A stretch of DNA of 64,000 nt from Octopus vulgaris. Lineage: Eukaryota. Every line of letters begins with the position of its first letter. Within the stretch, counting starts at the first letter, position 1. The translations under genes and the position numbers were made by a program. The notes below the pieces were generated by a model that saw only the letters and a program-made list of their open reading frames with translations, was not told where the DNA came from and made no database searches. This document shows positions 1 to 64,000 of the stretch, one piece after another. The stretch is taken from NCBI GenBank assembly GCA_951406725.2, contig OX597820.1, positions 52,824,001 through 52,888,000 on the forward strand, read 5' to 3'.

Positions 1-84
1 CTCCCTTTCTCCACGCCATCGATGTTATTCAAGAGAGAGGCAAGCGCCGATACAGCTTGGCACCAGTGACGTTGCAGCTCATTT
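1..84 (-). mobile_element. Fragment of tRNA-derived SINE family A
   Basis: Matches the interior of the copies at 624-940 and 61587-61918 (gatacagcttggcaccagtga..gc.ctcattt). Confidence 0.75.
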
Positions 85-94
85 ATTAAGGTAA

Positions 95-378
95 AAAGTA
101 GCTGAGCACTCCACAGACGTAGTTCTCGGAGAGATTCAGCGTGACACAGTGTGACAAGGCTGGCTCTTTGAAAAACAGGTACAACAGAAACGGGAAGAAA
201 GAGTGAGAGAAAGATGTGGTGAAAGAGTACAGCAAGATTCACCACCACCCCTGCCAGAGCCTCGTGGAGCTTTAGATGTTTTTGCTCAATAAACCCTCAC
301 AATGCCCGGTCTGGGAATCGAAACCACGATCCTACGACCGCGAGCCCGCTGCCCTAACCACTGGGCCATTGCGCCTCC
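95..378 (-). mobile_element. tRNA-derived SINE family B (tail type 1)
   Basis: Minus strand starts ggaggcgcaatggcccagtggttaggg (A box) ... ggtttcgattccc (B box). The first ~190 nt are shared with the copy at 15023. Confidence 0.85.
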
Positions 379-623
379 GAGCAGGCGGACATCATTACTA
401 AAATAATCAAATTTTTCATTCGGTGTGTCAATCACAAAGTACTTTGAGCCACTGTGGGCCGATGATTCACGAAAGCTAATACTGCGGCAACATTTCGTTG
501 TGCGTATACTAGCCATTACATGTAAAATTATCCTTACCGAGATATTTTGAATTGTGCTTCATGAGATGATATCTCCAGACTTTATAAGCCTCAAAATACG
601 TCTACTCTGTTGTAGGTTGCGAA

Positions 624-964
624 GGCGCATGGCTCAGTCATTAGAGCGTAGAGCTTACGATCGTGAGCTTGTGAGTTCGATTCCCGGACCGGGTTGTGTG
701 TTGTGTTCTTGAGCAAGACACTTTATTTCACGTTGCTCCAGTTAACTCAGCTGTAGAAATGAGTTGCGACATCACTGGTGCCAAGCTGTTTTATTTGGAT
801 AACATCAGTAGCATGGAGAGGCGGGGCTGGTATGCATGGGTGACTGCTAGCCTTCCACAAACAACCTAGCCCTGACTTGTGCCTCGCAGGATAAATTTCT
901 AGGTGCAATCCCATGGTCAATCATGACCGAAGGGGGTCTCCTCCTCCTCCTCCTCCTTCTCCTC
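624..964 (+). mobile_element. tRNA-derived SINE family A, full length, with (CTC)n tail
   Basis: A box tggctcagtcattag, B box gagttcgattcc, core gtgttcttgagcaagacacttt, end catgaccgaagggggtctc. Four more copies or fragments in the window. Confidence 0.9.
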
Positions 965-1574
965 TGTAATAGGGTATAGCAAAAGTAAATGCGAAATTTT
1001 ACTACACATTTTTTAACAAGTGGAACAGCGCTAATAACAATCACTGTACATAACAAACTGGCATATTCATTATCTATAACACATACACAGAAGCGTATTA
1101 AATTTAATCTCCATGAAAAGTAGTTTATTTCATGTATATGTTCCATGTATATGTCCCGTGTTATCTATTGCCTAACTTCATATTGGCCTAAGTTTAGCCT
1201 ACCAGTAGTTCACTATACGTCTGGAGGGTAGGTTAAACCTCTTTGACAAATATAGGCCTAATCCAGAATTTGGAGGAAAATATTTTGAGGGTGACTTAAA
1301 TACGAAGTCGACTCGTACGCCGCAATTTGTGATAGTATGTGTGTCAATGATAAAATTTGATATTTGCATAGGGAGTGTTTGATTTGTGTCCGGTAAATTT
1401 CTTTATCATTACTGCATATAATTATAGTGCGTTCGTTGCGTAATTATTCTTTTAGTTATATGCGATGATAGCAATACATACATTTTCATTTATAATGACT
1501 TTATATATTATTATACGAACTTAGATATAAAGGAAACGTTACGAGTAACTCTGCACGAATAATCAACATACGGG

Positions 1575-1785
1575 TTTGAAAATTTTGGTACAAAGCCAGC
1601 ATCTTTGAAGGAAGGGATAACTCGATTAGATTGGCCCCAGTTTTCTACTGGTACTTCTTTTATTAACCCTGAAAGGATGAACGACAAAGTCGACCTCGGT
1701 GGAATATCAATTCAACGTAAAGACAGACGAAATACTGCTATGCATTTCACTTAGCAAGCTAACGTTTCTGCCAGCTCACCGCCTT
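1575..1785 (-). mobile_element. SINE family D (Nin/Deu-like core)
   Basis: Reverse complement of ggcggcgagctggcagaaacgttag...gtcgactttg.c.ttcatccttt; many copies in the window. Confidence 0.8.
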
Positions 1786-1793
1786 TAACTATA

Positions 1794-2258
1794 TGCGATT
1801 GTGCAAGGAACAGGATCTGTCCACTTAACTCTAGTTCTAGGTGTAAAAATATCATATAAAGAAGTAAGGTTACCTTAGAGAATAGGGAGTACTTCTATAT
1901 CGGAGCTAGCTCACGTTATATTAAGTAAAGAATCACCAATCATTTAAATTCGTTTAAATATAGGAACACGATGAGTGCTATTAGTCTTAGTAAATTAATC
2001 TGGAAGTTAAAAGTTAGTAACAAAGTATCCTCGATTGCTTGTGAAATAATCAGTATTGCAAAACATTCTGGAATAGACGATAATAGATGTGACCTTTGTG
2101 TGGAAGAAATGCACCAAATTATCACTTCTAAATTTACTCTTTTAAACACAAGACAGAGACAGGTTCTAAGCTGTCCATACTTGAGAAAATATACGTTGAA
2201 ACAATCTAAATATACACAAGTCACCATCTGTAGTTACAATATTGATTACAATAATTAA
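1794..2258 (+). pseudogene. Decayed Penelope-like (Hydra-like) GIY-YIG endonuclease C-terminal region
   Basis: Frame from 1794 reads CDCARNRICPL..KNII*..EYFYIGASS..K*RITNHLNSFK..SLSKLIWKLK..RCDLCVEE..LLNTR..C, with two in-frame stops. Same motif string as 53185-53442. Confidence 0.8.
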
Positions 2259-2535
2259 TGATATTTATAGAAATAATATTAATAATAATAAGAACAATAC
2301 TATTAATGGAGGGTATAAACCCAAAATAAGTAAAATACTTCTGAATGAATAATGTACTCCATAGAGCAATGTGTAAATATTACTGCTACAATTAAGTGAA
2401 ATCAAAAGAAACATTTTAAAACCACGCTTCAACTGTAATACCAATTCATTAAAAAAATAGCGCTATCACCTTCAGCTGGAAACCAACGCAGAACACTTGT
2501 TTGAATCAGCTGAATAGGAAAACGCCGTGAGTGAT

Positions 2536-2622
2536 GGGCCCTTGATGAAACTGGTGCGACTAGAATGCATAACTGCATACAGAGCAATGTGCAGTCGTTG
2601 CAGTCGAAACATATGCAGGTCA
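2536..2622 (+). ncRNA. Degenerate type I hammerhead-like motif in PLE 3' end
   Basis: ggcc-cTTGATGA-a-actg.gcgact...agtcgt.cagt-c-GAAA-CATATG-CA-ggtc. Long stem II and palindromic stem III; cleavage triplet mutated. Confidence 0.5.
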
Positions 2623-2724
2623 GAGTTATATATGCTGCATTAAAATTTTGAATAAATAAGTTTTGGATGTGAATAAATTTCTACTCTTCTCTTCGTTCTC
2701 AATTATATGTAAGTATGCATATAT

Positions 2725-2778
<54 letters not shown>

Positions 2779-2925
2779 ATAAATTCCAGGGTAGCAAAAA
2801 AAATTTTGAAAATTTCTTTGCTACCAGTGGCCTACCGAGAAGAGAAAAACTAGTCAATAGACTATATATTATTCATATAAAAATACACTACATTTAAACA
2901 CATAAGAGATGTGTAAATTACTTTA

Positions 2926-2958
2926 TTTGCTGAAGATAGCTTGAAACCATGGTACAGG
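2926..2958 (+). ncRNA. Ultra-minimal type I hammerhead-like motif
   Basis: tttg CTGAAGA tagctt GAAA ccatgg TA cagg: intact core, palindromic stem III, almost no stem II. Confidence 0.6.
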
Positions 2959-3077
2959 AAATAGAGGGTAAACGTTTTTATTTTCCATTCCCTTTCGAAA
3001 TTACCCCTAATAGTTTAACTACTCCTTCTAACGGGTTAGATATCCTGTTATGGCCATCTCTTATGTGTATGAATACA

Positions 3078-3168
<91 letters not shown>

Positions 3169-3289
3169 TGTGTGTATGTATGTATGTATGTATGTATGTA
3201 TGTATGTATGTATGTATGTATGTATATATGTATGTATGTATGTATGTGTATGTATGTATGTATATACACGCTGCGTATATATATTGCCG

Positions 3290-3520
3290 TTTAAAAGTGT
3301 GGTTGACAACTGGATTTTGGCAAGGAAGTTTAAGGTGTGATTTTGAAATCATGCCATTTTGCCGAGGATCTAACGGCATCTCCGGGTGCATGTTTTATAG
3401 TTAATGAGAGTTGGAGTAATAGAAGCGTTTAAGCAATGTGCACAGGAATGCCAGTTACCCCCGTCAACTTTTATAAAGAATAGGGATGGTGAAGGATTTT
3501 AAAGTAACAAAAGCTTAATG
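3290..3520 (-). pseudogene. Highly decayed Ty3/Gypsy-like RT fragment
   Basis: Minus-strand reads SPSLFFIKVDGGNWHSCAHCLNASITP and [16 protein letters not shown], resembling SPLHMVxKxDGxWRPCGDYRxLN and IFSKIDLxxAYHQIPV. Confidence 0.4.
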
Positions 3521-3782
3521 ACATACATTCAGTTGAATTCAGTGTGGAACATTGTTCGTGATTCCCAGAAGTTTCTGTTAACAGGAAGCTATTAAGTGGG
3601 TATGTGCGTCACAGAAGACATTGAATGCACTAGAAGCGGAACAAAGGGTTATCTGATCAGAATACTAAATGTAGGCCAGATACTGTATCCTTGCTGAATT
3701 GGAGGAGCATTTGTTTAAAACAGTAGATTTTAGAAACCAAAATGCAATGGCAGTTTATGTGATTTGAGCAAAGGGAATTATG

Positions 3783-3847
<65 letters not shown>

Positions 3848-3970
3848 GTTTTCCCCATTTACAACACACACACACACATACACACGTACATGCATATATA
3901 TTTGTATTTATATAAACACACACGCATACATATATACATATACACACACATATGTATATAGATAAATATA

Positions 3971-4074
<104 letters not shown>

Positions 4075-4089
4075 CATATATGCATATAA

Positions 4090-4320
4090 GGCGGCGAGCT
4101 GGCAGAAACTGTAGCACGCCGGGCGAAATGCGTAGCCCTATTTCGTCTGCCGTTACGTTCTGAGTTCAAATTCCGCCGTGGTCGACTTTGCCTTTCATCA
4201 TTTCGGGGTCGATAAATTAAGTACCAGTTACGCACTGGGGTCGATGTAATCGACTTAATCACTTTGTTTGTCCTTGTTTGTCCCCTCTGTGTTTAGCCCA
4301 TTGTGGGTAGTAAAGAAATA
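4090..4320 (+). mobile_element. SINE family D, full length
   Basis: ggcggcgagctggcaga..., B box gagttcaaattcc, core gcctttcatc.tttcggggtcgataaattaagtaccag, tail ..gtgggtagtaaagaaata. Confidence 0.9.
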
Positions 4321-4330
4321 TATACATATA

Positions 4331-4368
<38 letters not shown>

Positions 4369-4565
4369 TATGCATATATACATGTCTACACACATATATA
4401 CATTGGAGGCCCAACACTCGGAGTTCTTTTACAGGGTTTAGAAAACCTGAAGGGCTACGGCGATAGGTGTATGTATCTGAGAGGAGAATAAGTTGAAAAA
4501 TCATAATTATCTTATCCTCCTGTAGTTTCTTTTCTCCAAAGCTAGGAAACTTTCTGCGTCCCCTA

Positions 4566-4604
<39 letters not shown>

Positions 4605-4817
4605 TAATTATATTATTATTGATATTAGGAAATCTATATAAGAAAACTCATCAGAAAGATATACACGTGTGAAAAATAATTCTTGTATTAAAAGTTGTTG
4701 TATTAAAAATATATAAATATATAAATATAAATATGTATAAAAATATATGTAAATATGTATAAGTATAAATATATAATGTATATGACAGTTTAAAAGTTTT
4801 GAATTAAGTATTTAAAG

Positions 4818-4908
4818 CATTTTACGATCGTTTCACAGAAGTGTTGTCCCTATAGTGAAATCCTATATTGACAAGCATTTATAGACAACTCTTCTGCGCT
4901 TCAGAGAT
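4818..4908 (-). ncRNA. Hammerhead-like motif in a PLE-derived 3' end (element ~4620-5245)
   Basis: Minus strand: CTGAAGC-gcagaagagttgtc...gacaacacttctgt-GAAA-cgatcg-TA. 14-bp stem II with one mismatch; A9 mutated. Confidence 0.6.
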
Positions 4909-5294
4909 ATAAAATTTGAATTCTGTATAACATATCGAATGGTAGTTATTTTTTTAAAATTTGATGTAATACTATACAATGGTGTTTGTTTGAAATATAA
5001 ATTAAAAATTACTGCTTTTGATGAGAATCTTTAAATCCATATATACTTCCTTGGTTATTTTTTCTGCAATAATCCGTAATATTCATATGTAAAATCCGTT
5101 ATATTATCTTGTATTCCAAATATAGTTCATATAGTTAGTTTAGAAATGTGAAATTTGTATATACTTTAGTATGAGAATCTTGAAATTCATAAATGTCTTC
5201 CTAGTAATTCCTCTGTAGAAATCCAGAGGAATTACCAAGAAGACTGGTTAAAGATAAAAGATCTCGCCTTGTTGGCCACATTCTCCGTATAGCC

Positions 5295-5525
5295 CAGTGG
5301 TTCTATATCGGACTCCATATGGTCCTTGGGGGTCCATACAATAGTTTGTTAAAATTTATATGCAATAAATTAGTTCTTCTTCTACGATACGCAAAATATT
5401 GTAACAATTATTTTTATGTAATTCTTAATAATATTTCATTGTAAAAATACAGTAGGAGTTTTAATTACTGAATGGCTAGTTGGGTCCAAGCGAGTAAAAT
5501 ACGAATAAATGGTTGAGTAACGCTA
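5295..5525. mobile_element. hAT-like MITE remnant
   Basis: Begins cagtggttct, has internal ggggtcca motifs, ends ggttgagtaacgct, resembling hAT-type terminal inverted repeats. Confidence 0.4.
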
Positions 5526-5774
5526 GTCTAGTCAATCAAAAGCACAGGAAAAGAGCTATGATTTGAAAGCCACATTTTGCGGCAGGCGTAAAAGGGGCAG
5601 GATGGAAATCACTAGGCAGTGGACATTTCAAGATGGTCTGAAGACAGTCAGCATTATGTGGAATGAGTGTGCAAGAGTAGCGCGACTGTACCTGGTACAG
5701 GAAACTTGCTGTCTAATGTACTGAGCAAGCACAGGAGGAGCTCCGAGCTAAATATATGTTTGTGTGTTTGAGAG

Positions 5775-5839
<65 letters not shown>

Positions 5840-5954
5840 GACAGAGACAGAGAAGGATGGAGAGAAGTAAAGAGATTTCGTCTTCAAAACAAAAGGATCT
5901 GCGTTCAAGCCTCCTGTGCGGCTACTTAGACTAGCCTCTGTTTTTTTTTCTTTT

Positions 5955-6134
5955 ATTTGTTTCAGTCATGCTGGAGCACCGCCTTTAGTGGAGCAAATCG
6001 ATCCCAGGACTTATTCATTATAAGCCTAGTACTTATTCTATCGATCTCTCTTACCGAACTTCTAAGTGACGGGGACGTAAACACACCAGCATTGGTTGTC
6101 AAGCGATGTTGGTGGGGACAAACACAGACACACA

Positions 6135-6177
<43 letters not shown>

Positions 6178-6270
6178 GACGGGCTTCTTTCAGTTTCCGT
6201 CTGCCAAATCCACTCACAAGGCTTTGGTCGGCCCGAAGGTTATAGTAGAATCCACTTGCCCAAGGTGCCG
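5955..6270 (-). mobile_element. SINE family C (internal microsatellite), 5'-truncated
   Basis: Matches 62624-63035 in reverse. Confidence 0.85.
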
Positions 6271-6407
6271 CGCATACATACATACATACATACATACATA
6301 CATACATACATGCATACATACATGCATGCATGCATGCATACATACATACATACATATATACATACATATATACATACATACATATAGAGATAGATAAATA
6401 GACAGAC

Positions 6408-6480
<73 letters not shown>

Positions 6481-6496
6481 TTAAATAAATATAAGC

Positions 6497-6703
6497 TGCA
6501 AATTTTGGCATAGGGTAGATAGTTCTGGGGAGGAGGTAAGTCGATGCATTCGACCTCAGTGCTAAGATGGTAGATTGGTACTCGTTTTATCGACTCCGAA
6601 AGGATGAACGGTGAAGTCGACCTCGGTGGAATTTGAACTCAAGACGTACAGACGGATGAAACGCCGCCAAGCATTTTGCCCGGCGCGATAACGACTCTGC
6701 CAA
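6497..6703 (-). mobile_element. SINE family D
   Basis: Reverse copy of the family D head and core. Confidence 0.8.
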
Positions 6704-6739
6704 CTTACACACACACATGTACGTATGTATGTATGTATG

Positions 6740-6773
<34 letters not shown>

Positions 6774-7135
6774 TGTATGTATGTATGTATGTATGTATGT
6801 ATGTATGCATGTATGTATGTACGTACGTACGTATGTATGTATGTGTGTGTGTATGTAATACACTATACATGGTAATATATACAAAATTGCTGTACTAAGT
6901 GCTTATTGAATCTAAAGTGATTATTCTATATTATGGCGGCCATGTTAGATGAAACCACTTTCCGACATGTATTTAAGCATAAATTTTGATTATATGCGTG
7001 TATATGCACGTATGTGTGTGTATCATATAGCCACTGCAGTTGTACAATAATGTTAGAACAACGAAAAGGGATGTGCATTTGTGTTATCATATAACAATGT
7101 AATTATATAACTACATGTACATACATATGTATATG

Positions 7136-7204
<69 letters not shown>

Positions 7205-7205
7205 G

Positions 7206-7237
<32 letters not shown>

Positions 7238-7244
7238 TGTATGT

Positions 7245-7287
<43 letters not shown>

Positions 7288-7501
7288 ATATGTATATATG
7301 TATATATGTATATATATATATATGCACACAATCATACATACATGCATATGTGTATGTACATATATATATATATATAATATGTGTGGGCGTGTATGTATGT
7401 GCGTGTGTGTACGTGCGTGTGTAAAAATATACATATATAAATATACATTGGAAACACACACACATATACAGCCCTGCATGCATATAATCATATATGTGTG
7501 C

Positions 7502-7533
<32 letters not shown>

Positions 7534-7606
7534 ATGAGTATTGTGTCCATGCGTGTATGTTTATACCTGCCTATATATATACATCATTCATGTCCACGAA
7601 TATATG

Positions 7607-7638
<32 letters not shown>

Positions 7639-8794
7639 TGTATGTATGTATGTATGTATGTATGTATGTATGCATGTATGTGTGTGTGTGTGTATGTATG
7701 TTTGTTTGTTGTATATGTAGATGCATACGCGCTGCGATATTACAGCATGGTTACGATAGTGTGCATCTCTCATCAGTTGGCAAGTTGAAAAGGAAGATCA
7801 AACAGTAATTACATTATACCCCCTCCAACATCTGAGACCTTAATATAGAGGTTGCAGGGACGAGGGGGTATAGGTTGAGTAGAGGCTGGGTTGATAGTGG
7901 TAGTGCTGGTGGTGGCGATGGTGGTGGTGGTAATGTTGGAGGTAGGAGGACGAGGAAGCAAACATGCGATGGTGGCATCGGCCGTTAGTAAAATGTGTAA
8001 ATGAGAGAGATGCATGAAGAAGTCATGCACGTGGAAAGGGATGAGTCGTTGGGAAAAGGGACGGAATCAAAGCAAAAGGATTCTGTGTGGGAGTAGTGAG
8101 TAGTGTTGGGTGTCTTATAGGGCGGCGGGAGGATGCAATCTGCCAGTAAATAGTGACAGGGGAGAATGAGAAGTAAACCGTGTGTGGAAGGAGATGGTGG
8201 TGTGTTTTGCACGGCAGGGGGCGTAGTTGATGTGTATGAGCATGGGCTTATGATATATGTGTTTATGTATGTGTGTTTATGTATGTGTGTTTATGTGTGC
8301 ATTTGTGTTCGTGTGTGTCTGTTTGTGAGTGTGTGTGTCTGTGTGTGTGTGTTTAAATGTTGTGACAGCGTGCGTTGTCATGGGTTAATTGTGTCTGTAT
8401 TTGTGTTTACGTGTTTATGCTTACTGATGTTACAGTCTGTGCGAAAGGCGTAACTGTGTGCATGCTTGTACATGTGTATGCGTGTGTGTGTGTGTGTGTA
8501 TGTGTGTGTATGTGTGTGTGTGTGTGTGCGTGTGTGTGTTTGTGTCTAGATTTTTGTAATTTTTGCTTTTGTAAGTATGTTCGCATAAAATAACTTCGTA
8601 GTAATGTGTTCCTTTTTTGTGTATTTTATGTATATATATATATGTGTATGTGTGTGTGTATTTGTGTATGTGTGTGTCTTGTGTGTGTATGCGTGTGTAT
8701 GCGTGTGTGTGTGTTGTGTGCGTGTGTGTGTGTTGTGTGCGTTGTTGTTGTTGCTGTTTTTGCTGTTCATGTTACTGACGTTTAGCTCTTTACT

Positions 8795-8972
8795 CTTTCT
8801 TATTGCTTCAGTTAGTTGACTGTGGCCATGCTGGAGCACCGCCTTTAGTCGAGCAAGTCGCCCCCAGGACTTATTCTTTGTAAGTCTAGTTTCGTTTGCT
8901 GAACCACTAAGTTACGGGGAGAAAACACACCAGCATCAGTTGTCAAGGGATGTTGGGGGGACAAACACAGAT

Positions 8973-9037
<65 letters not shown>

Positions 9038-9208
9038 TACATATATGCGACGGGCTTCTTTTCAGTTTACGTCTACCAAATCCACTCACAAAGCTTACGT
9101 CGGCCCGAGGCTATAGAAGACACTTGCTCAAGGTGCCACGCAGAGAGACTGAACCCGGAACCATGTGGTTGGTAAGCAAGCTACTTACCACACAGCCACC
9201 CCTACGCC
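8795..9208 (-). mobile_element. SINE family C, full length
   Basis: Minus strand ggcgtaggggtggctgtgtggtaag...ggcggtgctccagcatggcc. Confidence 0.9.
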
Positions 9209-9679
9209 TAGAAAATCTTTGTTGAGACATATGATCAAAATCCTACCAGCCGTGACCATTCCGTTTTTTGGTTCTATGGCTGTATCGCGTAATGCTTCCC
9301 CCTAAATTAAAGAATTATAGAATTAGCTATTATTTCTAGCAGGTCAAGCTATTACGCAGTGGCACTTATTGTCTAACTATGCGTATTTGTTGCTATCTAG
9401 CCCCTTCTCAGTCCTGTCAGAACAAGCATATGATCAAAGGTATTCCATTTGTGAACATGCTGTCTATTTCTCTATGAGTTTAGAATCAAGTCCATATGAC
9501 ACAATACGACATTTTCTTCGGCTATGGCGTGTCATTTGAAAGAGGTTTTGCTAGGCTAGTGACTTTGTGTTGTCTGTGTGTTTATGACTATAGACTTTTC
9601 TATTTAGTTTTCCATTTTGCAATTTAGCCCAAACTAATCCCTGATACTCTGTTACATACATCGTTTCTTTTGTTTCTTT

Positions 9680-9900
9680 TGGGTGTGTTTCATTCCATTC
9701 CACTGCGGCCATGATGAAGCGCCGCTTTGAACAATTTTAGTCGAACGAATCGACTCCTGTTGTATTTTTTTAAGATTCATCCTAATTCTATTGATTTCTT
9801 TTGCCGAACCTCTACGATATGGGGACGTAAGCACACCATCAACGGTTGTCAAGTGGTGGTGGTGGTGGTGGGGGGGACAAACAGAAACACACACACTTGT
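9680..9900 (-). mobile_element. SINE family C, 3' half
   Basis: gcggccatg..., tttgccgaacc, ggggacgtaa.cacacca, ggttgtcaag match family C. Confidence 0.75.
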
Positions 9901-9928
9901 GTATGTCTATATACATATATATATATAA

Positions 9929-10318
<390 letters not shown>

Positions 10319-10372
10319 CTACTGCACGCATTTTTTTCTCTCCTTCTTTCTGTGTTTTTCTCTCTCTGTGTA

Positions 10373-10410
10373 TCTTTCTGTTGAAGAGCGTAGGCTCGAA
10401 ACGTTAAAGA
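10373..10410 (+). ncRNA. Minimal hammerhead-like motif in PLE 3' end (element ~10320-10510)
   Basis: tcttt CTGTTGA a gagc gtag gctc GAAA cg TT aaaga. Perfect 5-bp stem I and 4-bp stem II; A6 replaced by U. Confidence 0.6.
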
Positions 10411-10507
10411 CTTGTTTTATTTATATTTCCTGAGCGCCATACTAATACAATTGTTCGTTTGTTTTCCACCTGCCTTCGTCTTTTGTTTATTTTCATAAAG
10501 CTTCCCG

Positions 10508-10553
<46 letters not shown>

Positions 10554-10564
10554 TCGCGCGCGCG

Positions 10565-10716
10565 ATGAGTTTCCTTCAGTTTCTTTATGCTATATCCACT
10601 CACAAAGCTTTGGTCGACTAGAGCAATAGGAGAAGATACTTGCCCAAGTTGCCATGCAGTGGGACTGAACCCAGAACTATAAGGCAAACGTCCTACCACT
10701 CATCCACGCCTGCGCC
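10565..10716 (-). mobile_element. SINE family C, 5' half
   Basis: atccactcacaaagctttggtcg...acttgcccaag...gtgggactgaacc...cctgcgcc. Confidence 0.8.
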
Positions 10717-11500
10717 TCTCAGTTAATTGTGCATGCGTGTATATTTCCCTGTTCCAAGATTTACTCGATCAGATGTCCCTAAACGTTTTCGTTCCGTTTA
10801 CAGCCTACCAACATTTTGAAAGTAAGTAATTTTGAACTGTTTCTTTCAGTGGTTTAAATTTACGCTTCTTTTCACGTTGCCCGTTGCTCCTATCATGAAG
10901 AGACAACGGACAACGTGAAAATTTAAATTATTGTTTTTAAACATTATCATTTGAAGTTTAAATAACAATGACTATAAAAATGCTACTTAACAACGTTATC
11001 TCGTTTATTTAGGAACTAATAATGAACAGATTCTACAACCAAATACAATCTTCTGTATTAGACTACTCCATTAATTACAGAGTAATTAAGATGTATACAA
11101 TACCAATCGATAAATCCAAACTGTTAGAAAGAAAATAATTAGTAGTTTTCAACAAAATAAGCCTACTTCAAATTTTTTTCTTTACAGCTTCAGAACTCTT
11201 TAAATTATAATTGAAATAAATAAATAAATGAATAAACTTTTTACGAATCCAGAATCAGCTAACTCACACACTGGGTAGGCGGTAGGCAAGATTACCCCGG
11301 TTTGGGAACAAGTGTTATATTACTAGAGGCAGATTAAATCAATAATGTGTGTTGTAAGGGACAAATGATATGAAAAAATTTATAGCATAATTTCTGTGTA
11401 ACTGAATGTTTATGAGTGGTGCAAAAAGAAAAAAAGTATGTACGTGTGTAAATCTATATATGCTGATATGTATATGTGTGCACAAGTATATGTGTATGTA

Positions 11501-11537
<37 letters not shown>

Positions 11538-11585
11538 ATCTTTCCCTCTATATATGTGCGTGTGTGTATGTGTGTGTGTGTAAAG

Positions 11586-11828
11586 ACGTATGGCTCAATG
11601 GTTAGAGTGTGATGCTCAGAATCATGAGCCCCACACCCATATTGCTCCAGTTCACTCATCTGTAGAAATGAGTTGCGACGTTACTGGTGGCAACCCGTAT
11701 TGGCCTTTGCCTTTCCTCTGGATAACATCGATGGCGTGGAGAGGGGACTTCTGGTCTTCTATGAAAACCTTGCTCGAAATTGTTCCTATCTGCAATCCCA
11801 TGGTCATTCATGACAGAAGGGGGTCTTT
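11586..11828 (+). mobile_element. SINE family A, internally deleted
   Basis: tggctcaatggttagag...ttgctccagttcactca...catgacagaagggggtct. Confidence 0.8.
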
Positions 11829-11834
11829 ATACAT

Positions 11835-11904
<70 letters not shown>

Positions 11905-11976
11905 AATTACGGGTATGTGCTATTTTGTGTTTAAAGGATGAATAAGTGAACCTGATGCTAATATGTGCGTACGTTA

Positions 11977-12195
11977 AGGCAACGTGCTGACAGAAACGCT
12001 AGTACGCCGGGAAAAATGTTTAGTGGCATTTCGTTCGTCTTTACGTTCTGAGCCCAAACCTCGTGGAGATAGACTTTGCCTTTCATCCTTTCGAGCTCGA
12101 TAAAGCGAGTACCTGTGAAACATTGGGGTCGATGTAATCGACTTACCCCTTCCCTCGAAATTGCTGACCTTTTCTGCCAAAAATTTGAAATCAAT
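11977..12195 (+). mobile_element. SINE family D (tail type 2)
   Basis: Family D head and core followed by cccttccctcgaaattgctgacc..ccaaaaatttgaaa. Confidence 0.8.
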
Positions 12196-12419
12196 ATGAA
12201 ACAATGTAGCAATTATGTGTGTTCGTGGTCGCGTGTGTATAAAACAGCATAAATGAATGGATCTTTGTCGTGGTTTTGCTTCAGCCTAAAATTGACTGAA
12301 TTGATCTATGGTCAATAGCTTTCCAAATATAACCATGCTGACTTTTTCCGGGTGATCTGTATCAACAATTATACTATCCATTGCGCCTCCTTTTCTTTTA
12401 CAGGAATTGTAATTTACCA

Positions 12420-12737
12420 TTACGGAGATGTACTTGCATAGCGAGTGACTTGATCTGAGATCGTGTGCTGGGACGAAAACAATTGCAGCGTAGAAGGTGT
12501 TTATAAGCCATTTAAGAAACACACAAAACCGTTAGATTCACTTCAGCATTTAAATTTAAGTTGTCAAAATATTTTCGTCGCTTTGAGACCGCGACCTGTT
12601 CACTGACAAAGCTTCGTACTGCATCTCTCAAAGTGACGAAAATATTTTGACAAATTAAATTTAAATGTTGAAGTGAATCTAACGGTTTTGTGTGTTTCTT
12701 AAATGGCTTATAAACACCTTCCACGCTGCAATTGTTA
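12420..12737 (-). mobile_element. Fold-back PLE-derived insertion
   Basis: ~110-bp inverted arms (~12478-12588 and ~12627-12737) plus a ~60-nt unpaired tail at 12420-12477. Further copies at 26100-26280 and 57500-57585. Confidence 0.8.
12561..12609 (-). ncRNA. Type I hammerhead-like motif with swapped G3-C8 core
   Basis: ttgtca GTGAACA g gtcgc ggtctcaaa gcgac GAAA atat TT tgacaa. Perfect 6-bp stem I, 5-bp stem II, palindromic stem III. Confidence 0.7.
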
Positions 12738-15022
12738 ATTTACCATTATTTCTAATAAATCGTGCGATTACGTACAAGTTCTCTTTTTGACACAAAATGC
12801 AAGTGAGCAAATGTTTGTGAAGGAATATGTAACAAGTGTATGCAAACAACGTGTACAAATAGCGCTGTATGTATTTAATATATGATTGAAAAATAATCTC
12901 CTGCGTCGGCACGAGCGTGTATCTGAGTAAAATGCAAGTGTATGCGTGTGAAATTCGTACAACGAATTGCTGCATGCCTACACACGCTGTGTGGTCGCGT
13001 GTGTACCGATGCACAAGTTATTCTGGATATATAAGCATTGAAATGACAAACATGTGCTAATGTAAATATGTTTGTGAATATGCCAGTGTATTTGTCTATT
13101 TGGAATAAATAAACAGGAACAATAAATTCTGAATATATCTTTATAAAGGAAATATGTCTATTTTCATTTTATCTTAAACTTCCGCTTCTTATATGTTATA
13201 TTATATTATTGTATTATACAATATTATATTATATTATATTATATTATATTATATTTAGATCTTCAGTTTAAATGAAAATTTAAATGTGTGTGTGTGTGTA
13301 TCATTTTTGCGATTTGTTTTACCTGATTCTTGCTGTAAAATGATATATTGAAACAGAATGTGTTGTATCTATGGAGGGTCAGTATGCCAATAATAAACAC
13401 ACGCAGTGACTACCTTTCACTTCCATTTTTTGTTTTTGTTTTTGTAATGAAAGAAATTAAGTAGAACCAGTACGTATGCTTATTATGGGCATAATATAAC
13501 ACTACATGCATACATAGAAATATGTGTGAGCGCGTGTGTGCGTGAATGTGTGTACGTGCGCGTATATATGTGTGTATGATATTGATCTAGATGTTTTCAT
13601 TTAAATTGAAGATTTAAATATAGCTTTCCAATTAAAAAAAGATCTTTTACTTATTTTAGTGCCATAGTAATTTATCCATTCTTCAAATTTTGTCATTACT
13701 TTCAATGTATTTCATTAAGCTTTTCTTCCTGATAGCCGATAGGAAATACTACATTTATAGCAGTTCCTATGTTTCCCATTTTCATATCTGCCAGTAACAC
13801 ATTAGTTTTTCTGCTGTCTAGCCAACACAGCATCCTCATGGAACAGAACAATCAGGAAATAACAAACCAGTTGTTGTCACTCCATGATTATATCGAGGGA
13901 AAATTACGTGTATCATATAAGATACGACTTATGTGATAACCATGACTTATATGGCTTCCACTTCTAGCTGGTGGTTCGAACATATAGATACATGTCGATA
14001 TGCTTCTGGGCAAACGACTTCTTTCCAGGATATCCAATCTTCATTTGAGCATGCTAGCATATGCAAAATTTGAACGCAGAAGTGGAAAAGTGGTCTTTAA
14101 AATTTCCTTAAAACTCTGCAAGGCTATAACTCATATTACATTCAAAAATATATTTTACATCTCGGCAACAAGGACTTTAACCATTATTCCTCCATTTAAA
14201 CATCAACTCCCGTTTAGCTTTTCTATTGAATTATATTTACAGCGGTAACTTCATTCTGCAGATTCTCATTAGCTCCAGTTTTGGTTCACTCATGTTCCGG
14301 TATCCCTAACTAAGTTATTGTTTCTCTTGTGTTCAAATATTTCTCGGCGTTATTCAATTCTCATCTTTAAATGACATCCATTAAGACTTCGGCAAATACA
14401 GTGTTGTTATGAATTCAAGTCTTTAATTCACTCAACACTTAAATGGTTTTCATGTCGGTGAGGTATCAACTAAATCTACTCTTTGTCCTTCATCCCTTCT
14501 CTGATGTTATATTGTCAACACATCTTTCATCCGTCCGCATCTCGTAAACAATACTTTGAATGCGTCTTCACCCTATCCTACAATACGATTACCACCACAA
14601 CCATTCTCAGACAACTACAGCAAGCCAATTATCCCTATTATCACCATCAAGACTAATAGCAAATTTAAAATACATAAAAACACTGTTACTTTAAGTTGCC
14701 ATATTGAAGCCTTATGGAAAACCTTCACTACAACCAGCAACTTCAGTTTATCTAACACTACAATTGCCACCACAACACCCTTGGTAATTATCGCAATAAA
14801 CACGAAAAGCGGTAATTACGAAGCTAAACAGGGAAGCCACTTTGTCGTCACTTGAGTGGCAAGATGTAGTGGACGAATCTCCCTCAAATTACACCGCGTC
14901 GTCTTTAAAATGTATAGTCTAAGTGCTCAAGCAGTCTTAGATACAATATATTTGGAAATGACAGGATGGTTACTGTTGGAAGGACATTGGTAATAGATTT
15001 GGATCAAGTATTACTTGATAGT

Positions 15023-15340
15023 GGAGGCGCAATGGCACAGTTGTTAGGGCAGTGGACTCGCGGTCGGAGAATCGCAGTTTCGATTCCCAGACTGGGCGTT
15101 GTGTGTGTTTATTGAGCGAAAACACCTAAAGCCCCACGAGGCTCTGCCAAGAGGTAGTGGCGACCCCTGTTGTATTCTTTCGCTCCAACTTTCTCTCACT
15201 CTTTCTTCCTGTTTCTTAAGTAACGCTGCGATGGACTGGCGTCCCCTCCAGCTGTAGAGGGGGGACACATACACCACAGAAAACGGGAAACCGGGCCCAT
15301 AAGCCTGGCTAGGCTCGAAAAGGGCGCATAAATAAATAAA
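15023..15340 (+). mobile_element. tRNA-derived SINE family B (tail type 2, MetaSINE-like)
   Basis: Head as at 95-378; later ctgcgatggactggcgtccc..ccag and agaaaacgggaaaccgggccc, resembling the MetaSINE central domain; (AAAT)n tail. Confidence 0.85.
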
Positions 15341-16399
15341 AATAGATGTTACTTGATTGTAAATTGGAACAACAGCAACAACAACAATGGACATCTTCAA
15401 AAATAATAAAACAGTGCCCCAACCCAAAATCCCATTTGGAATTCAAATCGACCACCAACAACCTTGGCTTATTATATTAAAGTGTTAAAGAGAGATTCCT
15501 GTGATGTAAAACATGTGCCTTAATAAGCTTATCATCAAAACCATCCCGTTTTTAAAACCCAAACTAAAACGTGACCGTCCTTTTCTTAAAAAGATAGTGT
15601 GTAATTTGGGAAAAATTTGGTTGTTATAACCAGCATGCGCTGTGTATACGCAAAAGAACTCTTACCATAATTTCACATTTATAATATTTGCAAATGCAAG
15701 GTTCTGCTTTCGAAACCAATAAATACTTTATGTCTGAGCAGTTGCTTACTCCCTACAGAAGTCGACGACAATCCACTTTATATTGTTTCTCATGTATCTG
15801 GAAACTTGCTGCAACTTAACCATAGTCAATACTGCAGCTTCACTTGCAAATACGTATAAGAAAGATTTTTTAAAATAAACAAAAATAATGCCATTTGCTT
15901 GATTTGCAAAATATCTAACCTCAAAAAAAAAAAAAAAAAAAGAGCTAACTCCTTAACATACTACCCTTGGTTGGTTTAGCGAGTTTCTTTCTGTTCGAAG
16001 CATTCAGGCCAAATATTCCATTTCAGGATAACATCTTCCCTTATTTCCGCCACTCAGAAAAACCCTGATGATAAAAGTAAAGAATGATAACTTCTGCTCC
16101 TCCCTCTCTGCATAATCGTTAAAACTATTATCTGAACTAGTATGCTACAAACTACCACAACACGCCTTATACTCATAGATTATTCTATAATCACTGAATA
16201 TGTCTCACTAAACACGTTTCTCAGTCATTTCTCTTAGAAGTACCGTCAATCAACCTTATCGATTTTAATAGGCTGAGAGTACTTTCAAAGGTCATGGTCA
16301 CTGCGCCTATTAATATGATTAATTATAAAACAAAAAATGAAAAGAAAACCATTCTTTTTCATTGTTCTCAACTGGAGGAAGGGGTTGTGACCATGCTAA

Positions 16400-16680
16400 T
16401 GTGCACGCTTTCCCTGACCAGTGAGATCAATACATTAACGTTACTGATGAACAGTTGCATGTCAAAGAGTGCAGGAAAAACCATATACGGGGAGGATGTT
16501 CCAGAGGGACAATGTTCTAGTAAAACAAAACTTGGTGAAGTGCTTCGAGTAGGGCTTAATGAGTGTCCACTCTCTCATAAAAAGGTGACAAGAAATGGAT
16601 AGATGCCTGGGTCGGAAGTGTGTGCGTGTGGAGAGGTGACTCGAGACTGTCCAACTTCCAAGCAACCGAGGTCAGGTAAT
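16400..16680 (+). pseudogene. Decayed RTE-like LINE 3' end
   Basis: Mixed-frame reads DEQLHVKECR / EGQCSSKTKLGEVLRVGL..VTRN resemble the RTE C-terminus (VKKCR..VEG..RGRPRKTWxEV..DL..TxDR). Confidence 0.4.
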
Positions 16681-16869
16681 TAAAGCGAGAGCGAAAGAGA
16701 GAGAGGAATCATTTTGGTTGAATTGTATGCTGGTGTGCAAGACAAGACAGCTTATCGCACCTTAATGTGATCCTAGTTGTAATATATTAAAATAAATGAA
16801 GGGATGGTCACGACTGGAATGTTTTCGTCACAGATCTACTTAATCAATCTTAATTAACTAACAAACATT

Positions 16870-17017
16870 CCTGTGATCATCATTAACATCATCGTCGTGG
16901 TCGTCATGGTCGTCGTTATCGGTGCCATCATCACCACCACCAACAAATTCACTACTACGGTCACAATTATCATCACCTCCGTGACTACCACCATCGCTAT
17001 CACAGTATCATCAAGGT

Positions 17018-17056
<39 letters not shown>

Positions 17057-17630
17057 TAAGACTACAAACACCATCACTAACAGGACTTTTGCTACCATCA
17101 CTATTACTAGCACCAACTTCATCATCATTATCAGCGTCATCGTTACCACCATCATTATCACCACAAACATCATACACATCATCCTCATCATACTTCTCCT
17201 TCTCCTCCTTATCAAAATCAACACCATCACCACCACAAAAATCCCTCATTTCGTCTTCCTCCTTTTCTTCCGCATCGTCCTTACAAATGCTAACTCCCTC
17301 ATGACCAACTCATATCCATCATCAGTACAACCATAATCATCTCATCCTCACCATCACCGCCACTTGTGCCGCCACCACCACTACCGTCTTCCTTCTTGTC
17401 GTCATCGTCGTCGACATCAACATCATCACCATCACCAACATCATTTTCATTATCACCCCCAACCACCAACATCAGCAATATTATCAGAATTAACATGACC
17501 ATCATTAATACCATTTCCATTTTTCCCACAGTTGCCACCTCTACTAGTACTACTACCACCTACAGCATCAGAGCACCACCACTATCAGCACCACCAACAC
17601 GGTCATCTCTGCAACCAGCATCATCATCAT
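16870..17630. repeat. Degenerate (CAT/CAC/CGT)n trinucleotide low-complexity tract
   Basis: Directly visible; source of the poly-D/poly-S/poly-M ORFs. Confidence 0.9.
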
Positions 17631-18195
17631 AAACATTTAAATCACATTTTCTTGCAAATGCTCTGAGATGTTCATGACCGTTCTTGTTCTAAGTATGGCC
17701 ATTCATTGCTGTACTAGCAGCTGCTCAATAGAATATCAAGTACTCACCACAGCAATAATGTTTCTCTCTTCTAACCTGTCTTTACCTCACCACACCATTT
17801 AGCTTTTATTTCCCAATAGAATTCGGCAATTTCGCCACAACAACATTGGAGAAACACACAGCTGACCTGACAACATTAATTTCCTGAACGTATTCAGACT
17901 AAAACATATAGACACAGCAACACACGTGCAGCGGATAAAATAAAAATTAGAGAAAAAAATAAAACGGGTATCAGACATAGTCATTCATAACCGCAGAAAC
18001 AAATAGACATGTGTGTGTATGTGTATGTGTGTGTGCGTGCGTGTGTGTATGTATGTATGTATCTATCTATACATATATATATATATATATATATATATGT
18101 GCATATATGTATATGTGTGTATATATACACACACATACACACACATATATATATATAGACAAATTTATATATGCGTGTGTGTACGTATAAATACA

Positions 18196-18249
<54 letters not shown>

Positions 18250-18272
18250 CATATATATATATATACACATAC

Positions 18273-18303
<31 letters not shown>

Positions 18304-19194
18304 CATACACATACATATATATCTATATATCTATAGATAGACATATTATATATGCTTGTGTGTGTGCGTATACATACACTCATATATATATATATATATG
18401 TATATATGAGTGTGACTGAAATTAGAGTTTTTAAAAGGAGTATAACAGCTGACAACATTCACTGAAATCAATATTAACAGGGATATAAAAATATAGGACT
18501 CGATATATTGAAGAAATATGTTGACTTGAAACATCGAAATCGCAGTAATTTTGAATGTCTGTGTAATATAATATATGCATACGAACATATGCAGTCATAT
18601 ACAGGGTGTTACAAAAACGTGTTTACACACACTGAATGGTTATGAAGTCGAGGTTTGTAAGATTAAATTTCCTTTTCTAAATTTCATTGAGAGTGCAAAC
18701 AGAATTGAATTTTTAAGTAACGTGTTTACAAACTGATGAATGTTCTGGTCCTGGAACTGATGATAATGCAAAGCAATGGTATCGCAGACTTTATGAAGTT
18801 GTTTAATTAAATTACCAAATATGCTCTCAAATATCTCTCGTACACTGTGTGTGTTTGTCTGTGTGTGTGCGCGCGCGTTTCTGGGTGACATGATTTCGTT
18901 TAGCCATAGTGATACTAATAACCATTTGTTAGAACTACTTATGTTTTTGAGTAAATTGCTAGGCGAATACTGAAGGTAATGCTAATTAATGAATGTTAAA
19001 AGAATTCAGCTCTGAGAGCATTGCTTCTATCCGAAACAGCTGTAAGATAATGCAGGTCATTACGCGATCTCTGTTTAGTTTTTGTCCTTCCTTAATTGAA
19101 TGTCTGTGTGTGTGTGTGTTTGTGTTTGTATGTGTATGTGTGTGTATAAATATATGAATTTGGACAAATACATATAGATATGAAGTATATATAT

Positions 19195-20522
19195 ACTAGC
19201 AAATGCAGCCGTCCTCTGGACGGTTTAAGCTGCTTTGTTGGTATTTTTTTCACTAAATAATTGAACTACCTAGAAGGTTTATGAGTAGCACGGCAATCTA
19301 TATTTCCGATTAACCTAGGAACGGCAAATGGAATTGAAGGCTGGATACTGTGGATGTCGTTGCACTTTAATGATCATAGAACATATAAGATTGTAAGCGA
19401 TGCAAAGTAGAGCTAATGAAGTGTTTTGGGAGTAGATTACGGATAATAATTACAAAATATAGCTGTTTTACATGAAAGCGAAATTTTTTGTCAGAAACAG
19501 CCACATACATGGTGTAAGGAAATTGAAAGAAGACTTTGAGACTTCCTCTCTGCGAATTTATTTTATTCAACCTCAAAGAGAGCTATTTTTTTCGGTTAGG
19601 TAAGCTAACAAAAGCCCCTTTATTCTGTCTTCCCACATAGCCTCCGCACAAATTAACAGCGAATGCCATATAAAGTTAAATTGGCATGGAGCTTTCGTTA
19701 GTGGAAGCAAAACTCTTATTTAAAGGTTGATTTCTTTGGGACGAATCATATGTGATTGTTTAAAAAGGGCTTGAACGAAAATGCTAAAACGTATTTCAAA
19801 CAATGGACAACAGTTGAAATAGCAGAAACGTTAGCGCGCCGGGCGAAATGCTTAGCAGTATTTCGTCTGTCATTACGTTCTGAGTTCAAATTCCGCCGAG
19901 GTCAACTTTGCCTTTCATCCTTTCGGGGTCGATAAATTAAGTACCAGTTACGCACTGGGGTCGATGTAATCGACTTAATACCTATGTATGTCCTTGTTTG
20001 TCCCCTCTACGTTTAGCCCCTTGTGGGTAGTAAAGAAATAGGTATAATAAATGGGTAAATAAGCATCCTTAAAGTGAAACAACGGTATCAAAGGTAAACA
20101 AAGGTATCAACAAATATAAGAGAGGGAAGAGAACATTACCTTTAAAGTAACTCTGAATAGGTAAAGGTAGGCTTGCTAAAGTTTAAAACAGTTTAAATAT
20201 GAAGATTAAGATAATTCAGTATTGGATATTGATTGCGTAGTGTTCCTAGTCAATTTAATCAACGAGGCAATTGGATAGTCGAAATAAATAGACAAAATCC
20301 TTTCACTTTTATAAAATATTTAAAAAAGTATGGAAAACCCTACATACAAAAGCTATGTCAATTTAGGTCCATTTACGCGTGATCTCTGGGCAAAATGGTA
20401 TCGCGCATGACCATCGTTGGGACATAAGTAATGTGTGCGTAAAGTTTGGTGAAAATCGGTTGAGAATTGTGGAAATGTATGCATTAGTCATTATACACAC
20501 ACATACTGTGATATATATATAC
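19195..20522 (-). mobile_element. Non-autonomous Helitron-like element containing a nested SINE D (19820-20040)
   Basis: Minus-strand 3' end ccgtcc-aga-ggacgg hairpin, then ctgcatttg-CTAG|T. The 5' region has tatatatat..tgtgtgtg..ccgattttcaccaaactt, typical of such elements. 5' boundary approximate. Confidence 0.7.
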
Positions 20523-20523
20523 T

Positions 20524-20554
<31 letters not shown>

Positions 20555-21706
20555 AATATATATATATATATACACACACATATGTAGAGAGAGAGAGAGA
20601 GAGAGAGAGAGAAGAAAGAGGAAGAGAGAGATTTGTTCCTCGATTTACCTGTTTTCGCAATAAGATATATCCTCTAAATAATTGTGTATTGAGTTCTCCA
20701 TTCAAAATAAATTCTTGTCACATCTATTCTAGGCACATTTTGTTTATATATTTGCCATGGCCACTTTGTGGTACTTCTCTGAGTTCACTTATGTTTAATT
20801 TACAAATACAAACACACTCGTATGTGAGAATGTGTGTATCTAAACACGTGTGTGTGTGTGTGAGTCTGTTTCTTTGCATAAATATAAGCGGATTTGTTTT
20901 ATAGACAAAATGAAGAGAATAATTGTATGAACATGCTTAAACGAGGAGTATTTACTGACAGCCATACACATATAACAACAATCGTACACACACACACACA
21001 CATATATATATACACTAAAAAAATACTCGCCAGACAAATGAAATGAAATTAATTGGTTTGACTAATTACAAGGTCTGCATAGCTGAAACGTGAATGAATT
21101 ATAGGTATGTATGCGTATGCTGGTATATGTTTTCGTGTCTATCGTGGATATGCCCTATGTGTGTATGTGTATGCATGTGTGTGTCATGCGGTCTCGTATG
21201 TGTGTATCTGTGTGTGTGTGTCTCTGTGTATGTATAAATAAGCAGATGTGTAGCGATTTGGTTAGACGTGTTTTAAGTGTGCAAATAGAACTATTCTTAC
21301 GCATATATTTAATTACATATTTGCGAACAGAAAGACACACACACAAAAATATATGCTATATATTATAGGTTATATATGCACATAGACACACACAGGCGTA
21401 TTGTATTAGTCTTAAGTACTTATATATATATATATACCGTATATATACAGTGTGTGTGTACGTATACATATATACGTATATATGTATGTATATATGCATA
21501 CACTATGCACAAACGTATATACACATAGTTGTGCTTATGTTAGTGCATGTTGTGTATAACATGTATGTACATATTTACATATACGTAAAAAGAATTACTA
21601 ATCAAAGATTATCGAAGTTGCGCCGAACAAGCTAGAAGCAAGAGTATGACTTCCGTACTATTCAAAGTTATAGCACAATAGCATAGATTTCGTCCTTTGT
21701 TCGTTA

Positions 21707-22103
21707 ATTACCTCCGACAAGGAAGGAGGTTATGTTTTCATCGGCGTTGATTTGTCTGTCTGTCTCTCTGTCTGTCCATCTCTGTGCAAAATAACTTAAA
21801 CATTTTTGAACGGTATTTGATGAAACGTGCAGGAAAAGTTGGTAATGACACAAGGAGCAGATGACGAAATTTCGGTAGTAATCCGGGAATTTTTATGGAT
21901 TCTTGGAGGATTTTTCCTTTGTTATATTTACTATACATGAAGTATTAAAATGTTACGTTCTTTGATTATCTCCCTTGAAAACACGTTCATCGTTTCTAAG
22001 TAACTTATGGTAGCGTTATTGTTTCCAAAGTTTATTTTCGTTTCTCTATTAGTAATTTTATTTTCGTATCTATCTTAAAATGAGCTGCTTGGCGGAGGTA
22101 TGC
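21707..22103 (+). mobile_element. Helentron-associated non-autonomous element (DINE-1/HINE-like)
   Basis: Subterminal inverted repeats acctccgacaag / cttggcggaggt, ggaggttatgtttt, internal (GTCT)n. Confidence 0.8.
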
Positions 22104-22107
22104 GGAG

Positions 22108-22390
22108 GATGACGTAACAAGCCTTGACTATTGGGATCGACTCAAAAAGCTCAGGCTTTACTCCCGCCACCGCCGCTGTGAGTTCTATATCATCTGTATG
22201 ATGTGGAAAATATTCCATCAACATTGCCGAACTTTAAAATTTGGCCGAAGCTTGGCCTCCGAGCCATCCATCCACCACAGAAATGTTCGTGTCGTATCAC
22301 AACACTATGACAGAACTATTTCACCTCAATTGGCCCTGCTGTCTTCAACATCGTGCCAGACACACATAAAGGAGGAAAGAGACTTCACGG
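22108..22390 (+). pseudogene. CR1-like LINE ORF2 3' fragment
   Basis: LDYWDRLKKLRLYSRHRRCEFYIICMMWKI and TSIGPAVFNIVP match the CR1-type YWERLxxLxLYSLQRRRERY..WKI / GPxLFNxLP motifs. Confidence 0.75.
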
Positions 22391-22566
22391 CGTAACCGAC
22401 TGTTACTTTTCCGACCATGATGTTGTGTGTGTATCACTCAAGTTTTATAGGTAATTGTTGTTTCTTTTTAGTTGTATGGTGAAATTAGCTTGATGTTGTC
22501 ATTGATGTATTATAACTGCTTCAGATGATTCCTGTGTTTAAAGGTTTTTGTTTTTAAATCATATAC

Positions 22567-22958
22567 TCTTTTACTTGTTTCAGTCATTTGACTGCGGCCA
22601 TGCTGGAGCACCGCCTTTAGTCGAGCAAATCGACCCCGGAACTTATTCTTTGTAAGCCCAGTACTTTTTCTATCAGTCTCTTTTGCCGAACCGCTAAGTG
22701 ACGGGGACGTAAACACACCAGCATCGGTTGTCAGGCAATGCTAGGGGGACAAACACAAACACACACACACATACATATATATATATACATATATACGACA
22801 GGCTTCTTTCAGTTTCCGTCTATCAAATCCACTCACAAGGCATTGGTCGGCCCGGGGCTATAGCAGAAGACACTTGCCCAAGATGCCATGCAGTGGGACT
22901 GAACCCGGAACCATGTGGTTGGTTAGCAAGCTACATACCACACAGCCACTCCTGCGCC
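22567..22958 (-). mobile_element. SINE family C, full length
   Basis: Near-identical reverse copy of 62624-63035. Confidence 0.9.
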
Positions 22959-22974
22959 TATATGGCTGTGTTAT

Positions 22975-23110
22975 TTTTTAACCTCGCCAAGGAGGTTATG
23001 TTTTTGCCGGCGTTGGTTTGGGAAATTGGGCGATTTTCAGCATGCGTGTATATGGGCGGAAATGAGTTGCTTGGTGGCGGTCTGCGCCCTCCGAGGGCTT
23101 TTCTAGTTAT
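22975..23110 (+). mobile_element. Short HINE-like element
   Basis: acctcgccaaggaggttatgtttt ... cttggtggcggt, followed by the gccctccgagggc stem-loop and ttttctagtt. Confidence 0.75.
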
Positions 23111-23384
23111 TTCTTAATTTCTTAAAATGGCAAGTTGTAACAAAAACATTCTCGTTTACATTCTACATGATAGGATTTTTGGTTTCATCTTTCTTCAGCC
23201 CTTGACATTCAAGTATTTGCTGACGGTAATAGTATTAGAGACGGTGGAGGTAGGCTTTCAAATTCTGAGGAAGTCACAGGAGCGCCGTCGTTACGTACGA
23301 AGTGTCTTGGAGAAATTGAACCTAGTAACACCGATCACTCTGAAGGACCGATTTCTTCTAGAAAGAGAACGCCAATATATTGGC

Positions 23385-23822
23385 AGAAGAGGAAGGGAAG
23401 GAATAGGCGGAGAAAGGAGAGGAAACAGAAGAGGAAGAAGAGAAAGCGGAGAAAGGGGAGGAAGAGGAGAAAGAAGTGGGGGAAAAGAAAGAAGAGGAGT
23501 AAAAAGAGAATAAAGAATAGGAAGAAGAATAGAAAGAAGAGGATGGAGAGACACAAGAGAAGAAACAAAAAGAGAAAGAAGAGAAAGAAGAGGAGGAGGA
23601 AGAGGAAACAGAAGAGGAGAAAGAAGAGGAGAAAGGAGACGAGAAAAAGAGGAGAAAGAAGTGGAGAAGTAAGAGGAGGAAGAAGAGCAGAGAAGGAGGA
23701 GAAAGAAGAAGTGGAAGAAGAGAAGAAAGGAGAGGAGAAAATAGAGGTGAAAAGGAGACAGAAGAGGAAAAAAGAGGAGAAAATGTAGAGGAGGAAGAGG
23801 AGAAAGAAAAGGAGAAAGAAGA
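23385..23822. repeat. Purine-rich (AAG/AGG) low-complexity tract
   Basis: Directly visible. Confidence 0.9.
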
Positions 23823-24330
23823 ATACTGATTTCAGTATTGAACTGATACTTTTAATTAACGATAACGGAAGGCCAAAAGCCAAGATTGATCTTGTTGCAA
23901 AATTTAAACAAACGACAGGGAGCTGAAAATAATACTTTAAGACTTTCGATTGGACGCTATTATGACTTTGCCGTATGCAAACTCACATACGAGTAAAAGC
24001 TCACACTCAAATACGTGTAAAAGCACACTCACATATTTGAACTAAACGAAGAAATGAAATTCACTACACTAGTATGTATAACCGCAAGAGGGCATCTCCT
24101 CTAGCTGGTTAACGATGCAGAGCTGCATCCGATAAAGTGCGAGCAGAGGAGCGAGCCCATTTGTTTTTATTTATTTCTAATCAGTAGCAATGTACGAAAG
24201 TGCTTCAGGACCGAGTGATTTGTTTGTCATGCCACTTATAATGCTGATAAGTGCCGTGAACGAAACTCTCAGCACTTGATCCACGTTTACAACTTTCTGC
24301 TGACTAAAAATAATAGAACGTACACACACA

Positions 24331-24396
<66 letters not shown>

Positions 24397-25048
24397 ATAA
24401 ATATGTATAATTGTGTGTGCATATATGTAGTCCATGTATATATTAATGTATATGTTACGAATGTGTCTTCAAAACACGTATATTGTCTGTTGTCAACGAG
24501 GTTCCCTGTAATTTGTGAACAATCACCTCCACCATACTTTTCTTAAGAAATTTAATCTCTTACATGAAATGAAATAGTCTAAAAATAAATATTGTCGAAT
24601 TTTAAATTATACCTGAATCTCACTTCTACTCTGCTGACTATGAGCAGTTAATTGGCACCAAACACAATTCTACAGAGTTTTGTTCAGATTTAACGTCATG
24701 ATTATTTCAATTACGGAAAGTCCTTCAGAATAATTAAACTCCTTATTCTGACATTATTAGAAAGCTAAAATAATCCAAATGATTTAGTATGAACAATGCA
24801 AGCAGCTTACACCTGGATGATATGTTAACGTCAGTAGCTGACACCTTAATTTTAGTGAGATTTAATATTAATAACAGATTGTTAATAGATCTCGCGTATG
24901 TCTCGATATTAAGAACGAATATTCCATTTCAAAGTAACTACTTAATCACTCTGTATTATGTACACACACAACACACACACACACATACAAACACACACAC
25001 ATACAAACACACACACTCACATACACACAAAGCACACACGCACACATA

Positions 25049-25260
25049 TACTTCGGGGGTGCTGAAAAGTTCCTGGTTTGGGGGTAAAAGAAAATTATGA
25101 CTTTATCCAACACATTCCTCTCTTAGATTTATACATTTACTGCAGCGCGCCTTCAGTTTTTCTAAGCCCTATAAAAGAACTCGAAATGTTTGGTCTCCAA
25201 CCAAGCCTTTCGCAATATCCTTCAAGACAGATAGGTGCTCCCTTAACGGAACTCTCAGAT
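25049..25260 (+). mobile_element. Mariner-like terminal fragment
   Basis: TA followed by c..gggggtgctgaaaagttcctgg, resembling a mariner terminal repeat; no partner end found. Confidence 0.45.
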
Positions 25261-25649
25261 ATATTTTGCATGCTTTTTCAATTACAAATGCAGTGCATTC
25301 AACATACACTTAAGCAATCTTCTTAATGTAACAGCACTGGTTTACCTCGAGTGCAACCGTTATTTTTACGGCATGTGGAGGCCATAATTGGGAGCAGGAG
25401 CCCAGTGGCTATAAAGTAAGGTTCTCTGTTCCCTACTGAAATATCTTAGAATCCAAACACCCACCTATCTACATATTTTGGACATCATACTAATATGCAC
25501 CGGGAATAATATATCATTACTCATGCGAATTCGCTAATCGAACATCCTGAGAATGCAATACCCGCTTGTTTATTAACTGCTTATTACCTATTTTATTAAC
25601 TGCTACGGCAGCACTTGAAATTGTTTTAGCATTTAACTATATGTTGTTT

Positions 25650-25770
25650 CCCTCAGTACATTTCTAAGTGTTACCTTCAATTCTTTCTGCAGTTTCGTGC
25701 TAACAGGGATCTTGTTTGCCCGTGACACTTTTGTATCGTCAGGATAAATGATGAGACTGTCTAACTCTAT
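25650..25770 (-). pseudogene. LINE (CR1-like) RT fragment
   Basis: IIYPDDTKVSRANK...KLQKEL resembles YADDTK...LQxDL. Confidence 0.5.
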
Positions 25771-26099
25771 GACTTTTAACACACTCATGCATATATAAGC
25801 CTGTACATATGTATATGTGTGTGTATACATATATGTATATATGTATGTATATGTGGGAATATAAATGTGTGCGTATTTGTGGTGGTGTGTATTGTTCTCA
25901 TTTGGTAAGAATAAAGTTTCTAAAACGAATCGATGAATTCGAATGATTCCTTTGGGTCAATAGTCCAGTGGTAGAATGACTGTCATTTTAGAGGAGCTAG
26001 CGTTTCACACTATCTATACTCTGTGCTTTTAACCCATAACATAGAATTTAAGCTCTATTTGCTCGAGATTCACCTTCTTAAAACCATATATATAAGAGG

Positions 26100-26280
26100 T
26101 GCAGCACGGAAGAGATCGCGGTTTCAAAGCGACGAAAATATTTTGGTAACTTATATTTAACAGTTGAAGTGAATCTAACGTTTTTTGTGTGTTTTTAAAT
26201 GGCTTATAGACACCTTCCACGCTGCAATTGTTTTTGTTGATCACAGATCAATTCACTTGCTATGCAAGTGCAACTCCTAT
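26100..26280 (+). mobile_element. Truncated copy of the 12420-12737 family
   Basis: tcgcggtttcaaagcgacgaaaatatttt...gaagtgaatctaacg...caccttccacgctgcaattg...gctatgcaagt. Confidence 0.8.
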
Positions 26281-26338
<58 letters not shown>

Positions 26339-26472
26339 ATTATTATTATATATACATACACATATATAAACATTTATACATGTCTGTGTGTATATATGTA
26401 TATATGTATATATATGTATATATAAATATATATATGTATATATCTATGTATGTATATGTATATACATATGTT

Positions 26473-26578
<106 letters not shown>

Positions 26579-26749
26579 AGGATGAAAAGTAAGTAACACA
26601 CGACATGGAAAAAAAGTTAAAAGAAAAGTTGTTTTTTAAAATAATATTTGTATAGTGTTCAAATACAAGTGGCATTTTCCTTGTTTCTGCCTCTCTCTGT
26701 CTCTCTTGTTTACTCTTGTGGGTTCGAAGTCGTTGTGAATTCTTGGTGG

Positions 26750-27141
26750 GGAAGAAGAAGAAGAAGAAGAAGAAGAAGAAGAAGAAGAAGAAGAAGAAGA
26801 AGAAGAAGAAGAAGAAGAAGAAGAAGAAGAAGAAGAAGAAGAAGAAGAAGAAGGAAGGGGAAGGAGGAGAAGGGGAAGAATAATGATAATAATTTGGGAG
26901 TGCCATGGCAGTAGTATTTTGAATGATCAGTGGATGGTAGCAGTCGCTGTTCAATTCATGAAAATATTTCTTTTGAATGCTTTCTTTATAGAATTTGCGT
27001 AGGTGTTATTCTAAAAAGCATTAGTGATAAAGTTAGGAAGGAGAAGGAAGGAGACGAAGAAGAAGAAGAAGAAGAAGAAGAAGAAGAAGAAGAAGAAGAA
27101 GAAGAAGAAGAAGAAGAAGAAGAAGAAGAAGAAGAAGAAGA
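26750..27141. repeat. Two (AAG)n microsatellites (26750-26852, 27056-27141)
   Basis: Directly visible. Confidence 0.95.
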
Positions 27142-27503
27142 ATGGAGAATAAGAATGAATGTAGATAGTGTGAAAGTAGTAAGGTGTTAAATAACTTAAA
27201 ATTAGCCCGTTATGGATTATAGCAGTGATTGGGACCGTTTTTTTAATGAATTCTTGGGAATCTCTTGAGTGTATCATTTTTAATATTTGCGTGTGTATTT
27301 GTGTTATTCTAAGGCCGAGGGGGATATGTTGATTGTCGTAGACGCGTTCAGAAGGGGGCATGTATTTTGTAATAAAGAGATTTTCTTTACTAAATCGTTG
27401 GCTCCAGGTTGTATCCTCCCTGAATTGGTAGAGGGGAAAAATTCACCTGATATACACACTAACCTTTTCTTTTAATTTTTCTAAATTTAATTATTTAATT
27501 GTT

Positions 27504-27540
27504 ACAGCTGAAAAAGTCTCAATGACTGAAACCGGTAATG
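27504..27540 (+). ncRNA. Degenerate minimal hammerhead-like motif
   Basis: cag CTGAAAA agtc tcaat gact GAAA ccgg TA atg. G8 and stem I mutated; followed by a TA-rich tract. Confidence 0.55.
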
Positions 27541-27814
27541 AAAATTTTTTTATAAAATTATTTTAGCATTTTCTATCTTGACTATATATATGTATGTATG
27601 TATGTATATACATATGTATATGGGGTAAGTATTGTTACTGATGTTCAATTTCGTCCGTCTTCAGGTTCCGAGTTCAAATTCTGCAAAGGTCGACTTTGCC
27701 TTTCATCCCCGTCAGGATCTATAAAATAAGAAGTAGTGGAATGCAGGGTTACATGCAATCAACTATCCTCGCTTATCCCCAAAATCTCAGGGCCGGCGCT
27801 TATAGTGGTAACGA

Positions 27815-27815
27815 C

Positions 27816-27850
<35 letters not shown>

Positions 27851-28773
27851 CCATCATCATCATCATTATCATCATCATCATCATCGTCATCAGCATCACC
27901 ATCGTCATCATCATCATCAACACCATCATATTCAGTTTAGTTTTTATTGTAACGAATAATATTAGATATTATGACTGTTCTTACTATTATGGTAGTTATT
28001 CCTCCCCCACCCCACTCCACCCCTCTCCCAATCACCAATGTTTTGTAGTCTTGTTTCCTATTTTATAAATTTCCGTTTATTCATTTTCTTTTACTGATTG
28101 AAACTATTAAACTAAATTAAATATCAATATTAGTTTAATATAGTAACGCTCCACATAACTTCGGCTTTCTTTTGTGTGGAAATACCTCAATTCCTCTCGA
28201 GTTTGAAAAGTTCTATAACAATTAAAATATTATCTAACACCGGCGTGAAAATTAGTGACGAAAATTAGTTTATAAATAAATTAACAAAAGTGGAGGAGAG
28301 AAAATATATTAAAAGATAAAGAATAGAATCAAAGAAGTGTGTGTGGGGGGTGGAGTGGGGGTAGAGGCAGAATTGTGAGGAAGTAGGGTAGGAGGAAATG
28401 ATGACGTCGATGGGAAAGTAGAGAGAAAAAAGGTGTCGAAGGTAATAATGTTGACGACGACGCCGTCGACAATGATTTTCATGATGATGATGACGATAAT
28501 GATGACGAAGAGGAAAACGTTGATGAAGACGGTGATGAAGACGGTTGATGAAGACAGTGATGATGATGATGATGATGGTGATTACGACCGCGAATAGGAT
28601 GATGATAATAACGACGACGGTAACGATGATGATGGTGATAATTATGATGATGGTGATAATTATGATGATGATGATGACAATGACGGTGTTGAGGATGATG
28701 ATGACGACGACGACGACGACGATGATGATGATTGTGATGACGACGATGATGATGATGATGAAGATGATGGTGA

Positions 28774-28813
<40 letters not shown>

Positions 28814-29020
28814 GATAATGACGATGATGATAATGAAGGTGATGATGAAGATGATGACGATGATGATGGCGATAATGATGATGATGATGATAATGACGAT
28901 GATGATGATGATGATGATGATGTTGATGATTATAATGATGATGATGATGATGATGATGATGATGGTGACGATGATGATGATGTCGACCACGTGACGACGA
29001 CGTCGACAATAACAACAACG
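27815..29020. repeat. (CAT)n tract (27815-27930) and long degenerate (GAT/GAC)n tract (28480-29020)
   Basis: Directly visible; source of the poly-H/I/M ORFs. Confidence 0.9.
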
Positions 29021-29829
29021 ATGATCTAGAATGTATGACCCCAGTTATCTTTGTTTACGGTCGGTCTGATTCCATTTCTAACCCTTTTTTTTCTTCTTTT
29101 TTTGAAAACATTTATGCATTTATTTTTTCTATCATGTTTTCCTCCATCTTAAAGAGAAAACCCAATATACACCAAATAAACCCTAGCTAACCCTTCATTT
29201 TTCTTCTCCCTTCCTCCTCCACGCCACCCCACCCCAACCCCCTCCGGCTAGGTTCTAAGGCGTTTTCTGACCTTTCTATTTTTTTTTTCCTTACACCCTT
29301 TTGCTTCTCCGAGGATTTGACCTTTGCTAATATATTCCCACCACACTTCTGCAGCCCCAACTTTGAAAGGGTCAGCTCATTGATTATGTCTGTCGGAGTA
29401 ATTTTTTTATAATTCCCCTGCTTCTGCTGTTGTTGCTGCTTCGACCGCTGCTGTTGCTGCCGCCGCTGTTGCTATTAGTGTTTTTCTTGTTTTGCACTTC
29501 ATAGAATTATTTTTGTTATTGACGTTATTAATGTCTTTGCTGTAATTACCGATGTTATTTTCCTTGTGTAGTTTATGTATTTATTTTTTTTTCGTTATTG
29601 TGTAGTCAGCGTTGTTGTTAAGTCACCGTTGTTCTTAATCTTTCTGTTGTAGACACTCATGTTCTATTTTCATTGTAGTTGTTGTGGAGTCAACGTTGTC
29701 GTTCTTATATTTTCCTTTGATTTTCCTTGTAGTTACAGCCGTTGTGTTTTCGCATTGTTGTTGCTGTTTATGTGTAATCAATGTTGTATTTGTATTGTAG
29801 TTGTTGTATTTATATTTTGTTCTTATACG

Positions 29830-29994
29830 GGCGCAGGAGCGGCTGTGTGGTAAGTAGCTTGCTTACAAACCATATGGTCATGGGTTCAGTTCCACTGCGT
29901 GGCACACCTTGGGCAGGTGTTTTCTACTATAGCCTTCGGCCGACCAAAGCCTTGTGACAGAATTTGGTTGACGGAAACTGGAAGAAGTCCGTCG

Positions 29995-30074
<80 letters not shown>

Positions 30075-30310
30075 GTATGTGTGTATGTGTGTATATGTTT
30101 GTGTGTCCGTGTTTGTCCCCCCGAACATCGCTTGACAACCGATGGAGGTGTGTTTACGTCCCCGTACCTTAGCGGTTCGGCAAAAAGACCGATAGAATAA
30201 GTACTAGGTTAACACAGAATAAGCCCTGGGGTCGATTTACTCGACTAAAGACGGTGCTCCAGCATGGCCGCTGTCAAATGACTGAAAGAAGTAAAAGGGA
30301 GTAAAAGAGA
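29830..30310 (+). mobile_element. SINE family C, full length
   Basis: ggcgcaggagcggctgtgtggtaagtagc...cggtgctccagcatggcc..aaatgactgaaa. Confidence 0.9.
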
Positions 30311-30607
30311 AAGAGAGTGTCGTTCTCATGTTTTCTTCAAAATCTCTTCATCAAGACATTTCGACAAATTGTTCTCATATTTTCCTTTCATATTCCCTGT
30401 AGTTACTGCCGTTGTTTTTTCGTATTGTTGTTACTGGTTGTGTGTAATCGATGGTGTATTTCTTTCTTGTCCGTTATGTTGTTTTAGCCATTACTATTGT
30501 ATTTGTCGCTGCTGTGGTGGTTCTGGATGTAACTGCTGTGTTTTCATTACTGAGTCCCTGAATCAGTTGTTGTCGTTGTTGTTGACTTGATTATCTCCAG
30601 GTCAGTC

Positions 30608-30895
30608 GTACTGGGGTCGATGTAATCGACTTAATCCCTTTGTCTGTCTTTGTGTGTCCCTCTCTATGTTTAGCCCCTTGTGGGCAATAAAGAAATAAGA
30701 AAGGTTAGCTCGCTGGCCAAAATACTTACTGGCATTTCATCCGTCACTACGTTCTACGTTCAAATTCCACTAAGGTAGCCTGTACCGTTCATCTCTTCCG
30801 ATTCGACGAAATAAATAACTGTCAAACACTGGGGTTGTTGCAATTAACTAGCGCCCTTCCACCAAATTTCAGGCCTTGTGCGTAAAGTAGAATTG
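30608..30895 (+). mobile_element. SINE family D pieces (tail of one copy plus a second copy)
   Basis: ctggggtcgatgtaatcgacttaatccc...gtgggcaataaagaaata, then a second head and core. Confidence 0.7.
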
Positions 30896-32158
30896 AATAT
30901 AAAAAAGAATACTATTATAGTTTTTTTCAGTGTCATTGTGGTTCTTTCGTTGCTATTATTATGAATATTATTATTGTTACGGATATCATTTTTGAGGTTG
31001 TGAGGCTTCTTATTTGTTATGTTGATCACTGGTGTTATCAGTAGTATTATTATAGTTATGCTAATTGCTTTTAGCTGTCGGTGTAATACTTCATGCAACG
31101 TGTTATGTTGGTTATTGTTGTTGCTGTTGTAATCATTAAAGTCTTTGTCATTTTTGATATAACGGTTGACATTTGTTATGTTGATTGATATATTTTTAAT
31201 TTTACAGATGCTTTTGTTACTTCTCTTTATGCTTCGCTGTATTGTTGTGTTGTTGTGGTTGTTGTTGATGTCATCTTGTGTGTTGCACCATTGTTATCGT
31301 GCTATTATTTTTGCGTTAATATTGTGGTTAATATTGTTGTTGTTGGTGTTCTTGTTCTTGCTCGCCTTTACCGCAGTAGTGAGTAACGTTGATTGTATTT
31401 GTTGTCCTTATCGATTATGCCATTTTGTAATAATAGTTGTTTTAGCTTTAGTTCTGTTGTCGTTTGTTGTTATTTCTAACTCAATTGCTGGTTTTGTAGA
31501 CTTCTAATAGTTCATCATTCATTTCCTATCGTTGTTGTTGTTGTTGCTATCCCTATTGTTTGGTATTGCTATTTAAGGTCTATGCTGGCCTTTCTTAATT
31601 TTTGTAAATGTTAAAAGAAATTTCCGAAATATCATGACCCCTGCCCCACTCCCAATTCAGCGCTCCACACGCACCTAGTGTCAACAGCGACACTGACAAA
31701 TTCGTTACCATTTTCTTCGCAGGTGACCTTTAACTTCCTCATCCTTCCATCTTCATCAAGGCATTTTGACAACTTTACAACAATGAAACTTTTGTTTCAC
31801 TCTCGTGAAATTTATTTCACGAATGAAACAAGACTGACATCAACTCCGCTCAACAATCCTGCCATCTTTGTAACCCCCAAAGCCACGTAGTACTCCGTTC
31901 TACAACCATCAACACCATTGCTATTATTCTCTTCCTTTCAGCATGAATATAATAATGAAAATTTGCATCAACATCCTCAACATCATCATTATTATCATCA
32001 TCGTCACTGCCGCTGCCGCTGCCGCCGTCTCCATAGTCGTCGTAGTCATCGTCGTCGTCGTCATCATCATCATTATTATTACTCTTGACACCAACACTAC
32101 CACCACCATCACAAATGTGCTTATGTGTGTGTGTGTGTGTGTGTGTATGTGTGTATGT

Positions 32159-32208
<50 letters not shown>

Positions 32209-33143
32209 TACGTATGTATGAGTCTGTGTATGTATGTAAGTAACAAGCATATCTGTGACATCAGTTTAGGATGTTTCGTAGTGCGAAAACAGCTTGGTTA
32301 CGTTGTCTTGTGGAAGAGTATAGTGATAAGAGATAGTCATATTTTCACGTAACCACAAATAAGGTATGCTAATTGTTTATATTGATTCCAGCGTTCAACT
32401 GGTACTTATTTTCTCGACTGTCAAAGGATGAAAAGCAAAGTCAATCTCGGCGGAAGCTCAGAGCGTAAAGATGGACGAAATGGTGCTAAGCATTTTGCCC
32501 AACTCATCCTGCTCGCCAACTTACAAGACAGGAGTATGAAAAACAAGCAGGTGTGTTAGTTTGTCGCTAGGGGGAAATGAAGAAGTCTTTTATGTTCCGA
32601 GTAAACACTCTTCGACGAAAAGAAATATGAAGAAATAAAAAGAAAGAATGAAAATACTTGTGGATTTAGCGGTCAATCATGATCTCGTTAATCAAGAAAA
32701 ATCGAAGAGCATTTTCAATATATTCATACGAAGCGGTTGATTGCCGTTTTCCAGGCGATTCGTCTCAGGGTTTGCAGTTGATGCTTTCTCACTGCGTAGG
32801 TTTTTATCGATGCAGTTTTATCCTTCTTTCATCAAATCTCTGCACGTTGAGATTGTCAGTAGTACAATTTTAAACTTTTGCTTTCGGTACATGTTGAACT
32901 GCCTCGATACTTCCTTCAAGAACTGACTAATGGAGCATTATTTCTACTTCGGGTTCGTTGGTTTCCTGTAACAGAAAAGAAAGAAAAAGAAAAACAGAAG
33001 AGTATCTGCAGATGAAGCGTTATTCATACCAATGTGAGCAATTTGAACAACATATGCCAGTTACTAAAAAGTTATACCAACCGTAGCATACGTCTTTTAA
33101 ACAAATCCTTACTGCTTTAATACGGTGCATAATTTGACGTAAA

Positions 33144-33462
33144 GGCGCATGGCTCAGAGGTTAGAGCACCGAGCTTACGATCGTGAGGTTGTGAGTTCGA
33201 ATCTCGGACCAGGCTGCGTGTTGTGTTCTTGAGCAAGACACTTTATTTCACATTGCTCCAGTTCACTCAGCCGTAGAAATGAGTTGCGACGTCACAGGTG
33301 CCAGGCTATATAGGCCTTTGCCTTTCCCTTGGATAACACTTGTGGCGTAGAGAGGGGATGCCGGTATGCATGGGTGACCGCTGGTCTTCCATAAACAACC
33401 TTGCCCGGACTTGCGCCTGAGAGGGTGCAATCCCAGGGTCAGTTATGACCGAAGGGGGTCTC
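33144..33462 (+). mobile_element. SINE family A, full length
   Basis: Matches 624-940. Confidence 0.9.
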
Positions 33463-33619
33463 AGCAATTTGTCGTACTGCTCGATAAATCAGTAGCGATA
33501 AATTGACATGTCTAATATAGAATATAGGTAAACAAGGCAGAATAACAACGAAAAAGAAACACGTGCAATAAATAGTGACGCCAATGTGTATGTGTTTGTT
33601 TGTGTGTATCGGGAGCTAC

Positions 33620-33980
33620 ACCAGCTCCGACTGGATGTCGCTACGCTGTTCCAAAGGCCCCAGCTATTCCGTCTATGGTGAGGACCATGTACTGCAATAG
33701 CATACGATTAAGAGGCTCACAACTATTTAACACTTTGCCAAACCATCTGAGGGATGTTCATGAAGTAGGAGTAGCTGTTTTCAAGAAACAACTTGAATTC
33801 CTACTATCCAAGGTCCAGATGGATTTATAGCACGGCGTGAAACTCAAAAGAGGGCAGCAGTGCCGAAATCCCTCCGTCACCAAAGACAATCACATAAGAT
33901 TGGCCATTGAAAAGGTGATTACACTGGCGGCGCTCAAGAATGGATAAAGCCTTAGAGCTGAAACTTATAGAAGAATAAAA
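33620..33980 (+). pseudogene. CR1-like LINE 3' end with 3' UTR
   Basis: NSIRLRGSQLFNTLPNHLRDV..AVFKKQLEFLLSKV matches the CR1-type C-terminus (RGPxLFNxLP..FKxxLDxFL). Confidence 0.75.
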
Positions 33981-34068
33981 TTATATATATATATATATAT
34001 AAGAATTTTTTGCGTAATGAGATAAAAAAAAAACAAAGCTGTGTAGATATTAGAATATTTATAGATAG

Positions 34069-34120
34069 GTCTTACAGGTCTTTCCAGGATATTTATTAAT
34101 TATATCCCTTCATCGGAGAC
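34069..34120 (-). ncRNA. Degenerate hammerhead-like motif
   Basis: gtct CCGATGA agggatat aattaataa atatcctg GAAA gacctg TA agac. 4-bp stem I intact; element abuts (TA)n at ~34000. Confidence 0.55.
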
Positions 34121-34294
34121 GGTATGAGAGGATGGCTAAGTAATAGTTAGTTTAGATAGGATACAAAATAGAGAGTGAGGTTGAGGAAAGAAAATAGATG
34201 TGAGATATGTAGGGATATTGCAGTTGTAAATCCATTTTCAGGCACAGACATACACACATATATATAGATATGTGTGTGTTTGTGTGTGTGTGTG

Positions 34295-34355
<61 letters not shown>

Positions 34356-34384
34356 GTATATATATATGTATATATATATATACA

Positions 34385-34471
<87 letters not shown>

Positions 34472-35466
34472 CGAGCATGAAAATGATGCTTTTAGTGGTA
34501 TTAGATTAGAAAAGTTCACAAATATGTGGTGTTGAATATTTGATTTATCATTTATTTTGTACCCGACCGATACAAGGTCTATTTGAGCTATGGGAAAAAT
34601 ATGTTGAGAGAGTCACTAGAAAAATTAAAAAAGAATAAGCGATTGAATTCACTCTACGTTACATACTGCCTAAGATATGATAAACATAATCATGGAGACG
34701 TTAAATGCAAACACACACACAAGCATAACCTCAACCGCACTATACATATATACATATGTACACACAAAACAAACGCACATCCATCCAACCATCCACACAC
34801 ACACACACACATATAAAACATCATATCGTATATTGATATGTGAATGAACTGTGAGCGAGGTATCAATTGCTCCTGGGACTACACTTGCTCACATAGACTC
34901 TCGAGATCATTTAGTGCAGCATAACAGAATGTCAAGCTAGATACCCAACCAGGAAGTTATATGATATCCTGAAGTTCATACAATACCCTCCTTTTATGAA
35001 AAGTTCTTTCTCCTTCATGAATATCTATAACTATCTATCAAACCCTCCCTTGCCTCTGTCTTTATCTCTCTCTCTCGCTTTTTTTCTCGTTCGCTCGCTC
35101 GCTTTTTGCCCCTCATATATCACGCATGTTGATATACATTATACACACACACACACATACACATATATATATACGTATATACATATACGTATATATACAT
35201 ACATGTATATACATATACATAGATATATACATGTATATACCTACACACATATATATATATATATATACATTGATACATGCACACAAATATATATACACAC
35301 ATATGCAATACACACGCAAACACACACACATATATACATGGACAGTTATATATTTGTCTGACACACATACATACATAGATATGATATATATATATTCGTA
35401 GTCGATACGTACACACAACATGCACTTCCAAACGCACACATGCATACAACTACACACACTCACGCT

Positions 35467-35530
<64 letters not shown>

Positions 35531-35757
35531 CAACATGTAGTGTTAGAACTCAAAATCCCTGTAGTACCTAATTAAGTTACTCAGTGCAAATATTATACGC
35601 TTATTTTCTCCAAGGGTGCAAATATTAAGGGTCTGTGTGGTGGGAGTTCTTTAATGCTTTTATTATAGTCTTGTTTTATTAGTACATTTATATGTGTATT
35701 TAATTTCGTTTTCTTATTTGTATTGATTTTTCTAATTTTTAATATTTATTCCGTTTA

Positions 35758-36433
35758 TGACGGCGAGCTGGCAAAAAACGTTAGCATGCCGGGCAAAATG
35801 CTTAGCGGTATTTCGTCAATTTTTGCATTCTGAGTTCAAATTCTGCCGAGGTCGACTCTTGTCTTTCATTCTTTCGGAGTCGATAAATTAAGTAACAATT
35901 GCGTTCTGGGATCTATCTAATCGACTGACCTCCTCCCTCAAAATTTCGGGCCTTGTCCCTATAGTCCGGCGGAATGGTTAGCGCGCCGGACAAAATGCTT
36001 AGCGGCATTTCGTCCGTCGATAAAAGAAGTACCAGTTGCAAATTGGGGTCGATATAATCTATTTACCCCCACTCCAGGAATTGCTGACCTTGAGCCGAAA
36101 TTTGAAATAAATATTTCTTTCTTTAAAGTAGGCGAGGTGGGGGAACTTTTAGTACACCGACCAAAATACTTAACTGCATTTCATCCATCCGAAGTAGAAT
36201 TCTGAGATCGATGTAATCAATTTACCCTCTTCCTCGAACTTGTTGACCTAGTGCCAAAATTTGAAACCAATACTTATTTAAGGCGGCGTGCTGACAGAAT
36301 CGTTACTGCGACGGGCAAAATGCTTAGCAGCATTTCGTAAGTCTCCATGTTCTGAGTTTGAATTCTGCTGGGGTCGACTTTGTCTTTCATCCCTTTCGGG
36401 GTCGATAAAATATGTGTCAATTGAACACTAAGG

Positions 36434-36437
<4 letters not shown>
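35758..36437 (+). mobile_element. Cluster of about four co-oriented SINE family D copies
   Basis: Repeated heads (cggcgagctggca, ggcggaatggttag, ggcgaggtgg, ggcggcgtgctgacag) with core and tail pieces. Confidence 0.8.
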
Positions 36438-36479
<42 letters not shown>

Positions 36480-36518
36480 AAAAAAGGTTTGAAAATGCAA
36501 TTTAAACGATGTTTATTT

Positions 36519-36559
36519 ACTTAACCGGTTTCACTCTTTGGTAAAAGATTGTCAAAAGT
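36519..36559 (-). ncRNA. Hammerhead-like motif (U3-A8 core), left arm copy
   Basis: Exact reverse complement of 41296-41336. Confidence 0.6.
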
Positions 36560-36579
36560 TACATTTAAGGAAACATTGA

Positions 36580-36760
36580 ATAATATGGGTTCAAAAAAAG
36601 TTTTTTACATAATTGTCACATTGAATATTATGCATTCAAAAAAGTTTTTTACATAATTGTCACATTGGATATTATGAATTCAAAAATGTTTTTTACATAA
36701 TTGTCACATTGGATATTATGAATTCAAAAATGTTTTTTTATACATAATTGTCACATTATT
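36580..36760. repeat. ~44-bp minisatellite, 4 units (5 units in the right arm, 41053-41280)
   Basis: Unit contains tacataattgtcacatt; counted directly in both arms. Confidence 0.9.
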
Positions 36761-37337
36761 TGGGAAAATTTGGCAGAAAAGGATAAAACAAATATATTAT
36801 TGGGAATTGGTTGCGTTAATTATTGGTTGTCGCAAATTGTCACATTACATGTATATATATACAATCTTTGGTATATATATACAGCGTTTTGACAGCAAAA
36901 ATTAAAATGGCTTTTTTGTACATCTCAGAATATTTTAAGTATGTTTTTACTGACCTGTCAGTATTAGCAGAAAGGCTGAACTGAGAGAACAGAAGAAGTA
37001 GCCAATGTGGTGTATACTTCCCCTTTATGCATGAATGATTTTGGGGTTATCAGGAGGTTAGTATGCGGGTGTGAATAGATGTGTCCGTGCCTGCTGGTCA
37101 GACAGCATCTGTTTGTCACACACATATATATACACACAAACACACACACACACAACAACACACACACACACACACACATAGTATACAAACACACACCACA
37201 TACAAACAACACACACACACACAGAACACACACACCCACACACAACGCACCCACATATATCACATATACACACAGCACACAAATATAACATGTATCTATA
37301 TATAACATACACAGATATATAACACACATACACACAC

Positions 37338-37372
<35 letters not shown>

Positions 37373-37976
37373 CACACGCACACATACATACATAATATAA
37401 ATATCACACAAATACACCTAGCATATATATACACACATACAATACACACATACAGCATGTAAGTAATATACATACACAATATATGCATGCAATATACATA
37501 CGTAATACATACATATAATATATATATATATAGACAATGCATATACATATATACACATATACATATAAATAGTGTTTACATACACATACATAGATGTACC
37601 ACATATACACACAACACACATACATACAATGCATACACATACACATACGCATACATATAATATATATATACACACACACACACATAACATACATACACAC
37701 ACAATGCATACATATATATACACGCAATGCATATACATGTATTCATGCACATATAGCACACCTACAATATACATATATACAGTGCACACATACACACAAA
37801 TATATACACTTAATTGTACACGTACATATACAATACACATACATACAATATACATATACACAATGCGCATGCAAATAATGTACATGTTTATACACACATA
37901 AACATGCAAATAAATATACACACACACACATACACACACACACATATATATACACATATATATATATATACACACA

Positions 37977-39229
37977 AATTTATTCTGCAAAACAACTTCA
38001 TGTATTTCCACAACAACACTTACAGACAGGTCTCAGGGACTGCAATGGGTACGAAAGTTGCACCTACCTATGCAAACCTGGTGATGGCCTACCTGGAATC
38101 ACATATCTATGAAAAATCCAAATATAAGTACGGCCAGTCTTTCCACAAATACCTGTTGGAGAACTGGAAACGCTACTTAGATGATTGCCTCATCCTATGG
38201 TCCCACACACTCGACCAACTTATAGACTTCAAAAACCTTATCAACAGTGTAAATAACAACATTCAATTCACAATGGAATATAGTCAGGACCAACTCCCTT
38301 TTCTTGACATCCTAATCATTAAAAAAGGCGTCAACATTGAAACTGACATCCATTACAAACCCACTGACTCTAAACAATACCTTCTATTCACCTCCAATCA
38401 CCCAAAACACACAAAGACAAATATCCCCTTCAACCTAGCGAGAAGAATCTGCACTATTGTCTCAAATGACACAACACGAAATAGAAGACTCCGGGAACTA
38501 AGGGCAATTCTTCTCGAAAGACATTACCCGGCATCACTAGTAGACAACGGAATAGAACGGGCCAAATCAATCAACATTCAAGACCTTCGAAAACCCAAAC
38601 ACATCCACAGTACAGTCAATAGCCTCCCTTATCTCTCAACACACAACCCAAGGAATGCAGAAGCTTACACTATTATATACAACAACATTCCACAACTAAA
38701 TCAAGACCCACGCCTGAAAAAAATACTGGCAGCTCATAAAATAATAAAAAGTAAGAGACAACCTAAATCCCTAAAAAACCTCCTCACCAACGCAAAATTA
38801 CACAACACAAACCCACCGCCCACCATCAAAAAATGTGGTCGCCCCAACTGTAAGACCTGCATCCACCTCATTGAGGGATCGTCGTACAAGTTCCACTCGG
38901 GACACACATTCATCATAAAAAATAACTTCACGTGCGCATCAAAAAATTTACTCTACGTCATAAGGTGTGAAGGATGCCACGAAGACTACATAGGGCAAAC
39001 GAGCCTTACCCTCAGAGACAGAATGACAGTTCACCGACAACAACTGAGGGACCCCTCCACAAGACAGATACCACTAAGTGGACACTTAGACCTTTGTGCA
39101 CACAATAAGTCCCCCAAATTCTTAGTCTTCCCACTATACCAATGCTCGGACAACACCACAGACCAAACACGAATAAATAAGGAAAGTAATCTTATTCAAA
39201 AATACAGACCACAACTAAACATACTCTAA
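37977..39229 (+). CDS. 5'-truncated PLE reverse transcriptase (motif B' onward) plus thumb, Cys linker and GIY-YIG endonuclease
   Basis: QVSGTAMGTKVAPTYANL, WKRYLDD, LPFLD, YKPTD..YL..SNHP, CGRPNCKTC, NLLYVIRCEGCHEDYIGQT..LRDR..H, E..LI..LN; no internal stops. The first ~54 codons of the listed ORF are microsatellite from the inverted arm. Confidence 0.95.
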
Positions 39230-39543
39230 CATACCCCCTGGAAGCACATCCAGAGCAAGCACACAGGGACGCGCGCACGCTCACAGCATATCGTGCGGGC
39301 GGGCACATGCGCGCATCGGCACGCATAGGACACACTAGCGGGCATTGACCGCACACATACGTGGCATGCACACGCATGCATTATATATATGTAGGTGATG
39401 TATGTGTGTGAGTGTTGTGTGTGTGTGTGTGTGTGTGTGTGCACTGTGTGCGTGTGTGTGTATATGTGTGTGTGCGCGCGTTGTTTGTGTGTGTGTGTGT
39501 GCACGTGTGTATATATGTGTGTGTGTGTGTGTGCACTGTGTGC

Positions 39544-39576
<33 letters not shown>

Positions 39577-40438
39577 CATTGTGTACGTGTGTATGTATTT
39601 ACATATGTATCTGTTTTTATATATATATATATATGTGTGTGTGTGTTGTGTGTGTATATGCATGGTATGTGTGTATATGTTAGTACTTTGTTTGTGTGTA
39701 TGTGCGGCATGTAGAGATATATTTGAGTGTGTACGCTATAGGTTTGTAATTTGTGTGTGTGGGGGGTGGTGAATTTTATATATATATATATGTGTGTGAA
39801 AAAATATATGTATGTGCATGTATGTATGTATGTATGTGTGTATATATATATATATGTGTATATATATGTGTGTGTGTGTATGTGTGTGTGTGTATATTTA
39901 TTTGCATGTTTATGTGTGTATAAACATGTACATTATTTGCATGCGCATTGTGTATATGTATATTGTATGTATGTGTATTGTATATGTACGTGTACAATTA
40001 AGTGTATATATTTGTGTGTATGTGTGCACTGTATATATGTATATTGTAGGTGTGCTATATGTGCATGAATACATGTATATGCATTGCGTGTATATATATG
40101 TATGCATTGTGTGTGTATGTATGTTATGTGTGTGTGTGTGTATATATATATTATATGTATGCGTATGTGTATGTGTATGCATTGTATGTATGTGTGTTGT
40201 GTGTATATGTGGTACATCTATGTATGTGTATGTAAACACTATTTATATGTATATGTGTATATATGTATATGCATTGTCTATATATATATATATTATATGT
40301 ATGTATTACGTATGTATATTGCATGCATATATTGTGTATGTATATTACTTACATGCTGTATGTGTGTATTGTATGTGTGTATATATATGCTAGGTGTATT
40401 TGTGTGATATTTATATTATGTATGTATGTGTGCGTGTG

Positions 40439-40489
<51 letters not shown>

Positions 40490-41295
40490 TTATATATCTG
40501 TGTATGTTATATATAGATACATGTTATATTTGTGTGCTGTGTGTATATGTGATATATGTGGGTGCGTTGTGTGTGGGTGTGTGTGTTCTGTGTGTGTGTG
40601 TGTTGTTTGTATGTGGTGTGTGTTTGTATACTATGTGTGTGTGTGTGTGTGTTGTTGTGTGTGTGTGTGTTTGTGTGTATATATATGTGTGTGACAAACA
40701 GATGCTGTCTGACCAGCAGGTACGGACACATCTATTCACACCCGCATACTAACCTCCTGATAACCCCAAAATCATTCATGCATAAAGGGGAAGTATACAC
40801 CACATTGGCTACTTCTTCTGTTCTCTCAGTTCAGCCTTTCTGCTAATACTGACAGGTCAGTAAAAACATACTTAAAATATTCTGAGATGTACAAAAAAGC
40901 CATTTTAATTTTTGCTGTCAAAACGCTGTATATATATACCAAAGATTGTATATATATACATGTAATGTGACAATTTGCGACAACCAATAATTAACGCAAC
41001 CAATTCCCAATAATATATTTGTTTTATCCTTTTCTGCCAAATTTTCCCAAATAATGTGACAATTATGTATAAAAAAACATTTTTGAATTCATAATATCCA
41101 ATGTGACAATTATGTAAAAAACATTTTTGAATTCATAATATCCAATGTGACAATTATGTAAAAAACTTTTTTTGAACCCATAATATCCAATGTGACAATT
41201 ATGTAAAAAACTTTTTTGAATGCATAATATTCAATGTGACAATTATGTAAAAAACTTTTTTTGAACCCATATTATTCAATGTTTCCTTAAATGTA

Positions 41296-41336
41296 ACTTT
41301 TGACAATCTTTTACCAAAGAGTGAAACCGGTTAAGT
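41296..41336 (+). ncRNA. Hammerhead-like motif (U3-A8 core) near the PLE 3' end
   Basis: actt TTGACAA tcttt tacc aaaga gt GAAA ccgg TT aagt. Confidence 0.6.
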
Positions 41337-41413
41337 AAATAAACATCGTTTAAATTGCATTTTCAAACCTTTTTTCTTATATAATCCCACTCGTGCGATA
41401 CCCCACAACTCAA

Positions 41414-41482
<69 letters not shown>

Positions 41483-42437
41483 TTTGTATATATATATATA
41501 TCATATGTATATATACACACACACACATATATATATTGCCTTCGAAACACGCAATGAGTCGAAACAGGGGCAGCTGAAGAAGGGGAATGTTCTTTGTATT
41601 GTTTATCTTGTACTCTGTTTTTTCGTTGTTAAAAAAGTCCGTTTCGTTATTTTGTTTTTATGTTTTCGTTTCTCGTTGTGTTCTACGTTTATTTGTGGTG
41701 TTCTGTACCCATATATGCATGTATATATATACATATAGATGTAGGTGTGTACATATATGTATGTATGTATGCATATATTTTATTTATTAAATTGTTATTA
41801 TTTATATATATATATCAAGCGCACACGCACACATACAGGGTGAAATTCCATAATGCAAAATCAACACTAAGTGTAATTTTGCTTTCATATTATTTTAAAT
41901 TTTGAATTTTGTTTTAATTATATTTTCAGTCTTCATTGCATCATTTTGTATAAGCAGCAAAATATCATATAAAAATTTAGACGAAAATTATTGTATGCAT
42001 TCCATATTTACTTACATTACCCCTGGCGTCAAAAACATATTTCCAAACGACGAATAACACTCTACTTAATATGAATATTTTGCTCGAACTTTCAGCGAAT
42101 ACATTACAAGACTAATTATGAGGTATCCTGTCGCGTATGTCTAATGTTTGGTTATCTGATATATATGCATATGTGTGACTGCGTACGCGTGGATACACTT
42201 CAGTGTGGGCGTATGTAGCTATTCATGTGTGTGAATGTCTGTCTGGAACGTAAAAATGTTCGCAACGCAAGAGCTTGGAGTTCAGTCCTGCAGCAAATTG
42301 CTCGAATAAGTGTATCTTAGTATAGCTCGGAGCTGACCAGTGTCTTGTGAATTAACTTGGTCGACAGAAGCGGTGCAGATGCCCATCGCATATGTGTGTG
42401 CTGTCGTCTTTCTGCCCGAATGAAAGAATATCTATGC

Positions 42438-42548
<111 letters not shown>

Positions 42549-42603
42549 TGTATGTATGTATCTATCCATCTACATATGTATGCATGCATGCATGTATATT
42601 TGA

Positions 42604-42651
<48 letters not shown>

Positions 42652-43116
42652 TGAATGAGGTACTTAAATTGAGACACCTTGCTAGATCGGTATAATCCGC
42701 ACTCCCATACAATGTTAATTAATTATTGAATATCAATAATGTGTGCCGGGGTGTTTGTACCTGTTATTCCCAGCTAAGTGAAAATATCTGCTCTTGGTAA
42801 TTCGGACATGTATCTTTATAAAGGTACTTTTATAGTATTTCCGAAGTGCAGATTCCAGCTTAGGTGAAAAGAATATAAATGAGTAACAAAGACGTGCTGG
42901 TGTCAATTCATTTCATCTCCTTTCTTTTTATCCTGGCCCTCTCTATTTCCTCAACTACTCTCTAAATTATAGTAGGCTTGACGTGGTATGCATTATTTTC
43001 TATACCCATTCTGCCACAGATATGACAAAAGAAACAATGTAAATATTTTAAGTTCCATTGTTGATGTAAATATGTTTCAAAAATGGTTATATCCTTTATG
43101 TTTAAAGTCTATGCGG

Positions 43117-43200
43117 TCATCTGACGAAAACGGTTTCTTTCAAATTGATGTAATGTTTTCAATTATCAATTAAAGAAGCCACTTGAAACGGCCGTAAAGA
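43117..43200 (+). ncRNA. Type I hammerhead-like motif with intact core
   Basis: CTGACGA aa..ggtttcttt.aattgat...atcaatt.aaagaagcc..tt GAAA cggccg TA aaga. One mismatch in stem I. Confidence 0.7.
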
Positions 43201-43230
43201 ATTGACACCTCTACATATTTGTTACTCATT

Positions 43231-43308
<78 letters not shown>

Positions 43309-43705
43309 AGCATACATACATAATGAAGAAAAAGGGAACTGAAATACACTGATGAATAATTAATGGCACTCTGTAGAGATCAAAAACGACCGATTAAATT
43401 GTCCAGAAAATGCCATAGAAATCCACGCAGGTTGTAAATTCCTCTTTCTTCACCATTCCATTTCATTAATTCGAAGCTAAAACGCCGTATAACTGCAGTA
43501 TATATCCACACAGTATAATAGAAAAACACAAAAGAATGGAGTTTTATTTGTGATTTAATAAGATAAGTAAGTTTCAAATAGAATGGCATAACTCAATTAT
43601 GCATATTTAATTGATCGCATACTTTACACGATTAAATATGCATGATTGATATATTTCATCAATTTGTATGTAATCATACCTATTTGTATCTTTTCTCTGT
43701 TTTTC

Positions 43706-43761
<56 letters not shown>

Positions 43762-44154
43762 CACATACACATATACACACACAGACATATATATGCATAT
43801 ATATATATATACATGCATACACACACGAACGCACACAAACACACACTCACACACAAACACGCATAGATATATCCATGACCGCAATCATGACTGGAACAAG
43901 TAAAATAATAAAAGAATATATATTGTGTATACTTTTCCTGATGAACAGTCAGAAATTGCAAGCACGAAACTGTCAGTGCTTGAGTCGCTTTTATTTTAGT
44001 TTTCATCCAATGTATATATTCAGATGTGAGTGTGCTTCTGTTTTCATGGCTACACATTCACACACACACACACACATACACACACACACGCACACACACA
44101 CACTCACTCACACACACACGCGCACTGCGTTCTCGTCACCTTTTTCTTGTATTC

Positions 44155-44264
<110 letters not shown>

Positions 44265-44826
44265 ATATATATACATATACATATATATATATACACATGT
44301 ATATATATATATATATACATACATATATGTATATATATATATATGCACATATATGTATATACATGTATGCTTATATATATATAAATATGTATATAAGCAA
44401 GTATCTATGTATCCGTATGTGTGTGTGCGCGCGTGTATATTTGTTTGTGTGCTTGTGTATGTTTATATAAACAAGCACTGACTAGTTATATGTACATAAA
44501 CTTACATTCACTAACACACAGTTTCATAACTATGTTTAAAATATAGCAATTTACATTGAGTATCAATAGCTCTGTTGCTAGGATCCGTTTCAGAACGTTT
44601 CATATGTGCTCAGTGAAATGGAAATAGCACTTTTACAACCCGGCTCAAATTACTCACACACTGACCTTATAGAAGCCCTCTCAATCACCAACGCAGTTTT
44701 CGTCTAAAAAAATCTGAGCACTTCAATCTCACGATTACGTACAGACAGGTTAAGCACTCTCGTCTATATAACAGATCCCTTGAGATCATATGTATGTTTG
44801 ACGTTATCACGCACGTACTCACACGA

Positions 44827-44897
<71 letters not shown>

Positions 44898-45457
44898 CAA
44901 CACACACATACACGCATATATATTAACACACACAGATATTTATGCATTTTTATTTACTTTCATTTATATATCTATGTACGTCACATATTTGTCTGTGCGC
45001 CCGCGAGTATATATTTACCACCCCGCATATATATATGTATGTATATATATATGTATATATATGTATGCATGTATGTATGTATCTAAGTATACATATGTAT
45101 AAATTTATTTATTTATATAAATATATGTATAAATACATATATATTTATATATATATATATGTATATATATGTGTATACATAAATATATGTGTGTGTGTAC
45201 GTGTGTGTATACATGCATGCACATACATGGATACATAGTTGCATAGATACATACATACCTGAGCAACCGTTAATCAACTCACGTATTTTCCCATCCGTTC
45301 TTCTTTCTGTCCTCTCTTCTTATTCCCTTCTGTAGACGAGCGTAGGCCTGAACGTCGATGGCTTTTCCCTTTTTCCTAAGCGTCAAACATCTACATTATA
45401 TTTGTTGCTCCCTCTGTCTGTTGTGTTTTTTTATTGAATTTTTTTTCTTGAATAATC

Positions 45458-45500
<43 letters not shown>

Positions 45501-45521
45501 GCATACAAAAATGATTTGAAA

Positions 45522-45651
45522 GGATCCCGACGGTTACCGTGTTTCCTTTTCAATCGGTTTTATATGTCGGCTAACCACAGCGAACCGTTGGTGATTCCAG
45601 GATGTATATCTAACAGGCTGCAGTAGAAGAAGTTGAAACGCGCGTAGGTCC
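45522..45651 (+). ncRNA. Degenerate hammerhead-like motif
   Basis: ggatc CCGACGG ...long insert... GAAA cgcgcg TA ggtcc. 5-bp stem I and palindromic stem III. Confidence 0.45.
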
Positions 45652-45728
45652 ACGAAAGAATACTGTAAATAAATGTCTAATTTAATTATAAATGTGGAAA
45701 ATCTCCGTTCTCCTGATCATCATTAATA

Positions 45729-45900
45729 TCTATTATATAAAATCCGTTCTGTGTGTGTGTGTGTGTCTTCTAGGAACTCAGGCATCCTCCATCCGATTGC
45801 GCTCAAATTTGATATTTAGATACCGACGGTAACAGGGCGTGTATAAGTCTTGAAAATATTACCAAAATCGATTCCAGGTGAGAATGCGATCGATAAAGTG
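45729..45900 (+). mobile_element. Helitron-like 5' end
   Basis: a|TCtattatataaaatcc..(TG)n..catccgattgcgctcaaatttg; no matching 3' hairpin-CTAG found. Confidence 0.55.
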
Positions 45901-46674
45901 GATAAAATCGTTTTTCTTTGGAATAGAAAAAAAGTCTATCTTTATTTCTTCTTTTGCTGGTGTCTCAATTTAGGTTAACTCAGTGTTTCTCAAAGGGGAG
46001 GCCTATGGGACGGTCGGACAAGTTGTTTTGAGAAAATTTGGTTTAAATGTTTAACGACTCAGCACCGTCCATTGGACGTAGGGGTGGGTGCGTTTTGCTC
46101 GTATATACATATAACAAACAAAGAAGCTAATTCTAAAATATCTGTAAGAGATGAACGACGTAGTTATACAAGCAAGTAATGTGTCACTACTGTGATATGG
46201 CTGTTCCGTAAGAACGGACGTTCCTGCGATTTTGTTTTTGACCCCAAGAAGACATTTACTCTATATTCGAGCAGGGGTGCGAACCGATACCACTTAACGA
46301 CGGGACCAGGAGACCAGCCTGGTTTCGGGCTATTCCCACTCTTCCTCTGTTCTGGACACCTCATCTGCTAGAAATGGCAGTGGCTCGCTTGTAACTTCAA
46401 GCGACTTTCAGTCGCTGATCTTGCAACAAAGAAAGAAGCTAATTCTAAAACACCTGTAAGAGATGAGTGCAGTAACTGTACTGGCAAGTAATGCTTTTCG
46501 CCACTTCAACGTGGCTGTTCCGTTCGAATGGATGTTACCACCATGTTATGGAGCCATTGCAGACCTCCGATATAGCAGATATATAATTGTTAAAGAGGCC
46601 TTAACGTTTGTTGTCCTTTTTAACAATTATTGATAAATACATACATACATATATATATACGTACATATATATAC

Positions 46675-46778
<104 letters not shown>

Positions 46779-49700
46779 TCGTGAGTTGTATCTGTCATTG
46801 TGTATACATAAAATGTACTGCATAATATATTCAGAAATAAATGGTTGTATATATCGATATATATACAAGCACAAACATATACATTCATAGAAACGCATAC
46901 TCTCCAACATCTCCCCCACACATACATATATACTTTTGTGTGTCTGTGCGTGCTTATTTTTGTTTGTTTGGGTGTGAGCATATGTATGCGTATACATATT
47001 TACATATACACATAAACATCTTAGTTACTTTCCTCTAGTATCATGTACTTAACACTGCATTTCCAAATAACTTTAATGTCACTCGCAAGAGTTTGTTGGT
47101 TGATATTTCTAGCATATCAGCCCACCAGGGTTGCCTCTTAATTAGTGCGTTACCATGCATAACGAAACATCAGTGGTTTTGTATGCTTGTTGATAAGTAG
47201 TAGGATGTGAGTATTGCTGTTGCAATCTTTTACATTATTAAGTTATAACAGCCTATAATTTCTCAGCTTACAGCGTTGTGACGGAATGCCTGTATCGTTT
47301 ATTTATTGTTATGCATCTCGCTTTGAGAGTCATTAAGCCCCCCACGTTCTTCTAAGCCACACTGTTTGTTGATTTAAGTGTCTGCAATATTTTTACAATG
47401 TCTTTATTTAGACGTTTGCGTCCGTCATATATACGAGATAATTTGTAAGTTACATTTACTCTTTTTACCCAGAGGTTTACATATAAATAATGTTAAATCT
47501 CCGGCAACCATATTTTGCATGAAAGTAACGTATTTAAAATATTGAGCTTGCAAATGTTAAATATAAAATTATGCGATGATGAATTGACAATGTTCAATAT
47601 ATGAGAATGCAAAATCGTTATTACGTTTGAGAAAATGCTTAACTGCATTTAATCCGGTCCTGTGTTCAAATTCTGCTGGAGTTGACTCCGCTGTATATCC
47701 TTTCTGGGTCGATTAAATAAGTAGCAGTGAAGTACTGGAGTTAATATAATCGAATTGCCCCCCACTCTCAAAACTGCTGGCATTGTGCCAAAATCAGATA
47801 GAAATGGTTTTGATTATCCTGGTAAACCCGGAGGAGAATTCCGTATGTGCTTAGTTTTTATTAGGCACCTCAACTGGACATGAACGTCACTGTAATTGTC
47901 GAGGAAATAAAGAGAATATCACGAAGGAATTTACAATTATTGTACGTTAACTATGTTAGAAAATTGATATGTCTTAGTGAATAAAATTTCCAGAGATTCT
48001 ATCATCTACATACACTGCGGATGACTAGAATGTAGCACTAGTAATAACTAACGGAAATTTTCATTAGTATTCTGTCCATTTTATTCTGTCTTCCAGATGT
48101 GATCCTGTCTCCTCTCCGATCAGCACTTCATTGAAGAGGAGAATGGTTCTTCGTCACAGATTGTGAAGTCCTTTTCACCGAATATGGATTCTTCCTCAAC
48201 GAAGAGGGATTCTTGTTCGAAGAATGTGTACCTGACGCATTTTTTATCCACTTTTCCAACACCTTTCATGCTTTCCTTTTTTCGTAAAAGCCTACGGATA
48301 CTGTTCTTCATCGTGTTATGTAAGGAGTGTTAGGTCTGTGTGAGCGACCATTCAGGTTGTTTTGTTTACTTCCTGCGCTTGTTGATCTTCTTGAGTATGA
48401 TTGTCATTGTTCAAACTGATTTTGGATCGAAGAGGACTGAGTCTCTTGTTTAACTCCTGCGATGAGGACGATGCGAAGCCGCTGTAATCTTCGGTCCTTT
48501 TAAGGCCTCACAACAGAAATACCTGTAGTAGCTACAATAGCATTCAGAAGCAAGCCGTTTTGCTCTAGCCAATCAGTTTTAAGTCCCTTGTCTCGGCACC
48601 CTCTACAGAGCACAATTTTAAGTGTTTCGTAATTTTTCTGCGTCTTGTAAACACTTATGGTCCATGCAACCCATGAGAATTCGCATGTGAGCAATGCGAA
48701 TACATATAAGCGAAAGTTACAACAGCATTGATTATACCTTAAAAATTACCATAAGCCAGAATTCAAATTCATCACAGATGACCTTGATAGTGACATTTAT
48801 GCTCCTTCTTCGAAAATTTTGTGGGAGTAATTTATGGTAAGATATGTTTGGTACAACTTGCTCTTGCGATTCGGGTGCCTCCTTTGTTTTGAAGATGACG
48901 TATATAGTTCCATACATCATCACTGATGTGTTTTATGACACTTTACACCGATTCCATTAATGTTACACCGATTCCACCAATGTGCCAGTCATTCCCTAAA
49001 ACTCCTGTTAAGGAATCTAAAGACTCTGTGACACGCGCAAGGCACTGAAAACGTTATCCACCTCCTTTTAAGCTTTAAGAGAGATTGCCTGTTTTGGGAG
49101 TGAATTGCAGACAGGTTCCAAACCATTCAACAAAATGTTTTGTAACTCGGGTTACGTTTGTAAACAATGGAACTTAGTTTTACCATATAATGTATATGTG
49201 CACTGTTGTTGATGTGACAAATATGGCTGTACTACATTGTTTATTTTTACAGAAATGTTATATTTTCCTTTTCAGTATTTTATTTTTATTTTTTATTATT
49301 TTTTTACATCTATGTGTGTGAATGTTTTCATTAATGAACCATCTACAATTATTTTTTTTTATTTTGTAGAGCAATTTCTTGTTCTGTTCAATGTAATTTT
49401 GTCTGAGGGCGAAATTCCACATAATGCCATAACTAATTTGAACATAATGCCGTAACAGATTTGAAGACCTGAGGCGAAATACTTTAAGAAATATTTTAAG
49501 AAATACTGACCTTGTTACACCAGTATGGAGCAGACTTTTAAAGTTGCAAATAAAAGTCCTTGTCTGAAATAATATGCAGAATAAAATTTAATTCATTCAG
49601 TTATTTTTGTAAAACCATGGAATTCTCAGTGTTATGATTTTGTAACGACTTACTATATAGTAATTTTTTAGCTTTTGATAAAATAAAATGTTGAAGATTT

Positions 49701-50692
49701 TCGATTACAAACATTAGATTAAATTGACTTTAGATTTTATTATTTTTTTTTTTTTGGTTTTCATGTGGACTAGCAAGTAGAAAACATGTGCTTAGAACTG
49801 GTATCGTATCTGTACGATACGAGAGATTTTATGTCTTACAAACTATAATTACGGTTAAACAGAAATATACACGATGATAAAAAAATATGTAGATATGAAT
49901 CTATTTAAGCGTGAATATTTGAACGTCATGAAAATACGTTTTGTAAATATCCGAGATCATCCATAAACCTGTGAGCAGTTACAAAATAAAATCGCCATTG
50001 AAAAGATGAACATAGATGAACATGCATTTTACAGTTGATTACAAATATGTTAACATACTAGCTTATATGTTTACTTATAATTTCACACACACTTAGAGAT
50101 AATCTGACAGTTATTTACACAATCTTGCACACATTTGCACATTACTTCATACCTGTTAACAACTCAACTAACATATGCTTATGCCTGGTTTCACATATGT
50201 TTGTATATAATGTCAATCGTATTTGCACAAGAGATCACACTTGAGATCACAAATTTTTAGGAAAGCCCCTCACCATGAGCATAAATCATCTTACATACGA
50301 ATTCATGTTATGCTTATGTACCACATCAAAAAATTTACACAAGATATCTCGCATGAGTATGCATGAGAGCAAATATGTTTATAGATTATCTTACGCGTGC
50401 ACAGTAATACTATTTAACAACTTTATATTATTCACCACATAAATAATGTACAGATAATATATTTAATGCTTTACTGATTAAAGCCTATAAAATGTATGCA
50501 TTTATAAAATAATTTCAGTTCATAAATTACATAAGCATCCACAGTGCTTGATTCCTTATATGGTTCAAGTGTGACTGATTAGCAAGAAGTTTACTTCACA
50601 ATTATATGGTTCCAGGCACGATTCCGCTACAGGTACCTTGGGCAAGCGTCTTCTGCTATGTGTATGTATATATATATATGAGGGGGAAGGAA

Positions 50693-51070
50693 TAACGGAA
50701 AACACTCAATCTCATCAACTCCTCTTCAGTTATCGGCCAGGGAGACAAACGCAATTTCGGCCATTAGCGATAATATTACTTCCACTCTGGAGGCACCGGC
50801 AAGAAACTTGCTGGGAATGAGACCAAAACATAACCAAACGAGACGATCTCGAGATGAGAGCGTTAATTGATGGACGAGGGATAAGACAATAAATAGAATA
50901 TGGGCTTGGATCCCAAACGAAGACAACAATTAAAATGATAATAATACATGAATACATCTACAGCAAAAAAAAATGGCTTAAGGCTGCAAGACAAGACAAA
51001 AAGGGTAACGTGAAACAGAAATGAAAAACTGTCCTAACGAACAATGTATGTGTGAGTATATGAATGTATA

Positions 51071-51134
<64 letters not shown>

Positions 51135-51329
51135 TGTGTACACTCACTTTCACAGTGTTTGTTGGGTATTTGATTAATGAGAGAGACAGAAGACGGAAGA
51201 TACGAAAATGTTTATTGAACACTTGAATTGTTTCAATTCAACTAATACCGATGCTAAAGGAGTCCAAAGAATTGCAGTGATCAATGAACATTCTCGTATC
51301 TTCCATCTTCCATCTCTCTTAGCAATCAA

Positions 51330-51391
<62 letters not shown>

Positions 51392-51529
51392 ACTTTAGCT
51401 CTTATTTCCAAAGAGGTTGATGCTTTTTGCATCCTTATGCTCCGTGCTTATTTTGAATTATATATATGCATGTACGTATGTATTTTAAGGATTAAATAAA
51501 AAGACAACAAACGGAAAATATGATGTACT

Positions 51530-51567
<38 letters not shown>

Positions 51568-51975
51568 ATTTTTAAAAAACGTGTAGTAAATAAATATACA
51601 GGCATATACTAAATACACAGACGAACGGAAAACACACAAGATCACCAACTCCTTTTCAGTTATCGGCCGAAGGATGGATTGCAATTTCGGCCATAATCGA
51701 TAATATAGCTTCCACTCTGGGGGCACCGGCAAGAAACTTGACGAGAATGGGACCAAAACGCAACAAAGCGAGACGAGCTCGAGACGAGCTCGAGACGAGA
51801 CCGTTAATATACGAACGAGGGATAAGACTATTAACAGAATAAGGGCTTCGTTCCCACAGGAAGACAACAATTAAAATGATAAAAATACATGTACAGCAAA
51901 AAATGCCGCAGGGCTGCAAGACAAGATAAAAAAGGGTAATGCGAAGGAGGAATGAAAAACTATCCTAACGGACAA
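50693..51975. repeat. Two diverged direct copies of a ~350-bp unclassified repeat (50693-51043, 51624-51975)
   Basis: Colinear blocks aacggaaaa..caactcct.ttcagttatcggcc..cttccactctgg.ggcaccggcaagaaacttg..gacgagggataagac..ggctgcaagacaaga..tcctaacg. Confidence 0.85.
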
Positions 51976-52115
51976 CAGAGACGGGGACTGAGTAGAGCAA
52001 GGAGCTCAGAAAATTGCGACCAGTTCGGTCAAAGGCAATGCGAAATAGAATGACACCGCCTTAGGCCCTCACGGATGACAAAATAGTGGAAGAGGGTAAC
52101 AGAAAGATAAACACT

Positions 52116-52146
<31 letters not shown>

Positions 52147-52193
52147 TGAAAGGAAATTAAGAGAAGGGTGGAACGTACATACATACACATATG

Positions 52194-52258
<65 letters not shown>

Positions 52259-52276
52259 TATTATATATATAGAAGG

Positions 52277-52327
52277 AGCTTCTACAGGACTAGTACTGTT
52301 TCATTCAAGAGAAATCTTCAGGAAGCT
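52277..52327 (-). ncRNA. Type I hammerhead ribozyme motif, left arm copy
   Basis: Exact reverse complement of 56661-56711. Confidence 0.8.
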
Positions 52328-52502
52328 ATTTAACAAGAATTGTATTAGCATTTATACATTTAGGCAGGTTTAAAGGAGTGGTGGTGGGGGACTTTTTTGG
52401 GGGTAGGCATAGCGCAAAATATCATACTTGGGGGAGTGGTCAAGGAGTCAGAGGTAAGTTAGATGAAAGAATAGATAAATAAAAAAATAAAAAAATAAAA
52501 AA

Positions 52503-52543
<41 letters not shown>

Positions 52544-52772
52544 AAAATAAAAAATAAAAAAATAAAATAAAAAAATAAAAAAATAAAAAAATAAAATAAA
52601 AAAATAAAAAATAAAAAATAAAAAAATAAAAAAATAAAAAATATATATAAAAAATATATATATAAAAAATATATATATAAAAAAGGGGGGATAGAGTTAT
52701 AGGTAAATAAGGAGATTCTCACTTATACCTATACACATATGTATACGTATCTACACACATATATATACACAC

Positions 52773-52819
<47 letters not shown>

Positions 52820-53121
52820 TACACACACATATACATACATATCTACATACACACATACATACACCCGCCCACATATACAAATTTATACACATGCACATGC
52901 ATATACCTGTCTACACATACACACACGTATATATGCATACACTCACTCCCATGCATGCACGCATACACACATGTATATATATACCCACGACCACGCATAC
53001 ATATATACACAGAAAAATATATATTCACACGCACATACACTCATGCACACACAACACACCTAGTTCCCTATATACACATATTTACACCTATATATACATA
53101 CACCCACATACACATATGTAC

Positions 53122-53152
<31 letters not shown>

Positions 53153-53184
53153 CAACCAAACTACTAATCCAACCAAATTAATCC

Positions 53185-53442
53185 AACCAAACTACCCACG
53201 CCGCCCACATCTGGTACCTTAAAAGGAACTCAATCCCCTTCAAGACCAAGTGGAAACTACTACAGAAGGCGCGCTCGTACACAGGAGGACATACCTGCTG
53301 TGACCTATGCATATCAGAGAGCCTAGAGATCTTGTTCGCCAAAGGCCCTCTCCTTAACAAATTTTCAGAACACTCCCCAAATTGCATGCATAAAAAGTAT
53401 GCGAACTACAAGAACTATAGACCTACCCAGCAACCTGATTGA
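53185..53442 (+). pseudogene. Last 85 codons of a Hydra-like PLE ORF (no start; absent from the ORF track)
   Basis: NQTTHAAHIWYLKRNSIPFKTKWKLLQKARSYTGGHTCCDLCISESLEILFAKGPLLNKFSEHSPNCMHKKY...QPD*: the IW.LK / KW / CxLC..E / LLN..SE / C.H motif string. Confidence 0.85.
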
Positions 53443-53678
53443 TGACAACCCCCCCCTACAACCCCCCCCCCAACCCCACTGTTCCCCTAGCACCCCCGAT
53501 TACCTTTTCTCCTAAGACCTTTCACATATTGTATGTGCACGCTTGTATATGTGTATCGTATGTATGTATATATGTATAGAAATGCATGGGTACAGTAGGA
53601 ATATACGCATGTATTATGTGTGTGTGTGTGTGTGTATGTATGCATGTAAAAATATATATGTGTGTATATATATTTGCA

Positions 53679-53711
<33 letters not shown>

Positions 53712-54348
53712 GCTTGCATGTGTGTGTGTGTGTATATATGTATATGTGTTTGTATGTATATGTGTATATATGTATATGCATGTGTATGTGTAAATGTATG
53801 TGTTTATGTATGTGTATGTATGTATAAAATATTATATAATTAGGGCTTAGTAAAATAAAATAAATTACTTTGCCACATACTAAACTTTCTAGAAATAGCA
53901 GCCAATAAAGGGTTTTAGCCTCTTCCACTACTTAGAGAATTTTTTCCCTCTAACATTGTTTACTCAAAATAATAATGGTCCCTTTACATACTGAATACTT
54001 GGTGAAATTGATTAATAACTAATTAACTTTACCCTCCCTTGTTGATATATATGTATGTATATGTGTACATGTATGTATATATATGTGTGTGTGTGTATGT
54101 GTGTATGTATGTACTTGTATATGTGTGTGTGTATATGTATGTGTGCGCGTGTGTGTGTATGTATGTGTATGTATATTTATATATGTATATGCATGTATAT
54201 ATATGTGTGTGTATATGTGTATTATGTATGTATTTATATGGATATGATATTTATATATATATGTATGTATATGCATCTGTCTGTGTGTGTGTATGTGTAT
54301 ATATGTGTATCATTATTGCGTATGTATACATGTATATGTGTATATGTA

Positions 54349-54429
<81 letters not shown>

Positions 54430-54514
54430 ATGTACATGTATATATATGTGTGTGTATATATATATATATGTTTATATGTGAGTATGTAGAGATATAAGTA
54501 TATGCATGTGTATA

Positions 54515-54549
<35 letters not shown>

Positions 54550-54702
54550 GTATGGGTATGTGTATCAGTGTATATGTATATATGTATGTGTGTGTGTATG
54601 TATAGGTATGTATATGTGTATATATGTATGTGTATATGTGTATATATGTGTATATATATGTATGTATGTGTATGTGTATGTATATGTATGTGTGTGTATG
54701 TG

Positions 54703-54762
<60 letters not shown>

Positions 54763-55037
54763 CGTGTGTGTATGTATGCATATATGTATGTATGCATGTA
54801 TATGTGTATGTATATATGTGTGTAGGTGTGTGCATATATGTATATGTAAGTATGTGTGCGTGTATGAGTATGTATGTATGTATGCTTGCACACGTGTATA
54901 TATGTGTGTGTGTGTATATATATGGATGCGCGTGCGTGTGTGCACGTGTATGGGTACGCATGTATATGTGTATGTGCGTGTATGTGTATACGTGTATGTA
55001 TGTATGTGTGTGCGTATATTTGTATATGTATGTGTGA

Positions 55038-55072
<35 letters not shown>

Positions 55073-55276
55073 TGGGTGTGTGTATGCGTATAAATGCATG
55101 TAAGTATGGATGTATGGATGTATGTATGTATGTATACGTATGTATGTGTTTGTGTGTATATGTATGTATGTGTGTGTATGTGTGTATATATATATATGTG
55201 TGTATATATGTTTGTGTATGTATATATATGTGTATGTATGTGTGTGTATGTATATATGTGTGTATGTGTATGTATG

Positions 55277-55346
<70 letters not shown>

Positions 55347-55737
55347 TAGGTATGTATCTGTATGTAGGAGTATATGTGTGTATGTATATGTGTATATATA
55401 TATATATGTATGTATATTTATTGGTGTATATGTATAGACTAGCCTCCTAAAGTGTAGACACGAATCTGTAGGTACGAGTACGTATGTGTATATACGTGAA
55501 CGTATGTAGATGTTTGTATGTATGAATATAACGCGTGCGTACGTGTATGTGTATGAGTGTACGAATGGGTGAATGTACGTGCTAATGAGTGTGCGTGCGG
55601 GAATGAGTACTTGCCTTCTAGTAGACAGACAAATGGACATGCTGCCATAGCCAGGACCCTTAGCTCTAGCGATCAAAGATAACAAAAGTAATAAATGAAG
55701 ATAATAAAATTAAAATTAGGGAATGGGCCTGTATTGG

Positions 55738-55780
<43 letters not shown>

Positions 55781-55879
55781 GTGTATGTGTAGGTATGTAT
55801 AGGTACACATGTGTATGTGTATGTGTATGTATGTGTGTATATGTATGTATGTGCACACATGTATATATATGTATGCGTG

Positions 55880-55917
<38 letters not shown>

Positions 55918-56214
55918 TATGTGTATGTGGGTGTATGTATATATAGGTGTAAATATGTGTATATAGGGAACTAGGTGTGTTGTGTGTGCATGAGTGTATG
56001 TGCGTGTGAATATATATTTTTCTGTGTATATATGTATGCGTGGTCGTGGGTATATATATACATGTGTGTATGCGTGCATGCATGGGAGTGAGTGTATGCA
56101 TATATACGTGTGTGTATGTGTAGACAGGTATATGCATGTGCATGTGTATAAATTTGTATATGTGGGCGGGTGTATGTATGTGTGTATGTAGATATGTATG
56201 TATATGTGTGTGTA

Positions 56215-56267
<53 letters not shown>

Positions 56268-56391
56268 GTGTGTATATATATGTGTGTAGATACGTATACA
56301 TATGTGTATAGGTATAAGTGAGAATCTCCTTATTTACCTATAACTCTATCCCCCCTTTTTTTATATATATATTTTTTATATATATATTTTT

Positions 56392-56433
<42 letters not shown>

Positions 56434-56660
56434 ATTTTATTTTTTATATTTTTATTTTTTTATTTTATTTTTTTTTTTTTTTTTTTATTTTATTTTTTTT
56501 TTTTTTTATTTATCTATTCTTTCATCTAACTTACCACTGACTCCTTGACCACTCCCCCAAGTATGATATTTAGCGCTATGCCTACCCCCAAAAAAGTCCC
56601 CCACCACCACTCCTTTAAACCTGCCTAAATGTATAAATGCTAATACAATTCTTGTTAAAT

Positions 56661-56711
56661 AGCTTCCTGAAGATTTCTCTTGAATGAAACAGTACTAGTC
56701 CTGTAGAAGCT
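56661..56711 (+). ncRNA. Type I hammerhead ribozyme motif, canonical core
   Basis: agcttc CTGAAGA t-ttc tctt gaa-t GAAA cag tactagtc ctg TA gaagct. Predicted cut after GUA at 56705. Confidence 0.8.
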
Positions 56712-56806
56712 CCTTCTATATAATAAATTAATTTTACTCTGCTATGTATTGAGTACCTTACTTACTGTGGTTAACCCCGAATCAACCCGGGACCTACATA
56801 TATAAA

Positions 56807-56851
<45 letters not shown>

Positions 56852-57211
56852 TACTGATATGTAGTACCATGAATTTATAACATTATCACTAACTACATAG
56901 TCATGATTAGCAAAACCAAACCGGTAGAGAAGGTAAATATTCTGAAGACACACCAGATTCTCATCTATGACCTGCAACTCTATTGGATGAGATACGATTT
57001 ATATTCTTTTTAATGCACGTATATATATAATCTATTTTTATTTTACTTGTTTCAGCCATGCGGATGTTGTCAGGGTGGAGCACCAACGTGATATATAAAT
57101 ATATATATATATAGTTAATCCAAACAAGAAAGCGCAAAAAAACACAACAACGCGAGGACGTGGAACAAATATAGTATTATTGGACGCTCAGGAAAGAAGG
57201 AAAGAAGGAGG

Positions 57212-57246
57212 GTTTAACGTTTCGAGCGGAGCTCTTCGTTGGAAAC
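57212..57246 (-). ncRNA. Degenerate minimal hammerhead-like motif (related to 10373)
   Basis: gttt CCAACGA a gagc tcc gctc GAAA cg TT aaac. Confidence 0.5.
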
Positions 57247-57585
57247 ATAGGAGAAGGAAAGATCCAGAGAAGGGAAGACAGAGGAAAAAAGAGTGAGAAA
57301 GAAGAGAATGAGAGAGAGAGTGAGAGAACATTATTACTCATAAGAGATATCGATATTAGTGGCTGCGCACATAAAACCGTATAGGCAAAGTTAATATATA
57401 TATATATATAATCAGGGCACTAAGAAGCACCAGCTTAGCTAAAAATAATAGTCATATACACTCGTATGGCCTCTAGTCTCTCTGATATATATATTTTTTA
57501 AATGGCTTTTAAACACCTTCCATGTTTTTGTTTCAGCACACGATCTCAGATCAGGTCGCTTACTGTACAAGTACATCTCCGTAAT

Positions 57586-57633
<48 letters not shown>

Positions 57634-60600
57634 TATGTGTGCATGTGTGTATGTGTGTGTGTTTGTGTGTAAATTGTTTACGTATTAATAATGCAACATT
57701 ATAAATACGCACGTCTCACCAGCTAAATTGTTTTTCAACAATAAAGAACGTCGCCGATATAATGACGTATCGCAATTCTTAGGGATATAGTAATTACAAA
57801 CTCACACATAAGGTAATGTAAATTTCTTTAAAATCTGTTAATGTCTCTCTGCACCAAAACATTTTTGGCCAAGCCTTTCGTTATTTTATTTCCTTTTATT
57901 TACACAATAATAATGCTGTATTCAACTGATCTGTCATTTACTTTATCCAATCTTTTTCGTATAGCCTCCAGTCTATCTCATGTAATTAGCTAATTTTTTT
58001 GTTATTGTTTTTGTATTTCATTGTCGTTTTCTGCTTATATCACTGTAATTTGTAGTTTTACTTTCGTTTTGTAGACAATTTTTGTTTCCTGTTTATTTAT
58101 TTTCAAATTCATTTCGTTCTCGTTTTTTTGTCTTTGTAAGAATCATCACTAAGTTTTCATTTTATACTTTTTACATATTTTTTCTTCGCTTATTTTACTG
58201 TTATTTATCTATTTCTTTACCTACAAAACTAAATTGATTTAAATATATGTAAACGTATTTTCCTTCTTCGTTGCCTGTTTCTTTCCACTTATCCGGTTGT
58301 TAGCTTCGATTCTTTTGTCGTTTCGTTTTCCCTTCCATAGCAATGTACATTATACTAAAAGGAAATCGTTCATTTATAAGTTTTAATATGTCGCTCTAAG
58401 TATGCAGCCTGTGTCCTTAATAAGAGCAAAATTTCTGTTACACCTCTGTTAAAAACAAATATGTGATATCAAGTAATCGTTATGCTTATCTATGTTCTCC
58501 CTATCTCCGTCTCTCTCTCGCTCTCTCTCACCTCCTCCTCCTCCCTACTTCTCTTTATTTATCTATGGATACTAGCAAAGCTAATCAGAAACAAAAATAA
58601 CTTTTCACAGTGGGACGAGTTGGCAAGTGGAATACAATTCGGGTACAGAGAGGAAACAAGATCAAATTTATTCGATATTACGAATAACGTAAGAGAGACA
58701 AAATGCCATGCTTAAGAAGCCTTGCCACATGCAATCATTTTGTATAGATGACACATAGAGAAACGCATTTAACGGCAAACATAGACCTGGAGCTACATAT
58801 ATTTCACAATACGCTACATTCTGTACTGACAAGAATAAAATCACTGATGGAATTATTGTATGCATTCTCGAAGCTATCGTACCCTTAATTTTCAGCCACA
58901 TCCAAGTTCAATTTCTGAGAGTCTAATACAATACGTAAAACGAATTATGTCTTTTCTGCATACCGTCTTCAAATCACGATGGTCAATTTGAAGAAAGTTT
59001 CAAAATTATGAATGAGGTACCAATGAAACTGCATCAGCATACTTTTGGATGCATTCTGTGAAAAATAATTTAACAGCACAAACGGCTTTGCAGTTATTGG
59101 TTCTATGACCAATAAACGAAATACTTTATCCCAAGAATACATAAGCATCCAGTTGATTATACACTGCTATTCCAAATCCAAAGTGGTTAGCATCAGGTGC
59201 AACTATCCTTTGGTCATACAATATACAGCGAACATCGACAAATACTTTGGAACACCTGTGTTCACATGCAGAACAATAAATGTTTTCGTCTTGACCAACG
59301 TTATGTAACTATGTTCGGAGAATAAAATTCAAGTGGACTTGGCATCATGGCAAAAACAAAGAATGAAAATGGATTTTTGCAGAGAATGTTGTGTATACAG
59401 AAATTCTGCTGACGTATACGTAATCTCTCTTTCACTGGATTACCACACGTATGTTAATTTCCTCTCTGTTTAAGCAAAGCATTATCCGTTGGAACTACGT
59501 GAGGCAATCAATGACCTTTCATTCAAGCTATTATGTATCGCACTATTTTCTATAACACATGCATTATGCAACTGAGTTCTTGAAAACGAACATGTATATA
59601 TACAGTTCCTACAAAAGATTTATTCAAACAGCACATTTATTAATGCAGTCCTTTACAAATTGTTACGTAACTCTGTAGGTAGTTCTATGTATTGTCAAAC
59701 CTGTACCTACAACATCTTTGTAACACGCTTGCTGTTTATAACATTACATATTGTACCACCCACATCAGAAAAGATCTATGCTTTCGCTTTAGGTTGGAAA
59801 ATAAAGGAAAAAAATTATCTATGATAATACATTGTTGTTATTCTCATCAATTAATTATTCACAAATGTCTCAACAAGTTATATTCCGCAAAGGGCAGTTA
59901 TCTGCCGTTAATGTCTGTTAAGTAATTTAAATATTCAGTGAAAAGTATGAAATGAGATTTTCTGTTCCTCTTAATATTTCCCGTTCATGGGGTGGACATT
60001 AGTTAATAATTCAAGTAAATAAATTTTATAGAGAGAATGGCATTTAAAAGCATAAATTGTCACACGAAATACACACATACACACAAATATGTGCGTGTGG
60101 GTTTTGTGTGTGTGAGTGTATGTGAGTGTATGTGTGCTTGTATGTATATATATGAATATGTAAGTGTGTTCACATATGTATATATACATGTAAACGTTAT
60201 GAAGTTATGTGCAAATCTGTCGGTGTAGGAGTACACTTATATACGAAGAGGAATAATTGTGAGAAATTTTGGAGTGCATTTACTTAGTTCCGTTCACGTT
60301 GTGACTTCAAGTCTAGTCGAGTTCAACTTTGCCCGGTTTTTCATTTCAGGGTAAGCGATAAAGTTGATATGAACTGACTAAGATCGATTTAATCGATTGT
60401 TCCCTACCACAAATATATATGACCATTGAGCCTGTCTTAGAGAGCAACCTTTATTTAAACCCCGTTGCCTTCTGTTTTATAATAAGGCTGCCGTTGTCTG
60501 TGTCTTTCTTTTCTCCCAGGGTCGATTAAAATAAATACCAGGTATATATTGTGCATATTTTATCAAATAGTTCCTCCCTCATAAATTCGTGATGACCTCT

Positions 60601-61586
60601 GACAGCGGTTAGAAATCAATAATAGAAGTGGAGACAATGAAACTGTTACGTTTTCTTTTCAGATTATCGTAGAGATATTTCTCCATCAGCTAGCTATATA
60701 TCTTAAAAGAAGTCTTATATAGTATATTGATGAAGTAGATTCCTCGTTTTACCGATGAAATAAGATTGTTTACAGCATTAAATATTGTTTTTCTGGCTGA
60801 ATAAAAGACACATATATTTCCGATGAATAAAAGAAATCATATATGTTATCTTTTACACATGAAAACATAAATGGATTTCAAAGTTTATTCTCGATAAACA
60901 TTGCCAGAGATTTTAAACTTTATTGCCAGTTTTCAAATTTTATTCCGTATAAAAATTGCTTTATAGACGTAAAAAATAAATAAATACAGAAAGCCAAAGA
61001 TGTTCCACAAGATAAAAATGTAAATATTCACACAAACAAAAAGAATATAGAGTTTAAAACTATACACTATCTATAAAAAGAAAATTTAAGCATTATAACA
61101 AATGAAAATATAATAAAATATAATAAAAGCAAAATATATTCAACAGATGAAACGTAAGTAGGATACAAAAATCATAAAAATTTTAACGTTTTCCATTTTA
61201 TTTTAATGGCCTTTTTTTTAAAAGACAATCCACTTAAAATAGACACGTTAGAGAGCTATTTGTACTGGCGTTGGGGTATTTATAGTGATGTTTTAAAGGC
61301 TGTAAGGAAGGTGGTCATGAGAATACACTCATCGCTCATAAGGTGTTTAACAGATAAAAGACTGCTGTAATTATAGCTATCACCCCTGGGAGAACAGTTG
61401 CAACACCAAATGACACGTGTATGCTTAAATGAGTGAAACAAGAAGATTAAAAATATAAAGGGTGAGAGGAATTCAGAGAATAAAAAGAAAGAAAAGTCTA
61501 TAAGAAGAAAAGAAATTAGTTGGTTATCACATGAAAGTGAAAACTATTGCACAATTTGATAATCTATAATGTCAGAGGTGGAGTAG

Positions 61587-61918
61587 GAGACCCCCTTCGG
61601 TCATGAATGACCATGGAACTGCACCAAGAAAGTTACCCTCCTAGGCACAAGTCAGAGCAAGATTGTTTGTGGAAGGCTAGCAGTTGCCCATGCGTACCAT
61701 GCGTACCCCCTCCTCTCCACACTACTAATGTTATCCAAGGGAAAGGCAAAGGCCGATACAGCTTGGCACCAGTGATGTCGCAACTCATTTCTACAGCTGA
61801 GTTAACTGGAGCAACGTGGAATAAAGTGTCTTGCTCAAGAACACAACACACAGCCCGGTCCGGAAATCGAACTCACAACCTCACGATCGTAAGCTCTACG
61901 CTCTAATTACTGAGTCAC
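61587..61918 (-). mobile_element. SINE family A
   Basis: Reverse copy of 624-940. Confidence 0.9.
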
Positions 61919-62359
61919 TACGTGTGAGTAACTATACAAATCATCAACATAGAATATCGACAAGGACTAATGCGCTATAAATATCGTAGATATCCTTGAA
62001 GCTCATATTGAATAACTACCAGCCCCATTTAGTTGTATAGTGGAAGCAATTGCAGCGCGAGATACCATCATTTGAGGACCCAGTGTATTTAGCACAGCTG
62101 TCATATGAATCCATATTTGAAATAATAAACATAAACATGACTGTAAAATGGGCTTGTTTATGTTACATCATCAAGGATAAAATCCGGTTGTGGTGCCCTA
62201 TAAGCATATATTTGTACGTACAGTCATGCATACAAACACACACACAAACACGGATATAAGTGGATCGATATATACAAACACACACATACACACACAAACA
62301 CACACATATATACACACACACAAGCACACATACACACATATATATATATATATATATTC

Positions 62360-63215
62360 TTTTATTCTTTTACTTGTTTTAATCATTTGAGAGCGACCAT
62401 GCTGGAGCACCGCCTTAATTGGTTTTATAGTTGAAGTATTTGACCACAAGACTTATTCTTTGTAAGCCTAGTACTTATTCTATTGGTCTCTTTGGCCAAA
62501 CTGCTAGGTTATGGGGACGTAGACACATCAACATCGGTTGTCAAGCGATGTTGGGATGACACACACAGTCACACAGACACACACACTCACACACAGAGAT
62601 ACACACACATATACATATATATAGGCGCAGGAGTGGCTGTGTGGTAAGTAGCTTGCTAACCAACCACATGGTTCTGGGTTCAGTCCCACTGCGTAGCACC
62701 TTGGGCAAGTGTCTTCTGCTATAGCCCCGGGCCGACCAATGCCTTGTGAGTGGATTTGGTAGACGGAAACTGAAAGAAGCCTGTCGTATATATGTATATA
62801 TATATATATATTTGTGTGTGTGTTTGTGTGTCTGTGTTTGTCCCCCTAGCATTGCTTGACAACCGATGCGGGTGTGTTTAAGTCCCCGTCACTTGGCGGT
62901 TCGGCAAAAGAGACCGAAAGAATAAGTACTGGGCTTACAAAGAATAAGTCCCGGGGTCGATTTGCTCGACTAAAGGCGGTGCTCCAGCATGGCCGCAGTC
63001 AAATGATTGAAACAAGTAAAAGAAAGAAAGAAAGAAAGAATATATATATATGTATATATATACGACGGGCTTCTTTCAGTTTCCGTCTATCACATCCACT
63101 CACAAGGCTTTGGTCGGTCCGAGGCTATAGTAAGTCACTTGGGCAAGGTGCCACATCATGAGACTGAACCCTGAACCAAGTGGTTGAGAAGCAAGCTTCT
63201 TTTTACACAACCACG
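62360..63215. mobile_element. SINE C (+, 62624-63035) nested inside SINE C (-, 62360-62570 and 63062-63215)
   Basis: The two minus-strand halves are colinear and are split at the internal microsatellite. Confidence 0.85.
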
Positions 63216-63265
63216 GTATATATATATATATATATATACATACATACATACACACACAGACACAG

Positions 63266-63325
<60 letters not shown>

Positions 63326-63504
63326 ATGTATATGTATATATCTTTATACATATGTGTGTGTATATATATGTAAAAATATATAATCATGAGGTACGTGAGA
63401 CTAAATCGTAATTTACTACGTCAACTAATGACCGATTCCTTGCGTAAGTGCTAACCGTTCGTTCTGCTGGTTTCTGTGACTCCACTCACCTATTTTAACA
63501 TATG

Positions 63505-63535
<31 letters not shown>

Positions 63536-64000
63536 ACACACTCACACAGACACATATATATACGTAAGGTGAGTCAACTTCTGGTTATGGGGACAACATA
63601 TTGTGCGTATAAATATATAGAAGTCGAAGAGACCCAGGGACCTGTCAACTTTGTTCCTTTTCGAAATGTTCAGTTGTTCATTTCTTCATTTTCAGCAATG
63701 ATCACAAAAACTGTGATCATTGCAACTTATATTCCACTTTCAGGGAACAATATAAGTTTTATTTACATTGTTAAACGGTTTATAATTTAACCCCACCTGG
63801 TGAGGAATACGATAAACTAGTCGGGTGTTGAATAAGATAATGGGTTATAGAAAATATAATAAACAAGCAAAAACTAAAGCAAGAATATCCACCATCTTTC
63901 ATTCATATATGGTGGTGCTCTCTGCTAAAACAGGAGATGAAATAAAAATGAAATTGTGTATTATATTATGAAATTTCACATTCTTGGTTTATGTTTTCAG

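Follow-up and report, generated by a model that had tools for sequence, protein, structure and literature searches.

The window, a 64,000-nt stretch of Octopus vulgaris DNA, contains a 5′-truncated, non-autonomous insertion of a very young Neptune-type Penelope-like element (PLE) into a (TA)n tract, and the two mirror-image arms of this insertion likely arose in one event, in which two reverse transcriptions on the same RNA were primed from opposite target strands. The overall account that we consider probable is that of a young Neptune-type PLE with twin-primed arms, frameshifted RT-EN in its source copies, a hairpin that is a by-product, and a weak hammerhead.

Global alignment of the left arm (36472–37976, minus strand, 1505 nt), an inverted, 5′-truncated, tail-less copy of the 3′ end of the element, with the reverse complement of the right arm (39835–41383, plus strand, 1549 nt), the distal 3′ UTR or pseudo-LTR of the sense copy, confirmed the inverted 1.5-kb arms and the near-identity described in the original prediction: 1502 matches, one substitution (37089/40721), two microsatellite indels (2 and 1 nt), and one additional 45-nt minisatellite unit in the right arm. 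The right-arm base at the substitution is private, being present in 1 of 66 genomic arm copies. The 44-nt minisatellite has 4.1 units on the left (36573–36757) and 5.1 on the right (41053–41282). The arms flank a loop of ~1860 nt, with a head-to-head junction at 37975–37976 that has 2 nt of microhomology; the loop holds a 5′-truncated RT-EN frame (37976–39229, plus strand) and, unpaired, the proximal 3′ UTR with a TG-rich microsatellite (39230–39834, plus strand). A 37-nt tail (41384–41420, plus strand) is present at the right end only, followed by a (TA)n target tract (41420–41515), and the left arm runs without a tail into the (TA)n target tract of the left flank (36437–36477). The one-ended tail, the (TA)n on both flanks, and the microhomology are features beyond those described originally. 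The same window holds a second, older inverted locus, and an ORF scan of the window revealed no obvious host exon.

The open RT-EN frame of about 417 codons that had been predicted is present, with 417 codons plus a stop, but it is a dead, 5′-truncated piece encoding the last 417 of 758 aa. It matches Pfam GIY-YIG (E 1.3e-4) and part of RVT_1 (E 1.6e-3), and contains a YLDD motif, a thumb, a C-X4-C-XX-C linker, and a CCHH-type GIY-YIG. The copy has neither the N-terminal half of RT nor any of ORF1 and, since the first 341 RT-EN residues are missing, cannot make a working RT. Full-length copies, for which a search had been proposed, were found. Their RT-EN is 758 aa long from the first in-frame AUG, and the full unit of 5.83 kb comprises tail, ORF1, RT-EN, a 2.15-kb 3′ UTR, and hammerhead, and is arranged in tandem with a 5.83-kb period on contig C2. 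In the tandem full-length copies, the 37-nt tail has a (TA)n tract on either side and shortly precedes the ORF1 start.

The assignment to Neptune-type PLEs is supported by domain order, linker finger, and microsatellite target. In particular, a PLE-type RT precedes a C-terminal GIY-YIG (Pfam RVT_1 and GIY-YIG), the translation places C..C inside the GIY-YIG core, between the LLY and YIG motifs, with two His farther downstream (CCHH), and pseudo-LTRs occur in partial tandem or inverted form with a 30–40-bp tail, all as expected of EN+ PLEs. RT-EN has 630 homologues at E ≤ 1e-20; nearly all homologues carry C-X4-C-XX-C, in agreement with the CX2-5CxxC linker finger of Neptune, which Nematis has too. 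Insertion is into a microsatellite, (TA)n, with 55 of 57 ends running into at least 12 nt of TA. By eye, the RT motifs are closer to the Neptune1_Ap rows than to the Nematis rows in the supplement of PMC8557442, a paper in which Neptune appears as paraphyletic. The Naiad clade, with GIY-YIG N-terminal to RT and no canonical hammerhead, was rejected, the EN here being C-terminal. The full-length copies depart from the canonical single-ORF description of EN+ PLEs in having an ORF1 and, in the −1 frame relative to it, RT-EN; the departure is compatible with membership, because the legend to Figure 1 of PMC8557442 allows a frameshift-separated ORF1. As outlined in parts of the same paper, the Neptune clade shares with the octopus family RT followed by a C-terminal CCHH GIY-YIG, the CX2-5CxxC linker, a hammerhead-like motif in the pseudo-LTR, partial tandems, an inverted 5′-truncated arm, a 30–40-bp tail, and a microsatellite target. 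The octopus family differs from that outline in its unusually long, microsatellite-rich pseudo-LTR, in its 447-aa ORF1 that matches no Pfam family, and in the strictness of its tail rule, which holds in 38 of 38 insertions as against "often" in print.

An inverted 5′ arm with a tail at one end and a (TA)n target is the PLE insertion layout given in the legend to Figure 2 of PMC8557442, and it agrees with PMC3846280 also. In the octopus family, tailed ends run into at least 12 nt of TA in 29 of 29 cases and tail-less ends into at least 14 nt in 26 of 28. Exactly one end is tailed in all 38 clean inverted insertions, which comprise two samples: 19 insertions matched at both ends, from 41 ORF-selected loci, and 19 clean pairs, among 20 on contig C1 picked only by hammerhead (15 called cleanly by script, 4 read from printed ends; L225 was excluded, as its left end continues into ORF1). 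The tail is on the short arm only in 7 of 19 insertions of the ORF-picked sample. The two arms of an insertion share a haplotype in 16 of 19 cases, whereas arms of different insertions do so in 54 of 342 comparisons. Junctions that map cleanly have loops of about 1.1–4.7 kb and microhomology of 0–4 nt, and are not palindromes.

The one-tail rule, the short-arm tails, and the shared haplotypes together suggest that one RNA was twin-primed at two (UA)n tracts. Specifically, the endonuclease would nick both strands of the (TA)n target, and the two target 3′ ends would anneal to two (UA)n tracts bracketing the tail in a read-through RNA, so that one cDNA would begin with the tail and the other without it. 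Both cDNAs would stop early and would be joined head to head through 0–4 nt of microhomology. We favor double (TA)n nicking with annealing to the tail-bracketing (UA)n tracts of a read-through RNA, with moderate confidence. Twin priming by L1 likewise involves two target 3′ ends priming on one RNA, but there the second primer anneals internally and the cDNAs copy different parts, whereas the octopus arms copy the same 3′ end and yield a duplication. There is also a likeness to PAc (Poseidon, Anolis carolinensis), the sole PLE reconstituted in vitro: according to PMC11167929, the protein, a predicted dimer, cuts and extends both strands of an AT-rich target and starts reverse transcription at two adjacent sites bracketing the tail, and the element has a hammerhead near the ORF start. 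By the same description PAc differs in having a single ORF and in start sites not homologous to the cut DNA, whereas the octopus ends map to (UA)n complementary to (TA)n. A literature search found no study of twin priming in PLEs, although Arkhipova 2006 or Arkhipova 2017 may cover it.

If the inversion arose by self-priming or fold-back, the second arm would have had the first cDNA, or an antisense strand, as its template. This scheme would account for arm identity, is the published model for head-to-head repeats with palindromic junctions in rotifer Penelope elements (PMC3846280, Discussion), and finds a parallel in two C1 pairs (L213 and L222) that self-align as near-complete palindromes. 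Against it, an arm copied from the first cDNA could not have a tail absent from that template, as the 7 of 19 insertions with short-arm-only tails would require, and the cleanly mapped junctions, with their loops, show no palindromes; we judge fold-back improbable. Twin priming on a single RNA is itself challenged by the 3 of 19 insertions whose arms differ at a shared polymorphic site, and two RNAs from a single active source, or gene conversion at a later time, could likewise have produced identical arms. That the mirror arms are an artefact of assembly, from fold-back chimeric long reads or collapsed repeats, is suggested by their near-identity and by a window junction known from the assembly alone, but is scarcely credible. 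One arm has the tail and one more minisatellite unit than the other, a single base sets the two apart, and their flanking sequences are not alike; 38 of 38 loci obey the one-tail rule, and the 20 close C1 pairs all face outward, none inward.

For the full-length source copies, we have good confidence in an ORF1–RT-EN fusion made by −1 ribosomal frameshifting at U UUU UUA with no pseudoknot. A 447-aa ORF1 with RT-EN in the −1 frame is found in 7 of 14 copies having the ORF1 start in view, and the ORF1/RT-EN overlap of the window family contains the heptamer U UUU UUA. As expected of programmed −1 frameshifting, a slippery heptamer is conserved in phase at the ORF overlap: UUUUUU followed by A or G is in phase at 11 of 11 junctions (five families of the octopus genome and six metagenome or MAG contigs). 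Not counted among the 11 are additional copies from those five families, L078, which belongs with L077 to a single family, L128, which is one U short, L081 and L071, which show no heptamer within 110 nt, and distant contigs with no ORF1 match. Of 70 full-size ORF1 homologues, 59 have FL among their final 45 residues; the corresponding figure for control windows is 7 of 140. HIV-1 gag-pol uses the same heptamer in the same phase but, unlike the octopus junction, has a stem-loop stimulator. Downstream of the 11 octopus and metagenome heptamers, folding z against shuffles is below −2 at one junction and is −0.4 for the window family, with no shared stem-loop or pseudoknot, which counts against frameshifting; the Figure 1 legend of PMC8557442, by comparison, refers, for some PLE type, to a pseudoknot-associated ORF1 frameshift. 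That legend was the only mention of PLE frameshifting in a literature search that found no dedicated study, although Arkhipova 2006 or Arkhipova 2017 may cover it.

Several observations speak against frameshifting and for RT-EN being produced through splicing to the UUUUUUAG acceptor, or through reinitiation on an AUG overlapping the ORF1 end. In the window family, a pyrimidine tract followed by AG/G is found at the site; in 44 of 61 homologues the base after the heptamer is G, so that the site resembles a good 3′ splice site; and PLEs are known to retain introns. The window family and one other have an in-frame AUG adjoining the ORF1 stop (in the window family, 4 nt before the stop codon), and many database RT-EN homologues start with Met 4–27 aa before the conserved I.NL motif, although gene callers force a start. 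One C fewer upstream breaks the −1 phase in 4 of 21 junction copies. Nevertheless, 9 of 11 junctions have no AUG before I.NL, 2 of 11 have no AG after the heptamer, 17 of 61 homologues have a next residue whose codons never start with G, and contigs from three probable RNA runs cross the ORF1/RT-EN junction with no spliced joint. Splicing or reinitiation is thus unlikely, and −1 frameshifting is the preferred reading. ORF1 itself, alone or as a 100-member alignment, has no Pfam family at cut-off; its PDB matches are confined to the N-terminal coiled coil (best E 2.2e-5, to a designed coiled coil), an Atlas search gave one weak match (0.76), and a single-sequence AlphaFold model was poor (pLDDT 46.7). 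No natural ORF1–RT fusion was found among proteins of 784–2235 aa, which is weak evidence, and the longest of the best 150 HMMER matches in the fusion search was 609 aa.

The hammerhead-like motif predicted to point outward in each arm was located, with a relaxed descriptor, at 41296–41336 (plus strand) and 36519–36559 (minus strand), as a minimal hammerhead with a U3-A8 core variant. The right copy has a 4-bp stem I, U.U at 10.1/11.1, a palindromic CCGG instead of helix III, and a putative GUU cleavage triplet ending at 41332. The 34-nt core has 674 exact matches genome-wide. Rfam at gathering threshold gave no match in the window, and shuffled sequences fold as well as the motif does (z 0.16). 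Minimal PLE hammerheads, including the U3-A8 variant of Schistosoma Cercyon, are similar in U3-A8 covariation, palindromic positions 15.2–16.2, no real helix III, and pairs on opposite strands, and motifs of this kind are described in PMC4209133 as giving no monomer cleavage in vitro; the octopus family differs at the base of stem II, where the usual G10.1-C11.1 is replaced by U.U. Two sister families in the octopus genome keep G-C at 10.1/11.1. Judged from sequence, the hammerhead is probably weak or inactive in the window copy.

The original prediction held that read-through would give a giant hairpin as a candidate ADAR or siRNA substrate. The geometry would indeed give a 1.5-kb hairpin, but within it the hammerhead would pair with its own antisense and so be buried in duplex. 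As to ADAR, assembled contigs from runs presumed to be RNA give a family-level hint of A-to-I editing on both arm strands. In run X5, ten A>G differences share one contig depth (6.68), by which they were assigned to record 25; none of the ten occurs in 66–69 genomic arm copies, eight are absent from run X18 and one is at 54 of 80,665 there, one is also a variant of an older subfamily, and a 5′ U or A precedes all ten, compared with 16 of 28 surrounding adenosines. T>C at 40747, 40796, and 40810 occurs in two runs of two studies and is absent from X18. However, the edited X5 contig has the other haplotype at three sites, indicating that it does not come from the window copy, run X1 has no A>G excess, and the difference between X5 and X18 does not reach significance (28:8 vs 6:6, p 0.14). 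An arm-versus-ORF contrast in X5 (p 1.7e-5) was left unused because the underlying comparisons had different thresholds. The hairpin that read-through RNA could form would be a by-product, probably edited by ADAR in some copies. That the insertion is instead a hairpin gene, transcribed through, cut by the sense ribozyme, and playing a regulatory part as a substrate for ADAR or for siRNA production, would suit arms 99.9% paired over 1.5 kb, the A>G and T>C differences, and the exceptional hyper-editing of octopus and massive editing of a lizard Penelope repeat reported in parts of PMC5625713. We regard it as quite improbable, given the source of the edited contig and the weak run comparisons, the standard PLE shape of the arms, the sequestered ribozyme, the second, older inverted locus in the window and the many others expected genome-wide, and no sign of selection or a promoter.

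The view that the family was recently active is upheld by identical copies, which mark it as very young: the identical 417 aa are encoded at 32 of 100 scored genome places, and 16 of 37 other top copies, picked as best matches, match the 1254-nt frame of the window exactly at the DNA level. The inverted layout is present at 20 of 47 family loci on contig C1, from which about 200 inverted loci are expected genome-wide by extrapolation. Taken alone, the window locus is ordinary.

The origin of head-to-head repeats and of the optional tail in PLEs is described as unresolved in passages of PMC8557442, PMC11167929, and PMC3846280, and the hundreds of nearly unmutated insertions of the octopus family bear on it. 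Twin priming can be told apart from fold-back by the strict one-tail rule, short-arm tails, and haplotype concordance, which opens the way to a direct test in vitro; intact two-ORF copies are likewise available for testing a frameshift that the searched literature mentions only in a figure legend. The family also offers a credible, countable supply of long dsRNA in an animal that edits heavily. A joint reading, which we put forward tentatively as somewhat short of probable, is that twin priming by one RNP is obligate in Neptune-type PLEs, that the enzyme is supplied by a structure-less U6A −1 frameshift behind a widespread, unnamed helical ORF1, and that, as a by-product, ~200 near-perfect hairpins of kilobase size contribute to octopus A-to-I hyper-editing. 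If it is true, every inverted insertion would have exactly one tail.

The Neptune-type Penelope-like element (PLE) insertion at 36472–41420 has the near-identical arms of the original prediction. In particular, the left arm (36472–37976, minus strand) and the right arm (39835–41383, plus strand) share 1502 matches and differ by 1 substitution, a 45-nt minisatellite unit, and two microsatellite indels. The predicted RT-EN frame of ~417 codons occupies 37976–39229 (417 codons) and has similarity to RT and GIY-YIG, and motif matches place an outward-facing hammerhead-like motif on each arm, as claimed (41296–41336, plus strand; 36519–36559, minus strand); Rfam reported 0 hammerheads in the window. 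(TA)n is present on both sides of the insertion. Of the two arms, just the right one is followed by a 37-nt tail (41384–41420), and the arms' inner junction shows microhomology of 2 nt. By eye, a short hammerhead-like or PLE-end-like remnant lies immediately to the right (41540–41600). The copy lacks the N-terminal half of RT and the entire ORF1; retaining only the last 417 of 758 RT-EN residues, it is non-autonomous. The insertion is genuine and of ordinary shape, a dead copy from a Neptune-type family that is very young.

A search of the 2.8-Gb own genome with the 417 residues, in which the best 100 of 29,827 candidates were scored, revealed the identical 417 residues at 32 of those 100 places. 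The 1254 coding bases are identical in 16 of 37 other top copies, bearing out the proposed youth of the family; the mean pairwise difference among top copies, 1.8 nt, is biased low by their choice as top matches. The closest named homologue is an Octopus bimaculoides protein (83%), the ground for taking the host to be likely an octopus. Fetching 40 top matches defined a full unit of ~5.83 kb, comprising tail, ORF1, RT-EN, and a 2.15-kb microsatellite-rich 3′ UTR with a terminal hammerhead, and occurring in tandems and head-to-head inversions. Three locus pairs (L048/L049, L046/L061, L054/L065) are giant head-to-head insertions, >10 kb overall, with an RT-EN frame in each arm. The 34-nt hammerhead core has 674 exact genomic matches; on one contig, C1, 67 matches form 47 loci, of which 20 are close pairs, every one outward-facing. 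These pairs indicate that the inverted layout is common, and Craig et al. 2021 (PMC8557442) present it as typical of Penelope-like elements. The window holds a second inverted element (52256–56732), which is older, with arms 84–94% complementary, (TA)n flanks, a C3–G8 hammerhead at both ends, and, by eye, a short endonuclease-like C-terminal remnant (53182–53439).

Among 41 ORF-selected loci are 19 inverted insertions with both outer ends matched; in all 19, one end carries the tail and the other lacks it (p 2e-6 under independent choice by ends). The 20 hammerhead pairs on C1 served as a replicate: a script found one tail in 16, and the remaining 4, in which point changes defeated its tail pattern, are one-tailed on the printed ends. 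Excluding L225, whose left end runs on into ORF1, exactly one tail is present in 19/19 pairs. Arm haplotypes agree within insertions in 16/19 cases versus 54/342 between insertions. In tandem copies the tail, upstream of ORF1, is flanked by two (TA)n tracts, and tailed and tail-less ends alike run into target (TA)n.

We infer, with moderate confidence, that twin priming on a single RNA produces the inverted arms. The nicked target strands would each pair with a different (UA)n tract of the two in that RNA, and the two cDNAs would both truncate and then unite via microhomology. Twin priming agrees with passages of PMC11167929 on an anole PLE protein, in which both strands are cut and extended and two start sites bracket the tail. 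Fold-back self-priming, proposed as a source of inverted arms in PMC3846280, is unlikely: it cannot produce insertions whose tail is confined to the short arm, as seen in 7 of the first 19 (long arm in 12), but two near-palindromic loci count in its favour and against twin priming. Three pairs with discordant arm haplotypes also speak against twin priming, and the likeness of arms could possibly reflect two RNAs of one source, or gene conversion.

The hairpin had also been proposed as an ADAR substrate. Four sequence runs, presumed to be RNA, were mapped onto 40694–41052. X5 contains ten A>G rows that share one contig depth, and X3 and X5 have three T>C sites in common; none of these changes occurs in 66–69 genomic arm copies. 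At all ten A>G positions the 5′ neighbour is U or A, as ADAR prefers. X18 lacks the three T>C sites and 8 of the 10 A>G rows, one of the others being present at 54/80,665 and one being also an older-subfamily variant, and X1 shows no excess. The data hint at A-to-I editing of arm sequence within the family; the edited contig bears the haplotype of another copy, and the hint does not extend to the window copy.

The window ribozyme motif is a minimal hammerhead with a U3–A8 core, also found in Schistosoma PLE hammerheads, and has U·U at the G10.1–C11.1 position, at which two sister families keep G-C. According to parts of PMC4209133, which also covers the Schistosoma motifs, minimal hammerheads of this type showed no cleavage as monomers and little as dimers. 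Since the two window hammerheads lie on opposite strands, no dimer is possible within one transcript; judging from sequence, the sense hammerhead in a read-through hairpin would be paired with its antisense. Passages of PMC11167929 state that insertion in vitro did not need hammerhead cleavage.

Full-length copies, which lie outside the window, encode a 447-aa ORF1 that RT-EN overlaps in the −1 frame at a correctly phased U UUU UUA heptamer. Of 14 copies in which the ORF1 start is visible, 7 have ORF1 and the overlap intact; the six U are kept in 18/21 junction copies (one upstream C is missing in 4/21), and the exact junction sequence occurs 56 times genome-wide. In three probable RNA runs, contigs span the junction with no sign of splicing. 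Searches with a distant ORF1 query (genome) and an RT-EN alignment query (public contigs) revealed four further families in the genome and outside relatives. All 11 selected junctions have an in-phase heptamer; AUG is absent before the conserved I.NL motif in 9, AG is absent in 2, and no stimulatory structure common to the 11 was found. Among 461 ORF1 relatives (E<=0.001), FL lies within the last 45 residues in 59/70 full-size proteins versus 7/140 control windows, and the residue before FL nearly always has a codon able to end in U. ORF1 has an N-terminal coiled coil; neither it nor its alignment matched a known family at Pfam cut-offs. Extra ORFs are known in Neptune elements (parts of PMC5408684 and PMC12602865), and the Fig. 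1 legend of PMC8557442 mentions, for some PLE type, an ORF1 separable by a frameshift with a pseudoknot.

Besides the window family, the genome harbours at least four young PLE families that have two ORFs, with ORF1 open (L160, L187, L191, L193); their ORF1 cores are 53–58% identical to that of the window family. Animal PLE contigs filed under bacterial MAGs or symbiont genomes (L150–L156, P0022, P0040, P0049, P0086) are likely host contamination. Exactly 21 nt past the heptamer (L032:4449–4484) lies a short motif of DTRW/DTGW codons, found in four of the genome's five families (with a degenerate version in the fifth) and in database ORF1 homologues P0001, P0003, P0004, and P0005. The motif holds its position even when a stop has replaced the Trp codon, and may act as a nucleotide-level frameshift stimulator. 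An inverted repeat around the second (TA)n tract, just 5′ of the ORF1 AUG (L032:3080–3140, and matching regions of L160, L187, L191, L193, L072, and L073), has by eye compensatory-looking changes between families and is a candidate RT-binding stem-loop. The single window locus is ordinary; it is the family data that bear on the insertion mechanism and on the proposed frameshift.

Follow-up and report, generated by a model that had tools for sequence, protein, structure and literature searches.

Does a kilobase-scale compound microsatellite inside a retroelement travel with the element, or does it grow where the element has landed? The question is raised by E1, a Penelope-like element (PLE) of Octopus vulgaris whose 3′ region consists largely of a mosaic of TG, TA and TATG repeats. 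The original prediction regarded this mosaic as cargo of the element, as opposed to a product of local slippage, and proposed that PLEs both target and disseminate simple repeats in a feedback loop. We analyzed E1 and a second element, E2, in a window of 64 kb (the whole stretch of DNA under analysis), which is eukaryotic and rich in simple repeats.

RESULTS

Alternating repeats in the window

Alternating repeats were masked wherever purine/pyrimidine alternation reached at least 84% in 50 bp. The mask covers 21.6% of the whole window (13,799 bases). E1 (36472-41419) and E2 (52261-56797) together contribute 5,036 of the 13,799 masked bases; this share (36% in 15% of the window length) is inflated because the window was picked for these elements, and the remaining 64% lies elsewhere. 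Of the masked repeat inside the two elements, 1,288 bp belong to the inverted arms. Without E1 and E2, 16% of the window is alternating under the same mask, and the densest outside stretch of 1,314 bp, the length of the E1 mosaic, is 71% alternating.

Coding part of E1

E1 is 5′-truncated. Its ORF (37976-39229, plus strand) runs uninterrupted by stops or frameshifts through 417 codons, which encode the C-terminal part of a reverse transcriptase (RT), a CX4CxxC linker and a GIY-YIG endonuclease. The product is 76% identical to a 772-aa RT and GIY-YIG protein, starting at residue 355 of that protein, and matches the Pfam GIY-YIG family at the cut-off, giving a PLE-type RT and GIY-YIG in a single ORF. 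Among named proteins, the closest belongs to Octopus bimaculoides, with identity at 211 of 249 residues, and proteins of Argonauta hians show 60-62% identity. Residues C287, C292, C295, C331, C334, H353 and H370 of E1, invariant in an alignment of 28 sequences, make up a CX2-5CxxC linker and a CCHH motif. The available part of a published account (PMC8557442) describes the same arrangement for Neptune, with the linker ahead of a C-terminal GIY-YIG endonuclease that has the CCHH motif. By these motifs E1 is assigned as a Neptune-type PLE; the label is a motif-based one, since the linker is common to Nematis too.

The 3′ region of E1 and its mosaic

The 3′ region of E1 extends over 2.19 kb (39230-41419). 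It had originally been described as being itself about 1.3 kb of microsatellite; a mosaic of this size is present (1,314 bp; 39380-40693, plus strand), but it takes up about 60% of the length. The remainder is made up of a GC block and 350 bp of unique sequence, together with a minisatellite of 44-bp units, a hammerhead motif and a tail. The GC-rich block, also recognized in the original prediction, occupies 39230-39380 on the plus strand, directly 3′ of the stop codon. With 62% GC and CA/CG steps, it is the most GC-rich 150-bp window in the 64 kb. The possibility that it represents a structured RNA was rejected (z = -1.74; 13 of 200 shuffles fold equally well).

The mosaic itself is an internal part of the element, with the stop codon on one side and the predicted ribozyme on the other. 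Alternating tracts cover 95% of it, with TG and TA accounting for 58% and 35% of the YR steps, respectively, and 161 breaks in purine/pyrimidine alternation divide it into dozens of short runs. Where long ORFs cross the mosaic, they are artefacts of translating dinucleotide repeats. We found no higher-order duplication inside the mosaic above Markov controls: its 36 repeated 14-mers are equalled by 31 of 300 order-3 and 243 of 300 order-5 simulations, and for the E2 mosaic the corresponding value is under all Markov controls. Because internal repetition does not rise above these controls, the evidence for an origin by slippage comes down to composition and to the indels between the arms described below.

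Downstream of the mosaic, on the plus strand, E1 continues with unique 3′ sequence (40694-41052), about five units of the 44-bp minisatellite just upstream of the ribozyme motif (41053-41282) and, past that motif, a 36-bp tail (41384-41419) that is present at the right end only.

The inverted arm of E1

To the left of its ORF, E1 carries a second, 5′-truncated copy of its 3′ end in inverted orientation (36472-37976, minus strand), which is the reverse complement of 39835-41383. The two arms are identical at 1,502 of 1,503 aligned positions. The sole substitution (40721) falls outside the mosaic, in the unique 3′ sequence, and three indels of 1, 2 and 45 bp account for the other differences. 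The minisatellite has five units at 41053-41282 and four in the arm at 36573-36757, a whole-unit change between arms otherwise one substitution apart. Such arm differences may stem from reverse-transcriptase error, later mutation or sequencing error.

Of the 1,314 bp of mosaic, only 859 bp (39835-40693) are duplicated in the arm. The inverted copy of this segment (37117-37976) matches it at 858 positions, without a mismatch and with 3 gap bases, as good as the original prediction had it for 39835-40690. Nine control tracts aligned in the same way, that of E2 included, gave tens to about 150 mismatches. Neither the GC block (39230-39380) nor the tail is present in the arm.

(TA)n runs border E1 on the left (36437-36477, the target) and on the right (41420-41480). 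E2 is likewise bordered on both sides, and the original observation that both elements sit in (TA)n can thus be read directly in the sequence. Outward of these flanks the sequence is not duplicated in either case, and a target-site duplication is unreadable within (TA)n. In both E1 and E2 the two arms terminate at the element 3′ end; the inner arm junction of E1, at 37976, has an overlap of about 1 nt. The E1 arms differ by 1 substitution in 1,503 positions and the 417-codon ORF is unbroken, which points to a young insertion.

Inverted 5′-truncated copies, one-sided tails of 30-40 bp, ribozymes and a (TA)n bias have all been described for PLEs (Craig 2021; PMC8557442). As far as the available part of that description goes, E1 resembles Neptune-clade PLEs in its RT, CX2-5CxxC linker, C-terminal GIY-YIG and 5′ truncation, and equally in its inverted 5′-truncated copy, 30-40-bp tail, 3′ hammerhead and (TA)n site.

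Predicted hammerhead ribozymes

A minimal type-I hammerhead is predicted in E1 at 41296-41336 (plus strand), with a U3-A8 core variant, a palindromic helix III and predicted cleavage after 41332; its mirror in the arm lies at 36519-36559 (minus strand). In E2, a type-I hammerhead is predicted at 56661-56711 (plus strand), with predicted cleavage after 56705 and a mirror at 52277-52327 (minus strand). A generic descriptor, composed after the motifs had been spotted by eye, returned four motifs in the 64 kb, one at each arm end of the two elements (mean 0.3 and maximum 2 in 40 shuffles). Narrow Rfam scans gave no significant ribozyme match (HH9 at E = 4.1 for E1, none for E2), and the best 150 of 257 matches in an Rfam scan of 36000-58000 were only microsatellite-like miRNA under gathering scores. 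A U3-A8 core and a palindromic helix III are described for PLE ribozymes, minimal PLE hammerheads, in the accessible text of PMC4209133.

E2, a second mosaic-bearing element

E2 is a Hydra-clade PLE with the same layout as E1. Its inverted arm (52261-53154, minus strand) is the reverse complement of 55878-56726 and has (TA)n at its left. At the inner junction (53153-53195, plus strand) an 8-mer is present three times, likely the result of reverse-transcriptase stutter. The ORF remnant (53182-53442, plus strand) comprises the last 86 codons of a Hydra-clade GIY-YIG endonuclease, for which we found 898 relatives at E <= 0.001. C40, C43, E46, N59, C68 and H70 are invariant in 13 sequences and comprise the Hydra-clade CxxC and CxH motifs with the conserved E and N. 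The CxCX5C linker, RWK and DKT motifs belong to the part lost from E2 by truncation; CxCX5C is present in several E2 homologues. According to the available part of PMC8557442, Hydra-clade PLEs including Hydra-1_Obim share with E2 the CxxC and CxH motifs around conserved E and N, the (TA)n site and a hammerhead core beginning with CUGAAGA. The endonuclease tip of E2 deviates from its homologues at several usually conserved positions near the final N and CxH. Because of these departures, the E2 donor may have been defective and mobilized in trans.

Directly after the E2 stop codon there is a C-rich block (53443-53520, 54% C), which parallels the GC block of E1. Its C runs could, as a prediction from sequence, correspond to a G-quadruplex on the opposite strand. 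The TG/TA mosaic follows (53520-56320, plus strand); it is 85% alternating and includes two non-repeat islands (~53830-54040 and ~55430-55740). The original prediction noted here about 2.7 kb of similar mosaic. Its length (2.8 kb) and make-up agree with this, but the two mosaics are unrelated in sequence, their longest common word being 31 nt of simple repeat, and homology between them was rejected. Only 447 of the ~2,800 bp (55878-56324) are duplicated in the E2 arm, with 439 identities, 0 mismatches and 2 TA-unit indels. Outside the mosaic, the arms differ by about 54 bp in the length of a T-rich tract and by 2 substitutions in 212 positions of the unique end. At its right end only, E2 is extended by about 70 bp (56723-56797, plus strand), more than the usual PLE tail of 30-40 bp, and (TA)n comes next. 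In all, E2 provides a case independent of E1, from the Hydra clade.

Just left of E2, a diverged (79%) direct duplication (50694-51044 and 51624-51975) surrounds a short self-inverted repeat (51167-51332) and (TA)n.

Related elements and other repeats

To see how general such mosaics are, we turned to 37 related loci from a genome contig collection, likely host contamination in bacterial assemblies. Of these, 26 were dropped, 5 were unmeasurable and 6 were measured. All 26 come from one metagenome-assembled genome and appear to have a decayed RT with no endonuclease end (two were inspected, and one was compared with six others). These loci (L007, L009-L010, L012-L018, L020-L021, L023-L024 and L026-L037) form ~10-kb repeats, 88-99% identical, on contigs filed as bacterial, and are likely eukaryotic macrosatellite contamination or large tandem duplications. 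Five loci (L006, L008, L011, L022 and L025) were left out owing to a broken ORF or a contig ending before the endonuclease end; none of them has an alternating tract. In L003 and L004 the 3′ sequence was too short for measurement.

A ribozyme core was detectable in four of the six tested relatives, and their stop-to-ribozyme distances are 190, 212, 386 and 762 nt, compared with 2,071 nt in E1 and 3,225 nt in E2; these relatives are distant (28-44% protein identity) and belong to other hosts. The three shortest spacers (190, 212 and 386 nt) contain zero alternating DNA, whereas the 2.07-kb spacer of E1 is mostly simple repeat. Since the spacers of all four relatives are much shorter than those of E1 and E2, the mosaic looks like a later gain. 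Published Hydra elements, within the material available (PMC8557442), are under 3 kb with short 3′ regions, and the stop-to-ribozyme distance of Hydra-1_Obim is about 126 nt as judged by eye. All six Hydra consensus sequences examined in the supplement, one of them from O. bimaculoides, have short 3′ regions and by eye no mosaic, with the proviso that repeats may have been trimmed in consensus building.

Smaller tracts do occur. In L019 the stop codon is directly followed by short (CA)n and (TA)n tracts, and a (TA)n(TG)n tract separates two partial-tandem 3′ units. The PLE-X2_cBra consensus, in the portion of the PMC8557442 supplement at hand, has, within its 3′ region, a CA/TA mosaic of ~200 nt. 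PLE 3′ regions with small tracts are thus not rare, and tracts of kilobase size seem to have been gained in particular lineages. As to whether the mosaic is a clade-wide feature, the evidence speaks against it. No second copy of either the E1 or the E2 family was found in the window or among the 37 loci.

The window also holds two further PLE remnants. One is an old, decayed Hydra-clade end (1758-2715, plus strand) with several stops and a ~460-bp 3′ region without mosaic, followed by (TA)n (2719-2774). For this element, at 1758-2255, the 3′ region is 5% alternating. The other (26100-27442, minus strand) retains a Neptune-like endonuclease tip of about the last 29 codons (27356-27442), after which come two (TTC)n arrays and a CA/TA tract. 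The tract (26280-26575) is shorter than the mosaics of E1 and E2 and has the opposite polarity, being CA-rich on the coding strand. No ribozyme core was found at this remnant.

Two further repeat families were noted in the window. A non-coding repeat of ~400 bp, SINE-like by impression only, occurs at 5937-6274, 8794-9210, 22567-22963, 29824-30314 and 62619-63023, with partial copies at 9664-9921 and 62330-62614. Of seven aligned copies, five span the site of an internal (CA)n(TA)n tract; in all of these the tract has the same position, and its length differs from copy to copy. The other family lies beside TA runs (12424-12736, 26109-26277 and 57494-57636); its self-inverted pair at 12.4-12.7 kb is possibly a non-autonomous element with a PLE-like inverted insertion.

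DISCUSSION

Origin of the E1 mosaic

We consider it probable that the E1 mosaic arrived as cargo from a donor copy, in which it had earlier grown by slippage or capture, and that the RNA was reverse-transcribed twice into (TA)n. That the mosaic travelled with this insertion and predates it is very likely, because 161 breaks in alternation would need far more time than a young insertion, with an intact ORF and one substitution, has had. The original opposition between cargo and local slippage therefore holds in its first half: the mosaic is inside the element and very likely older than the insertion. As an alternative, however, it is a false choice, because most differences between the arms are indels of repeat units, and in composition the mosaic is like the background tracts.

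The course of the insertion might be pictured as follows. The GIY-YIG endonuclease would nick (TA)n, which reads identically on either strand, and each free end would prime cDNA synthesis from the 3′ end of the RNA, starting at, or close to, a TATATA word beside the ribozyme. One cDNA would have reached ~3.4 kb and the other ~1.5 kb, their truncated 5′ ends joining at 37976. Repeat units would go on slipping, during or after copying; continued slippage is suggested by the prevalence of repeat-unit indels among the arm differences, for which sequencing error is another possible source. In the donor lineage, the mosaic probably originated either in the way of the background tracts, through slippage and decay, or through target repeats being captured between tandem 3′ units, an arrangement comparable to that in L019. 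Preferential breakage within the mosaic was considered and set aside: both inner breakpoints fall inside it, yet the mosaic makes up a third to half of each template, and two cases therefore carry little weight.

A broader reading is that the mosaic is fixed family-wide in active PLE families and that PLEs are a leading source of compound microsatellites in this genome, which is the original feedback loop taken in its strong form. Two unrelated clades carry mosaics, E1 and E2 hold a disproportionate share of the masked bases, part of it in their arms, and there are precedents in shrimp (PMC7878876) and in snake LINEs (PMC6050309), in so far as the available parts of these papers report them. 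We nevertheless regard this reading as unlikely. The two arms of E1 stem from one event and one donor, so they demonstrate the mosaic for that donor but not for the whole family. The share of masked bases is inflated by the choice of window, and most alternating DNA lies outside the two elements. In addition, the 3′ region of the old Hydra element is almost free of alternating repeats, the accessible Hydra consensuses have short 3′ regions without a mosaic (possible trimming aside), and the non-coding repeat family likewise has internal (CA)n(TA)n.

Could the mosaic instead have grown, or pre-existed, at the locus, with the arm as a later inverted duplication at the DNA level or a fold-back artefact of sequencing or assembly? 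Near-identical inverted arms are a known class of artefact, and the window outside the elements is itself 16% alternating. A later duplication or artefact is disfavoured because the arms end at the element 3′ end, by the ribozyme, the flanks are unduplicated and the tail is one-sided. Moreover, the arms stop in this way in two separate elements, those of E1 differ by a whole 45-bp unit, and its ORF is intact. We therefore hold this explanation to be very improbable. Marginally less credible still is selection of a UG-rich tract for a role in RNA, be it protein binding, stability or double-stranded RNA that the inverted arm would give rise to. On the coding strand both mosaics are rich in TG (TG skew +0.72 to +0.89), opposite to the A/C-rich ORF. 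Two cases, however, agree by chance half the time, and the tracts in L019, at 26280-26575 in the remnant and in the PLE-X2_cBra consensus have CA-rich coding strands. Moreover, the E1 and E2 mosaics have no common sequence, and relatives manage without a mosaic.

Of these readings we prefer transport from a donor copy. In all likelihood, the mosaic rides along neutrally and belongs to the particular donor lineage or family instead of characterizing the clade.

PLEs and the spread of simple repeats

The feedback loop in the original prediction is plausible, and transport of simple sequence repeats (SSRs) by Penelope elements has been proposed as a route to SSR expansion in shrimp (PMC7878876). 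Its reach in this window is limited by the 64% of alternating DNA outside E1 and E2, the mosaic-free old Hydra PLE and the non-coding carriers. Because the ~400-bp non-coding repeat carries (CA)n(TA)n too, repeat transport is not special to PLEs here. A single insertion can nevertheless add kilobases of repeat, as follows from the 5,036 masked bases held by E1 and E2, 1,288 of them in the arms.

Among published systems, Penelope copies of Litopenaeus vannamei that are >98% identical have internal SSRs in common, later elongated (Yuan et al. 2021, PMC7878876). Judging from the accessible part of this work, SSRs within young copies move along, as in E1; the shrimp evidence consists of two dispersed copies, whereas that for E1 is the inverted arm of a single insertion. 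For the shrimp SSRs, the accessible text mentions neither the PLE clade, nor a place in the 3′ region, nor compound structure at the kilobase scale. In snakes, CR1-L3 and Rex LINEs seed microsatellites (Pasquesi et al. 2018, PMC6050309). Simple repeats there spread from a retroelement 3′ end, again as in E1, although in the text available the repeat is a single motif, AATAG, forming a terminal tail, and in E1 it is an irregular dinucleotide mosaic, internal and upstream of the ribozyme. For O. vulgaris, 31 recently active Penelope-like families are reported in the accessible part of PMC13282606. The available portions of PMC3124438, PMC9659126 and bioRxiv 10.64898/2026.07.22.740005 contain nothing specific to mosaic-bearing PLEs. 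Likewise, a literature search with most subscription papers and repeat databases outside its scope yielded no description of Neptune or Hydra elements whose 3′ regions hold compound microsatellites of kilobase length. The PLE architecture and PLE-borne microsatellites are already known; what is unusual is the kilobase spacers and their presence in two unrelated clades within 20 kb.

The general principle having been published, the gain here is a clear and large example. The inverted arm of E1 provides a built-in pair in which slippage and substitution can be compared within a young insertion. Slippage alone hardly accounts for long compound microsatellites. Should PLE families transport mosaics of kilobase size, the same irregular microsatellites are expected at unlinked loci, with a bearing on the origin of repeat-rich invertebrate genomes, on marker design and assembly, and on repeat annotation, in which such elements would be split and their 3′ parts counted as simple repeat. 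It is a rather doubtful, more far-reaching proposition that in octopods unrelated PLE clades have converged on family-fixed, kilobase UG-rich 3′ regions and that PLEs are a main engine of the cephalopod simple-repeat load. If this were true, each (TA)n insertion would leave one or two ready-made compound microsatellites, new TA targets and an inverted repeat of 1-1.5 kb.
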